Of a stretch of 64,000 nt of DNA, positions 1 through 64,000 are shown piece by piece. The notes beneath the pieces were generated by a model that saw only the letters and a program-made list of their open reading frames with translations, made no database searches and was not told the DNA's origin. Source of the stretch: Candidatus Hydrogenedentota bacterium (lineage in GTDB: Bacteria > Hydrogenedentota > Hydrogenedentia > Hydrogenedentales > SLHB01); NCBI GenBank assembly GCA_963745075.1, contig CAVUWV010000010.1, positions 352,001-416,000 on the forward strand, written 5' to 3'. How positions within the stretch are numbered: the stretch's first letter is position 1; each line of letters starts with the position of its first letter. Made by a program: the position numbers and the translations under genes.

Positions 1-130
1 TGCCTTCCGGCGACGCGCCCGCGGATTCCGCACCGCCTTCGCTCGACGACGTGGTAGCGGGTGCTTGCGCCTGCTGTCCACAACCGACAATCACCAAAAA
101 GGCTAACAGGCCAATCGCAACGCGTTTCAT
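1..130 (-). CDS. 5' part of a lipoprotein, probably the sugar ABC transporter substrate-binding protein (runs off the window)
   Basis: Manual translation MKRVAIGLLAFLVIVGCGQQAQAP... has a lipobox (IVGC) and lies directly downstream of a sugar ABC permease. Confidence 0.65.
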   Translation of the reverse strand, partial: MKRVAIGLLAFLVIVGCGQQAQAPATTSSSEGGAESAGASPEG

Positions 131-182
131 GTTCCAGATCTCCCTCGTCGGTTCATCGTTCTCATACTCGAGAAAGAAAACT

Positions 183-1121
183 TCACTCTTTCAATTTGCC
201 CGCGCGGCGTTTGCGCATGTTGTCGATGTACACCAGGATGATGATCAGTGCCCCGACGAAAATGCGCTGCCATTCGTCCGGCATGCCGTTTAACTGGCAC
301 ATATTCACGAGAATGCCGATGATCAGCGCGCCGATCAAGGCGCCGACCGCGCCGCCTTCCCCGCCCATCAGGCTGGCGCCACCGACCACGCACGCCGCAA
401 TCGCGTCGAGTTCCATGCCCTCCGCCATCGTGGGATCCGCAACGCCGGTCCGCGATGCCATCAGGATGCCGCCGAACCCGGCCAGCAGACCGCCCAAGGC
501 GAACGCGCCGATCCGCACGCGGTCCACGGCAATCCCCGATAAGCGCGCGCCGCTGAGATTGCCGCCGCTCGCGTAGATCTCCCGCCCAAACCGGGTATTC
601 ATGAGAAACACGGCAAACACCCCGACGATCAACACGGTGACCGTAAACGGCACGTACCACGATTCGGTGCCGCCCAAAAACCGAAACCCTTCCGGCAGAC
701 CGGAGATGCGGCTTCCTCCGGTTAGGAGATGAGCCCCGCCGCGTGCCGCCAGCATCATGCCCAGCGTCACAATGAACGACGGGATGCGGCCCTTCGTGGA
801 AAGAAACCCGTTCACTGCCCCGCAGCCCAGCCCCGCCAGCGCCCCCAGAAGAATCCCCATCGGAACGCTGAAGCTGTAGTCTTTGATGGCAAGTCCCGCG
901 ACCACCGCGCACATCGCCGCCACGCTGCCCACCGACAAGTCGATCCCCGCCGTGATAATCACCAGCGTTTCGCCGACCGCGACAATGCTTACCGCACTGG
1001 TGCGACGCAAGAGATTGGTCAGGTTCTCGGGCGAGACAAATCGGGGCGTAAAAAAGGCCAACCCGACACAGATCGCGGCCAGCCCAAAAATCAACGCGTT
1101 CCTCGAAATAAATTGCTTCAC
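183..1121 (-). CDS. Ribose/xylose-type sugar ABC transporter permease (RbsC family)
   Basis: Multi-TM protein with GIDLSVG, IPSFIVTLG and ELDAIAACVVGGASLMGGEG motifs. Confidence 0.92.
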   Translation of the reverse strand: MKQFISRNALIFGLAAICVGLAFFTPRFVSPENLTNLLRRTSAVSIVAVGETLVIITAGIDLSVGSVAAMCAVVAGLAIKDYSFSVPMGILLGALAGLGCGAVNGFLSTKGRIPSFIVTLGMMLAARGGAHLLTGGSRISGLPEGFRFLGGTESWYVPFTVTVLIVGVFAVFLMNTRFGREIYASGGNLSGARLSGIAVDRVRIGAFALGGLLAGFGGILMASRTGVADPTMAEGMELDAIAACVVGGASLMGGEGGAVGALIGALIIGILVNMCQLNGMPDEWQRIFVGALIIILVYIDNMRKRRAGKLKE

Positions 1122-1136
1122 GCCTCCGCCTTGATC

Positions 1137-2165
1137 CTACGCCATCGGCAGGGCAACCGGTTTGCCCTCTTTGCCCGACAGGTCCGCGGCGAAGCAGGCC
1201 TCATGCGTCAGGTACGAATCCGCGACGCTCGTGTGCGATTCCTTGTTCTCGTGAATGCACTCGACCAGATGCGCCACCTCGTGGGTGAACGGATGGTGCG
1301 TCACGTCGCCGCTGTCCGGAAGAATCGTCGGTATCGTGGCCCACCCCGTCTGCCCGGGCATGGTCGCTTTCGAGTACAACTGGTTGTTCTTGATCGTCCC
1401 GAGCGTGCCCACGAGATTGATGTTGAACACGTAGGGCTGAATGCACTCGATGCACGAGGCCACCTTGCCGATGCGGCCATCTTTGAACTTCACCACGGTG
1501 CAGGTCGTGGCGTCATATTCGTACTCTTTGAAATCGGGACCCTTGCCCGACGTGGCGTACTGAAACACCTCGGCGATCTCGCCGCCCATGAAGAAGCGCA
1601 ACGCGTCCATGGCATGGCAACCCGCCGACAAAAGCGAGCTCACACCCACGTCTTTCTTCACGTTCCAGGCGTATTGCTTGTACCAGGGTCCGATGCCGTG
1701 GAAGTAGTCCACTTCGCCCAGGATCAGATCGCCGATGCTCTTGTTGGCAAGCTGCTTCATGATGATGTCGAAGAGGGGATTCCAGCGCAGAACGAAACTC
1801 ACCACCGTCTTCACCTTGGCCTTCGCCACCGCGTCGCGGATCGCACGCGAGTCTTCCAGCGTCGTCGCCATGGCCTTCTCGAGGAGCAGATGCTTGCCGG
1901 CTTCGGCTGCGCCCACCGCCTCGTCCCGGTGTACGTCGGGCGGTGTGGCAATCGCGATGATATCGACCCCTTTTTGATCGAGCATCTTGCCGTAATCCGT
2001 AAAGATGTCGCATTTGATGCCGCACTCGGCGGCTTTGGCCTTCGCGCCATGTTCGGTCCGCGAACACAATGCCACCACCTTGGTGTCGGGGTTCTCGTTA
2101 AAGGCACGAATATGTTCACCCGCCACCCATCCGGTGCCGACGATTCCCACTCCCAATTCAGCCAT
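1137..2165 (-). CDS. Gfo/Idh/MocA family oxidoreductase
   Basis: N-terminal VGIVGTGWV Rossmann motif and GKHLLLEKAM. Confidence 0.9.
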   Translation of the reverse strand: MAELGVGIVGTGWVAGEHIRAFNENPDTKVVALCSRTEHGAKAKAAECGIKCDIFTDYGKMLDQKGVDIIAIATPPDVHRDEAVGAAEAGKHLLLEKAMATTLEDSRAIRDAVAKAKVKTVVSFVLRWNPLFDIIMKQLANKSIGDLILGEVDYFHGIGPWYKQYAWNVKKDVGVSSLLSAGCHAMDALRFFMGGEIAEVFQYATSGKGPDFKEYEYDATTCTVVKFKDGRIGKVASCIECIQPYVFNINLVGTLGTIKNNQLYSKATMPGQTGWATIPTILPDSGDVTHHPFTHEVAHLVECIHENKESHTSVADSYLTHEACFAADLSGKEGKPVALPMA

Positions 2166-2246
2166 GTCGTTCGTCCTCCCGTCCGTTGCGTGCATCGCGT
2201 TGAGGAAGCGTTAAACCCGCTAACGCGGTGTGACGCGTGTCGTAAC

Positions 2247-2412
2247 AAATCCGAAATCCGAATTTCGAAATCCGAAACAAATTCAAAATTCGAATGACCA
2301 AACGTCAGAAACGGATAACCTTTCGTGGTTCTGCGAACCTCACGGCGTTTCGGAAATTTGAATTTTGGTCATTGGTATTTGTTTCGAATTTCGTGCTTCG
2401 GATTTCGGATTT
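2247..2412. repeat. About 165-bp imperfect inverted repeat built from AAATCCG/AAATTCG heptamers
   Basis: Left arm AAATCCGAAATCCGAATTTCGAAATCCGAAACAAATTC pairs with right arm ...TTTGTTTCGAATTTCGTGCTTCGGATTTCGGATTT. Confidence 0.85.
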
Positions 2413-2424
2413 AGCGCGTAGCGC

Positions 2425-3843
2425 TCATCCTTGGTGCCAGTACACGTCCCAGCCCATATACAATTCCAGGGCCTCATACACGGCCCGCGCCACCTGACTG
2501 TGGTTCGCGGCGACGTGGTGTTCAAAGCCGTTATGACAAATGTACTGAAGCAGACCCTGAAGGTTCGGCACCTCCGCCACGCCAAAGCCGCCGAAGGTGT
2601 CGACGGGATCGTCCGTGAACCGGCCCTCGCCCACGTACACCGCAATGCGCCCTTCGGTGTCGAAGGTGCTCGCCCGGCAAAACGTCATGGGCTGCGCCTT
2701 GATGCGCCCGTAGATCGTTCCGTACGTGTTCGCCTTGCCCACGGCGCCCGCGATGATCTCCTGGTACTCCATCTTCGTTTCCGCAAAACAACTCTTCGGC
2801 AGGTTCGAACAATGGAAGCACACGCACTTGTCGGCCTCGTTGCCGTAGTTGTTGTTCCAATCCAGCAGGAAACTCGGCGAACCCGAGGCCAGCGCCAGCG
2901 CGTGCATGCTGACCGTCCCCGCCACATCCGTCTCGCACGCCGACGACGACAACTGGTCGCTCAGCATGCTCATCACCGTGCACGGCACGACCCCGAAAAA
3001 CTCCTCCATGCTCGTCCAGCATTGGATGGCCGTCGCGTCGAGATCGTAGTCCTTCATCCAATCGTTGATCACCGTCGCCAGCTTGGCCATCTTCAGCAAA
3101 GCCTGATCGGGGACGCCCTTCGTGTTCGTATAGCCCTTGATCGCCTGCAGCCGCTTCTTCAGACCGGCATCGCTGTCTTTCATCCGCGCGGCCCGTCCAA
3201 AGACTTCCGACAAATCCAGCGTCTCCACCGTGATACCGGAATCCTGCAACAGCTTCTCGCTGTACCGCACCGTATTGAACGCGGCCGGCCGTGCGCCGAC
3301 CGCGCCGATGCGGCACGAGCGCAACCCCTTCACCACCCGGCAGACGGCGGCGAAGTTGTGAACTTCATCCGCGAACTCGTCCGTGGCTGGGTCCATGGTG
3401 TGCCGCCGCGTGAGTGAAAACGGGATGCCATACTGCCGCAGGTTATTGCAGACACTCATCTTCCCGCAGAACGAGTCGCGCCGGTGCTTGATCGTCATCT
3501 TTTTGGCATCGTCCTGCCACGCATGAATCAACACGGGCACGTCCAGCCCGGCCAACTTCAGCGTGTCGGCCACGCCCCGTTCATCACCGAAGTTGGGCAG
3601 GGTCACGATGACGCCGTCGATCGTTTCCCGGTTCTTCTTGAACAGATCCGCGCACTTCTTGGCGTCGTTCCAAGTCTCCACCGATCCGAACTTGGTGTCA
3701 CCGGGTTTCAGGACGACCACGGAATACCCCAGCTTTTTCAACAGTTTCGTCATGTGCTCGTAGCCGTCGCGGGCGAGCACGTCGGGGAAAAAGCCGCGAT
3801 TTCCAACGATCAGGCCGAAAGTGGTTTTAGCTGTAGCAGGCAT
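2425..3843 (-). CDS. L-fucose/L-arabinose isomerase family protein
   Basis: RRDSFCGKMSVCNNL, AIQCWT, ACETDV, FHCSNLP and GFEHHVA motifs. Confidence 0.88.
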   Translation of the reverse strand: MPATAKTTFGLIVGNRGFFPDVLARDGYEHMTKLLKKLGYSVVVLKPGDTKFGSVETWNDAKKCADLFKKNRETIDGVIVTLPNFGDERGVADTLKLAGLDVPVLIHAWQDDAKKMTIKHRRDSFCGKMSVCNNLRQYGIPFSLTRRHTMDPATDEFADEVHNFAAVCRVVKGLRSCRIGAVGARPAAFNTVRYSEKLLQDSGITVETLDLSEVFGRAARMKDSDAGLKKRLQAIKGYTNTKGVPDQALLKMAKLATVINDWMKDYDLDATAIQCWTSMEEFFGVVPCTVMSMLSDQLSSSACETDVAGTVSMHALALASGSPSFLLDWNNNYGNEADKCVCFHCSNLPKSCFAETKMEYQEIIAGAVGKANTYGTIYGRIKAQPMTFCRASTFDTEGRIAVYVGEGRFTDDPVDTFGGFGVAEVPNLQGLLQYICHNGFEHHVAANHSQVARAVYEALELYMGWDVYWHQG

Positions 3844-4220
3844 AGTCCGACTCTCCTTCTTTCCGCAGTACACCGTGCGCCCGGATCGGCGCAGCCGCAA
3901 GGCATTGTAACGAGCGATGATGGGGGCCGCAAGCTTTCCTGCGTCTCCGAATTGCCTGGCTTGCGTAGATGTCATATGATAGGGGCGTTCTTGGGCTGCG
4001 GATGGACCGGCCGGCATTTCCCCCGCCGGTATTGTCCCGCCGGCTATCAGCCCCGATGAACGGCTCCTATCGTGTGGGTAGGATGATTGGGGGAACGTTT
4101 TGAACCCATTCGGGGATTGGACAACCAGGTAGCGGGGGTTACAATGGACGCGTGCTCGACGAATGGCCGGATTGCCCGTTTTGACGTCGCCGCTTCGTCG
4201 ATGGGAAGGGGAAACGCGCG

Positions 4221-6584
4221 ATGAAACATTCCCCGGCGCGCAGAACGGTTGTCTCTACTCCCGCAAAAGTCCTCATCGCCATCGGAGCCGTTGTTTTCGG
4301 GCTCTCCTTCTACCCCAACATCGTATTGGGCAACAACTTCGACGGCGACTTCCTGGAATTGGTGGGAACCGCGGCCCTGATCGTCGGCGCCAATTTCGTC
4401 GTGCTCAAACTGACGCAACGGCCGGGGATCACCCGTTTCTTCATCACCGGATCGGTATTGCTGATCTTCGCCCGCTTCCTGGACTTCTCGGAGGAATTTC
4501 CCGGACTCGCCGACCTGCCGGTTCTCGGCGGGCAAGGCCTCGGCCACGAACTTGCCGAGCGCGCCAGCGAGGGCTTCGGCTACACCTGCCTGCTCATCAC
4601 CATGCTCTTCGTTATGTACGAGTTGGCCCGCCTTAACGAAAACGCCGAAGCCGAAAAACTCCGGTTCAAACAACTCTTCGAGGAAAGCCAGTACCTCGCC
4701 CGCCTTATCGAACTGTCTACCGACGCCGTATTCGCGGTCAACGGCGAAGGCCGAATCCAGGTGTGGAATGCCGGCGCGCAACGCTATTTCGGCTACTCGA
4801 GCGACGACGCAAAGAAACGGACCTACCGCGACGTCCTGGTCGGCGGCATCGAAGACGCCGGAGAGAATCTGGTCCAGTTCGTCGAACAGAAAGGACCGCA
4901 GGAAGAAGTCGAGGTCATGGCCAAGCGCGACGACGGAAGCCACTTCGCGGCCGGCGCCAGTTTCGCTCCCGTGACGAACGAGCAAGGGGGGGTCGTCGGC
5001 GCCTGTATCATCGTGCGCAGTATCGAAAAACGCAAGCGGGTCGAACAGGAACTGCTTGCCTCGCGCAATCTCCTGTCCCGGGCCTTGCAATCCGCCGACG
5101 TGGGCCTCTTTATCGTCGGTCGCGACGGCGAACTGCTCGAATTCAACGCGCGCATGCAGGTCATCACCGGCCTGTCCGACGAAGAACTCCAACACATGAC
5201 CCTCGCAACCGCCATGCAGAAGATCCTGCTCAATGCCGACACCGTCTTGTCCGGCGTGCAGGATCGCGTGCTCCAACAAGGCAAACACGCCGAATTCCGT
5301 AACATCGTCGTCCACCGCGGAGACGGCGAAACGCGCGTGTGCAACGGCGCCGTCGCCCCCGTCTCGGACGAGACCGGCGCGGTCGTCGCCGCGGCCGGTG
5401 TCGTCGTGGACGTGACGGATCGCGAAGCCCTCCAGGCCAAATTGCTCGAAGTGCAGAAAATGGACAGCATCAGCCGTCTTGCCGGCGGCATCGCTCACGA
5501 CTTCAACAACATCATGGCCGGCGTGTTGGGCTACGCGACGCTCGTGCGCGAAGAACTCGGTGCGGATTCCCCCCACTACCGTCGCATGGTGGCCATCGAG
5601 GATTCCGCTTTGCGCGCGTCAGAACTCACCAATCAACTGCTGACCTTTGCCCAGGCCGGCGCACGCAATATGGAAACCATTTCGCTTAACACCATCGTCG
5701 GCGAAACGGTTAACCTCCTCTCGCACACCCTCGATCCGAACGTGCACCTTACGTTTGACGCGACCCCCAACCTCGATCTGGTGGAAGCCGACCGGACCCA
5801 GATCCATCAAATCGTCATGAACCTCTGCCTTAACTCCCGCGACGCCATGGTGGACGGGGCCGGCGACATCCGGCTTTCCACCGCAAACGTCACCGTGGAC
5901 GACGCCCTGGCCGAAGCGGTGCATCTTCCGACGCGCGGGGATTTCGTGCGGCTCACCGTCGAAGACACCGGATGCGGCATGCCGCCGGAAGTCGCGCAGC
6001 GCATGTTCGATCCCTTCTTCTCGACAAAACAGCAGGGCCGGGCTATCGGCATGGGCCTCTCCGTCGTATACGGGATCATCCAAAGCCACGGCGGCGGTCT
6101 TCGCGTCGAGTCGGAAGAAGGGAAAGGCACTCGCATCGAAGTCTACCTGCCATCTGTGGGTGAGCAGGCCCGGGCCGAGACCGCCTCCTCCCCGGTGGAA
6201 CGCAAGGTCGAGAAACGCGACGGCCTCATCCTCGTGGTCGACGACGAGAAACTCTTGCGCACCCTGCTTCAGGATATCCTCGGGATGGCGGGCTACGACG
6301 TCATCGAGGCCAGCACCGGCGAAGAAGCGCTCGAGATTTACGAGCAACGCAAAGACGAGATCACGGTCATCATCCTGGACATCGTCATGCCCGGCATGGG
6401 CGGCGCAAAGACCCTCGAACTCCTCACCCAGATCGATCCCGACATCCGCTGCATCGTTTCCAGCGGCTACGGCAGCGAAGCCCTCGACGCCAGCCTGCTC
6501 AACCGCGAAAACATCCGTTTCCTGGCGAAACCGTTCCAATCCACCGTCGTCATGGATACCGTCCGCGAACTCATGGCCAACTAG
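4221..6584 (+). CDS. Membrane-bound PAS-PAS hybrid sensor histidine kinase with receiver domain
   Basis: N-terminal TMs, two PAS domains, AGGIAHDFNN H-box, N/G boxes, C-terminal REC (VVDDE...LDIVMP). Confidence 0.93.
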   Translation: MKHSPARRTVVSTPAKVLIAIGAVVFGLSFYPNIVLGNNFDGDFLELVGTAALIVGANFVVLKLTQRPGITRFFITGSVLLIFARFLDFSEEFPGLADLPVLGGQGLGHELAERASEGFGYTCLLITMLFVMYELARLNENAEAEKLRFKQLFEESQYLARLIELSTDAVFAVNGEGRIQVWNAGAQRYFGYSSDDAKKRTYRDVLVGGIEDAGENLVQFVEQKGPQEEVEVMAKRDDGSHFAAGASFAPVTNEQGGVVGACIIVRSIEKRKRVEQELLASRNLLSRALQSADVGLFIVGRDGELLEFNARMQVITGLSDEELQHMTLATAMQKILLNADTVLSGVQDRVLQQGKHAEFRNIVVHRGDGETRVCNGAVAPVSDETGAVVAAAGVVVDVTDREALQAKLLEVQKMDSISRLAGGIAHDFNNIMAGVLGYATLVREELGADSPHYRRMVAIEDSALRASELTNQLLTFAQAGARNMETISLNTIVGETVNLLSHTLDPNVHLTFDATPNLDLVEADRTQIHQIVMNLCLNSRDAMVDGAGDIRLSTANVTVDDALAEAVHLPTRGDFVRLTVEDTGCGMPPEVAQRMFDPFFSTKQQGRAIGMGLSVVYGIIQSHGGGLRVESEEGKGTRIEVYLPSVGEQARAETASSPVERKVEKRDGLILVVDDEKLLRTLLQDILGMAGYDVIEASTGEEALEIYEQRKDEITVIILDIVMPGMGGAKTLELLTQIDPDIRCIVSSGYGSEALDASLLNRENIRFLAKPFQSTVVMDTVRELMAN

Positions 6585-6636
6585 CGGCTGAAGTCCAGTG
6601 GCGCACGCGCCTCGCTATCGGCCAATACCGAATGTC

Positions 6637-6669
6637 GGATCGGACGGATGGGTCCGATCCGTCCGATCC
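6637..6669. repeat. GGATCGGACGGAT/ATCCGTCCGATCC hairpin (CCGATCCGT repeat family)
   Basis: Perfect 13-bp stem downstream of the kinase; related units near 14480, 17840 and 19170. Confidence 0.7.
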
Positions 6670-6832
6670 TCGGGAAACTAGGTACACGCCCCGTCACCGC
6701 ATCTCCCTCCCCAGCCCCCCAGCCTCCATGTAGCACAGCCCTGCCTCATGAATCGCCCAGTCATTGAGCCTCGCGCGTGGGTATGGCAGAATCGATGCTC
6801 ACGCACTGAGTCCACGTAGATCCGGAGTCGCC

Positions 6833-7861
6833 ATGCAGGCAACCATCGACTCAACCGAATCCCTCGACGAACTCCTCAGCCGTCCGGACGAGGCGCTCGT
6901 TGACTTCTTCCGCACGCTGAGCGGCAACATCGTCATCCTCGGCGTCGGCGGCAAGATGGGGCCTACCCTGGCGCGTATGGCCGCCCGCGCGACGGAATCT
7001 TCCGGCGCCTCCCGGCGAATTACCGGTGTCTCGACCTTCTCACAAGCCGGTCTTCGCGAAACGCTGCAATTCTCCGGCGTTGAAACTCATCGCGCCGATC
7101 TCCTCGCGCCCGGCGCCGTCGCCGATCTCCCCGACGCCGAAAACGTGATCTATATGGTCGGCCGGAAATTCGGCTCCACCGGCGCCGAGTGGAATACGTG
7201 GGCGACCAACGTGTTGGCGGCCGCCCGCGTGGCCGAACGGTATTCGTCGTCGCGCATCGTCGCTTTCTCCTCAGGCAACGTCTATCCCTTCGTGCCCGTG
7301 GATTCCGGCGGCGCGACGGAAGCGACACGCCCCGATCCCGTCGGCGAATATGCCATGTCCTGCCTCGGGCGTGAACGCATGTTCGACTACTTCTCCAACG
7401 AACGCGGCGCGCGCGTCGCGCAGTACCGTCTCAATTACGCGGTCGAATTCCGGTACGGCATCGTACTCGACGTGGCCGCACGCATTCTCAACGGGGACTC
7501 CGTTGATGTGACCACCGGCTACGTCAACGTCGTCTGGCAACGCTACGCCAATTCCGTCGCGTTGCGTTGTCTCGAACGCGCCGCGTCACCACCCGCCGTA
7601 TTGAACGTGACCGGACCCGAAACGGTGTCCATTCGCGAACTCGCGACCCGCCTCGGCAACCGTATGGATCGTTCGGTGACGTTCACCGGTGAGGAGGCGC
7701 CCACCGCGCTGCTCAGCAATGCCGCGCGGTGCCACGATCTCTTCGGTCCGCCCGATGTGGATGTGAACACGATCGCAGATTGGGTCGCGGACTGGCTCAC
7801 GCGCGGCGGGGCTACGCTCGGAAAGCCCACCCACTTCGAAACACGCGACGGGAAGTTCTAG
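6833..7861 (+). CDS. NAD-dependent epimerase/dehydratase family protein
   Basis: ILGVGGKMG Rossmann motif, GRKFG, FSSGNVYP; GGAG RBS before the ATG at 6833. Confidence 0.85.
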   Translation: MQATIDSTESLDELLSRPDEALVDFFRTLSGNIVILGVGGKMGPTLARMAARATESSGASRRITGVSTFSQAGLRETLQFSGVETHRADLLAPGAVADLPDAENVIYMVGRKFGSTGAEWNTWATNVLAAARVAERYSSSRIVAFSSGNVYPFVPVDSGGATEATRPDPVGEYAMSCLGRERMFDYFSNERGARVAQYRLNYAVEFRYGIVLDVAARILNGDSVDVTTGYVNVVWQRYANSVALRCLERAASPPAVLNVTGPETVSIRELATRLGNRMDRSVTFTGEEAPTALLSNAARCHDLFGPPDVDVNTIADWVADWLTRGGATLGKPTHFETRDGKF

Positions 7862-7863
7862 CC

Positions 7864-8940
7864 ATGGCGAAATACCCGAAACTTTCACCGGCTGTTGCAC
7901 GGCGCATCCGCTCCGGATTGGTCATCCCGGCCCATCCGCTGGCGCTCACGCGCGCGGGCAGATTCGACGAACGTCACCAGCGCGCCCTCACGCGATACTA
8001 CTGCCACGCCGGCTCGGGCGGCATCGCCGTCGGCGTCCACACCACTCAATTCGCCATACGCGATCGCAACGTGGACCTTTTCAAACCCATTCTGCAACTC
8101 GCCGCCGAAACCGTCGACGAGTACGTGGCGAAAACCCGTCGGCCTGTCGTCAAGGTCGGCGGCATCTGCGGGAAGACGCGACAGGCCGTTCGGGAAGCGG
8201 CGTTTCTGCGCGAAACCGGTTACGACGCTGGTCTGCTCAGTCTTGCGGCGTTGTCGAAATCGACAGTCCCGAAATTGGTCAAACACTGCCAAACTGTCGC
8301 GCGCCAGATACCCATCATGGGTTTTTATCTGCAACCCGCAGTCGGCGGCCGCGTCCTGCCGGTCGAGTTCTGGCGGCACTTTGCCGAGATCGAAAACGTC
8401 ATCGCCATCAAGATGGCTCCCTTCAACCGCTACCAGACCCTCGTCGTGGTGCGTGCCGTCGCCGAATGCGGGCGCGCCTCCGACATCGCGCTGTACACCG
8501 GCAACGACGACAACATCGTCGTCGATCTGTTGACGACCTATCGCATCGCCATCGGCAAGAAGCGGGTTTCGCTTCGGATCGTGGGCGGGCTGCTCGGCCA
8601 TTGGGCTTGCTGGACACGCAAGGCCGTCGAACTGCTCGACGAATGTCACCGCGTCGTCAAAAAGGGCGGCGACGTCCCGGCGTCGTTGCTCACGCGTGCC
8701 ATCGAAGTTACCGACAGCAACGCGGCCTTCTTCGACGTGGCCAACGCGTTTCACGGCTGCATCGCGGGCATTCACGAGGTCTTGATGCGGCAAGGGCTCC
8801 TCGCGAGCCGCCGTTGCCTCGATCCCAGAGAAGGACTGTCCCGCGGCCAACGCGAAGAAATCGATCGCGTCTACGGCGCTTATCCCCATCTCAACGACGA
8901 CGCCTTCGTCGCCGAACATCTGGATAACTGGTTGGATTAA
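7864..8940 (+). CDS. Dihydrodipicolinate synthase family aldolase/lyase
   Basis: GVHTTQF, FYLQPAVGG, AIKMAPFNRY (Schiff-base Lys) and LYTGNDD. Confidence 0.85.
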   Translation: MAKYPKLSPAVARRIRSGLVIPAHPLALTRAGRFDERHQRALTRYYCHAGSGGIAVGVHTTQFAIRDRNVDLFKPILQLAAETVDEYVAKTRRPVVKVGGICGKTRQAVREAAFLRETGYDAGLLSLAALSKSTVPKLVKHCQTVARQIPIMGFYLQPAVGGRVLPVEFWRHFAEIENVIAIKMAPFNRYQTLVVVRAVAECGRASDIALYTGNDDNIVVDLLTTYRIAIGKKRVSLRIVGGLLGHWACWTRKAVELLDECHRVVKKGGDVPASLLTRAIEVTDSNAAFFDVANAFHGCIAGIHEVLMRQGLLASRRCLDPREGLSRGQREEIDRVYGAYPHLNDDAFVAEHLDNWLD

Positions 8941-8963
8941 CGAGACCGAATGGGAGAAGCCTT

Positions 8964-9758
8964 GTGCGTTTTGCATTCCTCACCGACGAATTGAGCCAGG
9001 AACCGCGGGAAGCAATTGAAATCGCCCTCGAATGGGGCGTCCGCGACTTCGAGATTCGCAATATCCGGGGGAAGCGCTTCCCGCGCGTGCCCCTCCCGGT
9101 GCTGGACGAACTCGTCGATCTCCAGGACGAATTCGATGTCCAATACACCGCCGTCTCGCCCGGCTTCTTCAAGACCCGGATCGACGACGAACCGCACCTC
9201 GCCTACGCCACCGGCGACGGTCTCCGCATCGCCATGGATTTCATGGACGCCTGCGGTATTCCGCTCGTGATATGTTTCGGATTCGAGGCGACGCCCGGCA
9301 CGGACAAAGAAGCCGTCGCGCGCCTGGGCGCCTTCGCCGATCGGATCGCCGACCGGGGCTTCCACGCCGCGGTCGAGAATGAAACCCACTGCAAGTTCAA
9401 CACGCCCGATCGCATCGCGTCCTTGCTGCAGCAATGCGATCGCATCAACCTCGGCGCCAACTGGGATCTCGCCAATCTCAAACAAACCGCGAAGCAGGGT
9501 TTTCCCGACGGCTACGAAACGGTCAAACCGTACATCCGCAACGTCCACGCGAAAGACGTTGTCGTCCTCTCCAACGGAACCACCGAATGGCGGCCCATTG
9601 GCGAAGGCGAATGCGACTGGGCCGGCCAGATGCGCGCCCTCATCCAGGACGAACTCGTCGAACACGTCACCATCGAAAACCACTGCGGCCCGCCCAAGAA
9701 AGTCGGTCACCACAATCTCCAAATCCTCAAACGCTATGTCGAAAGTATGGAAGGATAA
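8964..9758 (+). CDS. Sugar phosphate isomerase/epimerase (xylose isomerase-like TIM barrel)
   Basis: FLTDEL, VENE, NWDLAN, VHAKD, IGEG and TIENH metal-binding pattern. Confidence 0.85.
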   Translation: MRFAFLTDELSQEPREAIEIALEWGVRDFEIRNIRGKRFPRVPLPVLDELVDLQDEFDVQYTAVSPGFFKTRIDDEPHLAYATGDGLRIAMDFMDACGIPLVICFGFEATPGTDKEAVARLGAFADRIADRGFHAAVENETHCKFNTPDRIASLLQQCDRINLGANWDLANLKQTAKQGFPDGYETVKPYIRNVHAKDVVVLSNGTTEWRPIGEGECDWAGQMRALIQDELVEHVTIENHCGPPKKVGHHNLQILKRYVESMEG

Positions 9759-9842
9759 CGGGTGAGAGCAGTATCGCGCGGTGCACGAGATCCATTGGTA
9801 GACGCTCGCGAAGCGAGCCGCCGAAGTCTTTTGGAAGGGCGT

Positions 9843-9882
9843 CCAGGGGGGAACCTTTTCCTCAGAAACGGTTCCCCCCTGG
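9843..9882. repeat. REP-like hairpin CCAGGGGGGAACC...GGTTCCCCCCTGG followed by a T-run (possible terminator)
   Basis: 13-bp stem followed by TTTTTT. Confidence 0.6.
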
Positions 9883-9895
9883 TTTTTTCACGCAA

Positions 9896-10444
9896 ATGAT
9901 TCGCGTCATCGCAGGCTCGGCGCGGGGGATCCGGCTCCAAACCGCCGAAGGCCGGCGCGTACGCCCGACACTCGACCGCGTCCGCGAAGCCTGCTTCAGT
10001 ATCCTCACGCCCCGGCTTGAAGGAGCGCGTTTCGCCGATCTCTTTGCCGGCAGTGGCGCCAACGGTATCGAAGCCCTCAGCCGTGGCGCAGCATATTGTG
10101 CCTTCGTCGACAACGACCGCCGCTCCCTCGACCTTGTGGAACAAAACCTCGATAAGACCCGCCTCGATGCCAAGGGTACGTGCCACCGCTTCGCCCTGCC
10201 ACAAGGGATGGCACAACTACGGACCCGGAAATCCCCCTTCGACCTGGTTTACGCCGATCCCCCCTTCGACTTCACGGCCTACGACCAGCTCCTTTCGGGC
10301 CTCGCAGCCGAGAATCTCCTCGCACCGCAAGGTCTTGTCATTATTGAACATGCAACCGACGCAACCGTTCCGGAAACGGTCGATCCCCTGACCCGCACCC
10401 GCCAGGCAACCTACGGAAACGTGACCCTCTCCTTTTTCTCTTGA
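9896..10444 (+). CDS. rsmD: 16S rRNA (guanine966-N2)-methyltransferase
   Basis: RVIAGSARG, RPTLDRVREA, DLFAGSG, EALSRGA and ADPPF. Confidence 0.93.
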   Translation: MIRVIAGSARGIRLQTAEGRRVRPTLDRVREACFSILTPRLEGARFADLFAGSGANGIEALSRGAAYCAFVDNDRRSLDLVEQNLDKTRLDAKGTCHRFALPQGMAQLRTRKSPFDLVYADPPFDFTAYDQLLSGLAAENLLAPQGLVIIEHATDATVPETVDPLTRTRQATYGNVTLSFFS

Positions 10445-10498
10445 CGCATTATGTTGTATGTGTTAAATTGCTCTTGACACAATATATAGGTGTGTCAA
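10444..10498 (+). promoter_or_regulatory. Tandem NrdR-box-like operators upstream of nrdR
   Basis: ACGCATTATGTTGTAT (10444-10459) and ACACAATATATAGGTG (10477-10492) resemble acaCwAtATaTwGtgt; starts are 33 bp apart. Confidence 0.65.
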
Positions 10499-10556
10499 CG
10501 GTTTTGCCGAAATCCACTTGTGGTCGGCCCGACAAAACATAGGATTTGTATTGCCA

Positions 10557-11006
10557 ATGCGTTGTCCCTTCTGCGCGTTCCTCGAAAGCAAAGTGGTCGA
10601 CTCCAGATCCTCAAAAGAAGGCGATTCCATTCGCCGCCGGCGCGAATGCCTGAAATGCGCGCGCCGTTACACCACCTACGAACGCATTGAAGAAGTCGCG
10701 CAGATGGTGATCAAGAAAGACGGCCGCCGCGAACCCTTCGACCGCTGGAAAATCAAGAGCGGCATCCTCAAAGCCGTGGAGAAACGCCCGGTCGGGCTGG
10801 AACAAGTCGAAGCGCTCATCGACGACGTTGAGCGCAGCCTCTTCAACTCCACCGAACACGAAGTCTCCACCGACGCCATCGGTCTCGCGGTCATGGAGAA
10901 GCTGAAAGATCTCGACGAAGTCGCCTACGTCCGGTTCGCATCCGTGTACCGCCAATTCAAAGATCTCAACGAGTTCATGAACGAGCTGAAAACTCTCCTC
11001 ACCTGA
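10557..11006 (+). CDS. nrdR: Transcriptional repressor NrdR
   Basis: MRCPFC...VVDSR...IRRRREC zinc ribbon plus ATP-cone ending [13 protein letters not shown]. Confidence 0.97.
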
Positions 11007-11070
11007 ATACCAGCGCCCCGACTCCCGTTGAAGCCTGCATCCTCCCGGGCTTCAACCGTGCAACAAACCG

Positions 11071-11162
11071 CCCCTCCCCCTCCCCCTCCCCCTCCCCCTC
11101 GTAATCGGGATCGGGATCGATCGGGATCGGGATCGGGATCGGGATCGCAATCGGGATCGGAT
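11071..11162. repeat. Hexamer tandem repeats (CCCCCT)n and (ATCGGG)n
   Basis: Directly visible between convergent nrdR and gspB-like genes. Confidence 0.9.
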
Positions 11163-11214
11163 TACACCAAACGGAAGGAAAGAATCGCGCGCAGACGAGC
11201 ACCCAGAACGCGCG

Positions 11215-12066
11215 CTACTTCTCCAGGAAGTACCGGTGGCCTGCCACTTCGATGCCCACGCCGCGCAGCTCGACTTTGATAAGACGGGCATTCGTGTCTT
11301 TGATGTATTCGCCCACATACACCTTCTGAAAATTGATCAACGCGGAAGGTCGCGGATTCCGGTCGTTCGTAAGTCCCACCATATTGATCTTCAACTTGGG
11401 AAGACCCAACCGGATTCGCTCCGATTCAGAAAGCATCGGCAGCGTGTTCAAATTGACTTCGCCGATGGGAGTGTCGTCGCGCTGTTCCTGCGGAGGCGGC
11501 GCTTGCTGCACGTTCGTGGGCACCCCGGGCGGCGCAACCGCCGGCGCAGGTTGCGGGACCGATTCCGCCGCGGCCGTCTCGTCCGGTACCGCTGCTGGTT
11601 CAACCCAGACCACCGGGTCGGGCGCCGGTACTGCCGCTTCGGTCGGCGTTACGGACTCGACCGGTTCCAGTGCCGCCGGCTCCGACGAAACCGGTTGCAA
11701 CGGTTCGGGCGCCGGGACCGCCGGCGCACGATCCTCCGCGGGCCGGAACGGGGCAGTCACAACGGGCGGCGTCGCCACAGCAGTACGTGAGGGCGCCGCA
11801 TCCGCCAGACGTGGCGACTCGGTCGCGCGCATGACCGCCACGGCCGTCACGGCGGACACCGTCACCAGCAGGACAATCAACGCGACCCCGGCCAGGACCA
11901 GCACCAAGGAGTTGATCCGGATGAGTTCACCTTCCGGCTGCTGTCGGCGCCGCCGGGTCAGATTACGTTCCGCCGCCGCCTCTTCGACGTTCGCCCGTTC
12001 CCGGGACTTTTCCTTGCCGGTCTTTTCACTTTCGAGTTTCTTGAGCGCGTCCAGGATGGAACTCAT
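11215..12066 (-). CDS. GspB/ExeB-like membrane protein
   Basis: MSSILDALKKLE start, single TM, Pro/Ala linker and C-terminal ALIN...VGEYI domain; follows exeA. Confidence 0.8.
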   Translation of the reverse strand: MSSILDALKKLESEKTGKEKSRERANVEEAAAERNLTRRRRQQPEGELIRINSLVLVLAGVALIVLLVTVSAVTAVAVMRATESPRLADAAPSRTAVATPPVVTAPFRPAEDRAPAVPAPEPLQPVSSEPAALEPVESVTPTEAAVPAPDPVVWVEPAAVPDETAAAESVPQPAPAVAPPGVPTNVQQAPPPQEQRDDTPIGEVNLNTLPMLSESERIRLGLPKLKINMVGLTNDRNPRPSALINFQKVYVGEYIKDTNARLIKVELRGVGIEVAGHRYFLEK

Positions 12067-12070
12067 GGGA

Positions 12071-14356
12071 TCAGTTCCCTCCGCCGCCACTCGGTGCGCT
12101 CGGGATCAACGGCATGCCCGCCAACGCCGCCGACGCGGCCGCTTCTTCAGAGGCATCGGTCTTTGCATCACCCGGAGTCGGCGGCGGCGAAGGTTTCGAC
12201 GCCTCCGCCTCCGGTTCCTCGGACTTCTTGGCCTCGGCCGGTGCTTGGCCCGCCGGTGGCGCCGGTTTCGTGTCCTCCGCGGGCGGCTTCGATTCCATCC
12301 CCGGCTCATTCAGGTCTTCTGACGTTACCACGCCCTTCGCATTGAGGTTCGCGAACGGGTCTACCGGCCCCTCTGGTACCGGCGGCGGCGCGGGCGGGGG
12401 CGTTTCCGCCTCGGTCGCGGGCGGGGTTTTCTCGTCCGGCTTGTCTACCGGCGGTTCCTCCTTGGGCGCTTCAGCCAGGGTCGCCGGCGCCGTCGGCGTA
12501 TCTTCCGCCTTTGCCTTCTCTACTTCCTTCGGCTTTTCTTCTTCCTTCGGTTCGGGCTTCTTGGCCACCGTCTTGGGCGGTTCAGGTTTGGCCTCCGGTT
12601 TGGACTCCGGCTTCTCCTCCCAGTCCGCGCGCAACGTCAGCGGCGGCAACGGCCGCAACGCCGGTGTGGAGAAACCCGGCAGCCAACTATACAGCACCAT
12701 CCGCGTCCGGCTGCCCAACACGCCGTCCACCTCGAGCCCCGTATCCTTCTGCACGGCGGACACCGCTTCTCGCGTCACGCTGTCGTACACGCCGTTCGGC
12801 TTTTCCTTGAACCGTCCCAGCGCCCGCAATTGGACCTGCAACACCCGCACGTCCTCGCCCGTTGTTCCAGGACGCAAGATAGGCGCATCCGGATTCGGAT
12901 CCCGCCAGAACAGGAGCGCTTCGTTTTGATAGCACTGTTTGAACGCATCCGTCGGGATCAACGTGGTGTCGGACATGCTCGTCGTGAGCCGCAGCTCGTC
13001 AAACTCGACCCCGATGATCGCGCTCCACACCGTCTGGGTCTTCCCGTGCAAACGCACCATCACCGGGAGATTGATCGCTTCGATCTGATCCACCGTGAGT
13101 TCCAGGGCTTCGCACTGCAACCGGCTCTCTTCGGCAAAGGTGCGTATGCTATCCTCGGAATCGTCGGCGGGATAGTCGGTCAACAGCGCCAGGTTCCACT
13201 CCCGCAACATGCTCACCGCCGCGCCGTTCAGACACTCGTGCGGATTCAACCGGTCCACAAATCCCGATACCGTCGGGTCGAAGGCCCCGTCCGTCGCGGG
13301 CGCCTCCACCTCGACCGGACGCTCGGCCGCGGGCGTCAGCGCCGTGTCGCGTGTTCGCGCTTCCGCCGTAGACGAGGTCGACGCGATGGGATTCACCTTG
13401 TCGAAAAGCGCCGCGAGTCCATCGCCGGACTCCCCGTTCAGATAGTCGATGCCGAATTTCCCCAGCACCAGCACCAAGGCGATCACCGCGATCACCGTGG
13501 AACTCGGCACGAGGCGTTTCAACCGCGAGCCTTCTTTCTTCTTCTTGACGGTTTCCCCGCGGATCTCTTTCCACGCCTGCTTGATGATGGTGTGCGAGAT
13601 TTCCCGCGTTTCCTTCGTATACCCGATAAGGAGGGCCCGGTCGCAGATCGCATTGATCACGCGCGGCGTCCCGCCCGTGAACTTATAGATGTACTTCACG
13701 GCCTTCGGCGTGAAGTGAATCCGGCGTCGCCCCCCCGCCACGCGCAACCGGTACGCGATGTACTGCAGCGTCTCCTGCCGCTCCAGGGGATGCAGGTGGT
13801 ACCGTGCCGTGATCCGCTGGTTCAACTGCCGCAACTCGTCAAGTGACAAATGCTGCATCAGTTCCGGCTGGCCGATCAGCACGATCTGCAGCAGCTTCGT
13901 CGTCTCGGTTTCCAGGTTGGACAGCAGCCGGATCTGTTCCAGGACCCCCGGCGTGAGGTTCTGCGCCTCGTCGATGACCAGCACACAGTTCTTCCCCTTG
14001 GCATTGCGGTCCAGGAGATACTCGTTCAGTTCGTCGATCAGCTCGCGAACGGTGGCCGCTTTCGAGTCTATCCCGAAATCATCGTTGACCTTACGAAGGA
14101 GTTCCTCCGGCGAGAGGTAGGGGTTGAAGATGAACGCGACTTCCGTGTTCTCGTCGAGTTCGTTCAGGAGCGTCCGGCAGATCGTCGTCTTCCCCGTCCC
14201 GATTTCCCCCGTGACCATCACGAACCCGCTTCGGTTCTTGATCCCGAACAGCAGGTGGGCGAAGGCCTCCTTATGCTTCTCGCTGAGATAGAGGAATTTC
14301 GGGTCCGGGGTGAGGTTGAACGGCTTTTCCCGCAGACCGTAAAAGGCTTCGTACAT
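12071..14356 (-). CDS. exeA: ExeA/GspA family AAA ATPase with TM and peptidoglycan-binding domain
   Basis: MYEAFYGLREKPFNLTPDP, GEIGTGKTT, VIDEAQNL, LIGQPEL, PG-binding domain (LRPG..GEDV..LQ...DG.LG..T) and Pro/Glu/Lys tail. Confidence 0.88.
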   Translation of the reverse strand: MYEAFYGLREKPFNLTPDPKFLYLSEKHKEAFAHLLFGIKNRSGFVMVTGEIGTGKTTICRTLLNELDENTEVAFIFNPYLSPEELLRKVNDDFGIDSKAATVRELIDELNEYLLDRNAKGKNCVLVIDEAQNLTPGVLEQIRLLSNLETETTKLLQIVLIGQPELMQHLSLDELRQLNQRITARYHLHPLERQETLQYIAYRLRVAGGRRRIHFTPKAVKYIYKFTGGTPRVINAICDRALLIGYTKETREISHTIIKQAWKEIRGETVKKKKEGSRLKRLVPSSTVIAVIALVLVLGKFGIDYLNGESGDGLAALFDKVNPIASTSSTAEARTRDTALTPAAERPVEVEAPATDGAFDPTVSGFVDRLNPHECLNGAAVSMLREWNLALLTDYPADDSEDSIRTFAEESRLQCEALELTVDQIEAINLPVMVRLHGKTQTVWSAIIGVEFDELRLTTSMSDTTLIPTDAFKQCYQNEALLFWRDPNPDAPILRPGTTGEDVRVLQVQLRALGRFKEKPNGVYDSVTREAVSAVQKDTGLEVDGVLGSRTRMVLYSWLPGFSTPALRPLPPLTLRADWEEKPESKPEAKPEPPKTVAKKPEPKEEEKPKEVEKAKAEDTPTAPATLAEAPKEEPPVDKPDEKTPPATEAETPPPAPPPVPEGPVDPFANLNAKGVVTSEDLNEPGMESKPPAEDTKPAPPAGQAPAEAKKSEEPEAEASKPSPPPTPGDAKTDASEEAAASAALAGMPLIPSAPSGGGGN

Positions 14357-14477
14357 GCTTCCCTCGCCGGGCAGGCACACCTATCCCTGCCCTCCTAATC
14401 CGTGACTTGGAAGAATAACAGGAGAAGGAAAACCTGTCAACAAATGACCGGAGCCCGGAGCGGAGCCAAAAGACCCC

Positions 14478-14572
14478 ACAGATCCGTCCGATCCGCCCGA
14501 TCCCACGGCCCGGTCCATGCCGGTCCCCGTCCGTGTGCGTCCGTGTAGGTCCGTGTAGGTCCGTGTAGGTCG
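14478..14572. repeat. Short-period repeats (CCGATCCGT units and GTCCGTGTAG x3)
   Basis: Directly visible downstream of the sigma-factor fusion gene. Confidence 0.8.
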
Positions 14573-14576
14573 CCCC

Positions 14577-17500
14577 CTACGGAAACGCCATATCCACCTC
14601 CACCACCGATTCCCCCTCCGGCACAACCACGGGCTTCCCCACAACCTGCCCCAACCCATCCGTCGCTACCAGGAGCGTGTACTCGCCGGGGTCTACGGCG
14701 TCGAACCGAAATGGACCGGGACCGTTGAGCCGGTCCATGCCAGCGGCACGCATTTCCACTATCGTTGCAGAGGTCGCGTTGTTCACGGCAGCCGCATCAA
14801 CCTGGCCCGCGAGCAGGGCCACGTCCAGATCGCCAATTGTGGAGTCGGCCGTTATTCGCCCCCGCACTGACGCGCCGTCCGCAAAATCGAAGTCACGGGT
14901 GATACTGGCCCCAGGCGCGATCGCAAACATCGCCGTCTTGCCAACCCGGCGTCGACTGGCTACCTCTGTTACGACGACAAGCGTGCCCGGGCCCGCCACC
15001 ACATGGGCAAATTCGAAGTGCCCCGCCTCATCGACGGGTCGACTATATTGCACGAGCCCTTCAGCCGCTTCGACCGTCAGCGCCGCCATTATGGGACGGC
15101 TTGTTCCCAGCCCCGGCGCATTTCGTACAGTCCCTGACACCTTAGCACCGGCCGTTTCCAAATTAATATCCAGCCTCGTCGTTTGGTTAGACGCAACGGC
15201 AACGGTCCGCCGGATTCTGCCTATCGGCGAATCGACGGTCACGAGCGCGGAACCCGCGATCAGCTTGTCGACGCGGAACGATCCATCGTCTCCCGTAGTT
15301 GCGATGGGCCGTATCCGATCGTAACTCGAGAACGAAGCCTCCGTGTAGTAGAAATTGACGCGAGCCCCGGGCACAGGCGCACCATCCACAGTCACAGCGC
15401 CTTCAAGAGTTCCACCGTTCGTCAGCGTGAACGTAGGGCTCGGTGAGGATCCCGCATGTACGTCCACCGTAAATTCTCCAGGTGCGTAATCAGGGTGATA
15501 TACATAGATGAAGTTCGTCCCAGGCACGAGATTCCCCAGCGTGCAGGTGCCGTCACGGCCAGTCTTTGCGCTGGCCCCGGAAAACCGTGGGTTATCAAAG
15601 TAGTACGGTAATTCGCCGTTAAAAACCTGCGCCTCGGCTAGCGGTTGGCCGGAAGGGTCAACCACTGTCGCGTGAACCACCGCGCCCGGCTTCACGACGA
15701 GGTCCACTCCGGAGATCGTCTGCCCTGGGTGAACTTCGACGATCGTCGAACTGGGAAAGCACCCGGCCGCTCGCGCCACGACGGCGCAGCTACCCGGCCA
15801 CGCATTGTCCACGCGGTATTCACCGGATTCGTTGACGTACCGGTTGTACGGAAGGTTCGATCCCGCCGACGCCGCCACATCCGCACGAGCCACGGCCAAG
15901 TCAAACTCAGTCATGGGATTCCCCGTCCGACCATCAACCACCCGGCCTTCGACAGATCCGAAACGATCCAAAACGATCTTGAAGTCCTTCGTGCCCGTGG
16001 CAACGCCGTCAATTTGGCGGGAAGGATACCCTTCTGCCCGGATGTTGAGGTCGTAACTTTCCAGGTCGAGACCTTGCAAGGTGTACACGCCGTTTTCGTC
16101 CGATTTTGCCCAGGGACCAAGTCGCCCTGCTCCCCGCGGAATGACATCAGCACCGGAAACGGGCGAGCCCGTGTCATCGACTATCTGCCCGGTGATCGTT
16201 CCAGCGCCTCCACCCACATCGATAATCAAGTCCGAGATGGACTGTCCCGGTCCAACGGACACTTCAGTCGCCGGCTTTCCCAATCCGATTGAATCGGCCA
16301 AAATGAAATAATCGCCGGGAACCAGATTCACAAACGAGAAACGCCCGTTTGCATCGGAACTTGCCGAGTCGAAGCGGTCGCGGGTCTTGCTTCTGATATT
16401 CACACCCACTCCGGCCGCGGCCACACCGCCACCATAAACCAACTGTCCGCTGACCGAACCCATCGGGCGTTTGACGAGCGTCAATGTGACTCCCTCAACG
16501 TCATGGGCTCCTAGGGTGAAGGGTCCTGCCGTTTCGCTCATCCATGCCCCAGCCGTTGCTTGGACGATCACCGCTTCGCCTAGTGCAAGACCTGAGATTG
16601 TGAAGTCTCCGGCTTCACTTTCTTCGATATCGCGACGAGCGCCACGGAAGGCGTCGCTCGCCCGATCGGTATACCGGACTGTAACAGTTATTCGGTCAAA
16701 TTCAGCATCCGGTGGCGCTTTCACCGTCCCGCGGATTGTCGCCCCCTTCGCAAGTCCGAAATCGATTCCCGTAATGGTCTTTCCCAGTTCCACGACGAGG
16801 GGATCCTGCACGGGGTTTTCAATGACCGGGTACCCGGGCCCCTGCACGGATTGGACGTGATACATTCCCGGTCGCAAACGGGCAAATCGGTACGCGCCCG
16901 TTTCGTCTTCGTTGGTGTTTCCGTATTCCGAGACATCCCCCGTCGTACGTAGATTCACTTCTGCGTGTCGGATCCCGTTTCCAGTCTGCGCGTCATACAC
17001 CCTCCCCATGATGATTCCCCCTTGGGCAACCTCGACGGTCACACCCGTCACGTCACCGCCTTCGGGCACGATGAATCCTTTTGACAAAGAGATCAGCTTG
17101 TCATCGTGGATTTGTACAGAATTGCCACCCGGTTGGACGCCATCTAACACGAAGTATCCATCCCTTCCGGTTTCAGTCAGCCGCCCCCGATACATGCTGA
17201 CCTTCAGATCCGGCACCGGCGTGTTCGTCCCCGCATTGACCACCCGGCCTTCCACGTGCGCGCCCGGTGTCAGCGTAATCATTACCGGCGGTTTGTCGGC
17301 CGGCAGATAATCGCTTTCGTAAAGCGCACAGGTCGGCGAATCCACCTGCAACTTCCACGAACCCAGCCACACCGGCGCCAAGTGAAACCGGCCGTCGGCA
17401 TCCGTTCGCACCCCTCGGAGTTCCTGCCACCGATCGGAAAGCCACTCTTCCTCGCCCGTCCAGTTGCCTTGTGTCGGCGTTACGAGTGCATCCGACACCG

Positions 17501-18731
17501 GCGTCCCGTCCTTGCTGTGCACCACCCCGTCCAACGCGCCCGCCGGAAGCATGGCGATCTCGTGCACCTCCGGTTCTGCGGCCGTGTCGCTGCTCATATC
17601 GTCCGCGCCGAACACTCCTGGCGCCGTCGCCTGCAACATATACGCTGTATGTTGCAGATCCCTGAACCTAAACGAGCCGTCATCCCCCGATTTCGTTTCG
17701 TGGTGCTTGCCCTTCCCGGGGTCATAGGGATCGAGCGTGAGGGCCGCGTTCGCCACCGCGTTTCCGGACTGGTCGACCGTCCGCCCGCGAATGAAATTCC
17801 CGGCCAGGGAGTCCGCCGTGGCGGTTGCTCCGTGATCGGTCCGATCCGACCGATCCGTCGGATCCGTCCGATCGGCTTGCGGCTCCTCCGCAGCCACCCC
17901 GCTTTGCGCGATGGCTGTCTCGGGTCCGGCGTTCTGCGCGGTTGGTTCCGGCGCATTCGGCCAATACACCACCGTGCCCGCCACCACCAGCACCGCGGCA
18001 ACCGCCGCCATGATCTTCGCCACCACCCCGGACGCGATCGTCCCCGCAACGCCCGCCGCTGCCGCACCCCCCGCAGCGCCCGTTGTCGAAGCGGCACTCG
18101 CTTCCCACGCCGCCGTGACGCCCGCGAGCAGCCCCATGATGGTTTTCACGCGATCCCGGTGCGACCGTTCCGGTGCAACAGCCGGTTCCAGGTGACGCAG
18201 CATCTGCCCGCTCAACGCGTCCCGCGCCCGTTGCAACCGCTTCCTTACGGCGTCCTGGGAAAGTTCCAACAGCGCGGCAATCTCCTTGATTGACCGGCCG
18301 CCGTAATAATGGAGGAGCAACGCCTCGCGATGGATGTCGTCGAGCCCTTCGATCTGCTGCCGCACGAGGACGCGCAGTTCCCGATCTTCGAGTCGATCCG
18401 CAGACGGCTCCTCCATCGCGGCCACCGCATCGACCCGTTCCGCTTCACGGGCACGGCTGCGTTGGTGGTTGCGGCAGATGTTGCGAACGATGGTCAGCAG
18501 CCACGGACCGAACTTGGCGGGCTCGCGCAACCCGTCCAGGGATTCGAAGGCTTTGAGAAAGGCGTCCTGCGCGGCGTCTTCCGCATCGGTGACGTTGCGA
18601 AGCTGCGCGTACGACACCGCGTGGGCCACAGGCAAATAGCGATCGACCAGCACCGCAAATTCGTCGTGCTTCCCCGCGCGCACCCGCAGCACGACTGCCG
18701 CATCATCGGAAGTCTTTCTAAACCACGGCAT
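14577..18731 (-). CDS. ECF sigma-70 factor fused via a TM to multiple carboxypeptidase-regulatory-like beta-sandwich repeats
   Basis: DAEDAAQDAF (sigma2) and REALLLHYY..SIKEIA (sigma4), one TM, then repeated G.V.D..G.PV..A.V...TD.DG.F units. Confidence 0.87.
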   Translation of the reverse strand: MPWFRKTSDDAAVVLRVRAGKHDEFAVLVDRYLPVAHAVSYAQLRNVTDAEDAAQDAFLKAFESLDGLREPAKFGPWLLTIVRNICRNHQRSRAREAERVDAVAAMEEPSADRLEDRELRVLVRQQIEGLDDIHREALLLHYYGGRSIKEIAALLELSQDAVRKRLQRARDALSGQMLRHLEPAVAPERSHRDRVKTIMGLLAGVTAAWEASAASTTGAAGGAAAAGVAGTIASGVVAKIMAAVAAVLVVAGTVVYWPNAPEPTAQNAGPETAIAQSGVAAEEPQADRTDPTDRSDRTDHGATATADSLAGNFIRGRTVDQSGNAVANAALTLDPYDPGKGKHHETKSGDDGSFRFRDLQHTAYMLQATAPGVFGADDMSSDTAAEPEVHEIAMLPAGALDGVVHSKDGTPVSDALVTPTQGNWTGEEEWLSDRWQELRGVRTDADGRFHLAPVWLGSWKLQVDSPTCALYESDYLPADKPPVMITLTPGAHVEGRVVNAGTNTPVPDLKVSMYRGRLTETGRDGYFVLDGVQPGGNSVQIHDDKLISLSKGFIVPEGGDVTGVTVEVAQGGIIMGRVYDAQTGNGIRHAEVNLRTTGDVSEYGNTNEDETGAYRFARLRPGMYHVQSVQGPGYPVIENPVQDPLVVELGKTITGIDFGLAKGATIRGTVKAPPDAEFDRITVTVRYTDRASDAFRGARRDIEESEAGDFTISGLALGEAVIVQATAGAWMSETAGPFTLGAHDVEGVTLTLVKRPMGSVSGQLVYGGGVAAAGVGVNIRSKTRDRFDSASSDANGRFSFVNLVPGDYFILADSIGLGKPATEVSVGPGQSISDLIIDVGGGAGTITGQIVDDTGSPVSGADVIPRGAGRLGPWAKSDENGVYTLQGLDLESYDLNIRAEGYPSRQIDGVATGTKDFKIVLDRFGSVEGRVVDGRTGNPMTEFDLAVARADVAASAGSNLPYNRYVNESGEYRVDNAWPGSCAVVARAAGCFPSSTIVEVHPGQTISGVDLVVKPGAVVHATVVDPSGQPLAEAQVFNGELPYYFDNPRFSGASAKTGRDGTCTLGNLVPGTNFIYVYHPDYAPGEFTVDVHAGSSPSPTFTLTNGGTLEGAVTVDGAPVPGARVNFYYTEASFSSYDRIRPIATTGDDGSFRVDKLIAGSALVTVDSPIGRIRRTVAVASNQTTRLDINLETAGAKVSGTVRNAPGLGTSRPIMAALTVEAAEGLVQYSRPVDEAGHFEFAHVVAGPGTLVVVTEVASRRRVGKTAMFAIAPGASITRDFDFADGASVRGRITADSTIGDLDVALLAGQVDAAAVNNATSATIVEMRAAGMDRLNGPGPFRFDAVDPGEYTLLVATDGLGQVVGKPVVVPEGESVVEVDMAFP

Positions 18732-18770
18732 GATTGTACCTCGCCTCCCCTGCGAAGGCGTCACGCCGGG

Positions 18771-18944
18771 CTACTGCTGCGACGCCTCCAGCCGTTGTCG
18801 AATCGCGGCGACATCCCGCCGAATACCGTTCAACGTGATGATGAGCCACACTACAACCGCGATGGGGATTCCCCACGCGAACAAACCCACGATGAGCACC
18901 ATCACCCATTCCATGCCGCCCGGCCCGGTCATCATCGCTTCCAT
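18771..18944 (-). CDS. Small single-TM membrane protein
   Basis: GGAGG RBS, hydrophobic segment and short coiled-coil-like tail. Confidence 0.55.
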   Translation of the reverse strand: MEAMMTGPGGMEWVMVLIVGLFAWGIPIAVVVWLIITLNGIRRDVAAIRQRLEASQQ

Positions 18945-19054
18945 AACCCTGTCCTCCCTGTATAGCGAAAGTGCTTTCACCGACCAGTGTAGGCCACGGA
19001 AAGGCTGTTTACCAAGGAAGACACCACCCCACCAAAAAGGTGACCGGAAAAGAA

Positions 19055-19133
19055 TGCAGGCGAGACGCCTGCGCTACAATCGCCCAAGCCGAGTCGGTGG
19101 GATCTTCTAAGTAGCGCAGACGTCTCGCCTGCA
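19055..19133. repeat. Inverted pair of GTAG-type REPs (GTAGCGCAG[G/A]CGTCTCGCCTGCA)
   Basis: Copies at 19055-19077 and 19111-19133; the same unit occurs at 40675 and 40724. Confidence 0.85.
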
Positions 19134-19180
19134 AGGTCTCTACAGTGGCCGGGAGCGCTGCGAATGCTGGATCGGGCCGA

Positions 19181-20044
19181 TCAGCCCGATCGGCCGGATC
19201 CGTCCGATCCCTTCTCTTCCGCTGCCGCCTGCTTGATGGCGTCCCGGATCGCCCCGTCCTCCGACCACGGGATCAAGTGGTTGCGGTCTTTGAACAAGAC
19301 CTCGTCGCGAACCCGGCCCTTCGTCAGGTGCTCTTCGAGGTAGGTCACGTTCGACACCGGCACCAAGGCATCCTTCTTACCGTGCAAGACGATCACCGGG
19401 CACGTAATCTTCGCGAGCAGCGGCTCCAATTTCTGAAGTTCCGCTTTGAGCGGGAGCAGCTCGCGATTCGAATTGCGCAATCCGCGCGGCAGGATACTCG
19501 GCACAAACCCGACTTCGCCCAGCGTCTGATACCAATGCGTCTTCTCCAGGTCAGGGTCCAGCGCACCGGAAATCACGACCAATCCCCCCACCCGGTCCGC
19601 GAAATCCGCGGCCGCCCGGCACACGATGGTCGCACCGAGCGAATGCCCCACCAGGATCGGCCATTTCCCGTTGCGCTTCACCAGAAACGGTTCGATCGCC
19701 TTGGCCTGTTCTTCGAGCGACGGCACCGGGGTGTGCGGGGTCGTCTGTCCGAAGCCGGGCCGGTCCAACGCAATCGACTCGAACCCGGGAATGGGGTCTT
19801 TCAAGTAGTCGAGCCACGCGCGCGCGTTCCCCGGCGACCCGTGCACATAGATGATGCGCGGCGCATCCGTCGGCCCGGCGTGCAGGTAGCTGATGACCTG
19901 CCCATCCTCGCCTTGGATGGTCGCACGCGGCACGCCATCGTCGTCGCCCACCATCATCGCCACGGTAAGCGCGACAACACTGATAGCGCCGACGATAGTC
20001 AGCAAACATCCGGTAAGTAAGATTCGTTTTCGGGGTCGTTTCAT
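19181..20044 (-). CDS. Alpha/beta hydrolase with N-terminal anchor
   Basis: YVHGSPG, DRPGFG, GHSLG nucleophile elbow and HGKKD..V. Confidence 0.9.
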   Translation of the reverse strand: MKRPRKRILLTGCLLTIVGAISVVALTVAMMVGDDDGVPRATIQGEDGQVISYLHAGPTDAPRIIYVHGSPGNARAWLDYLKDPIPGFESIALDRPGFGQTTPHTPVPSLEEQAKAIEPFLVKRNGKWPILVGHSLGATIVCRAAADFADRVGGLVVISGALDPDLEKTHWYQTLGEVGFVPSILPRGLRNSNRELLPLKAELQKLEPLLAKITCPVIVLHGKKDALVPVSNVTYLEEHLTKGRVRDEVLFKDRNHLIPWSEDGAIRDAIKQAAAEEKGSDGSGRSG

Positions 20045-20115
20045 AGACTACTCAGTAGGTTCTCTCGTCCTCGGTACGGCACAGCCCTGCAAAGAACGAT
20101 GCACCAGAAAGAACA

Positions 20116-20338
20116 TCCCCCTTCAAAGGGGGAATTATGCGCGACTCGGGCATACGTCCGCATGATGATATGTCCTTGCTCCCGAAACCGCCACTGCTCC
20201 GTACCGCGACGCAAAGCGCAACTCACAAACCGAGGTCGCGCGCGAGAGCATGCGTAAGCTGCACAAATCCTTCGTGCGCCAAACCGCGCAGCGAAGCGAG
20301 CGCGATTCCCCCTTTGAAGGGGTATCAAGGGGGATGTT
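20116..20338. repeat. Inverted pair of TCCCCCTTTGAAGGGG...GGGGGATGTT palindromic repeats
   Basis: Copies at 20116-20133 and 20307-20338; third copy at 35817-35848. Confidence 0.75.
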
Positions 20339-20492
20339 CTTCTCTCGGCCAAGCTCAGCCTCTATTCGCGTTCGATTGCCCTTAAGCCGGTAAGGCGGGA
20401 AACCTCGTCCTGAACGGCGGCGGCGAGCGTCTTGCCCGTGTGGTCCTTTGGATTCACAACGTCACCAAAGGTAACGTCGCAGCGTATCCATT

Positions 20493-21248
20493 TCAATCCC
20501 GCGCGGCCGTCGCGCGCAATGGCAGACTGTGCACTTCCGCCGCGCCGTTGGGCAGGATGTCCCGCGGCCAGTAGCGCATCACAGCATCCGCGGCCCCCGC
20601 CTTGATCGCCACTTGCGTAATGCTCCGCGTCGTCGACAGCTCCCGGTCCATCAGCGGAGAATAGGCTTCCTCGCCCTCCGGCTGAAGCGCGTGAAACGAC
20701 GGCAGAAATCCCCGCATCGGACATCCCGCCTCGCGCCATGCGGCAAAAGCACCGCGCCGCCACATCGTCACCTCCTCCGTCTTCCACGACGACGACACCA
20801 GCATCGTCCACGTTTCCTCCGTATCCAACGCTGGCAGAAGCCCACGCCCGGTCCATGTCTGCGCGATGGTCTGTTCAAGCGAACACACGAGCAACGTGAA
20901 CGAGGGATACGGCGTCGGATCGAAGTGTCCTGAAAACGCGGCCCGAATGTCCTCTAGTCCGCCGTGCTCCAACAGCCTCGGCACGATCTCGCCACGGGTG
21001 GGTACCGGCCCATTCGCGTCTTCCGGCCGTTCCCCCTGCGGAAAGTACGCATTGACCAGACACCCCACGACTCCCGCGTCGTTTACGGCAATCCACATTC
21101 CGCCCCGATCCGAGTCGCGCGGACCCAACAAGGCGTGCGCACGACCCAACCGCTCCGGCGGAATCTCCGGACCGCGCACCCGCGCCTCATCCCGGTTCAT
21201 CGTTACCGTCAGCGCGGTATCGGTACGATGAATGCTGATCGTGCACAT
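20493..21248 (-). CDS. NRDE/TANGO2 family protein (Ntn-hydrolase-like fold, N-terminal Cys)
   Basis: MCTI...NRDE...D...GGMWI...TRGEIV...PSFTL motifs. Confidence 0.85.
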   Translation of the reverse strand: MCTISIHRTDTALTVTMNRDEARVRGPEIPPERLGRAHALLGPRDSDRGGMWIAVNDAGVVGCLVNAYFPQGERPEDANGPVPTRGEIVPRLLEHGGLEDIRAAFSGHFDPTPYPSFTLLVCSLEQTIAQTWTGRGLLPALDTEETWTMLVSSSWKTEEVTMWRRGAFAAWREAGCPMRGFLPSFHALQPEGEEAYSPLMDRELSTTRSITQVAIKAGAADAVMRYWPRDILPNGAAEVHSLPLRATAARD

Positions 21249-21501
21249 GCGATTCGCTCCCGATCGATCGCTACAACCTTTTCCAGTGTAACACTCCCTG
21301 CGTACGCACGAGCACAGAATTATTGCATTGCCCCCGCGGGGCAAACGACTCCGGTCCGGGCAAGGAAACTACGTTGCACCAATAGCTTACACCCGGCAGG
21401 GGGAGGTGCTTCGCCGTGTAATGCGGCGCCCCATTGCCGGTATTATTCACGGAAGTGAATGCCACTGCCTCTCCGAGAAAAAGACGCTGGGAGTATCCGT
21501 C

Positions 21502-21657
21502 GTGAAACGCACCAAGAACCTGACAAAACCCAAGCTGTTTATCCGCGATCTCGAGCGCCCCGCGCCCGCCAAAGGCAAAGCCACCACCCTCGCCGTCGGT
21601 GAGGAAGCGTGGTGGAAGGGTGGCGTCACGACTCTCGCCCTGGGTGAAGAGGCCTGA
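21502..21657 (+). CDS. Graspetide (plesiocin-type) precursor peptide, 51 aa
   Basis: GGGAG RBS and GTG start; MKRTKNLTKPKLFIRDLERPAPAKGKATTLAVGEEAWWKGGVTTLALGEEA with an LFIxDL leader and two TTxxxxEE cores; stop overlaps the ATP-grasp gene. Confidence 0.88.
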   Translation: MKRTKNLTKPKLFIRDLERPAPAKGKATTLAVGEEAWWKGGVTTLALGEEA

Positions 21658-22600
21658 GTCCGCGAACCACGCCCAAACGCGGCTGGGTCGCCATCTTCGG
21701 CGCAAAGAACGACCCGCAGGTGCGCCGTGTTTCCCGCGCGTTGCGCGAACGGGGCGGAAGTGTTTTCTTGTGCGACAGTGTCGCCTTTCCGGAGACTGTA
21801 CGGGTTTCCTTTGACGAAGACCGCGTCCGGGTCCATGGGAAACCGGTGCCGGAACCCATGCGTTCGGCGTACGTGCGCACGCTGGGCACCAGCTACCGCC
21901 TGCCGAATCTCGCAAAGGAATTGAAAGCCCGCCCCCACGGATTGCTGGCCCAGCTCGACGAATGCGGCGCCATGATGGCATCCATGGCCTGCACCCTCCG
22001 CGAGCGGGGCGTTCCGTTGGTCAACGACCTCGACGTCAACGCCCAACACGGGCGCAAGCCCTATCAGTTGCGCCTCCTCCGCGATGCCGGTCTCCCCGTG
22101 CCGCGCTACCTCGCCAGCAACGATCCCAAAGCGGTCCGCACCTTCGTCCGCCGCGTGAAACGCGCCGTGTACAAACCCATGGCAGGCGGCGCAACCGTCC
22201 GCGAAGTCAAGCCGGAAGACCTCTCCGACGATCGGTTGGACGCCCTGGCCTACGCCCCCGTCCTGTTCCAGGAGCTGATCGAAGGGATGTTCCGTCCGCG
22301 TCTACGTCGTCGGCGGGAAAGCTGTCGCCGCCGGCGAGTATCCACTCCACCGAACTCGACTACCGCCGCGCCGAAGACGCCGTGGTCCCCACCCGGCTCA
22401 CTACCGCCGAACGCCGCGCCGCAATTGCCGCCGCCCGCGCCTGCTCCATGCGCTTCAGCGGCGTCGACCTCATCCGCACGAAGGAGGCGTTCCTCGTCCT
22501 CGAATGCAATCCGTCCCCCATGTTTGCCGTCTTCGAAAAAAAGACCGGCGTCGACATAGCCGGCCCCCTCGCAAACTACCTCCTCAACCCTGAAAGCTGA
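21654..22600 (+). CDS. ATP-grasp ligase, graspetide synthetase (PsnB-like); two +1 indels near 22290 and 22333
   Basis: KPYQL, VYKPMAGG, LFQELIEG, VRVYVVGG (second frame), ELDYR and LECNPSPMF (third frame). Confidence 0.82.
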
Positions 22601-22604
22601 TCGC

Positions 22605-22670
22605 AATTCTTCTTCGTTCTTCGTTCTTCGTTCTTCGTTCTCGTAATCGTAATCGTAATCGTTCTCGTAA
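22605..22670. repeat. (TTCTTCG)n and (TCGTAA)n tandem repeats
   Basis: Directly visible after the ATP-grasp stop codon. Confidence 0.85.
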
Positions 22671-22854
22671 CACCCACGATGCCGGGGTCCAATTCTGACT
22701 CGTCGCATTAAACTTCACGAGCGAATTTGCTCCTCTTCAATCTGTGCAATTCGGCGTAACCTGTGGACCAAGAAGAAACACCACCGCGGGTTACCCCACA
22801 GTGGTGTTCAATCCAGCCTCAATCCCCCGAATGCGAGGGAAAACGATGTGCGCT

Positions 22855-23194
22855 TTACTGAGCCGCCGGTTCGCGGACCAACTCGTCCAGCTTTTCTTCG
22901 ACGTTCCTTGGCCTCTTCCGCCGTCGGCAAGGGATCCTGCGTCTCATTGATCACCGGCCAGTCCGCCGCGAGTTCCTGATTCAACGCGATGTAATGCTGC
23001 CACTTCTCCGGCAGATCCTCTTCCGGGTAAATGGCGTGAACCGGGCACTCATCCACGCACGCACCACAATCGATACACTCGTCGGGATCGATTACGAGCA
23101 TGTTAACGCCTTCGTGGAAGCAATCCACCGGACACACCGCCACGCAGTCCGTGTACTTGCACTTGATGCACGGTTCGACAACGATATGGGCCAT
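22855..23194 (-). CDS. fdxA: FdxA-type 7Fe/8Fe ferredoxin (probable extra base near 22905)
   Basis: [18 protein letters not shown] and [18 protein letters not shown]; removing one A gives the tail [18 protein letters not shown]. Confidence 0.88.
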
Positions 23195-23605
23195 CTTTCT
23201 CTCTCCTGTAAGCGAAATCTGCGGCCGAACTTCCCAAGCGGCCACATAGAATGCAACATCGCAGGACCGGGTAAACATTTCGGTGCGGAAGGAGAAAATC
23301 CTACCGGTTCCCCGCCGAAATGAACTCCCGTGTGTACCATTCCGCCCGCCGGTATGTCAAATTCGCAACGCCCAAAATGGCGACGTCTCAACCTCGAACG
23401 TGGTCCTCACCCTACCCTAGCGTACTCGTACCCCGAAACGCAGCGATTCGGCCGCACAAAACGTCTTCGAGTACAAAGTGTCATGAAAGGGGCTTTCGCC
23501 CGAAGAAGAGGAAAATGAGGTTTTCGGCGCCTACAGGCGGGTAGCCGGACGGCAGCGGAGTAGGATGGGAATCACTTTCGGAGCAGTACGAACGGTTCGC
23601 CCGAC

Positions 23606-24337
23606 CTACTCCGCGTTGCGCCCGATAAACCGGTAATACGGCGCCCGCGCGACGGGCAGATAGCGCAGCCGCGCACGGTGTTCGGAGAAGTGCACCGGCG
23701 TGAAGCGATCGAACAAGTACGGCACGTGGTCCGGCGACGGAAACACGTTGTCCATGGGAAACCACGCGGGCCAAAGCGTCCGCGTCAGCCAGGAATGCCG
23801 CCGGTGCCCTTGTGCCGGATACTTCCGCGAAACGTAGAAATCGGTCACCCCGATCAACCCGCCCGGCTTCAGAATTGCCCGGGCCCGGTCGATGGCCGCA
23901 AACCAGTCCGGAATCATCGTGAGCGAATAAGAAAACGTTACAACGTCCACCTGCCCTTCCGCGGGGGTGAAATCCGTCACGTCGCGCTCCAGCACTTCCA
24001 CATTGGCCCACCGGTGTGCCGCCGCCCGTTCCCGGGCCAACGCCAGCAGCGAAGGACAGATATCCACGATGTAAACCTTCCCCAGCCGCGCGAGGTCCGG
24101 GCCGATCCGCTCAATGTTCTTCCCCGTGCCGCCGCCCATATCGGCCCACACCGCGCCGTCTTCCACGGGAAGCTGGGCAAACAGTTCCTTCCGCCCGAGC
24201 AACAGATGCTCGCGAAACCCGTCGTAGCCACGGGCCTGCCCGCGATAGAGACTGTCGAGCCGGTCCGCGTGCGACGAGCCGCGGATGGGCGTCAGCGCCA
24301 TGTGGTACAGGACTTTTAGTTCACTTACGATTGACAT
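23606..24337 (-). CDS. Class I SAM-dependent methyltransferase, BtaB/BTA1-like
   Basis: HADRLDSLY..QA..YD.FR..LL.GR, DMGGGTG, FSYSLTMIPDW and GVTDFYVS. Confidence 0.75.
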   Translation of the reverse strand: MSIVSELKVLYHMALTPIRGSSHADRLDSLYRGQARGYDGFREHLLLGRKELFAQLPVEDGAVWADMGGGTGKNIERIGPDLARLGKVYIVDICPSLLALARERAAAHRWANVEVLERDVTDFTPAEGQVDVVTFSYSLTMIPDWFAAIDRARAILKPGGLIGVTDFYVSRKYPAQGHRRHSWLTRTLWPAWFPMDNVFPSPDHVPYLFDRFTPVHFSEHRARLRYLPVARAPYYRFIGRNAE

Positions 24338-24539
24338 TACACCAGCCTGCAGCGCTATTAAGGACGGCGGGTTTTCCAACCCGCCCTCCTCTTGCAGCCC
24401 ACGGATCTTTTCACGAACGCCTTGCAGGACGCAAGGCATGGCGACACGCACGAAATACGGAGGTCATCGAAAAGGAGCACGAAGAAAGCGCATGGAATCG
24501 CACGTCAATCGCAGATCCGAGATCTCCTCCAGCCGCCTC

Positions 24540-25820
24540 TCAGTACGACTCGCCGTCCAACCCCGCCACAAACGCCCGGTACTCGACAATGGCGTCCTTC
24601 TGCGCCTCGGCACGCGCTGCGTCCACCTCATCGTAGTGTTCTTCGAGAAGCTGGACCACCGTCCCGTCAAGTTCGCCGGACTCGTTCTGCCGCCGCAGGA
24701 TGCCGAGCGTCTTCGCCCGGTCCAGCCCGCGCCGGTACGGCCGATTCTCCGTCAGCGCGGTGAACACGTCGGCCACCGCCATGATCCGCGCGCCGAGCGA
24801 AAGCTCTTTTGCCGTGCGGTGAAAGGGGTAGCCCGTTCCGTTCAAGCGCTCCTGGTGCAAGGCGCTCCAGTCCGTGATCACCTCAAACCCTTCCACTTCC
24901 TCCAGCACCTGATACGTATAGAACGCATGGCAAAGCATGATGTTTCGTTCTTTCTCGTTCAGCCGCCCCGGTTTGTCGATGATCTCAAGCGGAACGGCCA
25001 ACTTGCCGAGGTCGTGCAGATACGCCGCCACCCGCATCGTCTCCCGTTCCTGGTCTGAGAACCCGATGAGGTCCGCCAGGCACACCGCCGACGCCGCGAC
25101 TCCGCTCGAGTGGGTTGCCGTGAATTCGCTTTTGAAATCGATCAACCGGCAGATCAACCGCGAGAAATCGACCAGCCCTTCCAGGTCCAGCTCGATCGAC
25201 TCCTCCCGCAGTTCGCGCCGGAGTATCGAGTCCAGCGATTGGGATACGATCTCCAACCAGAAGTACTCTTTCTCCGCGAGTTGACGGAAGACCTGGACCA
25301 TCTCGGGCTTGAAGAGCCGGCCCGACTCTCGCTCCACGGCCTCGCGAATCTCCTTTACCTGCCCCAACGGCGACTTGTTCCGGTCCACGAGAACCGCAAT
25401 GCGATCCGCGAGATGGAGCAGATGCGCATCCTCCGGCACCGCCTCCCCGTTCCAGCGCGCGCCCTTGCCGTCCGCCCACGGTACGTGGTGAAAGCGCACC
25501 AGCTTCGCGATGCCATGAAACGGCGCAAACGTTTCCAGGAGCCGCGCGCCGACAACCGCGTGCTGATACGGCCGGACATCCTCAAACTCGAGCACGTCCA
25601 ACCGTTCCCGCATGGAAAAACAACCGATGTCATGGAGGGCGCCCGCCAGGGCCAATTGATACTGCGTGTGCCGGGGCCGATCGGATTCGCGCCCCAGGCG
25701 GTACGCGATATAGGCCACGCGGGTGTGGTGCTCCGCGATCCGGGGATTCACCAGATCGACCGTCTTGGCCAGCGACGCGACCAGGTCGAACAGATACACG
25801 CGACTCGGCGAGAAAGACAT
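24540..25820 (-). CDS. Tandem HD/HD-GYP cyclic dinucleotide phosphodiesterase
   Basis: Two HD motifs (LHDIG, LHDLGK), HQERLNGTGYP and VADVFTALTENRPYR. Confidence 0.88.
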   Translation of the reverse strand: MSFSPSRVYLFDLVASLAKTVDLVNPRIAEHHTRVAYIAYRLGRESDRPRHTQYQLALAGALHDIGCFSMRERLDVLEFEDVRPYQHAVVGARLLETFAPFHGIAKLVRFHHVPWADGKGARWNGEAVPEDAHLLHLADRIAVLVDRNKSPLGQVKEIREAVERESGRLFKPEMVQVFRQLAEKEYFWLEIVSQSLDSILRRELREESIELDLEGLVDFSRLICRLIDFKSEFTATHSSGVAASAVCLADLIGFSDQERETMRVAAYLHDLGKLAVPLEIIDKPGRLNEKERNIMLCHAFYTYQVLEEVEGFEVITDWSALHQERLNGTGYPFHRTAKELSLGARIMAVADVFTALTENRPYRRGLDRAKTLGILRRQNESGELDGTVVQLLEEHYDEVDAARAEAQKDAIVEYRAFVAGLDGESY

Positions 25821-26094
25821 ACTACGCTCCTTCCCACCAGTCACACGGGACCCCTTGCGCCTGCAAAATCATTATACCGGATGAAGGATTGGAGGGGCAT
25901 ATTCCTCAACGCGAAGACGGGAGTGGCCCCACTGGGAGCGCCTGGCTCCAGCCTGCCGACGTTCGGACCGTTTACCGACTGCAATACATCGACGGCAATT
26001 GCTCAGCGTAGATGCATACCCTCCCGTTCACGGGGAGGGTCAGGGGGGTCTTTCCGGCCAATCGTACTCGTGCGTCGTAATCGTAATCGCCAGC

Positions 26095-26664
26095 CTACCG
26101 CGGCCGCACCTGCCCCGCTTCCGCGCAAATGGCGTCGAACAAACGGGAAACCGGCTCGATACCAAAATCCCGAAAATTCTTGGGGTTCTTCCAAAATTCC
26201 TTCAATCGCCCCCGGCCCTCGCGCTCATACATCACGATCTTGACCATCATCTGCGCCTTGTCCAGCCCGCGGACCAGCCGCGCTTCCGGCGTCTGGGGGT
26301 CCAGCAATTCCCGGTGGTACGCCGCGTACTTGGCCGGAAACCCCTCCATCAACCGCTCGATGATCGCTTGCTCCGCGTCATTTTTGGCCTGTTTCAAAAA
26401 CCCGTCGCCGGCCGGCATGGGGATGTCCATCAGCCACGCTTCGGGCAGGTCGTGGATGAGCGCCATGGTGAGGGCACGTTCCCGGTCGAACTGATCCGGA
26501 TACTCCTCCACAAACAGGAGCGTCATGAGCGCCACAAAATGACTGTGCGCCGCAACCGACTCCGGCTCACATACCCCGCGCAAGACATACCCCGCCCGCG
26601 CAATACGGTCCAGGGGATGGATTTGTTCGAAAAGGGCGATCACGCGCCGCTCAAAATCGTCCAT
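26095..26664 (-). CDS. HD domain 5'-deoxynucleotidase-like protein (YfbR/HDDC2 family)
   Basis: R.GY...ESVAAHS, MALIHDLPEA..DIP and EARLVRGLDK. Confidence 0.83.
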   Translation of the reverse strand: MDDFERRVIALFEQIHPLDRIARAGYVLRGVCEPESVAAHSHFVALMTLLFVEEYPDQFDRERALTMALIHDLPEAWLMDIPMPAGDGFLKQAKNDAEQAIIERLMEGFPAKYAAYHRELLDPQTPEARLVRGLDKAQMMVKIVMYEREGRGRLKEFWKNPKNFRDFGIEPVSRLFDAICAEAGQVRPR

Positions 26665-26784
26665 CGTATCTTTCACAACCCACGAGCAAGACTCATCGTC
26701 TTTGGAGGTAGCCGTGTGGGACAGCCACGCCGCGGCGTGGCTGTCGTTCTGCAGTCACATACACAGTGCCGCCCCTCGCCCGGC

Positions 26785-28122
26785 TTAGATCAGCGAATCC
26801 CGGAGGCAGTCGTCCCGCATGTTCAGGTATTCGTCCAACATGGCCTCCGCCGACTCGCGGTCCAGCCCGATCATCGTAAGCGGCGTCGCCAGCGCATCGA
26901 GCAGCTCGCCGCTGTCTTCGAGATTCGTTTGCAGCGTGCGCGCCATCTGGGTCCCAATCGCGACGATCGCCACGTTCTCCTTGGCATCCACCGCCAGTTC
27001 CGGCCGGTGATGGAACCGGATCGGCTCTGCAATTTCGATCGGCAATCCCCAGTGCGACGCCAGCAGGTGTCCCGCTTCCATGTGTGACAACCCGAGCAAT
27101 TCCTCTTCCGCTGCAATCAGTTCCTCGCCGTCGAGAGAATGATCGATCTTCGAGTACAGATCCGGCGCGACTTCCGACAGGGCCAGCCGTCCAATGTCGT
27201 GCAGCAACCCACCCGAGAACACGCCGATCTGGCGCTTGCGCCCGCTGGCCTTCGCGATGATCCGCGTCGCCGCCGCGCAGCACATGGATTCCACCCAGAA
27301 CGCACGGTAATCGAAGGCCTTCGACTTGTCGAACACATTCACCACCGCCGCCGAAAGCACGATCGCGTACGTCTCGCGAAGCCCCAGCAACGACACCGCC
27401 AGACCCACGTCGTCCACCCGCTGGGGAAACCCATACGCAGCCGAGTTCGCAACACTCAGGACCTTAGCCGCGATCGGCGGGTCCAACACGATAATATCCG
27501 CCACGTCGCGCACGGAACTCAACGGATCGAGCGTCGCTTCCTGCACGCGCCGCACCGTTTCCGGCAGGGCCGGCAGCATATCGATCTGGCGAATCATAGT
27601 GGCCAGATTCGTCAGCCGGATCGAAGCGCGGATCCCCGTTGCATCGGGAATCTCCGGCGCACCTTTAGCCCCCGCGGGCTTTTCGTCGACAGGAACGGCG
27701 GGATAGTACCGCTGAATCGCGGACCGGATATCCGCCGGCGCGCACAACAACGGTTTGACGCGCAGCCCCGTGCGTTCTTCGATCTTCTGCACGGTCGCGG
27801 AATCGAGGGGACACACCATTCCGACGGTCAAAAGCCGCCCCAACTTATCGATGGGAAATATTTCGTGCTCGACGGCCATCTCGCGTGGGATCAGATCGAT
27901 CAACTCGCGGGGAATGTCGTACTTGGAAAGGTCGATGCTCGCCACGCCGGGCTGGCGCGCGAGGAAGCCGACAAAGGCTTCTGCATCCAGATAGCCCAAC
28001 GCGATCAGCGTTTCCACGATCTTGCCGCCTTTGGCCGCCTGCGTGTTGAGCCCTTCCTGTAACTGATCCTTGTGGATCAGGCCGGCGTCGACCAGCAATT
28101 CGCCGATACGGCGTTTGGCCAT
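26785..28122 (-). CDS. MshEN/GspE-N domain plus HDOD domain protein
   Basis: RIGELLVDAGLI...L..Q at the N-terminus; LPALP, DP..AAKVL..ANSAAYG, LLHDIG and HHRPE. Confidence 0.85.
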   Translation of the reverse strand: MAKRRIGELLVDAGLIHKDQLQEGLNTQAAKGGKIVETLIALGYLDAEAFVGFLARQPGVASIDLSKYDIPRELIDLIPREMAVEHEIFPIDKLGRLLTVGMVCPLDSATVQKIEERTGLRVKPLLCAPADIRSAIQRYYPAVPVDEKPAGAKGAPEIPDATGIRASIRLTNLATMIRQIDMLPALPETVRRVQEATLDPLSSVRDVADIIVLDPPIAAKVLSVANSAAYGFPQRVDDVGLAVSLLGLRETYAIVLSAAVVNVFDKSKAFDYRAFWVESMCCAAATRIIAKASGRKRQIGVFSGGLLHDIGRLALSEVAPDLYSKIDHSLDGEELIAAEEELLGLSHMEAGHLLASHWGLPIEIAEPIRFHHRPELAVDAKENVAIVAIGTQMARTLQTNLEDSGELLDALATPLTMIGLDRESAEAMLDEYLNMRDDCLRDSLI

Positions 28123-28401
28123 CGTATCCAGTTGCCGTTGCCCCGCCGCCCGCGCGCGAGAAGGAACGCCCCCGGAGTGCCTATCGTCAGTGCTCGGTGT
28201 CATGTAGTACCTTCCCGTTCACCGGGCGCAAGCGCATATCAAGGCGCAACCCATCCGTAAATGCGCGTGCTATCTACGCATGCCTTCGCAACGAGAGGGA
28301 CGGCCCAGTGTCGCATCATTCTACGGTCGCCCCCGTGCACCGGTCAAGCGCAATGGATTCCGCGTCAATCCGAGCGGCAAGCTGCCCGGCGGCGGAGTCC
28401 G

Positions 28402-30552
28402 CTATTTCCGCAGCGCCACTTCCTTGTCGGCGACCGCACCGAGATCCGCGTAAATCTGTTTTGCCGCGTCGACCCGTTGCAGCAATTCGGGACCTTGCAG
28501 GGCCAGTTGTTTGATCGTCCGGTTGTCGTCCACCTCCCCGGAGTCGTTCCGGGCGATGGCATCCGCGACGATTTGTTCGACCTCGGCCAGGCTGGCTTCG
28601 CGCTTTGCAAGGAGTTCCTGGATTCCGTCAAACTTCCAGAACCGCAGCCCGTCGCGCACGACATAGATCGGCGTCGTGTGGGCCCGCGAACCGTCGCTTC
28701 CGTCGGCGCGCGCCGCGATCCAGAATCCGTTGCCCGGCGGCAGATCGAAGTCCAGCGCCAACTCCGACTGATCGGCGTCAGTCGATTCGGCGGTCTTCAC
28801 CGGCTCCCCGTGGACGATGATATCCAGCTTCACCGGCACGCACCGGTCCGGATCGCCCCAGGCCCGCGCCTTCACCCGTAGCGGCTCGTCGTCCGCCACG
28901 TCGATTTCGTCGCCCGGCATCGCCTTATTCACCGTGAAGTCGAGCATGATTCCGTTCGTCACGAAGGTGTGCCCTTCCCGCACGGCTTCGAACCAGCGGT
29001 CCGCCGTGAACTTCTTCTTCCCGGTATACGCGTAGACCCGCACCTCGCCGATGCTGCCGCCCCACGGCACGTCGGACCCCGCCGATGCCGTAACCTTAAA
29101 ACCCGTGTTCAGAAAGTCGTAGTAAAGGTCCGTCCCCAGGTTCGCGAACTGGAGCAGCTCCACAAAATCGATCTTGTCTTTCGGAATGTTGATGCTCATG
29201 TCGCGGTGAACCTGAAAGATCCCCGAATTCACGTGCGCGTACCCGGACAGACCGCCTTGCCGGTGCACTTCGTCAAACACGGTGTCGTACAAGTAATACC
29301 GATCCGTATTGCGGATCATGTTCTTGATGTTCATCGCCAGCGTGTGACCGAGTTCGTTGTGTGTGCGCGGGCATTCCTGTCCCGGCGAAAGCACGTAGTC
29401 GCCGTCGACCACGCGAAAGTCCTGCCCAAACCCACGCTGCTCGAACCACGTCCGGTAAATGTCGCCCATCTTCACGATGTTCGCGAGGTGCACGTCCTCG
29501 GCTTGCGCCCACGTCATGATCGTTTCCCCGTCCTCATCGCTGAGGATCTGCGTGTGCACATGATCGTCGCCGGAATACCACCCAGACTTGCGCATGTCGA
29601 CCCAACGGCGCGGACGGTACGTCCGTTCCACCGTCTCGTCGGACGTTACGGTAAACGTGTCCCGTACCGGCACGTGCTCCACCCCGCGTAGAACGGTAAT
29701 CGCGTATTCGCCGGGAGCCAGCGCCATATTGAAGGGACCCGGTACGCACCAATACGCGCCCGCAAGTTCGCCGGGATAGTTGGCGCGCCGCGCACCATCC
29801 CAGTTGCCCTGACGATCGAATTGGGGACCGAAATCCAGCGCGTTGCTCGGTTTGATTTCGCGGCCGTCCGTCTTCCACACAATCCGCATCATGGCCGGCG
29901 CGGGTTTCCCCGTGTCGTCGGACAGCACCGTAATCCGTAGCGTTCCGTGATCCGGCGTCTGCGTATGAATCGGAAGAACGGTGGCCGGCCGACCCGCCAC
30001 CGAAAAGTTGAGATACATCAACGTCTTCAACTGAGGTACGCGATTCAACGAAACCAACACCCACGTAACGCAACCCGGTTCAACCTCAACCGGCAACTCG
30101 TAACGGGAGAAGTCGGAGAGATCGTAGTCGATCGTAAGGCATCGCGCCGGACCGTCTCCGCTCGACACGCGAAATAGAAGCGCCCCCGAGTCGCCCGGCA
30201 ACGTTAAGGCCTCCACCGGCAACACGGTCTTCTCGCCGCCAAGGGTAATCTCTTGCGTGGAAGAGCACCCCGCCAGAATCTCCTGCAAATGTTGTGCGGC
30301 GCCGTCCCGTTTGGCCGTGGCCGCCTTCCGCTCGTCGTCGGTCGGCGCGCGCCGCAATTCCTGTTGGGCTTCGCGCAACGTGCGATTGACGTCATCCAGC
30401 GCCGCCTGGTCCGCCTTGGCAAACAAGTAAGGGTGGTAACGCACCAGCGCGCCCGCCATCTCCGCCGCTCCCGGCAGCGTTTGTGCCTCTTGGGCCCCGG
30501 TGGGAAGCAACGTCAGCACCGAAACCAGCAAAAATACGTAGCCCGCTTTCAT
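28402..30552 (-). CDS. Secreted CehA/McbA family (PHP-like) metallohydrolase
   Basis: Signal peptide, GWYSGDDHVH, AGSD and GHTFVTNG. Confidence 0.8.
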   Translation of the reverse strand: MKAGYVFLLVSVLTLLPTGAQEAQTLPGAAEMAGALVRYHPYLFAKADQAALDDVNRTLREAQQELRRAPTDDERKAATAKRDGAAQHLQEILAGCSSTQEITLGGEKTVLPVEALTLPGDSGALLFRVSSGDGPARCLTIDYDLSDFSRYELPVEVEPGCVTWVLVSLNRVPQLKTLMYLNFSVAGRPATVLPIHTQTPDHGTLRITVLSDDTGKPAPAMMRIVWKTDGREIKPSNALDFGPQFDRQGNWDGARRANYPGELAGAYWCVPGPFNMALAPGEYAITVLRGVEHVPVRDTFTVTSDETVERTYRPRRWVDMRKSGWYSGDDHVHTQILSDEDGETIMTWAQAEDVHLANIVKMGDIYRTWFEQRGFGQDFRVVDGDYVLSPGQECPRTHNELGHTLAMNIKNMIRNTDRYYLYDTVFDEVHRQGGLSGYAHVNSGIFQVHRDMSINIPKDKIDFVELLQFANLGTDLYYDFLNTGFKVTASAGSDVPWGGSIGEVRVYAYTGKKKFTADRWFEAVREGHTFVTNGIMLDFTVNKAMPGDEIDVADDEPLRVKARAWGDPDRCVPVKLDIIVHGEPVKTAESTDADQSELALDFDLPPGNGFWIAARADGSDGSRAHTTPIYVVRDGLRFWKFDGIQELLAKREASLAEVEQIVADAIARNDSGEVDDNRTIKQLALQGPELLQRVDAAKQIYADLGAVADKEVALRK

Positions 30553-31169
30553 GATCCCTCTCCCTCCTTAAACGACGCACACGTCGCGTCCAGAACCCGG
30601 ATCGTCTTGGTCAATTTCGAAGGCCGTTTCAGCCCCGGGTTTGCCGCCGCACTCATCACGATCCCGCCTTTGCCGCGCACCGAACTTGCCACCAGCGTCG
30701 GCATGTCGGCCCACAGGCCGTTGTCCAGCACAATCGTGCTGCCCTTGCCAAAGGTCGCCGGCGTGCGGGCAAAGTAAAACAACCGCAGCACGTGCGGATG
30801 CGCCTCCAGGTCTTTGGAATCCAAGAGGTTCAACTCCGGATCGTAAAGCGGCGTCAGTGAACACGGTTTGCCGTCCACCCGCAGCGTCAATTGGGATGCG
30901 GCTCGGTCGAGCACGGTTTTCAGGTACGCCCGACGTTCACCCGAAGACAACGTGTCGTCGCCGTTCGCATCGATGAGCCGCCGCGCTGCCAAAGACATGG
31001 GACTGGTGAACAAAAACTCAACGGTAAGGTCGATATTTGTCGGGCCGACCACGGCCGTGACGCGCTGTTGGAGGTACTTTTCCAGTTCCACGTGGGCGAA
31101 GGCGGTAACCAACGCGCCCGAAAAGCACACGGCAACGAAAAGAAAGGTAGGCGCCCGACGAATCCCCAT
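30549..31169 (-). CDS. Exported hypothetical protein
   Basis: Signal peptide (AFA-H), EF-hand-like DANGDDTLS; stop overlaps the next start. Confidence 0.6.
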   Translation of the reverse strand: MGIRRAPTFLFVAVCFSGALVTAFAHVELEKYLQQRVTAVVGPTNIDLTVEFLFTSPMSLAARRLIDANGDDTLSSGERRAYLKTVLDRAASQLTLRVDGKPCSLTPLYDPELNLLDSKDLEAHPHVLRLFYFARTPATFGKGSTIVLDNGLWADMPTLVASSVRGKGGIVMSAAANPGLKRPSKLTKTIRVLDATCASFKEGEGS

Positions 31170-31427
31170 AGTCGATCCCCATCGCGTTGGACCGCCAGTC
31201 TAAATCGCCGGCCGGGCGGTGTCAACGCCTCCAACGAATCGCGGCGAGACGAATCCTCGCCCGCCGTGTATAATCCTACAGGACTCGCCGCCACGCCAAT
31301 CGACGAGCCAGACGCTTCGGCGTGGTCAACTTCCTTTCTCCAGGAACGGGTTGAATGTCTCTAGGGTTGTCCGTCTCTATCATCGACCGGATCCCATACC
31401 GGCGCGAAGTGACGTGAAGGAGCAGTA

Positions 31428-33020
31428 ATGAATCATAAGCTATCTATTATCACAATCTTAGGGCTATCGTCGGTGTGGGCCTCAGCCCAGGATTACGCAG
31501 ATATGGCGACCGCCCCTCCCATCACGACCAACGCCGCCATGGATAAGGTCTTGAATCCACTCCCGGCGTCCCTTGTCGAAACCTATCTCCAGTTCGTCGG
31601 CACTTCCCACGTCTTCGACACCTACGCCGGCCAGAACGGCCAACTTAAGTCCTTGTCCGACAACCACAAACAATTTCTGGTGGGCAGCGGGTTTTCGGTC
31701 GACATGGACTCCCAAGCCCTTTTCGACCAAGGCGTAAGCGATCCGCCCTACACCGTGTACGAGACCGCGATCACCTCCGTCGACGCCGAGGCCCTTCGGC
31801 TCCTCGTCGACCTATCCCAACTCCAGGACGGCGAAGAGGCCTGGGTCATCGATACGTCCGCGAACCGGGCCTTCGGACCCTATGGCTCGGACGACGCGGT
31901 GGAAGGTGGCCGCTGGCTCCCCACTACCGTCAGCGAATCGGCCGTCCTCATGGTCCGCACTACCGGCGCCACTCTGCCCCAGATTCGCTTGCTAGGCGTC
32001 TCCCATTTCTTTCAACGCTTCGAGGATGCCCTTAAGTTGTTGTCCTGTAACAACGACATCAACTGCGAAAACAATTCCACTATCCAGGATGTGTCAACCG
32101 GCGTCGGCATCATGGTCGTGCCCCAGGGCGGTCTCGATCAGGCCTTGTGCACCGGCTCCCTCATCAACAACCCCGATACCGCGGAATTGGAGCCCTACTT
32201 GCTCACCAGTTGGCATTGCGTGCCGGACTATGTCGATGCCGACCAAGTCGACATCATCTGGGATTTCCGGTCTTCCGGGTGCAACAACAACGATCCCCCC
32301 TCCCTCGCATCGCTGCCCCGAAGTGAAGGCGACACGGTGTTGACGACCAGCAACGCCTATGACCTGACCCTCATGCGCTTGCTCAGCGTACCGTCCGGCA
32401 CCCTCGGGCGTACGTACCTGGGATGGGACACCCGCGACCCGGTATTCAGCGAAGATGTGGTCACCATCCACTACCCCGACGGGTCCCATGAACGCATCAG
32501 CTACGGTCAAGTCGTGGCGATCGACCAGAACTCCAATGGCTTCGTGCGCGAGACCAAGATTCATTGGTACGACGGCGTCACGGAGGGCGGTTCCTCCGGC
32601 AGTCCCCTGCTCCTCGTATCGTCCGGATACCGCGTCAGCGGCACCTTGAGCAACGGCACCGTCCATTCCTGCACCGACACCGCCGGAAACGTGGACTGGT
32701 ACACCTCGCTCCGCGATTTCTATCCCCAAGCCGAGGGATGGCTCAGCGGCACCAATCCGCCGCCTCCTGACGACGGAACCGGCACCACCTCCACATGCCC
32801 CGCCACAACGGCGTTTAAGAACAACCCGGAAATCCTCAAAAACCTTCGCGCCCTGCGTGACAACGGACTGCTCAAGACGTCCTGGGGCAAACCCCTCGTC
32901 GACGCCTACTATGCGGCCGCGCCTTACCTCGCGCGCCTCGTCGACTGGTCCCCCACCGCGCGCGAAACCTTCCGCATGGCCGCCGCCCCATTCGCAGCCC
33001 TCGGCGCAAGGTACTCGTAG
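31428..33020 (+). CDS. Secreted trypsin-like serine protease (lysyl endopeptidase-like) with CFI-box-CTERM-like tail
   Basis: CTGSLINN, LTSWHC, YDLTL and TEGGSSGSPL triad; tail CPATTAF...LRALRD..L....GK.LV.AYY. Confidence 0.85.
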   Translation: MNHKLSIITILGLSSVWASAQDYADMATAPPITTNAAMDKVLNPLPASLVETYLQFVGTSHVFDTYAGQNGQLKSLSDNHKQFLVGSGFSVDMDSQALFDQGVSDPPYTVYETAITSVDAEALRLLVDLSQLQDGEEAWVIDTSANRAFGPYGSDDAVEGGRWLPTTVSESAVLMVRTTGATLPQIRLLGVSHFFQRFEDALKLLSCNNDINCENNSTIQDVSTGVGIMVVPQGGLDQALCTGSLINNPDTAELEPYLLTSWHCVPDYVDADQVDIIWDFRSSGCNNNDPPSLASLPRSEGDTVLTTSNAYDLTLMRLLSVPSGTLGRTYLGWDTRDPVFSEDVVTIHYPDGSHERISYGQVVAIDQNSNGFVRETKIHWYDGVTEGGSSGSPLLLVSSGYRVSGTLSNGTVHSCTDTAGNVDWYTSLRDFYPQAEGWLSGTNPPPPDDGTGTTSTCPATTAFKNNPEILKNLRALRDNGLLKTSWGKPLVDAYYAAAPYLARLVDWSPTARETFRMAAAPFAALGARYS

Positions 33021-33181
33021 AACGAACCGAGGATTTGGAGAACAAAACGGTTTCATTGTGTGTTTTATTGAACGTACTTGATCTCGTAATCGCAATCGAA
33101 ACACTAGATTCTCACATACATAGCCCGCCTCTCGCGCCGACCGCGGCACGATGAGGGTTGACACCTCAACGGAGTCCCGCC

Positions 33182-34102
33182 ATGCAAGCCATCGCCTCAT
33201 CAATGGTTCTGATACTTCTCGCGCTCACCGCTGGATTGACGGATGCCTCCGCCACCGAGGAGGAAGAGGTCAGCAATGGCATGCGGATCACCCGTAACAT
33301 CGAATACCGCAATCCCCCGCCCGCCGAACCGAAACTCACCGCTCTCGACATCTATCAACCCCTCGACGGCGGCGACAACCTTCCCGTCATGATCTTCATC
33401 CACGGCGGTTCCTGGCGCGGCGGCGACAAGAGCTGGGAGGGCTCAAAACCCGAGTTCTTCACCTCCCACGGGTACGTATTTGCCAGCATCAACTACCGCC
33501 TTTCCCCAGAAGTCCAGCATCCCGTTCACGTCGAGGACGTGGCCCACGCCATCGCCTGGCTCCACCACCACGTCGCCGAATACGGGGGCGACCCGGACCG
33601 GATGGTGGTGCTGGGCCATTCCTCCGGGGCCCATCTCGCTGCCCTGGTGGCCATCGACCAGCGCTACCTCAAGGAGGCCGGCGACGGCCTTGCGGATATC
33701 AAGGGCGTCATCGTCCTGGACGGCGGCGGCTACGACATTCCCAAAATGGTGAACAGCGGCGAACTCTTCTCGAAACACCGGTACGAGTTCGCTTTTGGCG
33801 ACAAAAAGAGCGTCTGGATCGACGCATCACCGGTCACCCATGTGGAACCCGGCAAAGACATCCCACCCTTCCTCCTGGTCCACGCCTGGAAACGCAAAGC
33901 TTCGCGCCAACAAGCCCACGAACTCGCCGATGCCCTCCAGAAGGCCGGCTACCGCGCCGAGGTCTTCCACGAGCCCAACAAAAACCACATCACCATCAAC
34001 AGTTCCATCGGCGACGAAGGCGACGAAACCACCGCCCGCATCATGAAGTTTCTCCAGTCCATTTGGGCAGGAGACAAAACCGTGCTTAAAGCAGAGATCT
34101 GA
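33182..34102 (+). CDS. Secreted esterase/lipase (alpha/beta hydrolase)
   Basis: HGGSW, NYRLSP and GHSSGAHL. Confidence 0.88.
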   Translation: MQAIASSMVLILLALTAGLTDASATEEEEVSNGMRITRNIEYRNPPPAEPKLTALDIYQPLDGGDNLPVMIFIHGGSWRGGDKSWEGSKPEFFTSHGYVFASINYRLSPEVQHPVHVEDVAHAIAWLHHHVAEYGGDPDRMVVLGHSSGAHLAALVAIDQRYLKEAGDGLADIKGVIVLDGGGYDIPKMVNSGELFSKHRYEFAFGDKKSVWIDASPVTHVEPGKDIPPFLLVHAWKRKASRQQAHELADALQKAGYRAEVFHEPNKNHITINSSIGDEGDETTARIMKFLQSIWAGDKTVLKAEI

Positions 34103-34141
34103 AGGCCGGCGTTTGACATCCGGTTCGCGAATCAAGAGAAA

Positions 34142-34912
34142 ATGGAGCCCATGCTGACTCCCGCTGAAATCGAACAATACCACCAAGACGGATACCTCGT
34201 CTTCGAACGGCTCATCCATGGCGATACGCTCGACCGCTACCTGCGCGTCCTCCGCGATGCCTTGGCCCGCAGCCGGGATATCCCTTCCGATGCCCATTGG
34301 GCCTTCGAATTGAACGAGCACGGCATCGAACGCCCCGAACACATGCTCCACAAGATCCAAGGTGTCTGCGTGGCGCTGCCGGAAATCCTCGAACTGGCCC
34401 GCGAACCGGCTATTGTCGATCGGGTCGAATCGCTGCTCGGCCCGGATATCGACGTGTTCGGGACTAAGTTCTTCCCCTTACTGCCCGGCGGCGGAACCTC
34501 CACCCACTGGCATCAGGACAATTTCTACTTCGACACGTGGGCCGACGACATCGTCACCTGCGGCATCTACCTCGAGGACACCACCCGGGAAAACGGCTGC
34601 TTAAAGATCGTGCCCGGCAGTCACCGGGACGGTCCGCAGACCCACCAACGCGACCCCGGCTCCTACGGAAGCTGGGTGGATGTGGACGAATCCCGCGCCC
34701 TGCATCTCGAGATTCCCGGGGGAACGGTGCTCCTTTTCTCGGCCAATCTGCTCCACGGAGCGAATCCTAACCGCAGTAACCGTAGTCGATATAGTACCGC
34801 TTGGCACTATATCCCTGGGTCGATGGACCTTACCCAATTCCGCCGGGGCGAATATGAAGACCGACATACCGTGCGGTCGCTAAGTGAAAAGACGACGAGG
34901 TCCACCCCGTGA
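34142..34912 (+). CDS. Phytanoyl-CoA dioxygenase family 2OG-Fe(II) enzyme
   Basis: WHQD, ENGCL..VPGSH and LLHG..PNRS...R. Confidence 0.9.
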   Translation: MEPMLTPAEIEQYHQDGYLVFERLIHGDTLDRYLRVLRDALARSRDIPSDAHWAFELNEHGIERPEHMLHKIQGVCVALPEILELAREPAIVDRVESLLGPDIDVFGTKFFPLLPGGGTSTHWHQDNFYFDTWADDIVTCGIYLEDTTRENGCLKIVPGSHRDGPQTHQRDPGSYGSWVDVDESRALHLEIPGGTVLLFSANLLHGANPNRSNRSRYSTAWHYIPGSMDLTQFRRGEYEDRHTVRSLSEKTTRSTP

Positions 34913-34973
34913 ATGTCCGGCGGGGCGAGTCGTCTACGTCTCCAAATGCCACAACCTTTCCAGGGAGTTCATT

Positions 34974-35738
34974 ATGCGTAAGCTATTCATACTTAGTCTC
35001 TTGACCGTAACCGCGCTGGCCTGCTCCGCCGCCCGCGCCGAGGAACAAACCCTCGATTCGATCACCGACCACATTGCCACGGCCTGGGAAAAAGTGAAGT
35101 CTTATTCCGCTGACATGACCATGGATGCCACGGTTCCCATGGGGCCGGTCAGTGTCTCGTCCAAGGGCACCGGGACCGTCGAGTTCATGCTGATCGACGA
35201 TAAACCCAAGTTCCGCATGGAAATGCAGAACAAGCTCGGCGGCAACATGCCCCTCATGGGCGGCGGAATGGAACAACACATCATCAGCGTCTACAACGGC
35301 GACATGATCTACGGCGAAATGGAAGCCATGGGAATGAAAAAGTACACCAAGGCCAAGCCTAAAGCGGACGACACGCAGAGTCCGGTCGGCGGCAAAAGCC
35401 TTATCGAAAAGATGCGGAAGCAGGGCGAAGTAAAGCTGCTGCCGGATGAGCAGGTAAACGGCCTCGACACCTACGTCCTGGAAGTTAAGCCCAACAACGC
35501 CGGCCAACAGGAAGGCCCCGTCAAGGCCGAACTCATGCGGTTCTATATCGCGAAAGACTCGGGCATCCAGGTACGCACCGTCGCGATGAATGCGGAAGGC
35601 TCGCCCGTCCTCACCATCGACTACGCAAACCTCAAGGTCAATCCCGAAATCGATCCCAAACGCTTCGACTTCATGCCGCCCCCCGGCGCCGACGTCATCG
35701 ACATGGGCGACGGCACCAAACGCCCAAAGTTGTTCTAA
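34974..35738 (+). CDS. LolA-like outer-membrane lipoprotein carrier/sorting protein
   Basis: Signal peptide, SYSAD and C-terminal VNPEIDPKRFDFMPPPGADV. Confidence 0.72.
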   Translation: MRKLFILSLLTVTALACSAARAEEQTLDSITDHIATAWEKVKSYSADMTMDATVPMGPVSVSSKGTGTVEFMLIDDKPKFRMEMQNKLGGNMPLMGGGMEQHIISVYNGDMIYGEMEAMGMKKYTKAKPKADDTQSPVGGKSLIEKMRKQGEVKLLPDEQVNGLDTYVLEVKPNNAGQQEGPVKAELMRFYIAKDSGIQVRTVAMNAEGSPVLTIDYANLKVNPEIDPKRFDFMPPPGADVIDMGDGTKRPKLF

Positions 35739-35954
35739 CTGGGTTTGTTAAACGTTTGCTAGTGTCCTGAATTTTAAGTTCCGTCTCATAGATACTGCGT
35801 AATGGGTAGCGTAAAGTCCCCCTTTGAAGGGGGATTCAGGGGGATGTTTCTTGAAGTGTTTGGATTAGATATGAACGGAATCTCGAACCCGCGACACTAG
35901 CGTCCATACCAAAGATCGCCATCGCACAGCCAACTCGGTCATGCTGATTACCCG

Positions 35955-37610
35955 ATGACACCCGAAGACACCGCCATCGCCTACCACGAAGCGACGAAGC
36001 ACCACTTCCATCGCTACGCCCGCTCGCTCGGCTACCTGGATTGGGCCAACCAACCCGATCCCTTTCGCCGTTACGTAGGCGCGCCGCTGCACAAACTCCC
36101 CCTGCATGCCGCCGACGACACGCCGCCCTACGAACATCTTTACGCGCCGGGTAAGAACCCGTCGCGCCCCGTCACCCTCGCGTCCATCGCATTGCTCTTC
36201 GAAAACAGCCTCGCCATCTCGGCCTGGAAGGAGTTTCAGGGGAACCGGTGGGCACTCCGCTGCAATCCGTCCAGCGGAAACTTGCACCCAACCGAAGGCT
36301 ATCTCGTCGCGGGTCCGATTGAAGGTCTTTCGACCTCGCCGGGCGTGTATCACTACGCGCCGAAAGAGCACGCGCTTGAACAGCGCACAACTTTCGACGA
36401 AACCATTTGCGACGCGCTCACGCACGGCTTTCCCACAGGGACCCACTTCCTGGGTCTCACCTCGATCCACTGGCGCGAAGCCTGGAAATACGGCGAACGC
36501 GCCTATCGCTACTGCCAGCACGACGTGGGCCACGCACTCGCCGCGATCCGCATCGCCGCGGCCATGCTGGGTTGGCGCGCCGCCATGCTGGACGACTTGC
36601 CGGATGCCGCCCTCGCCTCGTTGCTCGGCGTCGACCGCGAGGATGCCGGGCACGCCATGGAACGCGAATCGCCGGACCTCTTGGTGGCGATCGTTCCTGA
36701 AGCGTCCGCGTCTCAGTCTCTCGAATTGCCGGGCACGAACCGCCCCGCATTCCTGGAAGCGATCGACCGAATCGCGGCCGGCACGTGGTCCGGCACCGCA
36801 AACCGGTTGAGTGACGACTACGTCGCTTGGGAAATCATTCGCGGCGTCGAAACCGCCTGTGAGAAGCCAGTTACGCAACAGGCATCCAACGTCCACTCAT
36901 GTGATTTGCCAACCGATACCGAACCTCATTGTGGCCTCTCCGCGCATCGCATCATCCAGCAGCGGCGCAGCGCCGTTGCCATGGACGGAGAAACCGGGAT
37001 CGACCGCGGCACCTTCTACCGCATGCTGGCCCGTGTCGTTCCTTCCTGTTGTTCCGTTCCGTGGGATGCCGCGCCGCCGCCCGCATACGTACACCTCGGC
37101 ATCTTCGTGCATCGCGTCGACGGGTTGCCGTCCGGCCTCTATGCACTCGTTCGTGACGCCACGAAATCAGAAGTACTCCGCGACGCCATGAATCCGGATT
37201 TCCCCTGGACGTCGCCGGAAGGATGTCCCCCCGAATTGCCGCTCTACCTGCTCGCGGAAGGCGATTGCCGCCAGGCCGCCACCGCCGTCAGTTGTGGCCA
37301 AGACATCGCCGGCGACGGCGCATTCAGTCTCGGAATGCTTGCCGAATTCGAACCCGTCATCCGCGACAACGGCGCCTGGATGTACCGCCGCCTGTTCTGG
37401 GAAACCGGCATGATCGGGCAAGTCCTCTACCTCGAAGCCGAGGCTGCCGGCGTCCGCGCCACCGGCATCGGATGCTTCTTCGACGATCCCGTCCACGAGA
37501 TCTTCGGCCTCAGCGGCCACCAGTTCCAGTCTCTCTACCATTTCACCGTCGGCGGCCCCGTGGACGATCCCCGCCTCACCACCCTGCCGCCGTACCCACG
37601 CTCCGTCTAG
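35955..37610 (+). CDS. SagB/ThcOx-family tandem nitroreductase-fold dehydrogenase
   Basis: YHEATKH, LRCNPSSGNLHPTE, REAWKYGERAYRYC, QRRSA and GIGCFFDD. Confidence 0.88.
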   Translation: MTPEDTAIAYHEATKHHFHRYARSLGYLDWANQPDPFRRYVGAPLHKLPLHAADDTPPYEHLYAPGKNPSRPVTLASIALLFENSLAISAWKEFQGNRWALRCNPSSGNLHPTEGYLVAGPIEGLSTSPGVYHYAPKEHALEQRTTFDETICDALTHGFPTGTHFLGLTSIHWREAWKYGERAYRYCQHDVGHALAAIRIAAAMLGWRAAMLDDLPDAALASLLGVDREDAGHAMERESPDLLVAIVPEASASQSLELPGTNRPAFLEAIDRIAAGTWSGTANRLSDDYVAWEIIRGVETACEKPVTQQASNVHSCDLPTDTEPHCGLSAHRIIQQRRSAVAMDGETGIDRGTFYRMLARVVPSCCSVPWDAAPPPAYVHLGIFVHRVDGLPSGLYALVRDATKSEVLRDAMNPDFPWTSPEGCPPELPLYLLAEGDCRQAATAVSCGQDIAGDGAFSLGMLAEFEPVIRDNGAWMYRRLFWETGMIGQVLYLEAEAAGVRATGIGCFFDDPVHEIFGLSGHQFQSLYHFTVGGPVDDPRLTTLPPYPRSV

Positions 37611-37735
37611 GATCGCTGACCCGCGTTAAGGTCCATTCCGTCCATCAAGTCCATACCGTCCATCGACCCTCAAGTGTGCTAGAATCGCCTCGCACAACCA
37701 GGTTGATTTGGCGAAGGAATCGGGGGAAGAAGGCT

Positions 37736-38779
37736 GTGACAAATCGCAAACGCGTCATCAACGCACTCGCGCCCATCCGCGTCTGCGATCTCGGCGGCTG
37801 GACCGACACGTGGTTCGCGGAAACCGGCGCCGTGTTCAACATCGGCGTCTACCCCTACGCGGAAGTGCAAGTGACTGTTTCGGAAGACGGCGCGCACGAT
37901 GAGCGCATCACCATCAACGCGGAAAACTTCGGCGACCGATACACGCTGGAGCCCGGCAAGATCACCTACGACCGGCATCCCCTCATCGAGGCCTCCATCG
38001 ACATCATGGAACTGCCCGAATCGCTGACCTTCGAAGTTGACCTCTACTCGGCCGCGCCCGCCGGCGCGTCCACAGGCACCTCGGCCGCCGTTACCGTTGC
38101 CCTGCTTGGCGCAATCGATCTGCTCACGCCCGGCCGTCGCACCCCCCACGAAATCGCGTCCCTCGCCCACCGCGTCGAAACGGAAAAACTAAAACTCCAG
38201 TGCGGTATCCAGGATCAACTCTGTTCGGCGTATGGCGGCGCATGCTTCATCGAAATGTTTCACTACCCCCACGCCTCCGTTTCCCAGATCGCCGTCCCGA
38301 ACAACGTCTGGTGGGAACTCGAACGCCGGATGGTCCTCGTCTACCTCGGCCATTCTCATTCTTCCAGCGACGTCCACGGCCAGGTCATCCACCGCCTCGA
38401 ACAAAAGGACGCCGACAAGTCCGCGCTGGAACCCTTGCGCGCCGCCGCCCACGCCGGCAAGAACGCCTTGTTCGCCGGCGACTTTAACGCCCTCGGCCGC
38501 TGCATGATCGCCAATACGGAAGGCCAGGCCGCCCTCCATCCCGGCCTCGTGTCGGACGACGCCAAGGCCGCCATCGAGCTCGCACGCAAACACAACGCCG
38601 TCGGATGGAAAGTCAACGGCGCCGGCGGTGAAGGCGGCTCGTTAACCATTCTCTGCGACGCCGACGCCGCCAACAAACGTGCCCTTCTGAGCGCCCTGCC
38701 CGAATGCAACCCCCACTACCAGGTCATCCCAACCTACCTCTCCCGCACGGGCCTCCGCCGCTGGGAAGTGGAATCCTGA
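37736..38779 (+). CDS. GHMP kinase (HddA/fucokinase-like sugar kinase)
   Basis: APIRVCDLGGWTD, P.GASTGTSAA, GIQDQ..SAYGG and GWKVNGAGGEGG. Confidence 0.85.
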   Translation: MTNRKRVINALAPIRVCDLGGWTDTWFAETGAVFNIGVYPYAEVQVTVSEDGAHDERITINAENFGDRYTLEPGKITYDRHPLIEASIDIMELPESLTFEVDLYSAAPAGASTGTSAAVTVALLGAIDLLTPGRRTPHEIASLAHRVETEKLKLQCGIQDQLCSAYGGACFIEMFHYPHASVSQIAVPNNVWWELERRMVLVYLGHSHSSSDVHGQVIHRLEQKDADKSALEPLRAAAHAGKNALFAGDFNALGRCMIANTEGQAALHPGLVSDDAKAAIELARKHNAVGWKVNGAGGEGGSLTILCDADAANKRALLSALPECNPHYQVIPTYLSRTGLRRWEVES

Positions 38780-39088
38780 TCGCACGCGACCCTCACGCTA
38801 ATCTTCCTCGTAATCATAATCTGCTCGTAATCGTAAATCGGAGCACAAGGAGATTAAGGAGAGTAGCGCATGATCAAAGATGTGCTCGGCGCCGCAATCT
38901 TCTTGGCATGTTGTGTTCTCATTTTGCTTTTCAGAACGTCGCTTGACCGATTTCAGTCTAAGATAGGCGGGGCCATATACGTTTGTCTTTAGGACCGAGC
39001 GGTACTGTGCGGTAATGCACTTTTTCGCTGTAGTCCTTACCGCGTCTATATCGTTGTATTTCATAATCCGAATACTGGCACGAATGCT

Positions 39089-40565
39089 CTAGCGACCGCG
39101 GTGGGGATAAGAATTATCCATACCTTCCGGCCGCTCGATTCGTTGCTCTTCCTTGGCCAATAAGGCGGTGAATGCGGAAAGCAGGGCCAGGCCCGCTGCT
39201 GCCAGGAACGCCCAGTGCAATCCATTCATGAATTCAACCAACTGAGGTTCGCTGAATTGGCCGGAATGTCCTCGGTTCGTAAAGGGCGCCAGATTATAGA
39301 CAGTGGCGCCGGCAATGGCGATTCCAAACGCCATACCCACGTTGCGCATCATCGCCAGAACGCTGGAGGCGATTCCTCGAAACTCCAGGGGGGCGGCACC
39401 CATCGCGGCACTATTCATCGGACTCTGAAACATACCGGCGCCGAGACCACACACTGCCAACCGCCATACCACATCCCGAGTCTCGGCGTGCGCATCCAAC
39501 CGGCTGAACATGATCAATCCCACGGCCAGAATGAACATTCCGGTGAATCCAAGTCCCCGTGACCCGATTCGATCGGAAAGACTTCCGCTGAGAGGTCCCA
39601 CAAAAAGACTCAACACGGCAGACGTCATCATCACCAATCCCACTTTCAGAACGGGGTACTGCAAAGCATCTCTGAGGTACCAGGGCGTCAGAAAGACGAC
39701 ACTGAACAAGGCCATGAAATTCAGCAACGAACTCAAACAGGCAAACGTAAACCGGCGGTTTCTTGAAGATCGAAAGGTTCAACATGGGATAAGCAGATCG
39801 TCGTTCCGTCCGGAAAAACAGCCAGCCGAAAAACACGGAACCAATCAGCAGGCCGATACCCACGGGAGAAAACCATCCCCAAGATTCCGACCGATTGGCA
39901 TAGAGCAAGAGACAGAAAAGGAACGTAAATCCCAATAGGGCGCCCAACAGATCGATCTGCTGTTCCGATTTCCGTTCGCCGCTTGGAATCACGAAGTATC
40001 CCAACGCCAAAGCAACGACGCCAACGGGCAGGTTGATAAAGAAAATGAATCGCCAACTGAAGTATTGCGCGATAATTCCACCCAGCACCGGTCCCATCAT
40101 CAAGCCAAGTGCAATCGCGGTGGCATAAATGCCGATCGCTTTTCCCCGTTCCTGGGGAGGAAAAGCCGACGTAACGATGGCCATCCCCAAGGCCATTTGC
40201 ATGGCTATCATTAGTCCCTGGATCGCCCGGAAGAAGATTAACATCCAGATGTTCAGCGAAAGGCCGCAAAGCAGGGAGGCAAGGGCAAAACAGATCAATC
40301 CCGCCAGGAATACGACCTTATACCCGAAGATATCCCCAAGGCGGCCGTAAAACAGGATAAAGGAACAGATCGCGAGCAGATAGATCGTCGGTATCCATTG
40401 GGCCAACGAATAGTCCGCATGAAAATAGTCCGCGATGGATGGAAGAACAACATTGACAATGCTGCCGTCGATAGGGCCCATGATGACGCCCAACATCACT
40501 GCGCCCAGGATCATCCATTTAGATGATTCCGGCTCCCTATCAAGGGTCGCAGTCCTCTCAGTCAT
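39089..40565 (-). CDS. DHA2-type MFS efflux transporter (extra base near 39760)
   Basis: IDGSIVNVVLP and GRLGDIFG; two ORF halves join when one A is removed from AAGAAACCG. Confidence 0.85.
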
Positions 40566-40674
40566 AAAGACTCCTCAGCTTGGAGCGGAATACTATATGC
40601 CACACATTTCAGAGCCCCTAACGATAACTGCGAACCAATGGTTGCGCAACCACGTCGGGAAAAGGCGTCGGAAT

Positions 40675-40746
40675 GTAGCGCAGGCGTCTCGCCTGCATCT
40701 TGTTCGGTTTAATCCGGTGATTCTGCAGGCGAGACGCCTGCGCTAC
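40675..40746. repeat. Inverted pair of GTAG-type REPs
   Basis: GTAGCGCAGGCGTCTCGCCTGCA at 40675-40697 and its reverse complement at 40724-40746. Confidence 0.85.
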
Positions 40747-40958
40747 ATTCGTCCCATTCACATAGATTCTTGGTAGAGATTCCACGTTGTCCAATTGTGT
40801 TTCGTCTTCCCGCTCGTATTGGGCTTGGTTCAGCGAGAAGCGGAGTGAGAACGCTCTCGGTGCTACGTGAGTCCACCTTTTCCGCGGGAGTTTTTGCGGT
40901 AGGCGTGTCGTGCGTGTGAGAATTCCGGTCTAAGCCGAATGCCAAGGAGAAATCAACC

Positions 40959-42347
40959 ATGGTAACGAAAGTAGTAGACCTTGAGTCCCTGGACGAATCA
41001 GACGCCCAGTTGACACCGGCCTACGGACGGCGCGCCGTGACGCAATCGGTTCCCAAGTACGAGCTGCCCGATCATGAGATGGCGCCCGATTCCGCCTACA
41101 ACATCATCCACGATGAGTTGATGCTCGATGGCAATGCGCGGCTGAACCTGGCGACATTCGTGACCACGTGGATGGAGCCGCAGGCCGAGCAGTTGATGGC
41201 GGAGGCCTTCGACAAAAACCTCATCGACAAAGACGAATACCCGCAGACCGCCGCGATTGAGGAGCGCTGCATCAACATCGTTTCCAATCTGTTCAATGCG
41301 CCAAACCAGGGCGTCGGCGCTTCGGGAATCGGTTCCAGTGAAGCGGTGATGCTCGCAGGGATGGCTTTGAAATGGCGATGGCGGAGCCGGCGCCGCGCGC
41401 AAGGTAAACCCGCCGATACGCCCAATCTCGTCCTTGGTTCGAATGTGCAGGTGGTGTGGGAGAAATTCTGCCGCTACTGGGAGGTGGAGCCCAAATACAT
41501 TCCCGTGAAGAAAGGGCGTTACGTCATCACGCCGGAAGAAGTCGTCAACGCCACGGACGAAAACACCATCGGCGTGGTGGCCATCCTGGGCACGACGTTT
41601 ACGGGTGAATTTGAACCCATCGAAGCCATTCACGAAGCCCTCGCGAATCAGAATGCGAAGACCGGGTGGGAAATTCCAATGCACATCGATGCCGCAAGCG
41701 GCGGTTTCGTCGCGCCGTTTCTTCATCCCGACCTGAAGTGGGATTTTCGTTTGCCGCTCGTCAAGTCCATCAACGTCTCCGGACACAAGTATGGCCTCGT
41801 GTATCCCGGCATCGGCTGGGTCGTGTGGCGAAGCCACGAGGATCTTCCCGAGGACCTCGTCTTTCACGTCAACTACCTCGGCGGCGACATGCCGACCTTT
41901 ACACTGAATTTCTCCCGGCCGGGAAACCAAGTCGTGGGGCAATATTACAATTTCCTGCGATTGGGTCGAGCGGGGTACACCCAAATCATGACCGCCCTGC
42001 GCGACATCGCCACGGGGCTCGCCGCGAAGATAGCGGAATTGGGCCCCTTCGAACTGGTCAGTGACGGCAGTCAAATGCCGGTCTTTGCCTTCAAACTCAA
42101 GGACGAAGTCGACACGTACAGTGTATTCGACGTTTCCGACAAGCTCCGAGAATTCGGGTGGCAGGTTCCCGCCTATACGATGCCGGCCAACGCCGAAGAG
42201 GTCGCCGTGTTGCGGGTCGTCGTACGCGAAGGATTCAGTTGGGATATGGCATCCATGCTGCTCGACGACCTCCGGAAAGTTGTGGAGCACTTCAAGGGCA
42301 AGCCCGAGCATAAACCCAAAGAACCCGCGCCGCAGTTCAAGCACTGA
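40959..42347 (+). CDS. gadB: Glutamate decarboxylase
   Basis: NLATFVTTWM, IDKDEYP, HIDAASGGF and SINVSGHKYGL (PLP Lys). Confidence 0.93.
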   Translation: MVTKVVDLESLDESDAQLTPAYGRRAVTQSVPKYELPDHEMAPDSAYNIIHDELMLDGNARLNLATFVTTWMEPQAEQLMAEAFDKNLIDKDEYPQTAAIEERCINIVSNLFNAPNQGVGASGIGSSEAVMLAGMALKWRWRSRRRAQGKPADTPNLVLGSNVQVVWEKFCRYWEVEPKYIPVKKGRYVITPEEVVNATDENTIGVVAILGTTFTGEFEPIEAIHEALANQNAKTGWEIPMHIDAASGGFVAPFLHPDLKWDFRLPLVKSINVSGHKYGLVYPGIGWVVWRSHEDLPEDLVFHVNYLGGDMPTFTLNFSRPGNQVVGQYYNFLRLGRAGYTQIMTALRDIATGLAAKIAELGPFELVSDGSQMPVFAFKLKDEVDTYSVFDVSDKLREFGWQVPAYTMPANAEEVAVLRVVVREGFSWDMASMLLDDLRKVVEHFKGKPEHKPKEPAPQFKH

Positions 42348-42566
42348 TAAGATCCTTCCGGCAAATCCACCGAACGTGGCAGCGCGACCGCCTATATAAC
42401 GTGACGTTACGCCTGAAGAGTGCTAATATATGGGTCTAGCAGACTTTCGGGATCGATAACCCTGCGAAAGGCTCCTTCCTCGGGTCTGCAACAGGTAGTT
42501 TGTGTCTCTGTGCCATGGTGCTTTTCCGTGAGGAAACGAGCGATGACAAACCGGAGGGGCTCGATC

Positions 42567-44105
42567 ATGACGATCACCTGTGATTCCCAATCAAAACTTA
42601 CAGTTGGGCTCTTCTGTCTTCTGACCGCCAGTCTCTCGTTTCTGTCCGTTGGCTGCGGTCCGGGAGCGGGCAACAGGGACATCAGCGGTTACACACTGGG
42701 AGACGCAGGCGGATCTCAGTTGCTGGTGGCGCCGTACTTCTCAACGGATTCGCTTATCGTGATCACAAACCTCTCGAATGTATCGACCACCCTCGCAATC
42801 GAATACCGTGATTGGACAGGTGCCGATAAAACTCCCGCTCAGAACACCTATGATCTGGCTGCCGGTGCAACGGTACATTGGGCACCGTTAGCGAACAATG
42901 TCCAAATCGAGGGACCGGCTGGAAGCGCGGTACCCGACATGACGGGGAATGCCTCAGCGGGGAGCGCGACCATTTCCAGCACGGAGCCTGTAGCCGGCCA
43001 CTTGGAGATATACCTCAAGAACGGCTCCACAAGCGCCTATAGACTCGGTGGGATTGCGGAAGCTACCGATACACTCGGGGTGCCGTACTTTGGAACCGCT
43101 TCGTTTATTTCCGTGAGAAATATTGCGAACGCCACGAATACGATCACGATTGAGTACCGCGACTTGGCGGGGGTAGACCGGACTCCGGCTCAGAATAGTT
43201 TTGAACTTGCGGCAGGGGCAACCGTTCGCTGGGCGCCATTGGTTAACGATCCCGGCATCGAGGGTGTGGCGGGGGCTGCCGTCCCCGATATGGATACGAC
43301 AGGTGGCGCGTCGGAAGGCAGCGCCTTCATCTCAGGTACGGAGCCCCTTGCCGGCCAGCTAGAAGTAGTCCACGGCGCACGTTTTAGTGGATACACACTC
43401 GGGTACATCTCCGGGAGTGCAAAGGGCAAGGCGACAGGTAACTTGCTTGCCGTACCTTACTTCCGCACGGGCTCGCACATCGCCATTCGAAACCTTGGGG
43501 CTTCAACGGCAACCGTTTCGGTTCAATACTCGTACCTTAGCGATGGAACGCCCTTTGTCAGTTCTCACGAATTGCCGCCCAGTGCAACCTCCCGTTGGTC
43601 GCCTTTCGTGGACGTGCCCGGATTCGCAGAAACGGAGGGATACGCAATCATCAGTTCCGATGCGCCTCTCATTGGCCACTTGGAGCAGAGTGACATGGGC
43701 GGTTCAAACGCCGCATATCGGTTGAGTGGCTCTAATGAGTGGACGAGTTCGCTCGTGGCGCCCTACTTCCGGCCGGATTCATTCATTACCGTCATGAATC
43801 TCGGGGCTCAGGCGACGACGATCATGGTTGAATACCGCGACGTAGCCGGTGTAGACCAAACTCCTGCTCAGAATAGTTTTGAACTTGCGGCGGGACAAGC
43901 CGTGCGCTGGGCGCCTTTGGTTAACGATCCCGGCATCGAGGGTGTGGCGGGGGCTGCCATCCCCGATATGACAGGTAGCGCATCGGAAGGTAGCGCCATT
44001 ATCACGAGCCTTCAGATGGAGCCTATTGCCGGACAGTTGGAACTGGGTCCCGGACTGTCGCCCCACCACAGATCGACCTTGCAATCGGTCCATCCCGAAA
44101 ACTGA
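42567..44105 (+). CDS. Lipoprotein with four tandem ~120-aa beta-rich repeats
   Basis: Lipobox LSVGC; recurring (A/V)PYF...I...N...IEYRD..G.D.TPAQN..LAAG..V.WAPL; DNA near-identity between about 43185-43295 and 43860-43970. Confidence 0.75.
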   Translation: MTITCDSQSKLTVGLFCLLTASLSFLSVGCGPGAGNRDISGYTLGDAGGSQLLVAPYFSTDSLIVITNLSNVSTTLAIEYRDWTGADKTPAQNTYDLAAGATVHWAPLANNVQIEGPAGSAVPDMTGNASAGSATISSTEPVAGHLEIYLKNGSTSAYRLGGIAEATDTLGVPYFGTASFISVRNIANATNTITIEYRDLAGVDRTPAQNSFELAAGATVRWAPLVNDPGIEGVAGAAVPDMDTTGGASEGSAFISGTEPLAGQLEVVHGARFSGYTLGYISGSAKGKATGNLLAVPYFRTGSHIAIRNLGASTATVSVQYSYLSDGTPFVSSHELPPSATSRWSPFVDVPGFAETEGYAIISSDAPLIGHLEQSDMGGSNAAYRLSGSNEWTSSLVAPYFRPDSFITVMNLGAQATTIMVEYRDVAGVDQTPAQNSFELAAGQAVRWAPLVNDPGIEGVAGAAIPDMTGSASEGSAIITSLQMEPIAGQLELGPGLSPHHRSTLQSVHPEN

Positions 44106-44188
44106 TCCACCTGTGTTTTCGGCGGTCATGGGTCGCGTAGGATCGTTTCTGTAAAAAGGGGTAGACAAGAGAGGCCATTGTTTGCTCA

Positions 44189-44246
44189 GGGAAATTTAGG
44201 GACAGGAAATTTAGGGACATCCATGATAGGCGGGGAAATTTAGAGG
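44189..44246. repeat. Direct repeats GGAAATTTAGGGACA x2 plus a degenerate third copy
   Basis: Directly visible upstream of Rhs module 1. Confidence 0.75.
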
Positions 44247-44382
44247 TAAATACATTGCGCATTCTGGGCGCGAGTGGTAGTATTACAAAAGGATCACGTG
44301 TGCGTGAATGCATCGGATTTACCCGACCGGCATCAAATATCAAGGAAGGGGCCCTAATAAATGGTTACTGTCCCCATTTATT

Positions 44383-46371
44383 CGTATTACAACATCCCGA
44401 ACGGGATGACGACGAATTACAGCTACGATTCGCGCAATCGGTTGACCGCCATCGAGCATAAGGACGGCGCGAACGTGTTGGACGGGTTTACGTACGCCCT
44501 GGATGACGTGGGGAATATCACGCAGACGACGCATGAGGACGGGTCGTTCTGGGAGTATGGCTACGATGGGCGGTATCGGTTGACGAGTGCCGTGCGGAGC
44601 AACGCCAACGAGACCATTGAGGCCACGTATGCTTATACCTACGATGACGGGGACAACCTGCTGACGAAGGTCGAGCCTTTCGAGGATGATTTCAATGACG
44701 GCAATTACACGGGCTGGTCGGTGTGGTCGGGGACGTGGAGCGCGGCGAACAACCACCTCCATATGACGCCGGGGACAGCGGCCACCATCGCCAAGGCGAA
44801 CACGGATAACGACAACGAGTTGCGGTTTACGTACGTCAACAACGACACCAGCGACAACGGCTACTATCTCATCGTCGGGCCGCGGTATGGGACCGGCGGG
44901 GACCGGATCTACCTGAACATCCTGCGCGGGTCGATCAATCTGGCGCAGCGTGTGAGCGGCGTGTGGACAGGCTTGGTCGGCGCGGCGGTGACGACGGAAG
45001 AGGGCGTCGAGTACACGATCCGGGTGGTCTGCGACGATTCGGATGTGAAGGTCTACCGGGCCGCGCCGGACGAACTCGAGGAGTTGGTGCTGGAGACCTC
45101 GAACTGCACCATGACGTACACGAACTACGTGACCTTCACACCCAGCACGGACGCGGATTTCGCCATCGACAACATCCGCATCCTGTCCGACGACCTCAGC
45201 AACACGACGACCTTTGCCGTCAACAACGCCAACGAACTCACGTCCATGACGGACTACAACGGCACCACCACCTTCGGCTTCGACGATTGGGGCCGGATGA
45301 CCAGCAAGGCGCGGGGCAGCTATGAGGCGACGTATGGGTATCGCTACGGCCAGATGCTGAGATCGGTCACCAGCGACTTTCCCGGCGAGGGGAACGTGAC
45401 GTATGAGTACGGGGGCGACGGGAAGAGACGCGCGGCCACACATGGGACGGAAGCCTCTTCCTACTCTTGGGGGCTCGGCACGCAAGCCGTTTCAGAGGAG
45501 GATGAAAACGGGGCGCTTGCGAGAACTCATGTGAACAGGTTTGCTGACATACTGGGGAGCGATCCGTCGAGTGGATCTACAAGATACTATTTCCTAGACC
45601 GCCTCGGATCCACGCGTTCGATGCGAAACCAATCAAGGGAATTAGTGAGTGAGTTTGAGTACGAACCGTACGGAGAGACCTACTTTCACGCGGATGTTCT
45701 ATTGGCCATGCGAGGGTTCTCCGGGATGCGCGCCGATGGGTATAGCGGTTTTTACTTCACTCGCTTTCGCATGTACATGCCTAGTATTGGCAGATGGATC
45801 TCCCGTGAGCCAGCTCGATTGGACGGTCCGAACCTTTACGAATATGGATTTGACAATCCCGTGCTATACGTTGACCCGTGGGGACTCTTCCCCTTTAACT
45901 TCCCGAGCATCGATAAAGATTGGTGGGATGACTATCTCGAATCCGAGTCCGAACGCCGACCCGATTAATATCACGCCGCGCGACGCGTTGATGAAACGCA
46001 ATAAGGACTGTCAGAAAAGGGTATTCGCGCAGATAGATAAGCTGCGGAGTATGAACGCGATGAACCCGGCTTGCTATATACCATCCAATCTGAAGGTCAC
46101 CTTTGGCGGACTACCTGACGGAGTATCATTCAGTCCGTGGTCAAACTGGATCGATATCAATTACGATTGGTGCGACCTAAGTGATCAAGAACTACTACCC
46201 CTCCTTCTACATGAAATTGGGCATGCGATAGAATACAACCCTTGGTGGAGGTTGCCTTACATTCCGTCCTACTGGTGGAATGACGGCGATGTCTATAGTC
46301 CATATCCAACATCATATGCTGGGAAATACGAAAAGCGAGCGAACGATTTCGTCAAAGGATGCCGCTACTAG
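44383..46371 (+). pseudogene. 5'-truncated (orphan) Rhs module 1 with HExxH metallopeptidase-like tip; frameshift near 45940
   Basis: YD repeats, R.Y.P..GRWISREP...NLY.Y...NPV...DPWG core end; tip continues in another frame with LLHEIGH. Confidence 0.8.
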
Positions 46372-46433
46372 AGTACATTAGAGGCTCCGTGTAAGGAACA
46401 ACCGTGTGTTCAAGAAGTTTTAGGATATTAGGC

Positions 46434-47375
46434 ATGCGTCTAGACCGCGTCGGAGTTCTCGTAGGAAGTACCTTGATTTTGACCATAGTCGCAGGCCTTG
46501 CCTGTGACGATTGGCGCAAATTGACACCAGGGGACCGCGCGGGGCCAGACGCTGTATTGGTATGTGTGGGAGCCTTCATCGTGACTGGCGCCGGTACAAC
46601 TCAACCGACAAAGGTTGTACTCGAGAGAGAGGGCAGCCACGAACTGCGCAATGACGACAGAGCGTGGGTTGTGGGCTCTGCTCCGTACATTCACGAAAGT
46701 CAGAACAAGACATTCATTGCGACGCAGGGATTCGTGCTTGGATTTACGAGAGCCATGCTATCAAGGTCTTATTGTCTGATGGAGGTCTACTTTGAGAATC
46801 ATGGAGAGAGTGATGTGGCCTTTATCTCCAATGAGGTCGTTTTGAGTGAGGATGTGCTGAGATCATTGGGACTTGCACGGGAATCGGATGCCGGTAAACC
46901 ACTGACGGACCAAAACGCCCCACGTGTGGTATCTCGAAGTAGTCACCCAGCGTTTCGTCCTATTCAAGTCGGGTATCAGGTGGATGCGATGAAGTACTGC
47001 CTGATGGCAAGCACTGAACTTCCTGCTGAGCAGTTGGAAGTGCTTCTGCGCAAAGAGGAATGCGGCTATTACACGCAATACCTTAACTCAGACGTTGTTG
47101 ACAGATTGGATTGGGTTCCTGTAAGGGGTTTGCGTGACATTGTCGTACATCCAGGTGAGTCGAACAGGCTGATGCTCGTCTTCTTGCCAGGTGTTTTCGA
47201 AGAGGCCGAACTGGAAGTCGTGGTTGAAGACAGGGCGACGCGTGAGAAGTTACCCTTCTTATTTCGTTGGAGGGCTGCAACCTATGATGAGTATTGGCCT
47301 CCAGGTTCTGCATATGATTGGGGTGGAGTCTGGGATCCTAGGGGGACATCAACCCGAGACGCAGTCGATGATTAG
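46434..47375 (+). CDS. Hypothetical exported protein, candidate immunity protein for Rhs module 1
   Basis: Directly downstream of the tip, lower GC, N-terminal hydrophobic segment ending LAC. Confidence 0.55.
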   Translation: MRLDRVGVLVGSTLILTIVAGLACDDWRKLTPGDRAGPDAVLVCVGAFIVTGAGTTQPTKVVLEREGSHELRNDDRAWVVGSAPYIHESQNKTFIATQGFVLGFTRAMLSRSYCLMEVYFENHGESDVAFISNEVVLSEDVLRSLGLARESDAGKPLTDQNAPRVVSRSSHPAFRPIQVGYQVDAMKYCLMASTELPAEQLEVLLRKEECGYYTQYLNSDVVDRLDWVPVRGLRDIVVHPGESNRLMLVFLPGVFEEAELEVVVEDRATREKLPFLFRWRAATYDEYWPPGSAYDWGGVWDPRGTSTRDAVDD

Positions 47376-47506
47376 TCAGACGGACCAGTGCCCCTGCCTC
47401 GACCGTCCGTAAGAAGACGTATAGTCTGCGGCGCGCGCGACTATCTTGTAGAGACGATCTGGAGTGACTGATTTTACATAGCTAGTGGGCATCTGTTGTT
47501 AATGCC

Positions 47507-49886
47507 ATGAACCGGTTGACGAAGGTGCAGACGCCCTATCGGGTCGAATATGACGCTAGCGTACGACAGGACGGACAGGTCACGTCCATCACGGATTACG
47601 ACGACTCGACGTTGACGTATGCCTACGACGCCGCCGGGAACGTCACGTCCATGACGGATTACCCCTCCGGCTGGAGCCTGGCGAAGCCGGTTGGGCGGCA
47701 GCGACTGGAGCGAAGCGAAGTCGCGGGAGCCACGGCAACACGATGGAGACAGACGCGGGACTTTCCCGGCATGTTTGCCCGCTCGCGCGGTCAAGCCATG
47801 CCTGCCACTGGGGCGCGACTTCACTGCGTTGCAGTCGCGGGGACCGGAACGAGTTGAGCACGTTGACGGCGCCGGGGTCGAAGACGTGGACGTTCCATTA
47901 CAACGACATCGGGCAGCCGACGTATTACAATATCCCGAACGGGATGACGACGAATTACGGGTATGATTCGCGGAACCGGTTGACCGCCATCGAGCATAAG
48001 GACGGCGCGAACGTGTTGGACGGGTTCACGTATGCCCTGGACGACGTGGGGAATATCACGCAGACGACGCATGAGGACGGGTCGTTCTGGGAGTACGGCT
48101 ACGATGGGCGGTACCGCCTGACCAGCGCCGTGCGCAGCAACGCCAACGAGACGATCGAGGCGAACTATGCCTACACGTACGATGACGGGGACAATTTGCT
48201 GACCAAGGTCGAGCCCTTTGAGGACGACTTTAATGACGGCAACTACACGGGTTGGTCGGTGTGGTCGGGCACGTGGAGTGCGTCCAACAACTCTCTCCGG
48301 ATGACGCCGGGCACGGCGGGCACCATCGCCAAGGCGAACACGGATGCGAGCCTGGAACTGCGGTTTACGTACGTATGCAACGACGACAGCAATACCAGCT
48401 ACGGGTTGCTTGTGGGGCCGCGCTATGCCGCGGGGGGCGACCGAATCTATCTGTACTTCTACCCGGACCGCGCGGTGTTGGCGCAACGGGTAAGCGGCGT
48501 CTGGACGCAACTCGATTGGGACGGCGCCGACAGCGATGAGGGTACCGAGTACACGGTCCGGATCGTGTGTGACGGGTCGAACGTGGAGGTGTACCGGAGC
48601 GAGCCGGGGAACTGGAAACGAAGATCCTGGAAACGTCGAGTTGCACGGCTACCGCGACGAACTACGTGACGTTCACGCCCAGAACGGACGCGGATTTCAG
48701 TATCGACAACATCCGCATCCTCTCCGACGACCTCAGCAACACGACGACGTTCGCCGTCAACAACGCCAACGAACTCACGTCCATGACCGACTACAACGGC
48801 TCGACCACCTTCGGCTTCGACGATTGGGGCCGCATGACCAGCAAGGCCCGCGGAAGCTATGAGGCGAAGTACGGCTACCGGTATGGGCAGATGCTCTGCG
48901 CGGTCACCAGCGATTTCCCCGGCGAGGGGAATGTGACGTATGAGTACACAGGCGACAAGAGATTGTGGGAAACCTCCTCACCCTCTGGAAATAGTTGGTA
49001 CAATTGGCGATCGCGCTCATCCGTGGTAAGTGTCGAGGATGACCAGGGCGATCTGATACTCACGAATGTTTCTGGGCTTGCCAACCGGGATGCCATGGGC
49101 ACATATGAATACCGCCTTAGGGACAGAGTGAGAACCACTCGTATAGTTCGAGGCGAGGACAAGGCAACTTCTGAATCGAGCGAATTCGACCCGTACGGCA
49201 GTGACTACGCCTCGTCGGGAAGCAGCACTAGTCGGATGTTTGCAGCACTACGGTTACATCCAGATCTTGACATCTACCAGTCACAGAATCGTTTTTATAG
49301 TCCGGAAACAACTCGATGGCTTACGCGAGATCCAGCAGGAATGACTGACAGCTCTAACCTTTACCTTTACGTGAAAGCAAATCCGACCAACTATATCGAC
49401 CCAACGGGAACGGCTATTTGGAAATGCTATCGTAGTACGTTGATGGGGGTTGGCATGCACGCGTACATGTGGGATGATCGCGAAGGTCCCTTGAGAAACC
49501 GTGTTACTCGGTCATGTGGAACAAGTGGGATGTTCGGCTTTGGAAATCCGTGGCTGGATAAGGACGAGTTGGGCCCGGGCCGGAACAACGACTATTGCGT
49601 TAAGGTCAATGGAAGTGACGGGCTTGAGAACAAGTTGATGATGTGTTGCCAAGCGGCTGCAAATGATGGGCTCTGGATACCGTACGATAACGACTGCCAT
49701 AATGCCGTCGACGATTGCCTCGCCAAGTGGGGTCTTGAGCAGCCCCCGTTGCCGTTGGGCAGAACGCCGATTGACGATGCTGCTAGACAGGGGGCAGGTA
49801 ATCTCTATAATCAGACCTGTGATTTCCTGGGTCGTTGTATTCGGGGGTTGTTGTGTGAACTAAGTGGCCCCTACGACCCCTACTAG
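47507..49886 (+). pseudogene. Orphan Rhs module 2, interrupted by hairpins at about 47660-47845 and frameshifted near 48609; Cys-rich tip
   Basis: YD repeats near-identical to module 1 (47921-48947 vs 44383-45410), RFYSPETTRWLTRDP...NPTNYIDPTG, tip with HAY...NDCH. Confidence 0.8.
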
Positions 49887-49903
49887 GGGAAGACGCACGT
49901 ACT

Positions 49904-50851
49904 ATGTTTCACACAAAATCCAGAAGGTGGAAATGGGGCATGCTTTTCCTTGTCTCAGTCCTCGTTCTGTCGGCCATAGTAGTGTCGGTACCGAAGAGGG
50001 AAGTTGTGGAGCGGAATAGGGACATTGCCCCCCACTTCTACGGATATAGCTATGGTTACGTGGAATCCATTGCAGAAGATCTCGGGTTCGGAACCTCGAT
50101 GCCGATCCTAATTGAGAGAGGACGAACGGGATCAGAGGTATTGGTATTCGCGGGTTGGGGCAACGAAAGGGAACCTACGGCTCTAACGCTTACTGGAAGT
50201 GGAGGACAGGAGTCTGTAATGGTCACCAAAGCACCGTTTCCAACAGGTGAGTATGGTTGCTTGGTCGACCTTGAGCAGGGCGACATTCTGGCTGTGGAGG
50301 CATCTGGTAGTGTGTGTCTCGTCCAAAGAGATGGAAAACTGATCGCAGTCGGATGTTCTCGTGATAATCATCGCTGCGAATTAGACGATGTGGCTGGTTT
50401 ATCCAATTTCAGAGTATTCCGTAACGGGAATCTGATTCATGTTTTTGCGACAGCGTTCGAAGAATCTCGTGACGGAGGCGTGCTGAACCATAGGCGTTTC
50501 ACAGGTATCAAATCCTATGTGTGCAAGGTGGACAAAGATGGATTTACGTTAGACAACTTGCGTACGTTCCCGCGTCCCACCACCCCACGTGCCACACCGT
50601 TCCATGTTGAGGATATGGACCCTTGGTCGAATCAAGTCCTGGTGAGAGATCCTTATGACATGCCCTTTGCATTCCGCAGTTCGTGGTATGTGTTCAATGT
50701 TGACGATGCTGACGATGCTGACATGGTATTCGTGGCTCGTACGAATGGCTATGGGGTATTCCTACAGGCTGACGTGTTATCTGCGTTCAAGGACGGTCTG
50801 CTTCGTCAATCCCCAGCCATGCCAGCCGGGCTATCTCATCAAAATCAATGA
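49904..50851 (+). CDS. Hypothetical membrane-anchored protein, candidate immunity protein for Rhs module 2
   Basis: 17 bp after the tip stop, lower GC, one N-terminal TM. Confidence 0.55.
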   Translation: MFHTKSRRWKWGMLFLVSVLVLSAIVVSVPKREVVERNRDIAPHFYGYSYGYVESIAEDLGFGTSMPILIERGRTGSEVLVFAGWGNEREPTALTLTGSGGQESVMVTKAPFPTGEYGCLVDLEQGDILAVEASGSVCLVQRDGKLIAVGCSRDNHRCELDDVAGLSNFRVFRNGNLIHVFATAFEESRDGGVLNHRRFTGIKSYVCKVDKDGFTLDNLRTFPRPTTPRATPFHVEDMDPWSNQVLVRDPYDMPFAFRSSWYVFNVDDADDADMVFVARTNGYGVFLQADVLSAFKDGLLRQSPAMPAGLSHQNQ

Positions 50852-50874
50852 GAGGAGCACGACGCGACGCGGTG

Positions 50875-51163
50875 CAACATCCCGAACGGGATGACGACGA
50901 ATTACGGGTACGATTCGCGTAATCACGCCTGCGGCGTGACTATCGAGCATAAGGATGGGGCGAACGTGTTGGACGGGTTCACCTATGCCCTGGACGACGT
51001 GGGGAATATCACATCGCCGACTGGAGCGAAGCGAAGTCGGCACGGTGGCAATGGCCGCAGCGGCAGCGAGGCCATGAGAGCCCAGACGACGCATGAGGAC
51101 GGGGCGTTCTGGGACTACGGCTATGACGGGCGGTACCGGTTGACGAGCGCCGTCCGCAGCAAT
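50875..51163 (+). pseudogene. Rhs fragment 3 with in-frame hairpin insertions
   Basis: NIPNGMTTNYGYDSRN...RLTSAVRSN matches modules 1 and 2. Confidence 0.85.
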
Positions 51164-51170
51164 TTCCTTA

Positions 51171-51878
51171 TCAAGGCACGGCCGGTAAGTCAACACCGGG
51201 CTGGGGCACTTGCGGTGTCGGTACGGGAGGCGGCATTCCCGGTAGTCCCGGCATCAAGTCTTCCGGCATGAGCGGTGCATTCGAGCCCGTCTCCGGGCCG
51301 GTACCGGACTGCAATTGGGCGATGACCTTCTGTAATTCCGGCTGTTCGGGGTCGATGGATAAGCTCCGCATGAAATAGCGCTGAGCCATGGCGGGTTGGC
51401 GTTTCTCGTTGAGGTAGATCATCCCCAGTTCGCGGTAGATGCGGGCTTTGTCTCTCGATATCACGCCTGATGGCGTGAAGCCTGGCGACGCAGGCGACTT
51501 CGCTCCGCGGTAGTCGCCGGGGAAAGTATCCATCCGTCCCAATTGGGCGATGGCTTCGTCGATACGGCCTTGCCCTTTCAGACAGGTGAAGGCCAACCAG
51601 TTGGCCTCGGGTTCCAGGGGGTCTTTCTTCAGCAGCCGCTCAAAGAGGGGCAATGCCTCGCGGTAACGTCCCGTTTGGACGTAGACCTTGCCCAGATTCC
51701 GTAGCGACGTGCCGTACTCGGGGTCAGTCTCCAGTGCTTGCATGTAATACCGCTCCGCCGCCCCCAACTGACCGTATTCCGCGCAGACGCTGCCGAGGTT
51801 GTTCAACGTCTCCTTCCCGTCTTCCCCAATGCGCAGCGCCGTATCGAAAGCTGCCAAGTCGTCATCAATCCGGCTGGT
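51171..51878 (-). pseudogene. 3' remnant of a TPR protein gene
   Basis: TPR units (LNNLG..., SLRNLGKVY, IYRELG); the reading frame runs upstream into a repeat cluster with no convincing start. Confidence 0.65.
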
Positions 51879-51994
51879 GGGGACAGGGACAGACCCCGTG
51901 TTTTGCTCCGAAGACTCCGCAAAAGACGGGGTCAGTCCCCATTGTGCAAAAAGACGGGGTCAGTCCCGAGGGCGCGAAAGACGGGGTCAGTCCC
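51879..51994. repeat. AAAGACGGGGTCAGTCCC x3 plus one inverted copy
   Basis: Copies at 51922, 51950 and 51977; inverted GGGACAGACCCCGTGTTTTGC at 51886. Confidence 0.88.
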
Positions 51995-52234
51995 GCCGAT
52001 GGGCGTTGACCATCCGCGCACCCGGTAACCCGGAAATTACGGGGGGACGGGTACAAACCCATAAGATCTCAGTACCCGATAAAGATGTGTATGATAGATG
52101 CACGTCATGAGGCAAGAGAGTAACGCGCTGCTCAGGGTAGACGCGGCTTCCAGCTACGTTGATTCTCCAAGACAAACGGCCCTATTCGGAACAAAGATCC
52201 AACGCGGTTGGAAGGCGCGTCTACCCTGTAACCA

Positions 52235-53497
52235 ATGGAGTCCATGAACGGCACACCACACAAACGCTCCACTCTCCGCATTCTGCTCCCGGGCTTGCTC
52301 GTCGCGGCGACTGGCGTCGGGGCCGGCGATCTGGCGACTGCAAGTCTGACGGGATCGAAGCTCGGTGTCGCAATCCTGTGGGCGGTCCTCGTCGGCGCGT
52401 TCCTCAAGTTCGTTCTCACGGAAGGCCTTGGCCGCTGGCAACTTGCAACGGGCAGCACCCTCCTGGAAGGTTGCGCGGCACACATGGGACGGCCCTTTCT
52501 TGTCGCCTTCTTTTGCTATCTTCTGCCATGGAGTTTCTTCGTGGGCTCCGCCATGATGGCGGCCTGTGGCGCCACGATGCATGCCATGGTTCCGGTATTC
52601 GACAGTGCTCCGATGGGAAAGATCGCCTTCGGAATTGCTCACGGCATCCTCGGCGTGATCCTGGTTCGCATGGGCGGCTACCGCCTCTTCAGCCGCGTCA
52701 TGAGCGTGTGCATCGGCGTCATGTTCGTCACCGTGGTCACCGCGGCCGCGCTCCAACCCGTCGACTGGCTGTCCGTCCTTCGCGGGCTGACAATCCCCAC
52801 GATCCCGCACGCCAGCCGGGACAGCCTGTCCTGGACCGTCGCCTTGATGGGCGGCGTCGGCGGCACGCTGACGGTCCTGTGTTACGGCTACTGGATTCGC
52901 GAGGAGGGGCGCACCGGACGCGACGCCGTCCGCCTCTGCCGGATCGATCTCGGCGCCGGATACGCCATGACCGCCCTCTTCGGAATCGCCATGGTCATCA
53001 TCGGCAGCCAGGTTCCCATCGAAGGCAAGGGCGCTACCCTGATTGTCGATCTCTCCAACCAACTCAGCGCCAGCATCGGACCAGTCGCGAAATGGGCGTT
53101 CCTCGTCGGCGCGTACGGTGCCGTGTTCAGCAGCCTGCTTGGCGTCTGGCAGAGCGTCCCCTACATCTTCGCCGACGCCTGGTCCATGGCCCTCCGAGAT
53201 TCCAGCGAGCGGCGGCAAACCCGCGTCTCCGAACAATCTCGGACCTACCGCATCTACCTGTACCTGCTCGCGTTGATCCCCATGATCGGTTTGTTCTACG
53301 GATTCAGCGCCATACAAAAGCTCTACGCCGTCGTTGGGGCGTGTTTCATGCCATTTCTCGCCATTTCTCTGCTCTTTCTGAATGGCAGAAGCACCTGGGT
53401 GGGTCGGGATTTCCGAAATCATCCCGTGACATCGGTCCTGCTGGTGGGAATTATAGTCTTCTTCGCCGTGGCAGGCTGGGTCGGGCTACACCGATGA
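52235..53497 (+). CDS. NRAMP-family divalent metal transporter-like protein
   Basis: PGLLVAATGVGAGDL, EGLGRWQLATG..LLEG and multiple TMs. Confidence 0.82.
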   Translation: MESMNGTPHKRSTLRILLPGLLVAATGVGAGDLATASLTGSKLGVAILWAVLVGAFLKFVLTEGLGRWQLATGSTLLEGCAAHMGRPFLVAFFCYLLPWSFFVGSAMMAACGATMHAMVPVFDSAPMGKIAFGIAHGILGVILVRMGGYRLFSRVMSVCIGVMFVTVVTAAALQPVDWLSVLRGLTIPTIPHASRDSLSWTVALMGGVGGTLTVLCYGYWIREEGRTGRDAVRLCRIDLGAGYAMTALFGIAMVIIGSQVPIEGKGATLIVDLSNQLSASIGPVAKWAFLVGAYGAVFSSLLGVWQSVPYIFADAWSMALRDSSERRQTRVSEQSRTYRIYLYLLALIPMIGLFYGFSAIQKLYAVVGACFMPFLAISLLFLNGRSTWVGRDFRNHPVTSVLLVGIIVFFAVAGWVGLHR

Positions 53498-54436
53498 TTC
53501 CCCGGCCAGCGACCGGTACCATTCGACCGTCCGCTTCAGCCCTTCCCCAACACTGACCTGCGGTTTATATCCGAAGGTTTCGCCCGCCCTCCGGATATCT
53601 GCACAGGACCGGCGAATATCCCCAGCGCGGGATGGCTCGAAGACCGGTTCCAGTTTCGTCCCCAGGATTTCGTTCAACAAGGCAACCAGCCCCAGGATCG
53701 ACGTTTCCGCGCCGCAGGCCGCATTGTAGACTCCCGCCAGCGGACCCTCCGCATCACAAACCCGGAGGTTGGCGTCGACCACGTTCCCGATGTAGCTGAA
53801 ATCACGCGATTGCCGGCCGTTACCATGGACCGGCGGGCGTTCTCCTCGCAGCATCTTGGACAGGAAAATGGGGACCACCGCCGCATACTCGCTCGCCGGG
53901 TCCTGCCGGGGCCCAAACACGTTAAAGTACCGAAGACCAACGATATCCATATTGTAAAGGGACGAAAAGACCCGGGCGTAGAGTTCGCAGGTCGCCTTCG
54001 TGACCCCATAGGGCGAGATGGGTTGGGTCGGCAAATCCTCCCGTACCGGGCTCACACTCGTATTGCCATATACCGACGAGGAAGACGCAAACACGACCCG
54101 CCGTACACCTTGCTCGCGGGCGGCCAGGAAGACGTTGAGGGTCCCTTCCACATTGACCCGGTTGGACCGCAGCGGATCCTCAACCGAACGCGGAACGGAC
54201 GGCACCGCCGCCTGATGAAGACAATACTCCACGCCGTCCATCGCCTGATTGACCAAGTCCACTTCACAGATCGATCCCTCGATAAACTCAATCTGGGACA
54301 AAACTTCCGTGAGATTCGCGCGACGCCCCGTGGATAGATCGTCCAGCACGCGCACGGAATGGCCTCGTTCAAGCAGGGAACGAACCAGATTGCTGCCGAT
54401 AAAGCCCGCACCCCCAGTCACCAAATACGTTGCCAT
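53486..54436 (-). CDS. UDP-sugar 4-epimerase (extended SDR, WbpP/GalE-like)
   Basis: LVTGGAGFIGS, ASSSSVYG, SPYGVTK and RYFNVFGPRQDP. Confidence 0.92.
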   Translation of the reverse strand: MATYLVTGGAGFIGSNLVRSLLERGHSVRVLDDLSTGRRANLTEVLSQIEFIEGSICEVDLVNQAMDGVEYCLHQAAVPSVPRSVEDPLRSNRVNVEGTLNVFLAAREQGVRRVVFASSSSVYGNTSVSPVREDLPTQPISPYGVTKATCELYARVFSSLYNMDIVGLRYFNVFGPRQDPASEYAAVVPIFLSKMLRGERPPVHGNGRQSRDFSYIGNVVDANLRVCDAEGPLAGVYNAACGAETSILGLVALLNEILGTKLEPVFEPSRAGDIRRSCADIRRAGETFGYKPQVSVGEGLKRTVEWYRSLAGESSV

Positions 54437-54502
54437 GGGATCCTCCCCTTGAACCGAGATTATAGAACGCTTGATTCCACGGGACAATGGACTAAAGAGC
54501 GT

Positions 54503-55519
54503 TCAGTTTCGGGGCAGTGGAAGATGTATGACTCGACCTTCCTGAACGCTTTGGTAGGCAGCCTCGCCAATTTCTACCGCACGAAGTCCATCTTCCCCCG
54601 GGATAGTAACCGGTCGTTCGCCCAGGCACGCTTCGGCGAATTCCCGGATCTCGCGCGTAACCCCGTCTTCCCACTCCGGATGAATGTCTCTATAGGCAAG
54701 CACTTCCAGATCCTCGCCATCCCGGCCGACACGTAAGGTCGAGGTCACGCTGTCGTAGTAAATCGTCCCCTTCTCACAGAAAACTTCTCCACTGTTTCGC
54801 GTAATGCGGTCAATAGAAGAAGAGGTACAAGTCCCGATAGTCCCATTCTTGAACGCTACCTGGAAGGTAATGAAGTCCTCATCGTCCACCTCGTCATTTA
54901 TGAATCGCTTACCCAGCGCCTGCACGGAGACAGCTTCCCCAAGAATGCACAACATCAGATCGATTTCATGGACGTTCACTTCCAAAAGCATGCCGCCGGT
55001 CGTGGCACGCCGCATACGCCACGGCCGCGCCCATTCGCCCCATTTCCCCATCGTGCGGATCGTACGCATCGCTAAGGGTTTACCAAGGGCACCTGAGTTG
55101 ATCAGCTCCAGAATATACCGATACACGTTGATATATCGGAGTACCTGACCGATCATCAGGATCTTTCTGCTCTCCTTCGCGGTGGATATCATCGCATCAC
55201 ACTGGATCACGTTGAGCCCCATAGGTTTCTCACAGAAGACGTGATACCCTGCTTGCAGAGACGCAATCGCAATCTCGGCATGTGCGTGTTGCGGCGCGGC
55301 GATGACTAGGCCATCTAAGCGCCCTTCCTCCAATATCTTCCGGTAATCCGTACAGGTCGTGATTTCTTTCTCGACCAGGGCGGAGGCTTGTTGCAGGTTC
55401 TCTACGTCGGGATCGGCTAACACCGAAGGCTTTATTTTTGAGACTGCCGCGGCCGCCCGCAACAAATCCCGCCCCATCGTTCCCAGTCCGATAAAGCCAA
55501 GGTGAGCAACCCCTTCCAT
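54503..55519 (-). CDS. Gfo/Idh/MocA family oxidoreductase
   Basis: GFIGLGTMG, HVFCEKPM and GGMLLEVNVHEID. Confidence 0.9.
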   Translation of the reverse strand: MEGVAHLGFIGLGTMGRDLLRAAAAVSKIKPSVLADPDVENLQQASALVEKEITTCTDYRKILEEGRLDGLVIAAPQHAHAEIAIASLQAGYHVFCEKPMGLNVIQCDAMISTAKESRKILMIGQVLRYINVYRYILELINSGALGKPLAMRTIRTMGKWGEWARPWRMRRATTGGMLLEVNVHEIDLMLCILGEAVSVQALGKRFINDEVDDEDFITFQVAFKNGTIGTCTSSSIDRITRNSGEVFCEKGTIYYDSVTSTLRVGRDGEDLEVLAYRDIHPEWEDGVTREIREFAEACLGERPVTIPGEDGLRAVEIGEAAYQSVQEGRVIHLPLPRN

Positions 55520-55552
55520 TTAAACACCTCCGACTACTAATTTTTGAACTAA

Positions 55553-55865
55553 CCACAACATATTGAGGAGCCGGTTTTCCACACTATCCCCAAGTTATCC
55601 ACAGGTGTTCCGAGAACTATTTACGAATTGCCACTCAGGACAGAAAAAGCCAAGAAAACCCGTAGTACGATTCTCAATACATTCTAACATCTTTATATAA
55701 AATAACTTATATCAATAATAAACCTATCTCTATTTCTATGAATTTGTCATCTTGCCAGCTCTTCGACAATCAAAGGAGAATGAATTCAGTGATTTCCCCA
55801 TACTTTTCCACAAGACACTTACACGACAAAAAGAAATACATACACTATATCTTGGGTCATTCACA
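55553..55865. promoter_or_regulatory. AT-rich region with DnaA boxes downstream of dnaN
   Basis: TTTTCCACA at 55575, TTATCCACA at 55595, TTTTCCACA at 55804 and TCATTCACA at 55857. Confidence 0.7.
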
Positions 55866-55979
55866 GCATCCTCAAGAACCCTTCAATTATTGGGAATACG
55901 AAAAAAAGGAAGAGGGGCCTTGTGTCCCGGTAAGGCTAAACACAAAACCCCTTCAAAAACACGGAAGGCTCTTTACTTA

Positions 55980-57086
55980 TTAGATGCGAATTGGCATCAC
56001 TACATTGAGATAATTATCTTGTGGTCCATCGTCGTATGGCTTAATCATGCCAGGACTCATAGCATCCTTCAAGACAATACAAAGTTTCGCGGTATCGATT
56101 CGCCGAAGGACCTCAAGTAAGAAATCCGGATTAAACGCGATCTCGACAGGTTGCCCGGCGTATTCAATTGCCATTTCTTCCTGGTATTCACCAACCTCAG
56201 GCGTAACAACATGTAACGTCAACACACCGTCGTCCAGGTTAAACCGCACAGAGTTAAACTTATCATTTGTCATCGTACGTGTACGCCGAACAGCTTCGAG
56301 AAAGGCCGAGGTGTTCAGTAAGGCTTCTTTATCATGCTTCTTTGGAACCACCATGTCGTAATTTGGGAAGTTCCCCTCGATTAACGCCGTAACCAGCCGG
56401 ATGGAGTCAAAAGAGAAGGCCGCCTGTGTTTCATCTAGAAATACACTGACTTCACCGTCGTCACCTAGTAGACGCTCTAGCTCAGCTATCATCTTACCCG
56501 GAATAATCACCTTAAGGTTGATACCATCAGGGATTCCCTCTGATTCGGCGTAGAGGCTCATGCGCCGGCCATCAGTCGCTACCGCAGTTAATCTTCCACC
56601 GCTTAATTCAAACAACAGACCAGTTAAGTTATACCGCGCCTGGTCTGAACAAATAGCAAAACTCGTGCGCTGGAACAAGCGCCTCAATAAACTTTGCGGA
56701 AGCACGAGCGGCTCGATTCCTTCAAAGCCACGAACCGGTGGAAACTCATCCGCTAACATACTAAACAGCTTCGTGTGAATTTTACCGGCTTCCAAAGCAA
56801 TCACATTGTTTTCGCCCAAATACAGGGTTAAATCGCCATCGGGCAATTCCGTTAAAATAGATGAAAGCCGTTGCGAAGAAACCGTGAGCGAACCCGGTTC
56901 CTCTACCGTACAGTCCACGGTACACTCGATGCTTACCTTGAGATCGGTAGCGGTGAGCTTAATCGAACTATCGCCGGTCTCGATTAAAATATGAGACAAG
57001 ATCGGTAACGCAGATTTTGGAGATACCACGGTCTTCACTTTGTTCACTGCATCGAGCAGATCTTGACGGGGTATGGCAATCTTCAT
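55980..57086 (-). CDS. dnaN: DNA polymerase III beta clamp
   Basis: LPILSHILI, LTATDL, VATDGRRM, LIEGNFPNY, IAFNP.FL and VVMPIRI. Confidence 0.97.
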   Translation of the reverse strand: MKIAIPRQDLLDAVNKVKTVVSPKSALPILSHILIETGDSSIKLTATDLKVSIECTVDCTVEEPGSLTVSSQRLSSILTELPDGDLTLYLGENNVIALEAGKIHTKLFSMLADEFPPVRGFEGIEPLVLPQSLLRRLFQRTSFAICSDQARYNLTGLLFELSGGRLTAVATDGRRMSLYAESEGIPDGINLKVIIPGKMIAELERLLGDDGEVSVFLDETQAAFSFDSIRLVTALIEGNFPNYDMVVPKKHDKEALLNTSAFLEAVRRTRTMTNDKFNSVRFNLDDGVLTLHVVTPEVGEYQEEMAIEYAGQPVEIAFNPDFLLEVLRRIDTAKLCIVLKDAMSPGMIKPYDDGPQDNYLNVVMPIRI

Positions 57087-57149
57087 GAGGTACTCTCCAA
57101 GTCTGGCTTCCGGTGAACTGGTTTTACTTTCTGCTGATGTAATTTTTCT

Positions 57150-57705
57150 ACAAAATAAGTAATCATAGTAATAGGGGCTGTGTAAACGGTGGATTACCGG
57201 GTAAACCAGTAACCGATGAATTACTTAGACTGTCAGTATCTTATGGGATAACCTGTTTGAATAATCATGACTATCCACAAAGCCCCGAATCGTCGTCGAT
57301 AAATCAGATGCTTTAGCCTGTCATATCTGGAAAACATCGCGGGTTATCCAGATCTTATTAACTACCTTTCCACACACAGCATCTCACTATAATGTTCCAC
57401 GGAAAATAAAAGTTTTCCACAGCCCTTTCATTTTAGTTTTGAACTGTTTATGGTGAATTTCACCGGGATTGACCACTGGCTGTGGAACAATACATATTCC
57501 GCTTTTGCGCGCGAAAGAAAAGCATCCGTCGGATTAGCTAAGATTAAATTTTTGAATGTCTTACAGGGAAGAAACCGGGTCAGGATCAAGTACTGAAAAG
57601 TGGTTGTAAACCTCGCGTTTATATGGACTTGGTGTGTCCGTGCCATATATTATGTTTGGCCCCTGAGCGCGGTCTCTAACCACTTATCCACACCTTATTC
57701 ACGGG
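57150..57705. other. Probable replication origin oriC (DnaA-trios plus DnaA boxes)
   Basis: AAG TAA TCA TAG TAA TAG GGGC TGTGTAAAC GGTGGATTA at 57157-57196; further boxes at 57271, 57366, 57413, 57481, 57684 and 57695; AT-rich. Confidence 0.8.
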
Positions 57706-57885
57706 TACGGATGTGTAAGTCTTCGCCCCGCGCGACATGCTATCAAAGGGTAACGGTAAAAGCAAGCACTTCGGCTCGTTCACATGCCAAGTAGCGGCCT
57801 TAGTAAAGGCCCCCACACCTTCGTATGGGACCGTGAACAACCGTATACAGAGCGGTTCTCTTGTGTCGTGCGCGCCTTATACTGG

Positions 57886-59868
57886 TCAGGTACGGATTAC
57901 CCGCAAGAATTCTTCCGGCGCCACCGACCCCTGCTTAACCTTCAAACGGCAGCGGTCAGCCATGGTCTTCAGTTTGGCTGATTTCACGATCTTTTCCGTG
58001 GGCTCGTCCGCGGCAATCTGACGCCGGATATCCGCGGTGATTTCGAGAATCTCGAAGATTCCGGTGCGGCCTTTATTGCCAGTATGATAGCAGTTGTCGC
58101 AGCCCTTACCACGATACAGTTTCTTCGTGCTTTCCGGTAAGCGTAGTGATTTCAACAACGGCTTTGTGGGAGTGAAGGGTGTCCGGCAATCCGGGCATAT
58201 TTTTCGGACCAGTCGCTGGGCCACCACACACGTAAGCGCACTGGAAATCAGGTAGGAAGGAATCTGCATGTTTCGCAGGGTGGTAATTGCTTCGGGGGCG
58301 TCATTGGTGTGTAAGGTGCTGAAGACCAGATGCCCGGTCATCGCTGCGCGGATCGCGATCCGCGCCGTGTCGCTGTCCCGAATCTCGCCCACGAGCAGCA
58401 CATCGATGTCTTGCCGCAGCGCGGCCCGCAAGGTGTTTGCAAACGTCACTTCGATGTCTGTATCGATTTGGACTTGGTTGATCCCGGACATTTGGTATTC
58501 GACCGGATCTTCCAAGGTCACGATGCTCTCAGTAAGCACGTTCTTTTGATTCAACGCCGCGTACAATGAAGTTGTCTTACCACTTCCCGTCGGACCTGTA
58601 ACCAAAATCATGCCATACGGTTGCTCGATCATTCGGGTCATCGTGGCTTCGTCATCGGGCTCCAGTCCCAAGTCCTTAATCCCGGCCAGTACGGAGGATT
58701 GGTCCAAAAGGCGCAAGACGACCCGTTCGCCCAGGTAGGTTGGGAGCGTTGCAACCCGAAGGTCAAATTCGCGTTCCCTGGTTTCGATGCTGATATGGCC
58801 GTCTTGAGGCCGGCGCACTTCGGTAATATCAAGATCCGCCATGATTTTGATGCGCGAGACTACCGCGTTTTCAATTTCCGGCGCGATACTCATGACGTCG
58901 TGGAGAACCCCATCGATCCGGTAGCGCACACGCATTTCCGGTTCCTGCGGGTCCAAGTGGATATCGGTAGCGCCCGAATTGACCGCCCCCTCGATGATTG
59001 TCGAGACCATCTTGATGACTGGCGCACCCTCGGCCAGTCTTGCAATCTCGTCAAAACGGCGTTTATCCTGGGTCTTTTCCGCGGTAGCCACGATCTTCGC
59101 CTCCTCTTTGGGTTTTGCGCTTTTCTTGGCGTTGGGTTGCTTTGTGGCACTCTTCTTTGGAGGTTTGGCTTCCTGTTTTTGTGGTTCTTGAGCCTTGACT
59201 TGCCGCTTTGCGGAGACCGCCACATGGCGCTTGCCGCCCGATGCGTAGCGGGCCTTTATTTCCACCTTAATATCTTCGCAGTCGGTAAGGATGGGATGAA
59301 CCCGTTTCCCGAGGATAACGCCCAAATCGCCGAGGGTTTCCGTGACCTGCGGATTCACAATCAAGACCGTAAGCTTGTCCCCTTCCAGCACAACCGGAAT
59401 GAGTTGATACTTCTTCGCAATACTTTCGGGCACCGCTTCGAGGGCCATCCGTGCGCTCGGGGTCTCCGAGAGATCCGCGTATTCGAGGCCGTGTTGCTTG
59501 CCCAACGCAATGGCTATTGCGCGGCCGGTTATCACGCCCCGGTCCTGCAGGATTCTCCCGAGTAGCCGTCCCGTGCGCTTTTGCTCCTCAAGCGCATCTT
59601 TCAATTGCTTCTCGGTGATCGCCTTGATGTTGACCAGCGTGCGGCCGAGCGTCTGATCCTCATCCCGCACACTCTTGGGATGAAACTCGTGCCGCAAGGT
59701 CTGGTCGAGCGTATCGAAGGAAATCTTGCCGATCTGAAGCAAGGACCGGTACCAGGGGACCCCCGTGGCTTTCTCCCGGGCCCGGGCCTCGGCCAATTCC
59801 TCCCGCGTGATGATCTCGTCTTTCACGAGCGCATCGGCCAGATTCGCCTGCTTTTGCTCCTCTGCCAT
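57886..59868 (-). CDS. GspE/PilB family secretion/pilus assembly ATPase with MshEN-like N-terminus
   Basis: ATDIHLDP, RRPQDG, GPTGSGKTT, LRQDIDVLLVGEIRD, STLHTND, CxxC...CxxC; LG..L..G motifs. Confidence 0.92.
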   Translation of the reverse strand: MAEEQKQANLADALVKDEIITREELAEARAREKATGVPWYRSLLQIGKISFDTLDQTLRHEFHPKSVRDEDQTLGRTLVNIKAITEKQLKDALEEQKRTGRLLGRILQDRGVITGRAIAIALGKQHGLEYADLSETPSARMALEAVPESIAKKYQLIPVVLEGDKLTVLIVNPQVTETLGDLGVILGKRVHPILTDCEDIKVEIKARYASGGKRHVAVSAKRQVKAQEPQKQEAKPPKKSATKQPNAKKSAKPKEEAKIVATAEKTQDKRRFDEIARLAEGAPVIKMVSTIIEGAVNSGATDIHLDPQEPEMRVRYRIDGVLHDVMSIAPEIENAVVSRIKIMADLDITEVRRPQDGHISIETREREFDLRVATLPTYLGERVVLRLLDQSSVLAGIKDLGLEPDDEATMTRMIEQPYGMILVTGPTGSGKTTSLYAALNQKNVLTESIVTLEDPVEYQMSGINQVQIDTDIEVTFANTLRAALRQDIDVLLVGEIRDSDTARIAIRAAMTGHLVFSTLHTNDAPEAITTLRNMQIPSYLISSALTCVVAQRLVRKICPDCRTPFTPTKPLLKSLRLPESTKKLYRGKGCDNCYHTGNKGRTGIFEILEITADIRRQIAADEPTEKIVKSAKLKTMADRCRLKVKQGSVAPEEFLRVIRT

Positions 59869-60217
59869 ATAGACAAACCTCCCCGAACGTATGGCGGCAC
59901 TGCCCGTTATGAGTGCGAATGAACGAGCCCCATTATAGGGTGCCGCGCTCCGTTGGTAAAGCATTTTTCGCACTCGAGGCAAGGATGACGCCCTCGCCCA
60001 GCGCGCGATGTAGTAAACGGCCTAAGAGACCGTAAGGACGAAAGGGACGTATTCGAGAAGGCCGTGCACGCGGGCCCCCGGCCCTTCCATATTGTCCATC
60101 TCGTCGTTTATGTCGTCTTGGCCCTTTGCGTCATTTCTTCGACCCATTCGCAGCGCGCAGCATTTACGGACCGACAAACAGTTGCCGCGATACCCCGGAC
60201 CGCCCTACACTAGCCCC

Positions 60218-60856
60218 ATGAATCCGCCATCCTACGTCTGGTACGCCTGCTACGGTTCCAACCTTTGCCGCGACCGCTTCATGATCTACCTGGCCGGTGG
60301 ACAGGCGCCGGGCAGTACGCGCGTGTATCCCGGAACCCGCGACCAAACGCCCCCAACGGACGACCGGCCCTTCACCATCCCCCGCGAACTGTACTTTGCC
60401 CAGGCGTCGCCGACCTGGAACGGCGGCGGCGTCGCATTCGTTACCGAGGAACCGGTCGACGGCGCCGTCACCTACGCGCGCCTGTACCGGATTACGTCAA
60501 AACAGTTTGCGGGCGTATTCGCCGAAGAAAATGGCGGCCGCCCCAACGCCGGGATTGATTGGGGCGCCGTGCTCGCGAACCCCGCCACGCCGGTGCTGCG
60601 GGAGCGCTGGTACGGCACCATCCTGAACCTCGGCGAGGTGGACAGCGACCCCGTCCTCACCTTTACGTGGGACGCCCCACGGACCTCGATTCCGTACAAT
60701 ATCCCCGCTCCGGCCTACCTTCAACGGATCGCCTCCGGTCTCTCCATCTGTCACGGCCTCCCCCACAAGGCCATCGTCGACTACCTCGCCGCCCGCCCCG
60801 GCCTTCGCGACACCCACACCCGCGACGACGTGGTCCGGATGTTGGACGGGGGCTGA
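60218..60856 (+). CDS. Gamma-glutamylcyclotransferase-like fold protein
   Basis: YVWYACYGSNL start and P.P.YL..I..G tail. Confidence 0.6.
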   Translation: MNPPSYVWYACYGSNLCRDRFMIYLAGGQAPGSTRVYPGTRDQTPPTDDRPFTIPRELYFAQASPTWNGGGVAFVTEEPVDGAVTYARLYRITSKQFAGVFAEENGGRPNAGIDWGAVLANPATPVLRERWYGTILNLGEVDSDPVLTFTWDAPRTSIPYNIPAPAYLQRIASGLSICHGLPHKAIVDYLAARPGLRDTHTRDDVVRMLDGG

Positions 60857-61071
60857 AGTCAAGACACGCGCGCACCATCCCAATGATTTCGCCTATTTCG
60901 GAGGGCGGGTTTTCCTGCCCGCTACACGAACGACCCAACCGGAAACATCGCACCCACTCACTCGCAGATGCAGGTGGGTGGCGGTTTCCTCGCGAAGGGC
61001 AACCCTTCGTAAGGCGCGTACGTAAACCCGCCCTCCTTGACGCCCCACTTAGATGCGAGGGCCGTCCCCGG

Positions 61072-61870
61072 TTAATGCTTCTTCAGTAGTGCGGCGTGCA
61101 ACTCGCAGACAGACGCGAAGACGTAATCCGGTTTCCGCTCAACCTTTCCCAAATCGGCACCTGTGGTCTCGCCGCTGAGCACGAGGATCGACGCGATGCC
61201 TGCGTTGTACGCCATCTGCATGTCGGTATAGAGGCGGTCGCCGACCATGGCGGTGGTGTCGGGTTGTGGCGGCGAGTTTTTCCAGCGCCATGCGGACCAT
61301 CGTCGGGTTGGGTTTACCAATGAACTCGGGCGTGCGGCCGGTGGCCTCGTGGAGCAGCGCGGCCATGGACGCGCAATCCGGGATGTATCCGTACTCGGTC
61401 GGGCATACCTTGTCGGGATTGGTGGCGTAATACGGCAGACCTTCGCGCAAGAGCAGGCACGCGCGTTCGAGCTTCTCGTACGTGAGGGTTCGGTCGAACG
61501 CCAGCACGACGGCCTCGGGATCGGTTTCCGTACGCGTCAGCCCGGCGTCGTCTACTTCCGCCTCGAAGGACGGCGTGCCCACGACGTAGACACGACGGTG
61601 GGAAGTCTCCGCGATCAAGTAACGGACGGTCGCCTCGCCGGAGGTCAGCACATCGCTCCGCGTAGCGGCGATTCCCATCGTCGTCAGCTTCTCCGCGTAC
61701 CGTTGCGCGTCGGCCGAACTGTTGTTCGTGAAGAAGAGAAAGCGCGGGCCGGTGTCGCGCAGATACTGGACGAACTCGGGCGCCCCCGGAATGGGTGTGG
61801 GCCCGAGATATATCGTCCCATCCATATCGAGCAGAAATGATTCGATCCTGTTGAGGTCGACTCGGCTCAC
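61072..61870 (-). CDS. HAD-IIA hydrolase (NagD-like; extra base near 61264)
   Basis: LLDMDGTIY, TNNSS and IGKPNP, then MVGDRLYTD...LVLSGET in the next frame. Confidence 0.88.
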
Positions 61871-62868
61871 GGGACCCGCTGCATGGTGGCAAAGGAGGGG
61901 ACAACGGGAAACACGTCACCCGGATATTGTTTGAACTCGACGTGGCCATCCATATACAGCACGTTGACCCCGCTGGGCTCGGTATGGGCGAAGGTCGGGT
62001 TCCCGTTTGCATCCTGGTGGATCGTGTCCCACATGATGGGCGTCACCGGAATCCAGGGAAAGGGTGCGGGTTCGCCCAGGCCCTGGTAGAGAATGCCGGC
62101 TCCGTGCCATGGGACCGTTATCCCGTCGCCTTTGTCGTTGCCGACGTGCTCCACCCACCGGGTTCCCAAGGCCTTCAAGTAGCGGGACGGCCGGATTCCG
62201 GTATACCGCTCGGCCTGGATCGCGCGGAAGTCCCGCGATTCGGTCGGCTGAAGGTGGGCAAGCAGCGCAACAATGTTGGCGGGACCCGACGCGGGTAACC
62301 CATACTCCAACGCTTCTTCCCGGGTCACGACGTGAAAACTCGCGTCGAAGGGATCGATTCGCCATCCGAGATAGGTATAGGTGGCGTCGCCTCGCGTCAT
62401 GTCCCCGGTGAATGCGCAGGAATGCCAGGACGCGTCTTCCGCTATGCCGTACGTCACGGGATCCAATCGCCATTGCTTCAGGATGACTGGCCCCACCTTT
62501 GTCGGCGGCAGAAGGCCCGGCGCGTCCGGACAGGCGTACAGCAATGGATCGTTCGCGTAGTCGGGAAAGACAATGCGCCGGTCCGGCGAAAAATCGAAAT
62601 GGTCGTCGATGTTGAGACAGCCCGGCGCGTTCGACGCAGCGCCGAAGGATTCGAAGCCGTGCGGCATCGGCCATCGCCAATCGTTCTCCCGGCTGTACAT
62701 CGAGAAAATCGTGCCCCATTGCCGTAGGTTGTCCTGGCACGTGCGCAACTGCACGGGATAACGCGTGTTGTGGATTACGGGCAGCGCCAGCAAAACGCCC
62801 ACCACAATCACCACGAGAATCACCACCAATTCGATCCAGCGAAGCGTAGATCGTCTTTTACCAGCCAT
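61867..62868 (-). CDS. Prepilin-like H-X9-DG domain protein (DUF1559-like)
   Basis: IELVVILVVI..LALP, CQDNLRQWG...MY and H...GVNVLYMDGHVEF. Confidence 0.82.
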   Translation of the reverse strand: MAGKRRSTLRWIELVVILVVIVVGVLLALPVIHNTRYPVQLRTCQDNLRQWGTIFSMYSRENDWRWPMPHGFESFGAASNAPGCLNIDDHFDFSPDRRIVFPDYANDPLLYACPDAPGLLPPTKVGPVILKQWRLDPVTYGIAEDASWHSCAFTGDMTRGDATYTYLGWRIDPFDASFHVVTREEALEYGLPASGPANIVALLAHLQPTESRDFRAIQAERYTGIRPSRYLKALGTRWVEHVGNDKGDGITVPWHGAGILYQGLGEPAPFPWIPVTPIMWDTIHQDANGNPTFAHTEPSGVNVLYMDGHVEFKQYPGDVFPVVPSFATMQRVP

Positions 62869-63074
62869 AGCCTGCAACTTCCTTTAGCGGTTGAACTGCC
62901 GTAACCAAACGTGCGTAACCGACGTGCGGAAACGCGCTATTGTCGCAAGGACGCGAATTGCCGTCAAGCCGGGTGTCCTCTTCGGGCAGGAATCGGGCCC
63001 TTCGGGTGTTGGCTACCAGAGGCGCGACGGCTCGCGCCGGTTGTGGTAGCATAGGTCCGGCATCTGGGAGCATC

Positions 63075-64000
63075 ATGAAGAAATTCGGTTTGAACGAGAC
63101 CGTGGACATTGTCGTCGTTGGCGCGGGGCCGGCGGCGCTGGGCGTGTTGCACGCCGCGAAGCAAGCGGATTTGAAAGCCATCGCCATCGACAAAGGGCCG
63201 GTTTGCAGCGCGCTGTGTTCGCATCCCACCTATATGCGCTGGTTTTCCACGACGGACAAACTGGAACTCGCCGGGTTTCCACTCGTGACGACGGAAAAGA
63301 ATCCAACGCGTCAGGAGTACCTGAAGTATTGCCGGGCCTTCGTCAACTACTTCGACTTGAAAGTCGTCACGTATTGCGAAGTCATTTCGGTGCAACCGGC
63401 CGACGACATCTTCACGATTGTGGGCAAGGACATGTTCGGCCGCGAATACCTCTGGGTAGCCCGCAATGTCGTAATGGCCACGGGCTTCTACGACAGTCCT
63501 CGTCCCATGGGCATCCCGGGCGAGGATCTGCCCAAGGTGAATCACCGGTATACGGAAGCCCATTGGTACGCCGATCACGACGTCATGATTATCGGCGCGG
63601 GGAGTTCGGCGGCGGAAATTGCGCTGGAACTGTGGCGTAACGGCGCACGCGTGTCCGTCGCCATGCGGGGCGACCGGTTCCATACGAAATACTGGATCGA
63701 GCCCGATATCGAAAACCGAATCAAGGAGGGGTCGATCGCGTGCTTCCGCAACGTCGAAGTCCGCGAGATCCGGCCGGATGACGTATTGCTCGAGGCGCAG
63801 AGTGGGGGATTTACCATCGTCCCCAACGACTTCGTGCTCGCCATGACCGGCTACGAGCCGGATACCTCGCTCATCGAAAACGTCGGGGCCGAGGTGGACC
63901 AGGCCTGCGGTAAACCGGCATTGTCAGAGCACTTCGAGACGACGGTCCCCGGCCTCTATGTGGCGGGCACCCTCTGCGCAGGCCAGGAATCAAACATCGT
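63075..64000 (+). CDS. YpdA-family FAD-dependent disulfide reductase (runs off the window)
   Basis: Manual translation: VVVGAGP, HPTYMRWFST...LE, PTRQEYLKY, ATGFYD, HRYTEAH, IIGAGSSA and AMTGY. Confidence 0.82.
   Translation, partial: MKKFGLNETVDIVVVGAGPAALGVLHAAKQADLKAIAIDKGPVCSALCSHPTYMRWFSTTDKLELAGFPLVTTEKNPTRQEYLKYCRAFVNYFDLKVVTYCEVISVQPADDIFTIVGKDMFGREYLWVARNVVMATGFYDSPRPMGIPGEDLPKVNHRYTEAHWYADHDVMIIGAGSSAAEIALELWRNGARVSVAMRGDRFHTKYWIEPDIENRIKEGSIACFRNVEVREIRPDDVLLEAQSGGFTIVPNDFVLAMTGYEPDTSLIENVGAEVDQACGKPALSEHFETTVPGLYVAGTLCAGQESNI

Follow-up and report, generated by a model that had tools for sequence, protein, structure and literature searches.

The closest described relatives of the locus analysed here are PsnA2 and PsnB of Plesiocystis pacifica, the precursor and the ATP-grasp ligase of plesiocin (PDB 7DRM-7DRP). 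For this pair, activation of the ligase by the leader Phe, the role of PsnB Arg213 and inner-ring-first esterification are established in a report (bioRxiv 10.1101/2021.03.09.434688) that also describes Arg101 as specific to group 2a and largely dispensable. Residues 14-38 of PsnA2 constitute the plesiocin minimal precursor, and plesiocin inhibits elastase and chymotrypsin with nanomolar Ki (PMC10125368). A further group 2 system, RcpA/RcpB/RcpC of Rheinheimera, likewise combines TTxxxxEE-type cores with an ATP-grasp ligase; RcpA has three mixed motifs, cores that inhibit neutrophil elastase and a clustered C39 peptidase-ABC transporter (PMC11626197). A clustered peptidase is commonly absent from graspetide loci, and in-trans processing by unlinked genes is usual (PMC8939145). 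Group 2 enzymes do not modify all sites in every case: for Gra-5, a single water was lost although the prediction had been higher (PMC9576775).

How does a locus from Candidatus Hydrogenedentota compare with these systems? We analysed a stretch of 64,000 nucleotides (GenBank assembly GCA_963745075.1, contig CAVUWV010000010.1, positions 352,001 to 416,000 of the forward strand; hereafter the window), whose source genome is labelled G000, together with four congeners (G001, G002, G003 and G005). Positions 21502..21657 of the forward strand encode a 51-aa graspetide precursor with a GTG start codon, an LFIRDL leader, the cores TTLAVGEE and TTLALGEE and the linker AWWKGGV. A Shine-Dalgarno-like GGGAG (21489..21493, forward strand) stands 8 nt ahead of the GTG and is kept in 4/4 congeners. 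An earlier note on this DNA had described a 51-aa ORF with a good ribosome-binding site nested in a longer ORF; the translation matches exactly, and the precursor forms the last part, in frame, of a 109-aa ORF that begins at TTG 21328. Contigs built from four DNA read runs, which may derive from the source sample, match the assembly error-free over 21460-21623 and 21568-21718.

The pair of cores is not expected by chance. Six-frame translation of the 6.8-Mb genome yields 44 single TTxxxxEE matches, and the sole pair no more than 40 aa apart is the precursor, against about 0.006 such pairs expected. The precursor peptides of the four congeners are 78-94% identical to that of the window, with dN/dS values of 0.02-0.03 against G003 and G005 (at a pS of 0.62-0.66) and 0.17-0.20 against G001 and G002. 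Judged by these ratios, the precursor is under strong purifying selection. Across 29 orthologous precursors the TT and EE of core 1 are invariant, and the basic N-terminus, which in the window peptide amounts to a net charge of +7 across residues 1-27, is conserved as well.

The gene that follows, at 21654..22600 on the forward strand, encodes a PsnB-like ATP-grasp macrocyclase of 314 aa once two extra bases, discussed below, are discounted. Precursor and ligase are very probably a plesiocin-type (group 2) graspetide pair in a two-gene operon, as judged from their sequences. A profile of the 29 precursor orthologues, searched against 177,635 PDB sequences, gave a sole match, PsnA2 14-38 (E 0.003). 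The profile of 34 intact ligase orthologues matched PsnB over its whole length with 284.8 bits (E 6e-84); the next match scored 86 bits, RimK 79.5 (E 2e-21) and microviridin/MdnC-type enzymes 56-67. A single intact congener ligase also found PsnB, at E 2e-51. The best NCBIfam model for the ligase, TIGR04187, scored 107.6 against a cut-off of 350, and all NCBIfam models were below cut-off; with the intact congener, no RimK/LysX model matched at E<=1e-30, and TIGR04187 was the only match, below its cut-off. The plesiocin-type assignment made in the earlier note is thus borne out by the PsnA2-only precursor match, the PsnB-best ligase match and the tree position described below.

Residue roles known for PsnB, as given in the bioRxiv report cited above, were mapped through the profile alignment with an assumed 20-residue tag offset, which puts Arg72, Arg213 and DFR in the correct places. 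The equivalents of Arg72, Leu196, Val201, Phe203, Arg213 and Asp233 are invariant in 34/34 intact orthologues; those of Arg192, Lys172 and Arg235 are kept in 33/34, Tyr171 in 32/34 and Arg181 in 19/34. The window ligase, read as three segments, keeps all eleven. An LFIRDL leader with the ligase-binding Phe and a D(F/W/Y)R loop, which are among the features by which group 2 is recognized, are both present. The group 2a marker is absent from the window ligase, where Asp replaces Arg101; Arg occupies this position in 3/34 orthologues, and an Arg three residues further on occurs in 21/34, none of them in this genus. The motifs ELDYR and ECNPSPMF that had been read from the sequence are present, but ExNPSPMF does not serve as a graspetide signature, since PsnB differs after ExN and RimK-type ligases share ExN.

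Set beside PsnA2/PsnB, the window pair has the same LFIxxL leader, TTxxxxEE cores, similar leader-to-core spacing and a single ATP-grasp ligase of about 314 aa, in which leader pocket, Arg72, Arg213 and DxR loop are all shared. It differs in having two cores where PsnA2 has four, Arg in place of the first acidic residue of the leader, a Trp-Trp linker, Asp for Arg101, DYR for DFR, a probable CTG start and a host in Ca. Hydrogenedentota. Of the clustered peptidase-transporter that marks the Rheinheimera system (PMC11626197), no counterpart was found at the window locus. Group 2 loci of Actinomycetota, Bacillota, Acidobacteriota, Omnitrophota, Planctomycetota and archaea (L100-L150) share a PsnB-like ligase and a nearby, often two-core TTxxxGEE precursor, in some cases also with LFIRDL, but fall into separate clades, and many have acidic or Pro-rich linkers. 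In four of these loci (L113, L125, L126 and L148, from Pyrinomonadaceae and one archaeon), ligase and TTxxxGEE precursor are encoded on opposite strands. Other homologues, among them P0183, P0192, P0200, P0222 and P0225 (540-680 aa), are tandem double ATP-grasp proteins made of two PsnB-like halves.

The two cores, the LFIRDL leader and the Trp-Trp linker had been taken to mark a special member of the family. All are present, but the first two are found widely in group 2 and the third is a trait of the genus, so the claim of novelty falls. Among the best 120 of 734 precursor matches, 108 have two cores, LFIEEL is the commonest leader (51) and LFIRDL occurs 4 times; LFIRDL is also found in actinobacterial and acidobacterial group 2 precursors. 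A Trp-Trp linker is present at 5/23 two-core loci of the phylum, all in this genus, whereas any Trp is found at 12/23; in the same best 120 matches, Trp-Trp occurs in 10/111 linkers. Cys occurs in 14/30 precursors and in 43/111 linkers, so that some members may form additional disulfide or amide cross-links; two precursors (L021 and L026) have the first core TTAAKCEE and a linker with W-C-W.

Within the phylum, a full-length ligase orthologue (E <= 5e-70) was found in 35/135 genomes, and 42 more have weak RimK-type matches only. The precursor occurs in 33/135 genomes, once per genome, and each of these also has the ligase (33/33). At 30/35 ligases the precursor is adjacent, with two cores in 23 cases and one core in 7; of the five remaining ligases, four have a precursor on another contig. 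Of these four orphan precursors, unlinked from their ligase (L294, L295, L296 and L297), two keep the promoter-like motif described below, and the L297 peptide carries a degenerate extra core. At L050 (genome G061), outside the main clade, the precursor is apparently interrupted by a stop, with a core-like segment in frame beyond it. Named homologues are mostly from Ca. Hydrogenedentota, in line with the earlier suggestion of a poorly studied lineage. A metagenome scan with the N-terminal fragment of the window ligase returned no match, and a second scan returned 11 loci, none of them a near-identical strain.

Neither a transporter nor a peptidase was found among the nine neighbouring genes scanned, as had been claimed. 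The nearest neighbours encode a TANGO2 protein (TANGO2/NRDE family, 20493-21248, reverse strand, divergent from the precursor), an alpha/beta hydrolase and a ferredoxin. They were rejected as pathway members: in 29 related loci TANGO2 recurs 0 times, the hydrolase 2 times and the ferredoxin 5 times. An all-against-all comparison of the 30 loci revealed no conserved neighbour beyond this convergent ferredoxin (5/29).

The ligase reading frame has no ATG, GTG or TTG ahead of the first strand that is conserved; at 21654, a CTG and the precursor stop share bases in CTGA. This arrangement resembles the ATGA overlaps that are associated with translational coupling (PMC6728339). A canonical ligase start is absent at 9/30 loci: six have a CTG overlap (five in this genus, one in another), one an overlapping ATA, one a CTG just after the stop and one only an ACG. 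CTG is probably used as the ligase start, and this may lower ligase output. In several database entries for the ligase this first strand is missing. The ligase stop is directly followed, at 22610-22672, by short tandem repeats, a 7-nt unit repeated 4.6 times and then a 6-nt unit; the latter repeat type recurs in the genome, with 90 overlapping matches of a 13-mer.

Upstream of the precursor, at 21418..21446 on the forward strand, lies a promoter-like motif, GTAAY-N17-GTA-NNN-T, with GTAAT at 21418-21422 and GTA at 21440-21442. GTAAY-N17/18-GTA precedes 23/29 precursors from 15 genera and 3 families, with spacers unrelated in sequence, although it was by visual inspection of these very 29 upstream sequences, which include non-independent kin and leave out the divergent L050, that the motif was recognized. 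Spacers from 12 to 22 were tested, and matches occurred at 17 or 18 only; shuffled upstream regions gave a mean of 0.3 and a maximum of 4 in 1000 shuffles, against the 23 observed. The motif is present at 4/8 held-out precursors and at 0/34 group 2 loci of other phyla. Its layout resembles that of ECF promoters, such as the GTAAC-N17-18-CGAT of ECF40 sigma-D factors (PMC12019637). A rival reading is a housekeeping -10 element plus an activator site, and TAnnnT does fit 17/23 of the motif-bearing upstream regions; consensus scans for sigma-54 and sigma-70 did not account for the motif.

Do other genes share this signal? Upstream of G000 genes, a spacer of 17 gave 10 strict matches and the other spacers 1-6 each; loose matches showed no excess. 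Lipoproteins were not enriched. The motif is not kept upstream of orthologues of pspA (1/31), OmpA (5/30, one an artefact) or vWA-OmpA (1/10). It precedes the glycine-zipper operon in 7/30 upstream regions, 6 of them from one genus. These instances (L204-L209 and L215) cover each of the 6 genomes in this genus plus a single genome outside it, and the lipoprotein operon is possibly a second target of the same regulator. Elsewhere in the window, 14577-18764 of the reverse strand encodes a protein of 1395 aa that joins an ECF-type sigma factor, with regions 2 and 4, to what is probably a membrane segment and to about nine carboxypeptidase-regulatory-like beta domains.

By analogy with PsnA2/PsnB, a route to the product can be proposed. 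The precursor would be translated from its own ribosome-binding site, with translation of the ligase coupled at the CTGA overlap, probably at a lower level. The Phe of LFIRDL would then dock in the hydrophobic leader pocket of the ligase and activate it, and the Arg213 equivalent would present a core Glu to ATP, so that the Glu side chain is phosphorylated. Attack of a Thr hydroxyl on the acyl phosphate would form the inner Thr2-Glu7 ester first and the outer Thr1-Glu8 ester second. The outcome would be two bicyclic hairpins, with esters at Thr28/29-Glu34/35 and Thr43/44-Glu49/50, and the loss of 4 H2O (72 Da) from a calculated monoisotopic precursor mass, Met included, of 5577.07 Da, with leader removal and export, if any, carried out by genes elsewhere. 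For the window pair, this esterification scheme is one that we infer from conserved residues.

What might such a peptide do for its producer? Both cores have Leu at position 3, which we take to be the specificity residue. Because of this Leu, the product most likely inhibits serine proteases of the chymotrypsin/elastase type, as the comparison with plesiocin suggests. The same plesiocin-like chemistry could serve another role, in which the modified peptide, its basic leader still attached, remains within the cell or its envelope and, under stress regulation, inhibits or binds proteins of the host itself, and is not a secreted weapon; we regard this as rather unlikely. It would fit a single-copy gene with one ligase clade across several families, 30 loci without a conserved neighbour, the conserved promoter motif, the conserved basic N-terminus and the very low dN/dS. 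The C39 matches also count for this role: a C39 peptidase-ABC transporter has an expected size of about 720 aa, whereas G000 (89.7% complete) has one C39 match only, a stand-alone protein of 246 aa, and among 5 other carriers C39 is absent in 2 and otherwise found in ORFs of 322-329 or 1618-3518 aa, sizes that do not fit such a transporter. Against an internal role, about three quarters of the phylum genomes have no match and the pair is therefore dispensable, processing in trans is usual for graspetides (PMC8939145), the regulon tests were negative or weak (pspA, OmpA, vWA-OmpA, glycine-zipper operon), and linker sequences are highly variable, as would be expected if the product were diversifying. 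Equally tentative, and in our judgement improbable as a whole, is the fuller version, in which the pair is an old, single-copy and largely vertically inherited part of the physiology of Ca. Hydrogenedentota, transcribed from an ECF-sigma-like GTAAY-N17/18-GTA promoter, with CTG/ATA starts throttling the ligase and the exporterless peptide acting as a stress-induced regulator of host proteases. In the source genome, a stand-alone C39-like peptidase gene lies beside a longer RimK-like ATP-grasp gene (L151:1444-3147, contig C8), apart from the graspetide locus; presumably this is a described peptidase plus ATP-grasp pair.

The assembly of the ligase gene needs comment. The earlier note placed an ATP-grasp gene directly next to the precursor, and the adjacency stands, but a single continuous ORF does not. 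Relative to 4/4 congeners, the gene is spread over three frames by two single extra bases on the forward strand, one at 22289..22290, just before the SVR motif of the Arg213 equivalent, and one at 22338..22340, just before the DYR loop. Both were placed by nucleotide alignment to the four congeners, and the first was also viewed in the light of the genome-wide indel burden. As assembled, the ligase is non-functional. With 335 kb of G003 as the reference, 21/181 orthologous genes of G000 have frame breaks, against 3/186 in the reverse comparison; the 22 breaks comprise 14 of +1, 5 of -1 and 3 of two bases, and among the 13/21 broken genes scanned are lepA (98% identical), rimK, hemW and thiolase orthologues. 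Because so many G000 genes are broken, lepA among them, in comparison with the congener, errors of assembly are the most likely source of both frameshifts, and the gene is probably intact in the organism. Contigs from the four read runs do not span 22280-22600, where the breaks lie.

A recent pseudogene, with real insertions and an unmodified peptide, would belong to the same family, and it is improbable. The insertions, 49 nt apart, strip the Arg213, DYR and ExN motifs from the translated product, and neither lies within a long homopolymer. But about 12% of the compared genes in this assembly are broken, including the 98%-identical lepA, and all 34 other ligase orthologues translate without a stop. 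The part 3' of the breaks has neither stops nor excess substitutions (73-83% identity to congeners, dN/dS 0.17-0.23, against 0.07-0.22 for intact pairs), and the branch of the window ligase in the tree is not long. Programmed frameshifting and a precursor-ligase fusion were rejected on the ground that 34/34 orthologues are intact and no slippery run was seen at the junction. Other findings of broken genes or programmed frameshifts in assembly G000 are suspect, given that about 12% of genes carry 1-2-nt frameshifts, mostly insertions.

A FastTree phylogeny of 136 ligases with RimK as outgroup, which omits PsnB, L100-L150 ligases shorter than 220 aa and representatives after P0232 or outside 280-350 aa, groups the window ligase with those of its genus, in a clade of 38 rows (support 99) to which 34/35 phylum ligases belong. 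The earlier note had proposed a tree as a check that the enzyme does not group with RimK; in this tree, from which PsnB is absent, it sits among ligases having TTxxxxEE precursors. That the ATP-grasp gene is a RimK/LysX-type amino-acid ligase beside an incidental small ORF is scarcely credible: the ATP-grasp fold and nucleotide/metal motifs are shared and RimK models are the top matches of the C-terminal fragment (PF08443, E 7e-12; TIGR00768, E 1.6e-12), but those of the N-terminal fragment are RiPP maturase models, the whole-length profile favours PsnB by about 200 bits, RimK/LysX ligases have no leader-type substrate, a separate rimK exists in the genome, RimK forms a long outlying branch, and precursor-bearing genomes also have the ligase (33/33).

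For the plesiocin-type pair, chemistry and architecture are already known; what is new is the phylum-wide inheritance, the promoter motif and the non-canonical ligase start. Full-text searches found no paper joining Hydrogenedentes with graspetides; such loci may be among those already catalogued by Lee 2017/2020 and Ramesh 2021. No paper joined graspetides with ECF sigma factors and promoters, and Hydrogenedent together with microviridin was found in a catalogue paper with single mentions. In the supplements of PMC8939145 (n=11), TTxxxxEE clusters are present and the string 'Hydrogenedent' is absent.

With this pair, an uncultured phylum contributes a so far unannotated clade of small plesiocin-type peptides that have one or two cores and varied linkers. 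The pair also illustrates how such loci escape notice or are called wrongly: the precursor gene encodes just 51 aa, the ligase has no standard start codon and frameshifts arise in assembly. The 734 precursor-like matches represent a natural library of small protease-inhibitor scaffolds with a matching ligase. Of all the features described, only the conserved promoter motif could open the physiological role of graspetides to testing, and the internal-regulator reading, if true, would give a first lead, by way of regulation, to the use that producers make of graspetides.
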